Program-made: the position numbers and the translations under genes
From: Escherichia coli
GTDB taxonomy: Bacteria > Pseudomonadota > Gammaproteobacteria > Enterobacterales > Enterobacteriaceae
Assembly: GCF_003334405.1 (NCBI RefSeq)
Contig: NZ_QOWM01000005.1
Reading direction: 5' to 3' (one strand)
DNA: 64,000 bases
Part shown: piece by piece, positions 1-64,000 of the stretch
Layout of the letters: every line of letters begins with the position of its first letter
Numbering within the stretch: the first letter of the stretch is position 1
The notes under the pieces: model-generated
Databases searched by the model: none
The model's input: only the letters and a program-made list of their open reading frames with translations
Told to the model about the DNA's origin: nothing

Positions 1-1766
1 GCACTCTTTTCTGGTCGATTCTCGTCGCGTCACCGTTACCGGTGCTGTGGATGACGCTGGGTTACGGCTTGCGCGAGGCGTGGCCTTATCCGCTGGCGGT
101 CGCGATTGGCGATGGTGTAACGGCCACCGTGCCGCTGCTGTGGGTAGTGATGATTTGCGCCACCTTTGCCCGCCCGAACGGCTTGTTTATCGCTCATTTT
201 GGCTGGCCGCGCGAACGTGTTTCCCGTGGGATGCGCTACTACCTGATGAGCATCGGGCTTATTGTGCCGCTGATTATGGCGCTGATGATGTTCGATAACC
301 TCGACGACCGTGAATTCTCCGGTTCGCTGGGACGGCTTTGCTTTATCCTCATTTGCGGTGCGCTGGCGGTGGTCACCCTCAGCCTGAAAAAGGCCGGGAT
401 TCCGCTGTATCTCAACAAAGAGGGCAGCGGCGACAACATTACCAACCATATGCTGTGGAACATGATGATTGGCGCGCCGTTGGTTGCCATTCTGGCGTCG
501 GCGGTGGGTTATCTGGCAACGGCACAGGCGCTGTTAGCGAGGCTTGAAACCTCGGTTGCCATCTGGTTCCTGCTACTGGTGGTTTATCACGTTATCCGCC
601 GCTGGATGCTGATCCAGCGCCGCAGGCTGGCGTTTGATCGGGCGAAGCATCGCCGGGCAGAGATGTTAGCGCAACGTGCGCGTGGCGAAGAGGAAGCGCA
701 TCATCACAGTAGCCCGGAAGGAGCAATTGAAGTCGATGAAAGCGAAGTCGATCTCGATGCCATCAGTGCGCAATCCTTGCGGCTGGTGCGCTCAATTTTG
801 ATGTTGATCGCCCTGCTTTCTGTCATTGTGCTGTGGTCAGAAATCCATTCCGCTTTCGGCTTCCTCGAAAATATTTCGCTGTGGGATGTCACCTCCACGG
901 TACAGGGCGTAGAAAGTCTGGAGCCAATTACCCTCGGTGCGGTGCTGATTGCCATTCTGGTGTTTATCATCACCACGCAGCTGGTGCGCAACTTGCCCGC
1001 GCTGCTGGAACTGGCGATTTTGCAGCACCTGGATTTAACGCCGGGTACGGGTTACGCCATCACCACCATCACCAAATATCTGCTGATGCTGATTGGCGGG
1101 CTGGTCGGCTTCTCAATGATTGGTATTGAGTGGTCGAAATTGCAGTGGCTGGTTGCCGCGCTCGGTGTTGGTCTCGGTTTTGGTTTGCAGGAAATTTTCG
1201 CCAACTTTATCTCTGGTCTGATTATCCTGTTCGAAAAACCGATTCGCATTGGCGATACGGTGACAATTCGCGATCTCACCGGTAGCGTGACGAAAATTAA
1301 CACCCGCGCCACCACCATCAGCGACTGGGACCGTAAAGAGATAATCGTGCCGAACAAGGCGTTTATTACCGAGCAGTTTATCAACTGGTCGCTCTCTGAC
1401 TCGGTCACGCGCGTGGTGTTGACGATACCGGCCCCTGCCGATGCCAATAGCGAAGAAGTGACGGAAATCCTGCTCACCGCAGCGCGTCGCTGCTCGCTGG
1501 TGATCGACAACCCGGCACCGGAAGTCTTCCTGGTGGATCTGCAACAGGGGATTCAGATTTTCGAGCTGCGTATTTACGCCGCTGAGATGGGTCACCGTAT
1601 GCCGCTACGCCATGAGATCCACCAGCTGATTCTGGCTGGCTTCCATGCCCACGGTATCGATATGCCATTCCCGCCCTTCCAGATGCGTCTGGAAAGCCTC
1701 AACGGTAAACAAACGGGGAGAACGCTGACGTCTGCGGGCAAAGGTCGTCAGGCGGGAAGTTTGTAA
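1..1766 (+). CDS. mscM: Mechanosensitive channel MscM (YjeP), C-terminal ~575 codons; 5' end lies upstream of the window
   Basis: ORF 42..1766 is open to the window edge; MscS-like membrane and C-terminal domain sequence; position beside yjeO as in E. coli. Confidence 0.85.
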   Translation, partial: TLFWSILVASPLPVLWMTLGYGLREAWPYPLAVAIGDGVTATVPLLWVVMICATFARPNGLFIAHFGWPRERVSRGMRYYLMSIGLIVPLIMALMMFDNLDDREFSGSLGRLCFILICGALAVVTLSLKKAGIPLYLNKEGSGDNITNHMLWNMMIGAPLVAILASAVGYLATAQALLARLETSVAIWFLLLVVYHVIRRWMLIQRRRLAFDRAKHRRAEMLAQRARGEEEAHHHSSPEGAIEVDESEVDLDAISAQSLRLVRSILMLIALLSVIVLWSEIHSAFGFLENISLWDVTSTVQGVESLEPITLGAVLIAILVFIITTQLVRNLPALLELAILQHLDLTPGTGYAITTITKYLLMLIGGLVGFSMIGIEWSKLQWLVAALGVGLGFGLQEIFANFISGLIILFEKPIRIGDTVTIRDLTGSVTKINTRATTISDWDRKEIIVPNKAFITEQFINWSLSDSVTRVVLTIPAPADANSEEVTEILLTAARRCSLVIDNPAPEVFLVDLQQGIQIFELRIYAAEMGHRMPLRHEIHQLILAGFHAHGIDMPFPPFQMRLESLNGKQTGRTLTSAGKGRQAGSL

Positions 1767-1794
1767 GTTTGTGTGCCGGATGAACCAATCCGGC

Positions 1795-2109
1795 TCACAA
1801 ACAAAACTGATAGCGCAGAAAAAACTGCCACAGCCAGTAGCCGAAAATAGCCAGCGCGGTGGCGTACATAAACCAGCCGCGTTTTTTTCGCCACAAAGCG
1901 AACCAGAGAAAAGGGAAAAAGAGCGGTAACGTCATTATCACACCAACATCACGGGTATCGTCTTCTTCGAGATACATCAACACATCGCAGACGTTGTTAA
2001 TCCCGCGTCCATCAATCATCCACTCTTTGTCCAGCGCGGAAGTGATGGTTATCCAGAGGAACGCCACAATAAACCAGATGCAGCATAAGACAAACATGCG
2101 CGCACTCAT
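1795..2109 (-). CDS. yjeO: Inner membrane protein YjeO (104 aa)
   Basis: ORF track; hydrophobic Trp-rich sequence; ATG overlaps yjeN stop by 4 bp. Confidence 0.85.
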   Translation of the reverse strand: MSARMFVLCCIWFIVAFLWITITSALDKEWMIDGRGINNVCDVLMYLEEDDTRDVGVIMTLPLFFPFLWFALWRKKRGWFMYATALAIFGYWLWQFFLRYQFCL

Positions 2110-2420
2110 AAGGTAACCGGTCGCTTAATTTCGCTATAGCGCATACGAAACAAATCGCCGTATCCCACTAATTCCCCGCGAAAAACCAGACATCGGATAA
2201 GATAAGCGCAATAAATATCCGGCAGGTTTCCCCACCGTTTACCATCGCGATCTTTGAGGGTGTTAATGGTGCTACCCACCACCATCGCCACTTTACGGGT
2301 GTGGCAGGCATCGACAAAAGAGAGAATCGTCTGCTCTATTTCCGCTACATCCCCGGCAGAAAATTGCAGCGCCCTGATTTCATCTTCGGTTATTGCCGGG
2401 TCCCGGCTGGTGTCATCCAT
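2106..2420 (-). CDS. yjeN: Uncharacterised protein YjeN (104 aa)
   Basis: ORF track; position between yjeM and yjeO. Confidence 0.8.
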   Translation of the reverse strand: MDDTSRDPAITEDEIRALQFSAGDVAEIEQTILSFVDACHTRKVAMVVGSTINTLKDRDGKRWGNLPDIYCAYLIRCLVFRGELVGYGDLFRMRYSEIKRPVTL

Positions 2421-2471
2421 AACATTTCCTGTCTTTACGCCCTATCGTCAGGTAGACGATAGGGCATCGGG

Positions 2472-3974
2472 TTATTCCACCGCCCACTGCGGATTTTTTG
2501 CCACTCTGCTGCAATAGTTCTGGTAAATCGCCATCGCTAACAGCGAGAAGAAGACAGGGCCGCCAATCATCCACAATGTGCTGTCCCAGTCTCCGGCTTC
2601 AACCACAGGTTGAATGATGGTGAAGACGTTCGCAAATGTCACCACCAGTACGACAACCACTGTCGCAATCATTGCCGACAAATGCGTTTTGAAAATCACA
2701 AACGGTCTGTCGAGATCCTGACGTGCTTTAAAGAACGGGAAAGCCAGCGCGAGGAACAGGTAAGGAAGCGTCATAGACACGTTCGCCATCAGCGTCAGCT
2801 TGTTAAAGAACGCCGATGCGGTACCGCCACCAAACGAAACCAGCAGGATGAAGACAGTAACCAACCCGCACTGCATCCACATGGCGATAGACGGCATCCC
2901 CATCGCATTCAGGCGCGTCATCGGTTCCGGCCACAATGCTTTCGGCGTCCCCTGGATGATGGCTTTCAACGGTGAATAGCAAAGCGTAAAGAACGCACCG
3001 GTATAGGCGAGGAACATCGAAAGTCCAGTAATACGCGCAAACCATACGCCCAGCGACAATGACGCTTCAGGTGACAAATGCAGTGCATTACCCAGCGTCA
3101 TCCCAAGGCTCTTCATCAGCACATAGGTAATATTGCCGAGGTTAACGGAACCATTACTTAATACCTGCTGCCAGTTTGTGCTGACGCCCCATAAAAATAT
3201 TGCCAGCGAATAACCGATTGAAATAACAATAGCGGCAAAAACAATACCTTTGGCAAAGTTCTTTTCTGGATTTTCCGTTTTATCGACCAGACCACCAACC
3301 GCTTCAATTCCGCCATAGGCAAAAATGGCAAATACCACAAACGATAGCATTGCCAGACCGGACTGATAACCCGGGTTCGGTGATGCAAGGAAATTAATAT
3401 CCTGCGCGAAATGCCCACCATTTAATAACAAAATAGTAATGCTTACTAACAGCAATACTAAATTCAGACACATTACTGCAATACCGCCCACCGCAGTAAT
3501 GCGGGCAATTTTATTAATCCCCTTAGAAGCAACGACGGTGACCAGAATCATCCATGCCACAGCCAGCAGACCAACCACCTGCGTAGGCTCCAGTCCGGCA
3601 ATACGCCAGTGCTGGGTCATGTCGCTACCATAGAGGAATGTTGAGAACGGTACCCAAACTTTCGCGGAGGTACTCACCATCCAGATGATATAAGAGGAAA
3701 ACCACATAAACGTACCAATGAAGGCAAAACGTGGTCCGACACTATTATTCATCCAGGAATAGATACCGCCTTCTTCTTTGCGATAAGCAGCTCCCATTTC
3801 AGCCATCATTAAGGCGAATGGAATAAAGAATAACAATGCAGAAAATATATAAAAGGGAATCGCACTATAACCCATTAAGTAATAAGCCGATGGGCTATTG
3901 GCAAATCCAAATACGGAAGTAAAGATCATCAATATGAGTCCTATCAGACTCATCTTTTTTATCGTGTGAGGCAT
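2472..3974 (-). CDS. yjeM: APC-superfamily amino acid transporter YjeM (500 aa)
   Basis: ORF 2472..4016; start chosen at MPHTIKKMSLIGL (ATG 3974) to give the 500-aa product; multi-pass membrane sequence. Confidence 0.85.
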   Translation of the reverse strand: MPHTIKKMSLIGLILMIFTSVFGFANSPSAYYLMGYSAIPFYIFSALLFFIPFALMMAEMGAAYRKEEGGIYSWMNNSVGPRFAFIGTFMWFSSYIIWMVSTSAKVWVPFSTFLYGSDMTQHWRIAGLEPTQVVGLLAVAWMILVTVVASKGINKIARITAVGGIAVMCLNLVLLLVSITILLLNGGHFAQDINFLASPNPGYQSGLAMLSFVVFAIFAYGGIEAVGGLVDKTENPEKNFAKGIVFAAIVISIGYSLAIFLWGVSTNWQQVLSNGSVNLGNITYVLMKSLGMTLGNALHLSPEASLSLGVWFARITGLSMFLAYTGAFFTLCYSPLKAIIQGTPKALWPEPMTRLNAMGMPSIAMWMQCGLVTVFILLVSFGGGTASAFFNKLTLMANVSMTLPYLFLALAFPFFKARQDLDRPFVIFKTHLSAMIATVVVVLVVTFANVFTIIQPVVEAGDWDSTLWMIGGPVFFSLLAMAIYQNYCSRVAKNPQWAVE

Positions 3975-4192
3975 GAAACCATCCTTCATTTCAGCGCGTG
4001 TATAACACGTGCCCACTGAACTGCACTGCGCAACATTGAGCAGGCAGCGTAAAAACCAATACAGAATTGATACCTGGATGATATCAAATATCCAGTCTTA
4101 AATTGTGGCCTTTAACGGAAAAATGAAAACATATGCTACAGAATGGCGCTTATCACGCCATTCTTCGCTGTTAATTCAGTAATTTTTCAGAA

Positions 4193-5170
4193 TTATGCCC
4201 GGTCAACGCTAAAGGCGATGACTTCAGCCAGTGTCTCCGCGCCCAGCGCCAACATCACCAGACGATCAACACCTAATGCCACGCCGGAACAGTCAGGCAT
4301 ACCGACTTTCAAGGCTTCAATCAGATTCTGGTCAATGGGGTGCTGCGGCAAACCGCGCGCCGCGCGCTTACGGTTATCTTGTTCAAAGCGTTGTTGCTGC
4401 TCACGGGCATCCGTCAATTCATGGAAACCATTCGCCAGCTCAATACCTTTATAATAAACCTCAAAGCGTTCAGCGACCCGATGATCTTCGGTACTGATTT
4501 GCGCCAGTGATGCCTGGCTGGCTGGAAAGTGGTACACAAAGGTCGGTTTTTCTTTGCCAATATTTGGCTCTACGCCAAAGGTAAACAGCAATTGTAGCAG
4601 CGTGTCGCGGTCTTCTTCGGTATCAGCAACATTGCTCAAATCCAGTTTCGCTGCGACTTCCCGCAGTTGCGTTTTGTCGGCAGAGAGCGGGTCAATTTCC
4701 AGATAACGCAAGAAAGCTTGTTGATAAGAAAGGCTTTCTGCTGCCGGGCAGTCCAGCACCTGTTGTAAGAGATCGTCCACCTCGTTCATCAACCGGTACA
4801 TATCATAGTGCGGTCGATACCACTCCAGCATAGTGAACTCAGGGTTGTGATAACGCCCCATCTCTTCATTACGGAAGCTGCGGCACAGCTGGAATACCGG
4901 CCCACAACCGGCAACCAGCAGGCGTTTCATATGGTATTCCGGGCTGGTCATTAACCAGAGATTCATCCCCTGCGAATGCCCGGGGCCAACGAAACGTGTC
5001 TCAAACGGGACCAAATGAATATCGGTTACCGTCGCCTGGCTCATACAAGGCGTCTCCACCTCCAGCACTCCACGATCGGCAAAGAAACGACGGATCTCCG
5101 CCATAATCGCCGCGCGTTTTAATAAGTTAGGAATGGATGCGCTCGGCTGCCAGGATGCCGTTTCGCTCAT
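4193..5170 (-). CDS. epmA: EF-P lysine-34 lysyltransferase EpmA (PoxA/YjeA), class II lysyl-tRNA synthetase paralogue, 325 aa
   Basis: ORF 4193..5215; start at [10 protein letters not shown] (ATG 5170); class II aaRS core motifs. Confidence 0.9.
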
Positions 5171-5344
5171 AGTTAAATCTCCAGTTTTTGACAAGGGCAC
5201 GAAGTCTACTCGCAACGCGACGGCGAGACAAATTTTACGCAGGAATCAAACAGCGGTGGGCAGTGACTAAAAAAAGCACGATCTGATGGTTTAGTAATTA
5301 AATTAATCATCTTCAGTGATAATTTAGCCCTCTTGCGCACTAAA

Positions 5345-5365
5345 AAAATCGATCTCGTCAAATTT
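5345..5365 (+). promoter_or_regulatory. Candidate FNR site of the frdABCD promoter (aaaTCGATctcgTCAAattt)
   Basis: TTGAT/ATCAA-like half-sites ~130 bp upstream of frdA start; frd is known to be FNR-activated; exact half-site alignment not verified. Confidence 0.4.
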
Positions 5366-5494
5366 CAGACTTATCCATCAGACTATACTGTTGTACCTAT
5401 AAAGGAGCAGTGGAATAGCGTTCGCAGACCGTAACTTTCAGGTACTTACCCTGAAGTACGTGGCTGTGGGATAAAAACAATCTGGAGGAATGTC

Positions 5495-7295
5495 GTGCAA
5501 ACCTTTCAAGCCGATCTTGCCATTGTAGGCGCCGGTGGCGCGGGATTACGTGCTGCAATTGCTGCCGCGCAGGCAAATCCGAATGCAAAAATCGCACTAA
5601 TCTCAAAAGTATACCCGATGCGTAGCCATACCGTTGCTGCAGAAGGGGGCTCCGCCGCTGTCGCGCAGGATCATGACAGCTTCGAATATCACTTTCACGA
5701 TACAGTAGCGGGTGGCGACTGGTTGTGTGAGCAGGATGTCGTGGATTATTTCGTCCACCACTGCCCAACCGAAATGACCCAACTGGAACTGTGGGGATGC
5801 CCATGGAGCCGTCGCCCGGATGGTAGCGTCAACGTACGTCGCTTCGGCGGCATGAAAATCGAGCGCACCTGGTTCGCCGCCGATAAGACCGGCTTCCATA
5901 TGCTGCACACGCTGTTCCAGACCTCTCTGCAATTCCCGCAGATCCAGCGTTTTGACGAACATTTCGTGCTGGATATTCTGGTTGATGATGGTCATGTTCG
6001 CGGCCTGGTAGCAATGAACATGATGGAAGGCACGCTGGTGCAGATCCGTGCTAACGCGGTCGTTATGGCTACTGGCGGTGCGGGTCGCGTTTATCGTTAC
6101 AACACCAACGGCGGCATCGTTACCGGTGACGGTATGGGTATGGCGCTAAGCCACGGCGTTCCGCTGCGTGACATGGAATTCGTTCAGTATCACCCAACCG
6201 GTCTGCCAGGTTCCGGTATCCTGATGACCGAAGGTTGCCGCGGTGAAGGCGGTATTCTGGTCAACAAAAATGGCTACCGTTATCTGCAAGATTACGGCAT
6301 GGGCCCGGAAACTCCGCTGGGCGAGCCGAAAAACAAATATATGGAACTGGGTCCACGCGACAAAGTCTCTCAGGCCTTCTGGCACGAATGGCGTAAAGGC
6401 AACACCATCTCCACGCCGCGTGGCGATGTGGTTTATCTCGACTTGCGTCACCTCGGCGAGAAAAAACTGCATGAACGTCTGCCGTTCATCTGCGAACTGG
6501 CGAAAGCGTACGTTGGCGTCGATCCGGTTAAAGAACCGATTCCGGTACGTCCGACCGCACACTACACCATGGGCGGTATCGAAACCGATCAGAACTGTGA
6601 AACCCGCATTAAAGGTCTGTTCGCCGTGGGTGAATGTTCCTCTGTTGGTCTGCACGGTGCAAACCGTCTGGGTTCTAACTCCCTGGCGGAACTGGTGGTC
6701 TTCGGCCGTCTGGCCGGTGAACAAGCGACAGAGCGTGCAGCAACTGCCGGTAATGGCAACGAAGCGGCAATTGAAGCGCAGGCAGCTGGCGTTGAACAAC
6801 GTCTGAAAGATCTGGTTAACCAGGATGGCGGCGAAAACTGGGCGAAGATCCGCGACGAAATGGGCCTGGCTATGGAAGAAGGCTGCGGTATCTACCGTAC
6901 GCCGGAACTGATGCAGAAAACCATCGACAAGCTGGCAGAGCTGCAGGAACGCTTCAAGCGCGTGCGCATCACCGACACTTCCAGCGTGTTCAACACCGAC
7001 CTGCTCTACACCATTGAACTGGGCCACGGTCTGAACGTTGCTGAATGTATGGCGCACTCCGCAATGGCACGTAAAGAGTCCCGCGGCGCGCACCAGCGTC
7101 TGGACGAAGGTTGCACCGAGCGTGACGACGTCAACTTCCTCAAACACACCCTCGCCTTCCGCGATGCTGATGGCACGACTCGCCTGGAGTACAGCGACGT
7201 GAAGATTACTACGCTGCCGCCAGCTAAACGCGTTTACGGTGGCGAAGCGGATGCAGCCGATAAGGCGGAAGCAGCCAATAAGAAGGAGAAGGCGA

Positions 7296-7303
<8 letters not shown>
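5495..7303 (+). CDS. frdA: Fumarate reductase flavoprotein subunit FrdA (602 aa, GTG start)
   Basis: ORF track; N-terminal FAD-binding GxGxxG ([14 protein letters not shown]); full-length match to FrdA. Confidence 0.97.
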
Positions 7304-8436
<1,133 letters not shown>

Positions 8437-8446
8437 GGAGCCTGAG

Positions 8447-10002
<1,556 letters not shown>

Positions 10003-10011
10003 AATTCCATC

Positions 10012-10036
10012 GGGTCCGAATTTTCGGACCTTTTCT
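10012..10036 (+). terminator. Putative ampC terminator (ggtccg/cggacc stem then TTTTCT)
   Basis: Hairpin plus T-run 10 bp after ampC stop. Confidence 0.55.
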
Positions 10037-10090
10037 CCGCTTTTCCTTGCTGTCATCTACACTTAGAAAAAAACCAGTAAGGAAACATTT

Positions 10091-10624
10091 ATGCGCCTGC
10101 TCCCTCTCGTTGCCGCAGCGACAGCTGCATTTCTGGTCGTTGCCTGCAGTTCTCCTACGCCGCCGCGTGGCGTGACCGTAGTAAATAATTTCGACGCCAA
10201 ACGTTATCTCGGTACCTGGTATGAGATTGCCCGTTTTGATCACCGCTTTGAACGTGGACTGGAAAAAGTCACCGCAACATACAGCCTGCGTGATGACGGC
10301 GGCCTGAATGTCATTAATAAAGGCTATAACCCTGACAGAGGAATGTGGCAGCAGAGTGAAGGGAAAGCGTACTTTACCGGCGCACCAACTCGCGCTGCGC
10401 TGAAAGTGTCATTCTTTGGTCCTTTCTATGGCGGTTATAACGTTATTGCACTCGATCGGGAATACCGCCATGCGCTGGTTTGCGGCCCGGACCGCGACTA
10501 CCTGTGGATACTCTCCCGCACGCCAACCATTTCTGACGAAGTGAAACAGGAGATGCTGGCAGTCGCGACCCGGGAAGGGTTTGATGTCAGTAAATTTATT
10601 TGGGTACAGCAGCCTGGTAGTTAG
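10091..10624 (+). CDS. blc: Outer-membrane lipocalin Blc (177 aa)
   Basis: ORF track; lipobox VVAC; lipocalin motif GTWYEIAR. Confidence 0.93.
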
Positions 10625-10938
10625 TGAGTGCTGAGTTTCAGACCAATAATCCCCAATACGATTAACGCCAGACTCGCCAGGCGCATCGGGTTAGCGGACT
10701 CACCGAGCAGCACAATGCCGGTTATGGCCGCGCCGACTGCGCCAATACCCGTCCACACGGCATAAGCCGTCCCTACTGGTAACGATTTCATCGCCCAGGC
10801 AAGTAGCGCCATACTGACAATCATCGCCGTCACAGTAATAACACTCGGCGTCAAACGACTAAAGCCGTGGGTATATTTCAGGCCAACGGCCCATACCACT
10901 TCCAGCAGACCAGCAATAACTAAGATAATCCAGGACAT
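10621..10938 (-). CDS. gdx: SMR-family guanidinium exporter Gdx (SugE), 105 aa
   Basis: ORF 10621..11088; start at [10 protein letters not shown] (ATG 10938); four-helix SMR sequence. Confidence 0.93.
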
Positions 10939-10954
10939 ATCAGGCTCCGGAGAA

Positions 10955-11002
10955 TTGGGGCCGTCCCCGGTGAAAAGAGGCGTTTGCAGGTCGTCCTGCA
11001 AA
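10955..11002 (-). ncRNA. Guanidine-II (mini-ykkC) riboswitch in the gdx 5' leader: two hairpins with ACGR loops (gcagg-ACGA-cctgc and ccgggg-ACGG-cccc)
   Basis: Both hairpins read directly on the minus strand, ~19 nt upstream of the gdx ATG; gene context (SMR exporter) fits. Confidence 0.7.
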
Positions 11003-11113
11003 GCTGATGGTTGAACGGATATTTTGCCAGGTGGCAGGGGAATTTCAACTATTACCTTTGTGACTATCGCAGAAAAAACAAACGGCACGACACAGCTGTC
11101 GTACCGTTATTGC

Positions 11114-11260
11114 TTATTGCTGCGCTTTCGTTGCTGCGCCAGAAATCGCGTTACCGCCATCAGAAATGTCTTCACCAACGCCACGCGTGGTGTTGCAGGC
11201 AGTTAATACTGTTGAAAGCACCAGAACAGAAAAGATCGCTGCAATTGTCTTCTTCACCAT
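11114..11260 (-). CDS. ecnB: Entericidin B lipoprotein (48 aa; [48 protein letters not shown])
   Basis: Hand-translated; below ORF-track cutoff; lipobox LTAC; paralogue of ecnA. Confidence 0.85.
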
Positions 11261-11370
11261 AACGTCTTCCTTTTAGGTAATGTTATTTATGTTTGCCTAT
11301 AGCAAATTAATAATAGACAACATCGCCAAAAATGATGGGAATCTGATGATTTTTCGGAAGAGAAGAAAAA

Positions 11371-11496
11371 TTAGCTGGCAGCGCGAGAGATGGAGTTGCC
11401 GAGATGTTTGATGTCTTCGCCGAAACCGCGAGCGGTGTTACAGCCCGTGAGCAGCGTGCTGGCAAGCAAAACAAGAACGATAAGGCGTTTCATCAT
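11371..11496 (-). CDS. ecnA: Entericidin A lipoprotein (41 aa; [41 protein letters not shown])
   Basis: Hand-translated; below ORF-track cutoff; lipobox LTGC. Confidence 0.85.
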
Positions 11497-11547
11497 CTCT
11501 GACCTGAATAAGTGATGGTGCAGCCTGCAGGCCGCACCACAACCGCA

Positions 11548-12114
11548 TTACTTCACGCGAGAGACGTATTCACCAGAGCGGGTATCCACTTTGATGACTT
11601 CGCCGATTTGTACAAACAGCGGAACTTTAACCACAGCGCCAGTAGACAGGGTAGCCGGTTTGCCACCAGTACCTGCGGTATCACCTTTCAGGCCCGGATC
11701 GGTATCAACGATTTCCAGTTCAACGAAGTTCGGCGGAGTAACGGAGATCGGCTGACCATTCCACAGAGTTACGATACACTCTGCCTGATCCAGCAGCCAT
11801 TTAGCGTTGTCACCAATTGCTTTTGCATCAGCAGACAGCTGCTCGAAAGTTTCGTTGTTCATGAAGTGCCAGAACTCACCGTCGTTGTACAGGTAAGTCA
11901 GGTTCATATCGACAACATCAGCGCCTTCAGCGGAATCAGTAGATTTGAAGGTTTTTTCTACGCGAGTACCGGTCAGCAGACGACGCAGTTTAACGCGAGC
12001 AAATGCCTGGCCTTTACCCGGTTTTACGAATTCACTCGCTTCAACCGCGTAAGGTTCGCCGTCTAACATGATTTTAAGACCAGCACGAAAATCGTTGCTA
12101 TAGTACGTTGCCAT
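11548..12114 (-). CDS. efp: Translation elongation factor P (188 aa)
   Basis: ORF track; KPGKG loop carrying modifiable Lys34. Confidence 0.97.
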
Positions 12115-12155
12115 AAGGCCCTCTGAAATTTGTTAATTGGTAGCTAAGCCACAAA

Positions 12156-13184
12156 ATGGCGCATATTGTAACCCTAAATACCCCATCCAGAGAAGATTGG
12201 TTAACGCAACTTGCCGATGTTGTGACCGATCCTGATGAACTTCTGCGTCTTTTGAATATAGACGCGGAGGAAAAACTGTTAGCCGGACGCAGCGCCAAAA
12301 AGCTTTTTGCCCTGCGTGTGCCCCGCTCATTTATCGATCGCATGGAGAAAGGCAATCCGGACGATCCTCTTTTGCGTCAGGTACTTACCTCGCAAGATGA
12401 GTTTGTCATCGCGCCCGGATTCTCCACCGACCCACTGGAAGAACAGCACAGCGTAGTGCCTGGTTTGTTGCATAAATACCACAACCGGGCGCTTTTGCTG
12501 GTCAAAGGCGGCTGCGCGGTAAATTGCCGCTATTGCTTCCGTCGTCACTTCCCCTATGCCGAAAATCAGGGCAACAAGCGTAACTGGCAAACTGCACTTG
12601 AGTATGTTGCTGCGCATCCGGAACTGGACGAGATGATTTTCTCCGGCGGCGATCCGCTGATGGCGAAAGATCACGAGCTGGACTGGTTGCTCACACAACT
12701 GGAAGCCATCCCGCATATAAAACGTCTGCGGATTCACAGCCGTCTGCCGATTGTGATCCCGGCACGTATCACCGAGGCGCTGGTTGAATGCTTTGCCCGT
12801 TCTACGCTGCAAATCTTGCTGGTGAATCACATCAACCATGCCAATGAGGTAGATGAAACATTCCGTCAGGCGATGGCTAAGTTGCGCCGGGTAGGCGTTA
12901 CTTTGCTGAACCAGAGCGTTCTGTTACGTGATGTGAACGATAACGCACAAACGCTGGCAAACCTGAGTAATGCGTTGTTCGATGCCGGCGTAATGCCGTA
13001 TTACCTGCATGTGCTCGATAAAGTACAGGGCGCGGCGCATTTTATGGTGAGTGATGACGAAGCACGGCAGATTATGCGTGAGTTGCTGACACTGGTGTCG
13101 GGATATCTGGTGCCGAAACTGGCGCGAGAAATTGGCGGCGAACCCAGCAAAACGCCGCTGGATCTCCAGCTACGCCAGCAGTAA
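12156..13184 (+). CDS. epmB: EF-P beta-lysylation protein EpmB (YjeK), lysine 2,3-aminomutase-like radical SAM enzyme, 342 aa
   Basis: ORF track; CxxxCxxC motif (CAVNCRYCFRR). Confidence 0.93.
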   Translation: MAHIVTLNTPSREDWLTQLADVVTDPDELLRLLNIDAEEKLLAGRSAKKLFALRVPRSFIDRMEKGNPDDPLLRQVLTSQDEFVIAPGFSTDPLEEQHSVVPGLLHKYHNRALLLVKGGCAVNCRYCFRRHFPYAENQGNKRNWQTALEYVAAHPELDEMIFSGGDPLMAKDHELDWLLTQLEAIPHIKRLRIHSRLPIVIPARITEALVECFARSTLQILLVNHINHANEVDETFRQAMAKLRRVGVTLLNQSVLLRDVNDNAQTLANLSNALFDAGVMPYYLHVLDKVQGAAHFMVSDDEARQIMRELLTLVSGYLVPKLAREIGGEPSKTPLDLQLRQQ

Positions 13185-13216
13185 CTGATTAAACAGGGAA
13201 GTTAAACATTAAAATT

Positions 13217-13316
13217 GCCTGATTCGCTACGCTTATCAGGCCTACATCGTGCATTGAAATTGAATGGATTTGCAATGAACTGTAGGCCGGATAAGGCGTT
13301 TACGCTGCATCCGGCA
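13217..13316. repeat. BIME: two REP palindromes in opposite orientation (gcctgattcgctacgcttatcaggcctac ... gtaggccggataaggcgtttacgctgcatccggc)
   Basis: REP consensus palindromes read directly, downstream of epmB. Confidence 0.75.
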
Positions 13317-13578
13317 AGAGCAACAAACGCAAGTACAGCAACCTGTCATTAAACTGGGAAGTTTAATCTTTGCCCGTTGCATAACCTTTAATTATTCATA
13401 TGCATTGCTGTTGTTACTTTTTATATAGCTAACACCAATAATTAACCTTTCTTTTCTGTTTATATAGAGTGAGTACGGCTATTTATGTTATTTTAACAAC
13501 TATTACTACCAAGCCCATTTATCTGGCTTATAAATTAAAATTAATTATTTAATTGAGAAATGGTTAGGGAGAACCTAC

Positions 13579-14448
13579 ATGGCCATAAGCATCAAGGGTG
13601 TTAATACCGGTGTTATTCGCAAGAGTAATAATTTCATTGCACTGGCGCTGAAAATTAAAGAACCTCGCAATAAAGAATCGTTGTTCTTTATGTCTGTCAT
13701 GGAACTGCGCGACCTGCTGATTGCGCTGGAAAGTCGTCTGCATCAAAAGCATAAACTGGATGCTGCTGCACACCTTCAGTATGAGCAAGCTCGCGATAAA
13801 GTCATTAAGAAAATGGCAGAAAACATCCCAGAAATTCTGGTTGATGAGCTTAAAAATGCCGATATTAATCGTCGGGTTAACACGCTGGAACTTACCGATA
13901 ATCAAGGCGAAAATCTTACCTTCGTATTAACGCTACATGACGGTAGCAAATGTGAGTTAGTCGTCAATGAGTTGCAGATTGAAATGCTGGCGCGAGCAAT
14001 CATTCATGCAATTAATAATGCGGAAATGCGTGAACTGGCATTACGTATTACCTCACTGTTAGATTTCCTGCCGTTATACGACGTTGACTGCCAGGACAAT
14101 GGCAATCTGGAATATGACACCTATTCCCAACCGGAATGGAAACATAACTTGTTCGACCATTATCTGGCGGTGCTTTACCGCTTTAAAGATGAAAGTGGCA
14201 AAGAACAATTTAGCGGCGCAGTGGTGAAAACGCGTGAAGCAACGCCGGGTAAAGAAATAGAAGCGATCACTCGCCGAATGCTTGATTTCAGCCCACGACT
14301 GAAAAAACTCGCGGGTGTGCCATGTCAGGTCTATGTTCGCACCGTAGCGGCGAATAACGCCCAACCGCTAACCCAGGATCAATGCTTACGCGCGCTGCAT
14401 CACTTACGTGTTCAATCCACCAGCAAAACTGCACCACAGGCGAAATAA
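13579..14448 (+). CDS. yjeJ: Uncharacterised protein YjeJ (289 aa)
   Basis: ORF track; AT-rich gene with very AT-rich upstream region; no recognisable catalytic motif. Confidence 0.8.
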   Translation: MAISIKGVNTGVIRKSNNFIALALKIKEPRNKESLFFMSVMELRDLLIALESRLHQKHKLDAAAHLQYEQARDKVIKKMAENIPEILVDELKNADINRRVNTLELTDNQGENLTFVLTLHDGSKCELVVNELQIEMLARAIIHAINNAEMRELALRITSLLDFLPLYDVDCQDNGNLEYDTYSQPEWKHNLFDHYLAVLYRFKDESGKEQFSGAVVKTREATPGKEIEAITRRMLDFSPRLKKLAGVPCQVYVRTVAANNAQPLTQDQCLRALHHLRVQSTSKTAPQAK

Positions 14449-14517
14449 TCTCATCTTTGCTAATGCGAGGCTGGAGCCATCCAGCCTGAAATGACTGATA
14501 ACGTGATCGTTGGTCAT

Positions 14518-14617
<100 letters not shown>

Positions 14618-14650
14618 ATTATACGTTTGTCACCCAGCCTCTGGATCACA

Positions 14651-15004
14651 TCAGTTCGGGCACTTATAAACCTGACCGATAATCTGGCTATCCGTCGGGA
14701 CAAAACTGGACAACATTCCCTGCGACGGGCTACTGATGCCATAAATCACGTTACCGCCCATTGCAGCCGCCTGGTTGCGCAGATCGTTTGCTGCGCCGCG
14801 CATAGAACCGCCTTCTTCTCCGTGTTGCCCGGAAAGCCAGTTGCTTTGCTTACCTGTCGCAGTACCAATCAGCTGGCACTCTGCGCCTGGCTGCTCGTCC
14901 ACAATGCGTACACTCTGACCGGCAGCACTCAATTCGTTGCTGGAGCTACAACCCGCCATCAGTAGCGCGGCACCGACAATCCCTGCTAAGTATTTTACGT
15001 GCAT
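14651..15004 (-). CDS. yjeI: Predicted lipoprotein YjeI (117 aa, DUF4156-like)
   Basis: ORF 14651..15037; start chosen at MHVKYLAG (ATG 15004); lipobox LMAGC. Confidence 0.75.
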   Translation of the reverse strand: MHVKYLAGIVGAALLMAGCSSSNELSAAGQSVRIVDEQPGAECQLIGTATGKQSNWLSGQHGEEGGSMRGAANDLRNQAAAMGGNVIYGISSPSQGMLSSFVPTDSQIIGQVYKCPN

Positions 15005-15075
15005 GTTATTCCCCATAATCAATGAGCTGGACGCCACTCGCGTCGTCCGTGTCTGAATCTTATACTAGAAAGATG

Positions 15076-15115
15076 ACCAAAAGAAAAACCCCCAGACATT
15101 TCTGCCCGGGGGTTT
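15076..15115 (-). terminator. groESL operon terminator (8-bp stem aaaccccc/gggggttt, U-run on minus strand)
   Basis: Hairpin plus T-run immediately downstream of groL stop. Confidence 0.65.
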
Positions 15116-15141
15116 GTTTATTTCTGCGAGGTGCAGGGCAA

Positions 15142-16800
<1,659 letters not shown>

Positions 16801-16831
16801 TTAAATTCGTATGTTCAGTGTCGTGCGCGGA

Positions 16832-17176
<345 letters not shown>

Positions 17177-17203
17177 TTACGTGGTTTCCCGGCTGGTGAC
17201 CAG

Positions 17204-17233
17204 AGAAATGGGGATGAGGCTTCGCCCCTTCAA
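17204..17233 (-). promoter_or_regulatory. groESL sigma-32 heat-shock promoter (-35 CCCCCTTGAA; -10 CCCCATTTC)
   Basis: Minus strand reads ttcccccttgaaggggcgaagcctcatccccatttctctggtcac, the classical groE heat-shock promoter. Confidence 0.8.
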
Positions 17234-17400
17234 GGGGGAAAAAGAAAAAAAATTCTGATCAGCACAAAATCGGGTGAAAACCCTGATTCACCTCACATTT
17301 CATCGCAATTTCTTCATCGCCGTCATAAGCGAATCTGATTGTGCTACCATCGAAAATCTACGCAGTTGCCCAAAATTTGGGCGCAATCGGACATCAACCC

Positions 17401-18657
17401 ATGAGTGGACTCAAACAAGAACTGGGGCTGGCCCAGGGCATTGGCCTGCTATCGACGTCATTATTAGGCACTGGCGTGTTTGCCGTTCCTGCGTTAGCTG
17501 CGCTGGTAGCGGGCAATAACAGCCTGTGGGCGTGGCCCGTTTTGATTATCTTAGTGTTCCCGATTGCGATTGTGTTTGCGATTCTGGGTCGCCACTATCC
17601 CAGCGCAGGCGGCGTCGCGCACTTCGTCGGTATGGCGTTTGGTTCGCGGCTTGAGCGAGTCACCGGCTGGCTGTTTTTATCGGTCATTCCCGTGGGTTTG
17701 CCTGCCGCACTACAAATTGCCGCCGGGTTCGGCCAGGCGATGTTTGGCTGGCATAGCTGGCAACTGTTGTTGGCAGAACTCGGTACGCTGGCGCTGGTGT
17801 GGTATATCGGTACTCGCGGTGCCAGTTCCAGTGCTAATCTACAAACCGTTATTGCCGGACTTATCGTCGCGCTGATTGTCGCTATCTGGTGGGCGGGCGA
17901 TATCAAACCTGCGAATATCCCCTTTCCGGCACCTGGTAATATCGAACTTACCGGGTTATTTGCTGCGTTATCAGTGATGTTCTGGTGTTTTGTCGGTCTG
18001 GAGGCATTTGCCCATCTCGCCTCGGAATTTAAAAATCCAGAGCGTGATTTTCCTCGTGCTTTGATGATTGGTCTGCTGCTGGCAGGATTAGTCTACTGGG
18101 GCTGTACGGTAGTCGTCTTACACTTCGACGCCTATGGTGAAAAAATGGCGGCGGCAGCATCGCTTCCAAAAATTGTAGTGCAGTTGTTCGGTGTAGGAGC
18201 GTTATGGATTGCCTGCGTGATTGGCTATCTGGCCTGCTTTGCCAGTCTCAACATTTATATACAGAGCTTCGCCCGCCTGGTCTGGTCGCAGGCGCAACAT
18301 AATCCTGACCACTACCTGGCACGCCTCTCTTCTCGCCATATCCCGAATAATGCCCTCAATGCGGTGCTCGGCTGCTGTGTGGTGAGCACTTTGGTGATTC
18401 ATGCTTTAGAGATCAATCTGGACGCTCTTATTATTTATGCCAATGGCATCTTTATTATGATTTATCTGTTATGCATGCTGGCAGGCTGTAAATTATTGCA
18501 AGGACGTTATCGACTACTGGCGGTGGTTGGCGGGCTGTTATGCGTTCTGTTACTGGCAATGGTCGGCTGGAAAAGTCTCTATGCGCTGATCATGCTGGCG
18601 GGGTTATGGCTGTTGCTGCCAAAACGAAAAACGCCGGAAAATGGCATAACCACATAA
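17401..18657 (+). CDS. yjeH: APC-family amino acid (methionine/branched-chain) exporter YjeH (418 aa)
   Basis: ORF 17341..18657; start at MSGLKQELGL (ATG 17401); 12-TM-like hydrophobic profile. Confidence 0.9.
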   Translation: MSGLKQELGLAQGIGLLSTSLLGTGVFAVPALAALVAGNNSLWAWPVLIILVFPIAIVFAILGRHYPSAGGVAHFVGMAFGSRLERVTGWLFLSVIPVGLPAALQIAAGFGQAMFGWHSWQLLLAELGTLALVWYIGTRGASSSANLQTVIAGLIVALIVAIWWAGDIKPANIPFPAPGNIELTGLFAALSVMFWCFVGLEAFAHLASEFKNPERDFPRALMIGLLLAGLVYWGCTVVVLHFDAYGEKMAAAASLPKIVVQLFGVGALWIACVIGYLACFASLNIYIQSFARLVWSQAQHNPDHYLARLSSRHIPNNALNAVLGCCVVSTLVIHALEINLDALIIYANGIFIMIYLLCMLAGCKLLQGRYRLLAVVGGLLCVLLLAMVGWKSLYALIMLAGLWLLLPKRKTPENGITT

Positions 18658-18672
18658 TCCGGCGTTTCGACA

Positions 18673-19149
18673 TTAATCCTGGCGATCGTCTTTATGATCA
18701 AGGCGGTCGCGCTCATCATCCTTTCGCTGGTACTCACCATCAAAAGTATTACCGCCACCGGTCCCGGCGCTAAAACCGCCGCCAGGCATGCGAGAAAAGC
18801 GCAAATGCGGCATCAACTTCACTGTCAGATGCTTTTGCACCGGCGGCAATAAAAGTAGAAGACCGAGGAAGTCGGTAAAAAAGCCCGGTAATAAAAGCAG
18901 CAAACCAGCAATGATCAGCGAAACACTTTTAATCATCTCCGCCGCTGGGTTTTCACCCGCCGCCATTTTTTGCTGCATCAGCACGAAATTCTTAAAGCCC
19001 TGGTTACGTACCAGTGACATACCGATAACTGACGTGAATATAACCAGCACGAGGGTCAGCAATACCCCCAATACATGGGCAACCTGAATAAAGATTGAAA
19101 TCTCAATATAGACATAAAGGAAAATGGCAATAAAAGGTAACCAGCGCAA
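18673..19149 (-). CDS. fxsA: Inner membrane protein FxsA (F-plasmid phage-exclusion suppressor), 158 aa
   Basis: ORF track; acidic C-terminal tail; stop only 15 bp from yjeH stop (convergent). Confidence 0.9.
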   Translation of the reverse strand: MRWLPFIAIFLYVYIEISIFIQVAHVLGVLLTLVLVIFTSVIGMSLVRNQGFKNFVLMQQKMAAGENPAAEMIKSVSLIIAGLLLLLPGFFTDFLGLLLLLPPVQKHLTVKLMPHLRFSRMPGGGFSAGTGGGNTFDGEYQRKDDERDRLDHKDDRQD

Positions 19150-19485
19150 AGGTTTCTCCTGTAATAGCAGCCGGTTAACCCCGGCTACCTGAATGGGTTG
19201 CGAATCGCGTTTAGCTTATATTGTGGTCATTAGCAAAATTTCAAGATGTTTGCGCAACTATTTTTGGTAGTAATCCCAAAGCGGTGATCTATTTCACAAA
19301 TTAATAATTAAGGGGTAAAAACCGACACTTAAAGTGATCCAGATTACGGTAGAAATCCTCAAGCAGCATATGATCTCGGGTATTCGGTCGATGCAGGGGA
19401 TAATCGTCGGTCGAAAAACATTCGAAACCACATATATTCTGTGTGTTTAAAGCAAATCATTGGCAGCTTGAAAAAGAAGGTTCAC
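19150..19485 (+). promoter_or_regulatory. aspA-dcuA promoter/regulatory region (expected CRP/FNR control)
   Basis: 336-bp AT-rich intergenic region before aspA; individual sites not resolved by eye. Confidence 0.4.
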
Positions 19486-20922
19486 ATGTCAAACAACATT
19501 CGTATCGAAGAAGATCTGTTGGGTACCAGGGAAGTTCCAGCTGATGCCTACTATGGTGTTCACACTCTGAGAGCGATTGAAAACTTCTATATCAGCAACA
19601 ACAAAATCAGTGATATTCCTGAATTTGTTCGCGGTATGGTAATGGTTAAAAAAGCCGCAGCTATGGCAAACAAAGAGCTGCAAACCATTCCTAAAAGTGT
19701 AGCGAATGCCATCATTGCCGCATGTGATGAAGTCCTGAACAACGGAAAATGCATGGATCAGTTCCCGGTAGACGTCTACCAGGGCGGCGCAGGTACTTCC
19801 GTAAACATGAACACCAACGAAGTGCTGGCCAATATCGGTCTGGAACTGATGGGTCACCAAAAAGGTGAATATCAGTACCTGAACCCGAACGACCATGTTA
19901 ACAAATGTCAGTCCACTAACGACGCCTACCCGACCGGTTTCCGTATCGCAGTTTACTCTTCCCTGATTAAGCTGGTAGATGCGATTAACCAACTGCGTGA
20001 AGGCTTTGAACGTAAAGCTGTCGAATTCCAGGACATCCTGAAAATGGGTCGTACCCAGCTGCAGGACGCAGTACCGATGACCCTCGGTCAGGAATTCCGC
20101 GCTTTCAGCATCCTGCTGAAAGAAGAAGTGAAAAACATCCAACGTACCGCTGAACTGCTGCTGGAAGTTAACCTTGGTGCAACAGCAATCGGTACTGGTC
20201 TGAACACGCCGAAAGAGTACTCTCCGCTGGCAGTGAAAAAACTGGCTGAAGTTACTGGCTTCCCATGCGTACCGGCTGAAGACCTGATCGAAGCGACCTC
20301 TGACTGCGGCGCTTATGTTATGGTTCACGGCGCGCTGAAACGCCTGGCTGTGAAGATGTCCAAAATCTGTAACGACCTGCGCTTGCTCTCTTCAGGCCCA
20401 CGTGCCGGCCTGAACGAGATCAACCTGCCGGAACTGCAGGCGGGCTCTTCCATCATGCCAGCTAAAGTAAACCCGGTTGTTCCGGAAGTGGTTAACCAGG
20501 TATGCTTCAAAGTCATCGGTAACGACACCACTGTTACCATGGCAGCAGAAGCAGGTCAGCTGCAGTTGAACGTTATGGAGCCGGTCATTGGCCAGGCCAT
20601 GTTCGAATCCGTTCACATTCTGACCAACGCTTGCTACAACCTGCTGGAAAAATGCATTAACGGCATCACTGCTAACAAAGAAGTGTGCGAAGGTTACGTT
20701 TACAACTCTATCGGTATCGTTACTTACCTGAACCCGTTCATCGGTCACCACAACGGTGACATCGTGGGTAAAATCTGTGCCGAAACCGGTAAGAGTGTAC
20801 GTGAAGTCGTTCTGGAACGCGGTCTGTTGACTGAAGCGGAACTTGACGATATTTTCTCCGTACAGAATCTGATGCACCCGGCTTACAAAGCAAAACGCTA
20901 TACTGATGAAAGCGAACAGTAA
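19486..20922 (+). CDS. aspA: Aspartate ammonia-lyase AspA (478 aa)
   Basis: ORF 19441..20922; start at [13 protein letters not shown] (ATG 19486); fumarase/aspartase signature [10 protein letters not shown]. Confidence 0.97.
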
Positions 20923-20947
20923 TCGTACAGGGTAGTACAAATAAAAA

Positions 20948-20975
20948 AGGCACGTCAGATGACGTGCCTTTTTTC
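20948..20975 (+). terminator. aspA terminator (aggcacgtc/gacgtgcct stem then TTTTTT)
   Basis: Perfect 9-bp stem plus T-run. Confidence 0.8.
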
Positions 20976-21039
20976 TTGTGAGCAGTAACTTAAAAATAAC
21001 AATCTAATATCAACTTGTTAAAAAACAAGGAAGGCTAAT

Positions 21040-22341
21040 ATGCTAGTTGTAGAACTCATCATAGTTTTGCTGGCGATCTTCTTGGGCGCCAGATTGGGGG
21101 GAATAGGTATTGGTTTTGCAGGCGGATTGGGGGTGCTGGTTCTTGCCGCTATTGGCGTTAAACCCGGTAACATCCCGTTCGATGTCATCTCCATTATCAT
21201 GGCGGTTATCGCCGCTATTTCTGCCATGCAGGTTGCTGGCGGTCTGGACTATCTGGTTCATCAGACAGAAAAGCTGCTGCGCCGTAACCCGAAATACATC
21301 ACGATCCTCGCACCGATCGTGACCTATTTCCTGACTATCTTTGCTGGTACTGGCAACATCTCTCTGGCGACACTGCCAGTTATCGCTGAAGTTGCGAAGG
21401 AACAAGGCGTTAAACCTTGCCGTCCGCTGTCTACTGCAGTGGTATCCGCGCAGATTGCGATCACCGCATCGCCAATCTCAGCGGCAGTGGTTTACATGTC
21501 TTCCGTGATGGAAGGTCATGGCATCAGCTACCTCCATCTGCTCTCCGTGGTCATCCCGTCCACCCTGCTGGCGGTTCTGGTGATGTCCTTCCTGGTCACT
21601 ATGCTGTTCAACTCCAAACTCTCTGACGATCCGATTTATCGCAAGCGTCTGGAAGAGGGCCTGGTTGAACTGCGCGGTGAAAAGCAGATTGAAATCAAAT
21701 CCGGTGCAAAAACGTCCGTCTGGCTGTTCCTGCTGGGCGTAGTTGGCGTGGTTATCTATGCAATCATCAACAGCCCAAGCATGGGTCTGGTTGAAAAACC
21801 GCTGATGAACACCACCAACGCAATCCTGATCATCATGCTCAGCGTTGCAACTCTGACCACCGTTATCTGTAAAGTCGATACCGACAACATCCTCAACTCC
21901 AGCACCTTCAAAGCAGGTATGAGCGCCTGTATTTGTATCCTGGGTGTTGCGTGGCTGGGCGATACTTTCGTTTCCAACAACATCGACTGGATCAAAGATA
22001 CCGCTGGTGAAGTGATTCAGGGTCATCCGTGGCTGCTGGCCGTCATCTTCTTCTTTGCTTCTGCTCTGCTGTACTCTCAGGCTGCAACCGCAAAAGCACT
22101 GATGCCGATGGCTCTGGCACTGAACGTTTCACCGCTGACCGCTGTTGCTTCTTTCGCTGCGGTGTCTGGTCTGTTCATTCTGCCGACCTACCCGACGCTG
22201 GTTGCTGCGGTACAGATGGATGACACGGGTACTACCCGTATCGGTAAATTCGTCTTCAACCATCCGTTCTTCATCCCGGGTACTCTGGGTGTTGCCCTGG
22301 CCGTTTGCTTCGGCTTCGTGCTGGGTAGCTTCATGCTGTAA
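21040..22341 (+). CDS. dcuA: Anaerobic C4-dicarboxylate transporter DcuA (433 aa)
   Basis: ORF track; paralogue of dcuB found later in the window. Confidence 0.96.
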   Translation: MLVVELIIVLLAIFLGARLGGIGIGFAGGLGVLVLAAIGVKPGNIPFDVISIIMAVIAAISAMQVAGGLDYLVHQTEKLLRRNPKYITILAPIVTYFLTIFAGTGNISLATLPVIAEVAKEQGVKPCRPLSTAVVSAQIAITASPISAAVVYMSSVMEGHGISYLHLLSVVIPSTLLAVLVMSFLVTMLFNSKLSDDPIYRKRLEEGLVELRGEKQIEIKSGAKTSVWLFLLGVVGVVIYAIINSPSMGLVEKPLMNTTNAILIIMLSVATLTTVICKVDTDNILNSSTFKAGMSACICILGVAWLGDTFVSNNIDWIKDTAGEVIQGHPWLLAVIFFFASALLYSQAATAKALMPMALALNVSPLTAVASFAAVSGLFILPTYPTLVAAVQMDDTGTTRIGKFVFNHPFFIPGTLGVALAVCFGFVLGSFML

Positions 22342-22350
22342 TGATCAATC

Positions 22351-22377
22351 GCGGGGCGTTCACGCCCCGCTTTCTTT
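22351..22377 (+). terminator. dcuA terminator (gcggggcg/cgccccgc stem then TTTCTTT)
   Basis: GC hairpin plus T-run. Confidence 0.7.
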
Positions 22378-22456
22378 CCCGCCGACTAACATCCTTCCCC
22401 CGTCCGTTGTATAGTGACCTCTCTCTTGCGGTTCCATCTGTTCTTGCGAGGTGTTT

Positions 22457-22795
22457 ATGCTTGATGAAAAAAGTTCGAATACCGCGTCTGTCGTGGTGCT
22501 ATGTACGGCACCAGATGAAGCGACAGCCCAGGATTTAGCCGCCAAAGTGCTGGCGGAAAAACTGGCGGCCTGCGCGACCTTGATCCCCGGCGCTACCTCT
22601 CTCTATTACTGGGAAGGTAAGCTGGAGCAAGAATACGAAGTGCAGATGATTTTAAAAACTACCGTATCTCACCAGCAGGCACTGCTGGAATGCCTGAAGT
22701 CTCATCATCCATATCAAACCCCGGAACTTCTGGTTTTACCTGTTACACACGGAGACACAGATTACCTCTCATGGCTCAACGCATCTTTACGCTGA
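22457..22795 (+). CDS. cutA: Divalent-cation tolerance protein CutA (112 aa)
   Basis: ORF 22451..22795; start at [11 protein letters not shown] (ATG 22457). Confidence 0.9.
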
Positions 22796-24468
22796 TCCTG
22801 CTACTTTGCAGCACTTCCGTTTTTGCCGGATTATTCGACGCGCCGGGACGTTCACAATTTGTCCCCGCGGATCAAGCCTTTGCTTTTGATTTTCAGCAAA
22901 ACCAACATGACCTTAATCTGACCTGGCAGATCAAAGACGGTTACTACCTCTACCGTAAACAGATCCGCATTACGCCGGAACACGCGAAAATTGCCGACGT
23001 GCAGCTGCCGCAAGGCGTCTGGCATGAAGATGAGTTTTACGGCAAAAGCGAGATTTACCGCGATCGGCTGACGCTTCCCGTCACCATCAACCAGGCGAGT
23101 GCGGGAGCGACGTTAACTGTCACCTACCAGGGCTGTGCTGATGCCGGTTTCTGTTATCCGCCAGAAACCAAAACCGTTCCGTTAAGCGAAGTGGTCGCCA
23201 ACAACGCAGCGCCACAGCCTGTGTCTGTTCCGCAGCAAGAGCAGCCCACCGCGCAATTGCCCTTTTCCGCGCTCTGGGCGTTGTTGATCGGTATTGGTAT
23301 CGCCTTTACGCCATGCGTGCTGCCAATGTACCCACTGATTTCTGGCATCGTGCTGGGTGGTAAACAGCGGCTCTCCACTGCCAGAGCATTGTTGCTGACC
23401 TTTATTTATGTGCAGGGGATGGCGCTGACCTACACGGCGCTGGGTCTGGTGGTTGCCGCCGCAGGGTTACAGTTCCAGGCGGCGCTACAGCACCCATACG
23501 TGCTCATTGGCCTCGCCATCGTCTTTACCTTGCTGGCGATGTCAATGTTTGGCTTGTTTACCCTGCAACTCCCCTCTTCGCTGCAAACACGTCTCACGTT
23601 GATGAGCAATCGCCAACAGGGCGGCTCACCTGGCGGTGTGTTTGTTATGGGGGCGATTGCCGGACTGATCTGTTCACCATGCACCACCGCACCGCTTAGC
23701 GCGATTCTGCTGTATATCGCCCAAAGCGGGAACATGTGGCTGGGCGGCGGCACGCTTTATCTCTATGCGTTGGGCATGGGCCTGCCGCTGATGCTAATTA
23801 CCGTCTTTGGTAACCGCTTGCTGCCGAAAAGCGGCCCGTGGATGGAACAAGTCAAAACCGCGTTTGGTTTTGTGATCCTCGCACTGCCGGTCTTCCTGCT
23901 GGAGCGAGTGATTGGTGATGTATGGGGATTACGCTTGTGGTCGGCGCTGGGTGTCGCATTCTTTGGCTGGGCCTTTATCACCAGCCTACAGGCTAAACGC
24001 GGCTGGATGCGTATTGTGCAAATTATTCTGCTGGCAGCGGCATTGGTTAGCGTGCGCCCACTTCAGGATTGGGCATTTGGTGCGACGCATACCGCGCAAA
24101 CTCAGACGCATCTCAACTTTACACAAATCAAAACGGTAGATGAGTTAAATCAGGCGCTCGTTGAAGCCAAAGGCAAACCGGTGATGTTAGATCTTTATGC
24201 CGACTGGTGCGTCGCCTGTAAAGAGTTTGAGAAATACACCTTCAGCGACCCGCAGGTGCAAAAAGCGTTAGCAGACACGGTCTTACTTCAGGCCAACGTC
24301 ACGGCCAACGACGCACAAGATGTGGCGCTGTTAAAGCATCTTAATGTCCTTGGCCTACCGACAATTCTCTTTTTTGACGGACAAGGCCAGGAGCATCCAC
24401 AAGCACGCGTCACGGGCTTTATGGATGCTGAAACCTTCAGCGCACATTTGCGCGATCGCCAACCGTGA
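22771..24468 (+). CDS. dsbD: Thiol:disulfide interchange protein DsbD (DipZ), 565 aa
   Basis: ORF 22690..24468; start at [12 protein letters not shown] (ATG 22771, overlaps cutA end by 25 bp); thioredoxin-like CVAC motif in C-terminal domain. Confidence 0.95.
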
Positions 24469-24504
24469 ACGACACTTGCAGTGGGAAAGACGGAGGAAAA
24501 TAGC

Positions 24505-25080
24505 GTGCAACGTGAAGATGTACTGGGAGAAGCCCTGAAATTATTAGAATTACAAGGGATTGCCAACACCACGCTGGAGATGGTTGCTGAACGTGTGGAT
24601 TATCCACTGGACGAGCTACGCCGCTTCTGGCCAGACAAAGAGGCAATCCTCTACGATGCGCTGCGTTATCTTAGCCAACAGATAGATGTCTGGCGTCGTC
24701 AGCTGATGCTGGACGAAACGCAAACCGCCGAACAAAAGCTGCTGGCACGTTATCAGGCGTTATCGGAGTGCGTTAAAAACAACCGCTATCCGGGCTGTCT
24801 ATTTATCGCTGCCTGTACGTTTTATCCCGATCCTGGCCACCCTATTCATCAACTGGCCGATCAGCAAAAAAGCGCGGCCTACGATTTCACCCACGAACTG
24901 TTAACCACACTGGAAGTTGACGATCCGGCGATGGTAGCAAAGCAGATGGAACTGGTGCTGGAAGGCTGTTTAAGCCGAATGCTGGTGAATCGTAGCCAGG
25001 CGGATGTCGACACTGCACATCGGCTGGCGGAAGATATCCTGCGCTTCGCCCGCTGCCGCCAGGGTGGTGCATTGACCTGA
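24505..25080 (+). CDS. yjdC: TetR-family HTH regulator YjdC (191 aa, GTG start)
   Basis: ORF 24481..25080; start chosen at GTG 24505 ([12 protein letters not shown]). Confidence 0.8.
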
Positions 25081-25186
25081 CAGAAACACAGAAAAGAAGC
25101 GATTTGCCGCAATCTTAAGCAGTTGAATCGCTTTTACTGAAATTAGGTTGACGAGATGTGCAGATTACGGTTTAATGCGCCCCGTT

Positions 25187-25262
25187 GCCCGGATAGCTCA
25201 GTCGGTAGAGCAGGGGATTGAAAATCCCCGTGTCCTTGGTTCGATTCCGAGTCCGGGCACCA
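25187..25262 (+). tRNA. pheU: tRNA-Phe (anticodon GAA), 76 nt with encoded CCA
   Basis: gcccggatagctcagtcggtagagcaggggattgaaaatccccgtgtccttggttcgattccgagtccgggcacca read directly. Confidence 0.97.
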
Positions 25263-25272
25263 AATTCATATA

Positions 25273-25299
25273 AACGGACCTCCACGGAGGTCCGTTTTT
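25273..25299 (+). terminator. tRNA-Phe terminator (aacggacctcc/ggaggtccgtt stem then TTTT)
   Basis: Hairpin plus T-run 10 bp after the tRNA 3' end. Confidence 0.75.
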
Positions 25300-25878
25300 C
25301 GTTTCAGGACGCCACGATTTAAGCGTTCTGCCTCCAAATCAATTCTACCGAACTCAACCAGATTCTCCCCACATCACCAGCAATTTGCGGGCATATCCCA
25401 ATTCGGGAAAATTTGTTCCTGAGCTATAGCACTAACTGACGTGAAATGTCGTGCGGCCCCGTGATGCTGTTGAACGTCAAATGACGTCATCAGGAGCGTA
25501 ACGCATCCATAAAGCACAACACCGGTCTGAACGGCGACTGATGAGATTTTCTGAATGAGAACAAAGAGAAATGTATCAGTTCGCTTGCTCATGCAAAGAC
25601 TAACAATCCATTAAAATAGTAAGTGCTCCGGACAATTTTCCATGGATTATTTTCTGAACATTTTTCTTTGGCAAAGATGATGAATTTTGATGGTAAGGAA
25701 TATTACTTCTGGTTCTCAGTAAAATCCTTTCGTAATACTATGTAATCAAGAAGTTTATGGCTGGTAAAAATAACGTCTTGCATTCACCAATAATATGTAA
25801 ATAAACCCATCTATAGATGGTAAAAATAGGTTGTGGCAATTATCATTGCATCATTCCCTTTTCGAATGAGTTTCTATT

Positions 25879-64000: not shown

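Follow-up and report, generated by a model that had tools for sequence, protein, structure and literature searches.

The 5′ leader of gdx (sugE) in the 64,000-nt stretch of Escherichia coli DNA analysed here (the window) carries the guanidine-II riboswitch that has already been described for gdx/sugE of E. coli K-12, and nothing new is claimed about the identity of the element. It is held with high confidence that this known riboswitch operates by guanidinium-dependent docking of its two hairpins, P1 and P2, which frees the Shine-Dalgarno sequence (SD) and the AUG of gdx, an OFF state that overlaps P2 being the most likely ligand-free fold. Family membership, gene context, conservation and covariation were derived in the present analysis; ligand binding, the kissing loop and the effect of deleting P2 were taken from published work. 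The sole point of scientific interest is the expression platform, for which folding energies and a survey of 37 leaders are set against the linker anti-SD of the biophysical studies, and what is left as novel concerns only which segment serves as anti-SD, together with natural deletion alleles of the leader. The layout of the locus, in window coordinates and with the basis of each assignment in brackets, is as follows:

11021-11048, minus strand: candidate sigma-70 promoter of gdx with -35 TTGAAA, a 16-nt spacer and a TG-extended -10 CAAAAT (consensus scan only)
10983-11002, minus strand: P1 hairpin, 8 bp, UUUGCAGG/CCUGCAAA, ACGA tetraloop at 10994-10991 (sequence, Rfam alignment, relatives)
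10969-10982, minus strand: linker L1/2, CGCCUCUUUUCACC, 14 nt, pyrimidine-rich (sequence; linker described in PMC9300104)
10957-10968, minus strand: P2 hairpin, 4 bp, GGGG/CCCC, ACGG tetraloop at 10964-10961 (sequence, Rfam alignment, stem covariation)
10949-10956, minus strand: spacer AAUUCUCC, 8 nt, from P2 to the SD (sequence)
10945-10948, minus strand: SD motif GGAG, 6 nt 5′ of the ATG (sequence)
10621-10938, minus strand: gdx (sugE) coding sequence, 105 aa, SMR-family guanidinium exporter, the regulated gene (NCBIfam NF008512, RefSeq sugE and PDB match)

The aptamer proper extends from 11002 to 10956 on the minus strand, and the remaining positions 10955-10939 comprise the spacer, the GGAG motif, named as SD in the legend of Fig. 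1 of PMC13064478, and the 6 nt to the start codon. The P1 core GGACGACC and the P2 core GGACGGCC are both ACGR loops closed by G-C pairs (GGACGRCC). Two minus-strand hairpins with ACGA and ACGG tetraloops had been described in the gdx leader by a first-pass annotation made by eye from the letters, and both strings that it quoted are present, gcaggACGAcctgc at 10999-10986 and ccggggACGGcccc at 10970-10957. The observation is confirmed once the stem lengths are slightly adjusted: P1 is a hairpin as described and is longer than quoted (8 bp, 11002-10983), and in the P2 string the GGGG/CCCC stem holds, whereas the cc ahead of it lies opposite aa and does not pair, leaving only 4 bp at 10968-10957. 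The end of P2 does precede the ATG, at a distance of 18 nt rather than the approximately 19 nt given, and lies 8 nt before GGAG, next to the ribosome binding site. The 14-nt linker agrees with the inter-hairpin linker of the guanidine-II class, which is variable and mostly 13 nt or longer (PMC5486947).

The assignment to the guanidine-II (mini-ykkC) class, which the same annotation had proposed together with a covariance-model search, is supported by that search, by related leaders with compensatory stem changes and by the published layout. The whole window was scanned on both strands with 4,227 Rfam families at curated thresholds, and RF01068 (Guanidine-II) matched 11002-10956 (minus strand), scoring 50.4 bits (gathering threshold 32) and covering the model in full, from position 1 to position 48 (E = 5.2e-7 for the whole-window scan and 2.4e-9 for a local scan of the leader). 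In the alignment both GGACGRCC cores are present and all stem pairs are standard except for the outermost position of P2. A 47-nt riboswitch had been recognised correctly from the letters, without tools. The window has only two copies of the octamer GGACGRCC, and both lie in the gdx leader, on the same strand and 30 nt apart; since about 2.9 copies are expected by chance over both strands of 64 kb, the count by itself is unremarkable and the weight lies on the co-location and on the covariance model. At a permissive threshold the other Rfam families gave only sub-threshold chance matches in the leader (RT-17, sucC, PK-IAV), and the models of guanidine-I, -III and -IV had no match in the gdx leader in either the window or the local scan. 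These three classes share ligand and gene classes with guanidine-II (Gdx/SugE exporters, guanidine carboxylases) and are likewise all ON switches (PMC12186494); they differ in having unrelated folds, guanidine-I (ykkC) and -IV acting via transcription termination and guanidine-III via a pseudoknot. The folding z-score of the whole leader is weak (-1.65), as is to be expected for a small bistable element, and was given no weight as evidence.

The gene context agrees with this class. From the ATG at 10938-10936 an open frame of 105 codons runs to 10621 on the minus strand, and its product matches the NCBIfam SugE equivalog NF008512 with 193.5 bits (cutoff 126) over residues 1-104, which bears out the earlier naming of the downstream gene as an SMR guanidinium exporter. 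The protein has the features of the SugE subfamily, namely a length of about 105 aa with four helices, the equivalog match and the membrane-embedded Glu of TM1, which is kept as E13 in the translation. Its best matches in the PDB are 6wk5/6wk8 (E = 1.5e-32, 115 bits), compared with 44 bits for EmrE; the annotation of these entries reads only SMR-family multidrug resistance protein, and we take them to be entries of Gdx from Clostridiales (Gdx-Clo). The product name given by RefSeq/PGAP is 'quaternary ammonium compound efflux SMR transporter SugE' and not guanidinium exporter Gdx. At the gdx locus no difference from E. coli K-12 MG1655 was found over the 1,201 bases compared (100% identity), the neighbourhood being ampC-blc-gdx/sugE-ecnB-ecnA-efp in the RefSeq annotation of MG1655. 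In that record no riboswitch or regulatory feature is annotated across the leader (window 10939-11002); RefSeq being silent here, its annotation neither confirms nor refutes the riboswitch.

In the list of open reading frames a GTG-started frame of 155 aa (10621-11088, minus strand) crosses the whole riboswitch leader into gdx. This GTG was rejected as a start, since the long frame is an artefact that arises where the reading frame ahead of gdx happens to be open; the true start is the ATG at 10938, which is preceded by an SD and agrees with the RefSeq coding sequence and with the full-length family match. The candidate promoter sits between the terminator of ecnB (11108-11081 plus a T-run) and P1, and transcription from it would be predicted to start about 10 nt 5′ of P1.

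Relatives were collected from a scan with one genome per species, in which 586 Gdx relatives were found, and the best 80 of the 586 loci were fetched. Two ACGR-capped hairpins lie within 200 nt upstream of the gene in 46 of these 80 loci, and of 20 loci submitted to an Rfam scan, 19 had an RF01068 match above threshold that ended just before the gene. The loop-to-loop distance varies among the relatives between 29 and 56 nt, and in the enterobacterial leaders the interval between P2 and the start codon stays within 13-28 nt throughout. In distant Proteobacteria the same architecture is found 5′ of gdx, with stems that change in sequence and remain paired.

For the analysis of covariation 44 related leaders were aligned with the two invariant loops as the only anchors and with fixed flanks, so that the alignment was not fitted to the stems. 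Loops and closing pairs are invariant among these leaders. Standard pairs occupy 89.3% of the stem cells of the loop-anchored alignment compared with 68.6% in shuffles, both sides have changed at 11 of the 14 pairs, and none of 500 shuffles attained the observed value on any of five measures. In P1 compensatory changes were found in relatives at seven of the eight pairs. When the 3′ partners were slid by 1-3 columns the covariation score fell from 0.575 to 0.06-0.19. Among the inner pairs, G·U and U·G together occur 32 times and A·C and C·A together three times; G·U being far above A·C, the RNA that folds is the gdx sense strand, which excludes both a palindrome in the DNA and a structure on the antisense strand.

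About 34 of the 80 loci are without an ACGR hairpin pair upstream (for example L024, L026, L027, L029, L032, L041, L043, L044 and L048); these may use riboswitches of the guanidine-I, -III or -IV classes, or none. The NDM-1 resistance plasmid p8538-NDM-1 of Providencia vermicola (locus L006, 1138-1515) carries gdx of the Citrobacter type together with an intact guanidine-II riboswitch, whose hairpins are identical to those of the chromosomal locus of C. werkmanii (L005). Three plasmid places in E. coli were noted alongside it, and this plasmid-borne gdx agrees with published reports of riboswitch-gdx units on plasmids.

The element is known from published work on the E. coli sugE/gdx guanidine-II RNA, and the leader analysed here is that element, every tested feature being shared. 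The published layout, which was compared by description and not base by base with the construct sequences, matches the leader in having P1 with ACGA, the native linker, P2 with ACGG and the GGAG SD inside the 64 bp that precede the ATG. In reviews E. coli is named as one of the bacteria with a guanidine-II riboswitch, and the class is presented as switching translation ON (PMC12186494, PMC5558903). The E. coli sugE aptamer was studied by NMR and SAXS, and for the 49-mer a KD of about 130 uM for guanidinium was obtained by NMR (PMC9300104), and a ligand-dependent intrastrand kissing loop was seen by smFRET in a 47-mer (PMC9094411); the aptamer constructs of these biophysical studies end before the SD. 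The smFRET paper also refers to 5NDI, in which the homodimer formed by E. coli P1 was solved by crystallography (PMC9094411). The same loop-loop dimer architecture is expected as in the crystal structures of P1 and P2 stem-loops of the Gloeobacter violaceus and Pseudomonas aeruginosa representatives (PMC5486947, PMC5558903). Those RNAs mostly have ACGA in both hairpins, whereas P2 of E. coli has ACGG, and this wild-type loop binds guanidinium poorly by NMR (PMC9300104). The E. coli P1 is moreover prone to form P1-P1′ dimers (PMC9300104), and weak binding by ACGG together with these dimers makes the cis P1-P2 mechanism less clean for the E. coli representative. In vivo, the 20-bp deletion ZX-1 (-30 to -11) renders gdx constitutive (PMC13064478); in window coordinates it corresponds to 10968-10949, by which P2 and the spacer are lost and GGAG is kept. 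In the same study guanidinium in the medium enhanced resistance to Cs+, which its authors credit to riboswitch-mediated induction of gdx (PMC13064478).

The general mechanism, docking of the P1 and P2 loops in the presence of guanidinium and the resulting exposure of the SD, is taken from the literature. Each of the two ACGR tetraloops can bind one guanidinium ion, and the loops of P1 and P2 dock via C-G kissing pairs. Without ligand P1 would be stable and the short P2 would not. In this OFF state the loop and the C-rich 3′ strand of P2 would pair with the GGAG SD and the 5′ strand of P2 with the start-codon region, and initiation would be blocked. Guanidinium-dependent docking would lock the P2 hairpin and leave SD and AUG in weak local structure only; ribosomes could then load, and the Gdx exporter produced would pump guanidinium out. 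The ligand-free alternative was predicted as follows:

10930-10969, minus strand: predicted OFF-state alternative helix, GGCCCC with GGAGCC and GGGAC with GUCCU of the AUG and codon 2 (MFE and ensemble prediction only)

Energies were calculated with nearest-neighbour parameters for the leader through codon 8. They amount to -10.3 kcal/mol for P1, -7.1 kcal/mol for P2 and -14.2 kcal/mol for the alternative helix of P2 with SD and AUG, which is the MFE structure; this helix and P2 are mutually exclusive. The predicted pairing probabilities without ligand are 0.99 for P1 and a marginal 0.10 for P2. With P1 and P2 enforced the SD is still partly paired in a hairpin of -5.6 kcal/mol with codons 2-3, and because of this remainder the thermodynamics shows a weaker occlusion and not a clean release.

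Among 37 distinct leaders the mean predicted probability of formation is 0.83 for P1 and 0.36 for P2, and the main predicted partner of the SD is the 3′ strand of P2 in 19 leaders; the mean predicted SD pairing is 0.33 with this strand and 0.10 with the linker, values that are to be read with the caveat that C-rich P2 strands and G-rich SDs pair in silico whatever the function. Enforcing P1 and P2 raised the accessibility of the SD from 0.24 to 0.32 across the 37 leaders (Wilcoxon p = 0.008), a gain too modest for the thermodynamics by itself to decide how the switch works. For G. violaceus a stem-loop that overlaps P2, occludes the ribosome binding site and excludes the folded aptamer has been proposed (PMC5486947), and the same is predicted here for E. 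coli. In E. coli and about half of the Gdx-linked representatives the anti-SD may be supplied by P2 itself, its loop and 3′ strand pairing as GGCCCC:GGAGCC and its 5′ strand prolonging the helix into the start codon, a prediction from modelling that is put forward with moderate confidence. If it holds, P2 would serve as the expression platform besides providing one half of the sensor.

The folding thereby departs from the E. coli papers, in which a pyrimidine-rich anti-SD in L1/2 (CCUCUUUU) is drawn as pairing with GGAG in the OFF state, docking of P1 and P2 withdrawing the linker. The NMR and FRET papers show this linker arrangement for E. coli, and it has also been proposed for P. aeruginosa (PMC9300104, PMC9094411, PMC5558903), where the anti-SD is said to include the 5′ end of P1 as well as the linker. 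Among the enterobacterial leaders the linker is indeed pyrimidine-rich and partly conserved, and it is the main predicted partner of the SD in 5 of the 37 relatives (for example L013 and L052). For E. coli itself, however, only one register was found, CUCU:GGAG, with four pairs of which one is G·U, and its energy is +0.1 kcal/mol if P2 is absent and -1.6 kcal/mol if the pairing encloses P2, that is, at most -1.6 against -14.2 kcal/mol for the helix that overlaps P2. One of these four pairs is broken by the substitution C10979G in strains O157 and CFT073, and over the 37 leaders the mean pairing of the SD with the linker is, as given above, below that with the P2 3′ strand. The linker anti-SD is considered unlikely on these grounds, and for E. 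coli we infer from the modelled energies that the OFF state overlapping P2 would be the favoured one.

Control at the level of the transcript and not of translation initiation, by termination at P1 and a U-rich tract, by Rho-dependent termination or by access of RNase, is considered distinctly improbable. P1 followed by CGCCUCUUUU was scored as terminator-like by a consensus scan, but the U-run is only 4 nt long, begins 6 nt past the P1 stem and is not conserved among relatives (for example CGCATCTCAC in L002 and CGCATCACTC in L010), and P1 was rejected as a terminator because of this short, offset and unconserved U-tract. ZX-1 came to light because RNA-seq showed a raised level of gdx RNA (PMC13064478), and part of the control may therefore act on mRNA abundance; guanidine-III is likewise reported to affect RNA stability as well as translation (PMC12186494). 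Yet effects on RNA can arise from lost translation, ZX-1 keeps P1 and the U-tract while gdx is de-repressed, and the distance that the enterobacterial leaders keep between P2 and the start codon is that expected for control at the ribosome binding site. That the hairpins are chance GC-rich inverted repeats, or a palindromic operator bound by a protein at the DNA level, with no RNA function, has a negligible probability and is effectively refuted, in spite of the shortness of the hairpins, the roughly three GGACGRCC octamers expected per window and a leader without annotated feature in RefSeq, by the covariance-model E value of 5e-7, by the recurrence of the architecture 5′ of gdx in distant Proteobacteria with covarying stems, by a strand-specific excess of G·U that is incompatible with a DNA palindrome or a fold of the antisense strand, and by the binding data published for the E. 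coli sugE/gdx guanidine-II RNA.

Within E. coli, the 1.2-kb segment with the gdx leader occurs in all 5,426 complete genomes searched, and the 91-nt leader was found at an identity of at least 95% in 5,412 of them. Differences from K-12 somewhere within the 91 nt are present in 2,260 of 5,413 genomes. C10979G in the linker is shared by both non-K-12 strains that were inspected (O157 AR-0429 and CFT073), and CFT073 additionally has C10952T in the spacer; the variant positions sampled are thus confined to linker and spacer, the hairpins being unchanged.

The urinary isolate strain 167 (NZ_CM132950.1; locus L084, 2501-2565) has naturally lost about 29 nt of the gdx leader, corresponding to window positions 10981-10953. 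The junction of this deletion reads ...CCTGCAAAC/CTCCGGAGCC..., where the stroke marks the joint; the linker and all of P2 are gone, and P1, the SD and gdx are kept, so that it resembles the laboratory deletion ZX-1 by which gdx was made constitutive. The predicted structure around the SD amounts to -4.0 kcal/mol after the ZX-1 deletion and to -5.6 kcal/mol after that of strain 167, and the little SD structure that is left in both fits de-repression. If the OFF state does overlap P2, natural leader deletions such as that of strain 167 (29 nt) would be constitutive gdx alleles. A further 13 of the 5,426 genomes had no match to the 91-nt leader.

Elsewhere in the window, a full-length match to the enterobacterial sRNA STnc630 (55602-55767, minus strand, 181.8 bits) and a tRNA-Phe (GAA) gene (25187-25262, plus strand) are ordinary K-12 features, and at 61433-61809 (plus strand) four tandem copies of Rfam naRNA4, a nucleoid-associated RNA of the REP/BIME type, were detected about 100 nt apart with 95-111 bits.

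Follow-up and report, generated by a model that had tools for sequence, protein, structure and literature searches.

The stretch of DNA analysed here (the window) spans 64,000 nucleotides of Escherichia coli, and between sugE, also named gdx (10621..10938, minus strand), and efp (11548..12114, minus strand) it carries two short ATG-initiated reading frames, both on the minus strand, which appear in an open reading frame (ORF) listing with a minimum length of 20 amino acids: one of 41 amino acids on the efp side (11371..11496; RefSeq WP_000977757.1) and one of 48 amino acids on the sugE side (11114..11260; RefSeq WP_000239596.1). They are ecnA and ecnB, two known genes of the E. coli chromosome that encode paralogous prolipoproteins of the entericidin family. 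Over the 601 nt around the locus, identity to E. coli K-12 MG1655, as to many other strains, is 100%, and this segment is matched in all of the complete E. coli genomes searched (5426/5426). In the annotation of the K-12 record, efp and epmB are the neighbours on one side of the locus, with sugE (gdx), blc, and ampC on the other, and the RefSeq products at exactly matching positions are named “lipoprotein antitoxin entericidin A” (ecnA) and “lipoprotein toxin entericidin B” (ecnB). EcnA passes the NCBIfam equivalog model NF007319 (114.9 bits, with a cut-off of 86) and EcnB passes NF007487 (121.9 bits, with a cut-off of 94), while the Pfam model PF08085 (Entericidin) matches both (E = 7.6e-06 and E = 5.9e-07). 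In a single pairwise comparison, the two proteins are 55% identical (E = 4e-14), and therefore their resemblance is not due to chance. The placement typical of the family, after efp and before sugE/blc, is found in the window as well as in dozens of Enterobacterales loci. An earlier, sequence-only reading of this DNA had recognized two minus-strand lipoprotein ORFs of 48 and 41 amino acids between gdx and efp, with the lipoboxes LTAC (EcnB) and LTGC (EcnA) and a shared core CNT(T/A)RG(V/F)GEDI, and had identified them as the paralogous entericidin pair. The ORF listing bears out the coordinates and the lengths, the motifs are found in the translations as described, the pairwise comparison supports the paralogy, and the RefSeq annotation at the same coordinates, along with the Pfam matches and the equivalog models, confirms the identification. 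The genes were described in 1998, and virtually all E. coli genomes carry them as annotated features; they were thus already known, and the window adds nothing new.

Both proteins possess the features of bacterial lipoprotein signals: a basic n-region, a hydrophobic h-region, and a lipobox of the pattern [LVI][ASTVI][GAS]C. In EcnA, the signal peptide covers residues 1-18, and the lipobox L-T-G-C, containing Cys19, is followed by Asn at the +2 position, leaving a mature peptide of 23 amino acids; in EcnB, the signal peptide covers residues 1-21, and the lipobox L-T-A-C, containing Cys22, is likewise followed by Asn, leaving a mature peptide of 27 amino acids. The lipobox and its cysteine are kept in all the orthologues aligned, the +2 residue is Asn in 99 of 100 orthologues (Asp in one EcnA orthologue), and EcnA also shows a weak match to Pfam LPAM_1. 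Each protein would be exported via its Sec-type signal peptide, with lipidation predicted at Cys19 (EcnA) or Cys22 (EcnB), followed by cleavage by signal peptidase II, and, as the +2 residue in both is Asn and not Asp, the Lol pathway would, by the +2 rule, carry both to the outer membrane, the expected end products being lipopeptides of 23 residues (EcnA) and 27 residues (EcnB). EcnB is listed as an outer-membrane lipoprotein and is the most abundant lipoprotein of the outer-membrane blebs of Shigella sonnei, making up 8.4% of the protein mass (PMC4820968). These bleb proteomics agree with the predicted location of EcnB. The lipid modifications of its Cys22 are asserted in UniProt “by curation,” and the intact protein escapes top-down mass spectrometry, presumably owing to the lipid (PMC12529367).

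Neither ecnA nor ecnB is present in the default ORF list of the window, which has a cut-off of 60 amino acids. The sequence-only reading had held that this cut-off hides at least four real genes, counting ghoT and pmrR with the entericidin pair, and its count is upheld by RefSeq, whose annotation of the corresponding K-12 record has exactly four intact coding sequences shorter than 60 amino acids within the window, with ghoT at 34732..34905 (minus strand, 57 amino acids) and pmrR at 55609..55698 in window coordinates (minus strand, 29 amino acids, with a 1-nt offset from the record). What the list does contain are two likely spurious frames antisense to ecnB (11011..11262, plus strand, 83 amino acids, and 11024..11206, plus strand, 60 amino acids), a likely spurious frame of 184 amino acids antisense to efp (11512..12066, plus strand), and an over-extended sugE frame (10621..11088, minus strand), lengthened from 105 to 155 amino acids via an upstream GTG and running through the sugE riboswitch. 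The ecnA/ecnB pair therefore presents a clean positive control, with the 60-amino-acid cut-off losing four annotated genes in 64 kb and substituting spurious antisense ORFs for them.

The riboswitch in question, of the guanidine-II (mini-ykkC) type (RF01068, 50.4 bits), occupies 10956..11002 (minus strand), within the spacer between ecnB and sugE and shortly upstream of sugE/gdx, and fits the name of the latter, gdx denoting a guanidinium exporter, in agreement with known biology. It was the only feature returned by a permissive Rfam search of 10900..11600, which found nothing in the ecn genes or in the spacer between them, and a terminator-like match produced by a simple scan (11002..10983) is its P1 hairpin, with an ACGA loop. 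Other features of the window lie farther away. A match to the Rfam “sRNA” family STnc630 (55602..55767, minus strand, 181.8 bits) fully contains the 29-amino-acid pmrR ORF, and for this reason the “sRNA” is evidently the pmrR mRNA; pmrR overlaps the opposite-strand gene pmrB/basS at the latter's 3' end, and the 1-nt shift of the window relative to the record NZ_CP032667.1 at pmrR implies one indel between window positions 34905 and 54533. Four tandem copies of naRNA4 (RF02564, a REP-derived nucleoid-associated RNA), at 100-nt spacing, are located between yjdM and yjdN (61433..61809, plus strand), and a tRNA-Phe gene (25187..25262, plus strand) is followed by a frameshifted integrase fragment (25460..25619, plus strand), the two being the remnant of a genomic-island integration site.

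The 110-nt spacer between ecnA and ecnB (11261..11370, minus strand), as read from its sequence, contains the promoter and the 5' untranslated region of ecnB. On the minus strand, these include a sigma-S-type -10 region TGTC-TATTAT (approximately 11319..11310), a downstream -10-like pause element TGCTATAGG (approximately 11304..11296), and the Shine-Dalgarno sequence AAGGAAG (approximately 11272..11266). The promoter block TTGTCTAT(G/T)(C/A)TTAAGTxGCTATACAC is conserved across Enterobacteriaceae, species without ecnA included, being TTGTCTATGCTTAAGTxGCTATACAC in most genera and partly kept in Erwinia and Pantoea. In vitro, the sigma-38 holoenzyme uses the ecnB promoter, sigma-70 uses it poorly, and the -10-like element causes a pause at +17/+18 that depends on sigma-38; an OmpR site overlaps the promoter (PMC5389655). 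Repression by OmpR is also published. A sigma-70 promoter scan found no promoter upstream of either ecnA or ecnB, a result consistent with a sigma-S promoter, as the scan does not model sigma-S. At the level of mRNA, ecnB is also lowered by MicA, a sigma-E-dependent small RNA (PMC3551931), and RNAduplex predicts a pairing site for the 5' end of MicA over ecnB codons 1-11 (11229..11259, minus strand). With the MicA sequence used for pairing verified as RF00078, the duplex of its nucleotides 1-28 with ecnB has an energy of -24.2 kcal/mol, compared to -12.7 +/- 2.9 for 500 shuffled targets, of which one was as good. Synonymous divergence in ecnB is lower in codons 2-11 (pS 0.46) than elsewhere in the gene (0.62-0.70), and the predicted MicA pairing would explain the unusually conserved EcnB signal peptide. 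The gene is followed by an intrinsic terminator called by the terminator scan (11081..11108, minus strand), with a 12-bp stem and then TGTTTTTTCT, whose fold (-21.4 kcal/mol, z = -6.8) was equaled by none of 200 shuffles.

As to ecnA, it starts 51 nt past the efp stop codon, and the interval contains a GC-rich hairpin (11511..11544, minus strand; -22.6 kcal/mol, z = -2.6) that has no T-run and was not called by the terminator scan. This hairpin is probably a weak or partial efp terminator, and its lack of a T-run makes read-through from efp into ecnA plausible. The Shine-Dalgarno sequence of ecnA, judged in the same way from the sequence, is weak. The two genes also differ in their responses: an inhibitor of LolCDE induces ecnB 6.7-13.5-fold and does not induce ecnA (PMC5105897), and published mRNA data show that the two respond differently to bovine faeces. 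We regard ecnB as a separate transcription unit, with a sigma-S-type promoter of its own, repression by OmpR and MicA, and a strong intrinsic terminator. Expression of ecnA, close behind efp, is probably much weaker.

The pair is a fixture of the species. Of the 5426 complete E. coli genomes, 5425 contain a 401-nt ecnAB segment, and in 5415 of these a single piece holds at least 80% of the segment. One of the exceptions is E. coli IAI39, in which an IS1 is inserted in the ecnA-ecnB spacer (L124, 1748..2445) and probably displaces some of the sequence that precedes the ecnB promoter, while both genes are intact. The 13 matches in the plasmid collection are mostly mislabelled chromosomal fragments or chromids and give no evidence of mobility. 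The comparison beyond E. coli employed one genome per species and a degenerate nucleotide pattern encoding the core CNTxRGxGEDI, and it covered at least 120 loci, these being the first pattern matches and not a systematic sample, with some of the loci coming from metagenome-assembled genomes. Among the matches listed, the order epmB | efp-ecnA-ecnB-(regulator)-sugE | blc is conserved across Enterobacterales. As the search pattern biases codons 1-11 of the mature peptide toward conservation, selection was also computed outside the pattern. In 50 species with both genes intact, dN/dS for the mature peptide of EcnA is 0.08 overall and 0.16 outside the pattern, and for that of EcnB 0.05 and 0.08, respectively. 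In the same species, synonymous divergence of the mature peptides is near saturation (pS 0.65-0.69) with little amino acid change, all the third codon positions being variable and the amino acids kept, and the start region and the lipobox of ecnA are conserved. The in-frame pN/pS of 0.04-0.34 compares to 1.8-4.0 in shifted frames (approximately 1.8 in those of ecnA). Given the low dN/dS in frame and the high pN/pS in shifted frames, both ecnA and ecnB are under purifying selection as proteins.

The core motif is not restricted to Enterobacterales. Among the matches listed, it is also present in small lipoprotein genes, single or tandem, of Halomonadaceae, Aeromonas, Sphingomonadales, and Nitrosomonadales, as well as in Verrucomicrobia (Chthoniobacterales, Akkermansiaceae) and Planctomycetes. 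The entericidin family is therefore broad, and distant lineages have gained or kept tandem pairs. Examples of such tandem pairs are found in Billgrantia/Halomonas (L013, L019, L035, L046, L079) and in Chthoniobacterales (L080, L083). Some members are larger: those of Verrucomicrobia possess long C-terminal extensions ending in PPQWPK, and one from an alphaproteobacterium (L076) is fused to a domain of approximately 100 amino acids. A PDB sequence search with EcnB returned no solved relative.

Within Enterobacterales, the two genes do not always travel together. In a tally that took in variants with GGD for GED and the LNGC lipoboxes of Cedecea, by way of a looser pattern and tblastn, 61 of the 80 loci that include the efp 3' end, among the matches listed, possess both ecnA and ecnB, 16 possess ecnB without an intact ecnA, and three possess a single ecnA-type gene. 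Clean deletions of ecnA, leaving an efp-ecnB spacer of 150-230 nt, are seen in Kluyvera, Superficieibacter, Pseudescherichia, Phytobacter massiliensis, Silvania, and one strain of Enterobacter asburiae. In Salmonella enterica subsp. arizonae (L077, 2649..2943) and Citrobacter amalonaticus S646 (L082), ecnA is frameshifted but recognizable, and in Intestinirhabdus alba (L057) a short remnant of the ecnA C-terminal peptide remains in a 553-nt spacer next to an intact ecnB. All of the ecnB-only loci keep the ecnB promoter and a near-invariant EcnB. Likewise, the Keio deletion of ecnA is viable (PMC7296081). The sequence-only reading had named frameshifts in relatives as evidence that would speak against the two genes; these do occur for ecnA, in some lineages only, while in most species ecnA is intact and under purifying selection.

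How, then, should the pair be understood? That one or both of the ORFs are chance frames, or that ecnA is an untranslated relic in E. coli, is very improbable. It is for ecnA that this possibility has some appeal, considering its weak Shine-Dalgarno sequence and its decay in some lineages, as well as the record of the protein: EcnA is undetected in the proteomes of Shiga-toxin-producing E. coli (PMC3686733), and we found no detection at the protein level, nor a mention of it in PMC12529367. However, ecnA evolves as a protein-coding gene (dN/dS of 0.16 even outside the pattern, against approximately 1.8 for pN/pS in shifted frames), it has a conserved start region and lipobox, it passes its equivalog model, and its mRNA is measurable and regulated, according to published mRNA-level evidence. 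EcnB, for its part, has been directly detected, being one of the small proteins that mass spectrometry picks up most consistently, with up to ~70,000 copies per cell (PMC12529367), and it is also detected in Shiga-toxin-producing E. coli (PMC3686733). Of the two products, EcnB has proteomic support from many studies, and for EcnA we found none. A more serious contender is the annotated function itself, a genuine chromosomal toxin-antitoxin (programmed cell death) module, in which EcnB is a bacteriolytic toxin that has to be neutralized by the antidote EcnA, and the balance shifts toward lysis in stationary phase at high osmolarity. The wording of the sequence-only reading, an antidote/bacteriolytic module, is accurate as an account of the literature, and whether the pair functions as a real toxin-antitoxin system is a separate matter. 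The annotated antidote/bacteriolysin function reportedly originates with Bishop et al. (1998, J Mol Biol 280:583), and it lives on in the RefSeq product names. According to two citing papers, over-production of EcnB raises stationary-phase lysis, and ecnA in cis reduces it (PMC7296081; 10.1101/505081), and the tandem A-then-B order, present in 61 of the 80 Enterobacterales loci among the matches listed, would also suit such a module. Yet we regard this function as rather doubtful. Coupled expression, expected of a toxin-antitoxin pair, is not what we find: ecnB has a conserved sigma-S promoter of its own, the two genes are regulated independently and respond differently, and in IAI39 they are separated by an IS1. 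Nor does ecnB depend on ecnA for its maintenance: 16 of 80 loci, among the matches listed, keep a near-invariant ecnB with its promoter although their ecnA has been lost or has decayed. Knocking out ecnA leaves cells viable, the “toxin,” one of the cell's most abundant small proteins, reaches ~70,000 copies per cell without killing (PMC12529367), while the “antitoxin” is undetected (PMC3686733), the pair is a fixed core gene pair and not a patchy mobile module, neither protein matches any of the PADLOC defence-system models at E <= 1, and a homologue in Agrobacterium showed no lytic or pore-forming activity (PMC7296081).

Lysis could alternatively be directed outward, with EcnB released, for example on outer-membrane vesicles, to kill competitors, and with EcnA protecting the producer. 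Enterobacter sp. C6-6 reportedly secretes an EcnB homologue of ~3 kDa that is bacteriolytic to Flavobacterium psychrophilum (Schubiger, 2015, cited in PMC7296081), outer-membrane blebs are rich in EcnB (PMC4820968), and the Agrobacterium homologue is surface-exposed and carried by vesicles (PMC7296081). We nevertheless find such an antagonism/immunity pair improbable: producers of EcnB without ecnA are common among the matches listed, mature EcnB is almost invariant across genera, unlike the diversifying bacteriocin-immunity pairs, and expression of ecnB goes with stress (the sigma-S, sigma-E/MicA, and OmpR regulons) rather than with competition cues. A further possibility is that the “toxin-antitoxin” label is a misnomer, EcnB being a core and very abundant outer-membrane lipopeptide that belongs to the sigma-S and sigma-E stress regulons and has a role in envelope structure or homeostasis, lytic only as an artefact of over-expression, and EcnA being a recent duplicate, of low abundance, that tunes EcnB. 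If EcnA merely tunes EcnB, then the repeated discard of ecnA, with ecnB unchanged, is explained. In this complete form, we give the proposal an even chance. To our knowledge, lysis on over-expression is the sole function demonstrated in E. coli, and it is for this reason that we infer, rather than observe, a structural or stress role for EcnB.

Overall, several of the results, the retention of ecnB without ecnA, its own promoter, and its abundance, fit a classical toxin-antitoxin module poorly, and, as the key genetic prediction of such a module fails in the loci compared, we treat “toxin-antitoxin” as a historical label. At its native level, EcnB would belong to the general and envelope stress regulons as a conserved and abundant lipoprotein of the outer membrane, and EcnA would be a dispensable paralogue modulating EcnB, not an obligatory antitoxin. 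We hold with high confidence the joint interpretation that these are the known ecnA and ecnB genes, that ecnB is a separate unit, that EcnB is an abundant outer-membrane stress lipoprotein, and that EcnA is a dispensable modulator. The identity of the genes, their family, their lipoprotein signals, their conservation and selection, and the independent losses of ecnA are established by the present analysis; regulation, abundance, and lysis come from publications, and the sorting to the outer membrane, the MicA site, and the physiological role are our deductions. This matters beyond the locus, as the NCBI toxin and antitoxin product names have been propagated to thousands of genomes while resting on a single over-expression study, and they fit poorly with both the comparative pattern, of ecnB kept and ecnA repeatedly lost, and the published abundance.

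Among the known systems, the entericidin locus ecnAB of E. coli and Citrobacter freundii is not just similar but is the same locus, identical in sequence, coordinates, lipoboxes, gene order, and position between efp and sugE. One difference within the group is in the ecnB-sugE spacer, which in Citrobacter, Enterobacter, and Salmonella is of ~900 nt and contains a gene for a LuxR-type regulator (~200 amino acids), while in E. coli it is of 175 nt, without the regulator. This regulator was reportedly named ecnR in the 1998 paper. In Citrobacter werkmanii (L005, 9775..10374, plus strand) it is a protein of 199 amino acids, encoded on the opposite strand and RcsA-like below cut-offs; regulator-bearing spacers are also found in L006, L009, L012, L077, and others, and the gene is absent from E. 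coli, Klebsiella, Kluyvera, Pseudocitrobacter, and Shimwellia, with spacers of 130-230 nt. A second point of comparison is the class of OsmB, Lpp, and Pcp/SlyB, small and abundant outer-membrane lipoproteins of E. coli induced by stress, which share with EcnB a short lipoprotein with Asn at +2, dependence on sigma-S and osmotic stress, very many copies per cell, and a high content in outer-membrane blebs. These have no sequence relationship to the entericidins, which are set apart by lysis on over-expression and by pairing with a paralogue. A third is presented by the chromosomal toxin-antitoxin systems with small membrane toxins, of type I (Hok/Sok, Ibs/Sib) and type V (GhoT/GhoS, which is located within the same window), in which, as in ecnAB, a small envelope peptide reportedly kills on over-expression and a neighbour counteracts it. 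However, the two entericidins are paralogues, and each is an exported lipoprotein; the “toxin” EcnB is a constitutively abundant core gene product while the “antitoxin” ecnA has been repeatedly lost alone, and there is no antisense RNA, RNase antitoxin, or shared operon control. A further parallel comes from Agrobacterium tumefaciens, whose Atu8019 belongs to the same Pfam family and is, like EcnA and EcnB, a small lipoprotein, found in the outer membrane and in vesicles, but, unlike ecnAB, it is encoded by a single gene with no partner, showed no lysis or pore formation, and has been assigned a role in vesicle docking and adhesion (PMC7296081).

Follow-up and report, generated by a model that had tools for sequence, protein, structure and literature searches.

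The interval between yjdC and cadC of Escherichia coli is a documented insertion site for pathogenicity islands at the tRNA-Phe gene pheU, and islands at pheV and pheU share one integrase (PMC7686366). The modern pheU/pheV integrases, represented here by WP_001218773.1 (locus L007) and WP_001219071.1 (ETEC strain M9682-C1), are intact proteins of 414–421 amino acids with three Pfam domains; their genes lie 160–200 nt 3′ of tRNA-Phe and they use the 3′ end of the tRNA gene as the recombination core. The L007 enzyme has Arm-DNA-bind_3, Phage_int_M and Phage_integrase domains and shares 54% identity with phage P4 Int across 97% of its length, and to the same family belong the integrases of CP4-type cryptic prophages, which like that of P4 are tRNA-targeting tyrosine recombinases. 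Phage P4 itself integrates at leuX, not at tRNA-Phe. Decayed members have also been described; islands at tRNA-Phe in Salmonella are accompanied by integrase remnants downstream, alongside or beyond intact islands (PMC3408504). The closest described object is the K-12 pseudogene yjdQ (b4654), located between pheU and cadC; a literature search for the name yjdQ returned no papers.

The DNA analyzed here, a stretch of 64 kb referred to as the window, contains the E. coli dsbD-yjdC(dicD)-pheU-cadCBA region on the strand opposite to the K-12 numbering, and is 100% identical to K-12 derivatives at this locus. Downstream of pheU it carries an integrase relic that is the same object as yjdQ. The relic is homologous to the modern pheU/pheV integrases, belongs to the P4/CP4 family and has the same position and orientation next to the same tRNA 3′-end core, but unlike the modern enzymes it comprises only ~70 codons, without catalytic residues or a partner attR, and unlike the P4/CP4-type integrases it belongs to no prophage or satellite. 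The Salmonella remnants are likewise decayed integrases at tRNA-Phe, but are found in another genus and are different remnants, the likeness being one of description. We interpret the site, with a probability of about 0.9, as an attB for pheU/pheV-specific P4-type integrases which holds no present-day island and which retains, immediately downstream, the dead integrase stub (yjdQ) of an older one. The central object is thus already known, as yjdQ in K-12 and as a pseudogene called by PGAP. The present analysis adds the survival of N-terminal codons and of the spacer, the sharing of the deletion junction by several Escherichia species, population figures, and the differing chromosomal addresses of the neighboring cad block.

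Layout of the pheU–cadC interval

The original prediction described a pheU gene followed directly by its terminator and ~580 bp of AT-rich, non-coding DNA before cadC. The tRNA and terminator were confirmed by ARAGORN, Rfam, mapping to K-12 and a terminator scan, and the tRNA is the only one that ARAGORN finds in the 64 kb. With cadC starting at 25879, the gap between tRNA and cadC measures 616 nt, or ~575 nt counted from the terminator, in agreement with the predicted length. The composition is AT-rich only in the distal part, as the GC content is 0.32 in 25623–25878 versus 0.45 in 25263–25622. The terminator segment is also kept 3′ of tRNA-Phe in Citrobacter, Klebsiella and Leclercia loci. 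A permissive Rfam search of 24900–26100 returned nothing besides the tRNA.

Table 1 Features of the pheU–cadC region and its surroundings (window coordinates unless a locus is named).
Feature	Position	Strand	Basis or remark
tRNA-Phe(GAA), pheU	25187–25262	+	ARAGORN; Rfam RF00005, 68.3 bits; maps to K-12 pheU b4134
attB crossover core (tRNA 3′ end)	25240–25262	+	Duplicated as attR in island-bearing genomes
pheU intrinsic terminator	25272–25305	+	11-bp stem (25272–25297), 4-nt loop, T run; terminator scan
tRNA-to-integrase spacer, relic of P4-type island	25263–25425	+	Alignment to L007 spacer
First 11 integrase codons, IALTDVKCRAA	25426–25458	+	Match MALTDVKVRNA and MALTDAKIRAA of intact integrases
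Internal deletion junction	25459–25460	+	~1.04 kb, integrase residues ~12–358 gone
C-terminal integrase remnant, residues ~359–420 and stop	25460–25622	+	Extent identical to yjdQ (b4654)
72-aa antisense ORF	25374–25592	−	Overlies integrase relic
AT-rich spacer	25623–25812		No strand; confined to Escherichia pheU–cadC context
cadC-cadB-cadA-dtpC-lysU block, 8.8 kb	25813–34613	+	Relocated between lineages; L088 9935–18757, L091 18–8413, L090 9942–18765
ghoT-ghoS toxin-antitoxin pair	34732–35229	−	Annotation; last genes before homology to the cad-less lineage resumes at 35452

Several features of the surroundings were recorded in passing. The distance between yjdC and pheU is ~110 nt in E. coli versus 1.6–2.4 kb in many species, among them E. 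whittamii (L008), Escherichia sp. E1V33 (L009) and many loci from Enterobacter, Klebsiella and Kosakonia, in which yjdC ends at 10573 and the tRNA lies at ~12215–12960; the extra DNA upstream of the tRNA is probably a gene. In two E. coli genomes from chicken, NZ_CP080121.1 (H1) and NZ_CP080133.1 (H71), an IS1 element lies within the pheU–cadC interval and the rest of the interval is matched at 100% in two pieces. A 187-kb plasmid, NZ_CP137739.1 (H130), carries a tRNA-Phe gene and flank matching window positions 25139–25268 at 91.5%. Finally, between yjdM and yjdN (61430–61809) the window contains a 100-nt unit, built from REP/BIME-type palindromic units, that is repeated 3.8 times in tandem (97% matches); similar units occur in the E. 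fergusonii locus L088, and they represent ordinary E. coli repeat DNA.

The integrase relic and the search for att repeats

The gap had been described as free of any integrase, and a translated search against P4-type integrases had been proposed as a check. We used two intact integrases as independent probes, both encoded directly 3′ of pheU in other strains. In a tblastn search of the whole window with the L007 integrase (421 aa), the only significant matches fell at the relic, with a combined E value of 3e-8. Fragments of an integrase, which the original prediction had itself named as the sign of an island remnant as opposed to a naive site, are therefore present and make the site a remnant by that standard, although no intact integrase exists in the gap. 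The M9682-C1 integrase matched in two abutting pieces, residues 1–11 at 25426–25458 and residues 359–391 at 25460–25543, and a 36/39-nt match to the relic was seen at the DNA level. The N-terminal piece of 11 codons is insignificant when taken alone (E = 0.18 with the M9682-C1 probe), and its credibility comes solely from its collinearity with a spacer that is itself 90% identical to that of an intact locus. The 163-nt spacer relic aligns with the 197-nt L007 spacer with 145 of 160 aligned positions identical (90.6%), the relic having lost 37 nt in small deletions. The suggestion in the original prediction that the site might hold degraded remnants was hence borne out: a P4-type integrase gene has left behind 11 codons from its start, ~60 from its end and the spacer in front of it.

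The C-terminal piece, which was realigned separately because a global MAFFT alignment of the window with the intact locus misplaced the 1-kb gap, is 85.7% identical in DNA to the L007 integrase gene through to the stop codon (CAG TAA versus TAG TAA). It maps exactly to K-12 MG1655 yjdQ (4362191–4362353). In a 100%-identical genome, PGAP annotates window positions 25460–25619 as a tyrosine recombinase pseudogene, "frameshifted; incomplete; missing N-terminus", and a RefSeq "tyrosine-type recombinase/integrase" annotation lies under the match in nearly all of the 5426 complete E. coli genomes (megablast with 25100–25900). The 11 N-terminal codons fall outside both the K-12 and the PGAP annotation, which cover the C-terminal piece alone. 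Since these codons and the spacer survive, the gene was damaged by a deletion in its interior and not by truncation at the 5′ end. By homology, the relic is a P4-type integrase gene that has lost its middle and that follows its tRNA in the usual place and orientation.

The damage is extensive. The start codon has changed from ATG to ATA, and the large deletion has removed the central domain entirely and the greater part of both the arm-binding and the catalytic domain, the latter loss including the HGFR box (HxxR, residues ~341–344). The C-terminal remnant additionally contains a 1-nt insertion, a 16-nt deletion that covers the catalytic tyrosine segment GVRAAY, a 14-nt deletion that covers LQWWA, and an in-frame stop. 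Judged from its sequence, the relic cannot encode an active integrase, because the start codon is mutated, residues ~12–358 and the tyrosine codons are deleted, and two frameshifts and a stop codon interrupt what is left. Of the properties of a functional P4-type integrase it thus displays the family homology, while domains PF13356 and PF22022, as well as an intact PF00589 with HxxR box and nucleophilic tyrosine in an open frame, are absent. Its placement next to the tRNA 3′ end and its orientation are right, but what occupies that place is a pseudogene stub only. NCBIfam gave no match to the stitched relic translation, the relic being too short, and a blastn comparison with a phage collection gave a single 43-nt match, to an integrase gene on a Salmonella houtenae contig. 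A comparable decay can be seen in progress at the same site in strain FDAARGOS_1059 (NZ_CP066032.1, L006 3311–5913), where the pheU-adjacent integrase is split by IS2.

The report of no direct repeat of the tRNA 3′ end in the window held up on closer inspection. The 23-mer at the tRNA 3′ end, searched with up to 3 mismatches, occurs once in the 64 kb, so that no second copy is present. Looser 24-mer matches (at least 16 of 24) are no commoner in the window than in shuffled sequence, and gapped local alignments for a decayed attR at the ghoS–yjdJ and integrase–cadC boundaries, and in locus L012, stayed at chance level. An attR direct repeat such as bounds an intact island is found nowhere in the window above chance level.

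These results bear on the idea that the site is a naive, never-occupied attB followed by ordinary AT-rich intergenic DNA. An intact integrase, an att repeat and a conserved ORF are indeed all lacking, as that idea would have it, but integrase-derived sequence is present, is collinear with the intact gene and is already annotated. As spacer and integrase relic together fill 25263–25622, we consider the idea refuted and give it very little credence. Returning to the attB with a dead stub, the original description of an empty site stands insofar as no present-day island is found there, and fails insofar as it implied a naive one. For "empty" tRNA sites more generally, a translated search is needed before they are called naive; here the reference annotation, in the form of yjdQ, already held the answer.

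The 72-aa antisense ORF over the relic had been called featureless, and this is what we find: it is open by chance, has no NCBIfam match and is annotated neither in K-12 nor by PGAP. We also weighed whether this ORF or the relic might have been recruited to a new role, as a small protein, as a regulatory RNA or in the control of cadC. Retention of the relic in nearly all E. coli, and an ORF left undisrupted in both E. coli and L009, would suit such recruitment. The ORF is broken in L008 and in the SCPM-O-B-8794 lineage (L010), however, and the region gathers lineage-specific indels, with no Rfam family besides the tRNA, no protein family match and no K-12 annotation of a function; recruitment therefore appears highly improbable.

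Age of the relic and use of the attachment site

A scan for YjdC in species-representative genomes yielded 80 loci. In three of them the relic is followed by cadC as in the window, namely in E. whittamii L008 (85% identity), Escherichia sp. E1V33 L009 (91%) and the SCPM-O-B-8794 lineage L010 (76%). All three share the deletion junction of the window, L010 retaining ~11 more nt, and their relics differ by lineage-specific small indels that are typical of pseudogene decay. In E. albertii (L013), the spacer and ~40 N-terminal integrase codons are followed by unrelated DNA. Within E. coli, 25240–25900 is covered in 5209 of the 5426 complete genomes (~96%). Because the deletion junction is common to several Escherichia species, the comparison shows the relic to be older than the split of E. 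coli from the L008–L010 lineages.

The occupancy of the site was assessed with a query (25000–25640) that spans yjdC, the tRNA and the relic. It replaced an earlier query, 25150–25350, that was dropped since the attL-side spacer of modern islands is 97–98% identical and empty and occupied sites both gave full-length matches. At a coverage of at least 80%, the site is contiguous, as in the window, in 3736 of 5426 complete E. coli genomes, and about 28–31% of the genomes are interrupted at pheU. In most non-contiguous genomes the best match starts at 25240–25242 (query position 241 corresponds to 25240), that is, with the attR copy, and then continues into the relic. In ETEC M9682-C1, for example, pheU is followed by an intact integrase, 21 kb of cargo, an attR CGATTCCGAGTCCGG-CACCA, and then by sequence that, beginning with the terminator, is 99.8% identical to the window. 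The arrangement in these assemblies shows that present-day islands insert between the tRNA and the fossil integrase, and the site in the window is evidently a usable attB for pheU/pheV-specific integrases, to judge by the other genomes.

A recent, strain-specific scar, left when a modern pathogenicity island excised imprecisely, would account for the 90–98% similarity between the spacer and the attL-side spacer of modern islands. Such a scar is not expected in ~96% of the species, nor beyond the attR of present-day islands, nor with a deletion junction that other Escherichia species share at 76–91% identity. Population and cross-species data thus contradict it, and we regard it as the least credible of the explanations discussed here.

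At an attB that keeps an older island's stub, an incoming island recombines within the last ~20–23 nt of the tRNA (25240–25262). The tRNA 3′ end and the terminator on the attL side are then those that the island has brought, and the original tRNA 3′ end becomes the attR at the far end of the island, with the stub still behind it. The ancient island would have entered by the same recombination at the tRNA 3′ end and would later have been immobilized through decay of its integrase, its right-hand att repeat having presumably decayed or been deleted. For island biology, this means that a new island comes to lie between the tRNA and what older islands have left there. To common pheU/pheV-type islands the relic also offers, outside the att core, a direct repeat of ~160 nt at 90% identity, which might allow integrase-independent loss of an island by homologous recombination.

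The 21-kb M9682-C1 island itself (NZ_CP024275.1, ETEC O6:H16; L003 1–21900) encodes, besides its intact integrase, the Kiwa proteins kwaA/kwaB, Dcm and Vsr, a TIR-domain protein adjoining a TPR protein, a MobQ relaxase, an H-NS-family protein and a TraD-like protein, and looks like a mobilizable defence island.

The cad block as possible island cargo

The stub may not be all that is left of the older island. A wider reading, which extends the explanation preferred above and does not exclude it, takes the whole of 25263–35451 (~10.2 kb) as a fossil, immobile P4-type island that consists of the dead integrase, cadCBA-dtpC-lysU and ghoST. We hold this reading tentatively and think it somewhat less probable than its absence, for the reasons that follow.

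In the window, cadC starts 256 nt after the integrase stop, and among the 80 YjdC loci an arrangement with cadC within 10 kb of pheU is found in Escherichia only. In several Enterobacter and Kosakonia species pheU stands directly before yjdF and proP, which in E. coli are 17 and 31 kb away. Within Escherichia, one lineage lacks both the relic and the cad block. This is L012 (CP089930.1, region 10759–20573), deposited as "E. coli" E69 and a separate species-level representative, whose match to the window stops at 25264 and resumes at 35452 (yjdJ), a restriction-modification pair lying in between. After its pheU there are a different terminator, a 219-aa ORF, a 386-aa ORF, yjdJ-yjdI and a 1322-aa ORF; by eye, the 386-aa ORF looks like a cytosine-5 DNA methyltransferase from its motifs, and the 1322-aa ORF like an autotransporter. 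An E. coli strain without ~10 kb (lysU, yjdL, cadABC) between pheU and yjdJ has been described before (PMC3408504). Such cad-less arrangements speak for the wider reading, but they could also be secondary deletions.

The cad block is found elsewhere in three lineages. E. fergusonii carries it as one 8.85-kb block, 90.3% identical, between dgcT and the tRNA gene serX, an interval that in K-12 holds IS3, ymdE and ycdU. In this variable region 3′ of serX, between lysU and serX (L088 18848–19297), lie two tandem repeat units of ~179 nt, each of which starts with the 3′-terminal ~19 nt of tRNA-Ser(GGA) (serX); these units look like att scars. In E. albertii the block is 93% identical and is located before yicG-ligB, and in Raoultella it is 76–79% identical, in three blocks, at yet another site. 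With different neighbors in each lineage and two addresses next to tRNA genes, the cad block behaves in a manner suggestive of a relocatable cassette. Against a tRNA-targeting island, no tRNA adjoins the block in Raoultella or E. albertii, and we found no locus in which the cad block is paired with an intact integrase.

The boundary between stub and block is similarly ambiguous. Among the YjdC-anchored loci compared, homologues of 25623–25812 are found only in L008–L010, and this segment does not precede cadC in E. fergusonii or Raoultella, whose homology to the window begins at 25813 and 25824, respectively. These 190 nt therefore lie outside the shared block, and the block could have reached an existing stub by another route. 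The window searches described above also revealed no attR that would close a 10.2-kb island. Composition is divided as well: GC3 is low in cadC (0.39), lysU (0.45), ghoTS (0.36–0.39) and yjdJ (0.40) versus 0.57–0.66 from dcuS on, as would suit foreign cargo, but is ordinary in cadA and dtpC.

Losses of cad genes are known from Shigella/EIEC. If the wider reading is true, tRNA-targeting islands brought lysine-dependent acid resistance, a core trait of E. coli, into the genus, and what Shigella/EIEC lost is former island cargo. An origin as island cargo would also account for the cad region being present or absent so cleanly as a unit.

Two further loci came up in the course of the CadC comparisons. 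A stand-alone CadC homologue of 524 aa (P0008; CP028768.1, L093 10001–11575), 84% identical and without cadBA, sits among IS66 elements, an autotransporter gene and an invasin-like gene, and is uninformative for the question of the cad block. In a frameshift-rich E. coli assembly (P0013), viewed over a stretch that does not reach pheU, cadC is preceded by island-like genes, including an antirestriction gene, RadC and a CbeA/CbtA toxin-antitoxin pair.
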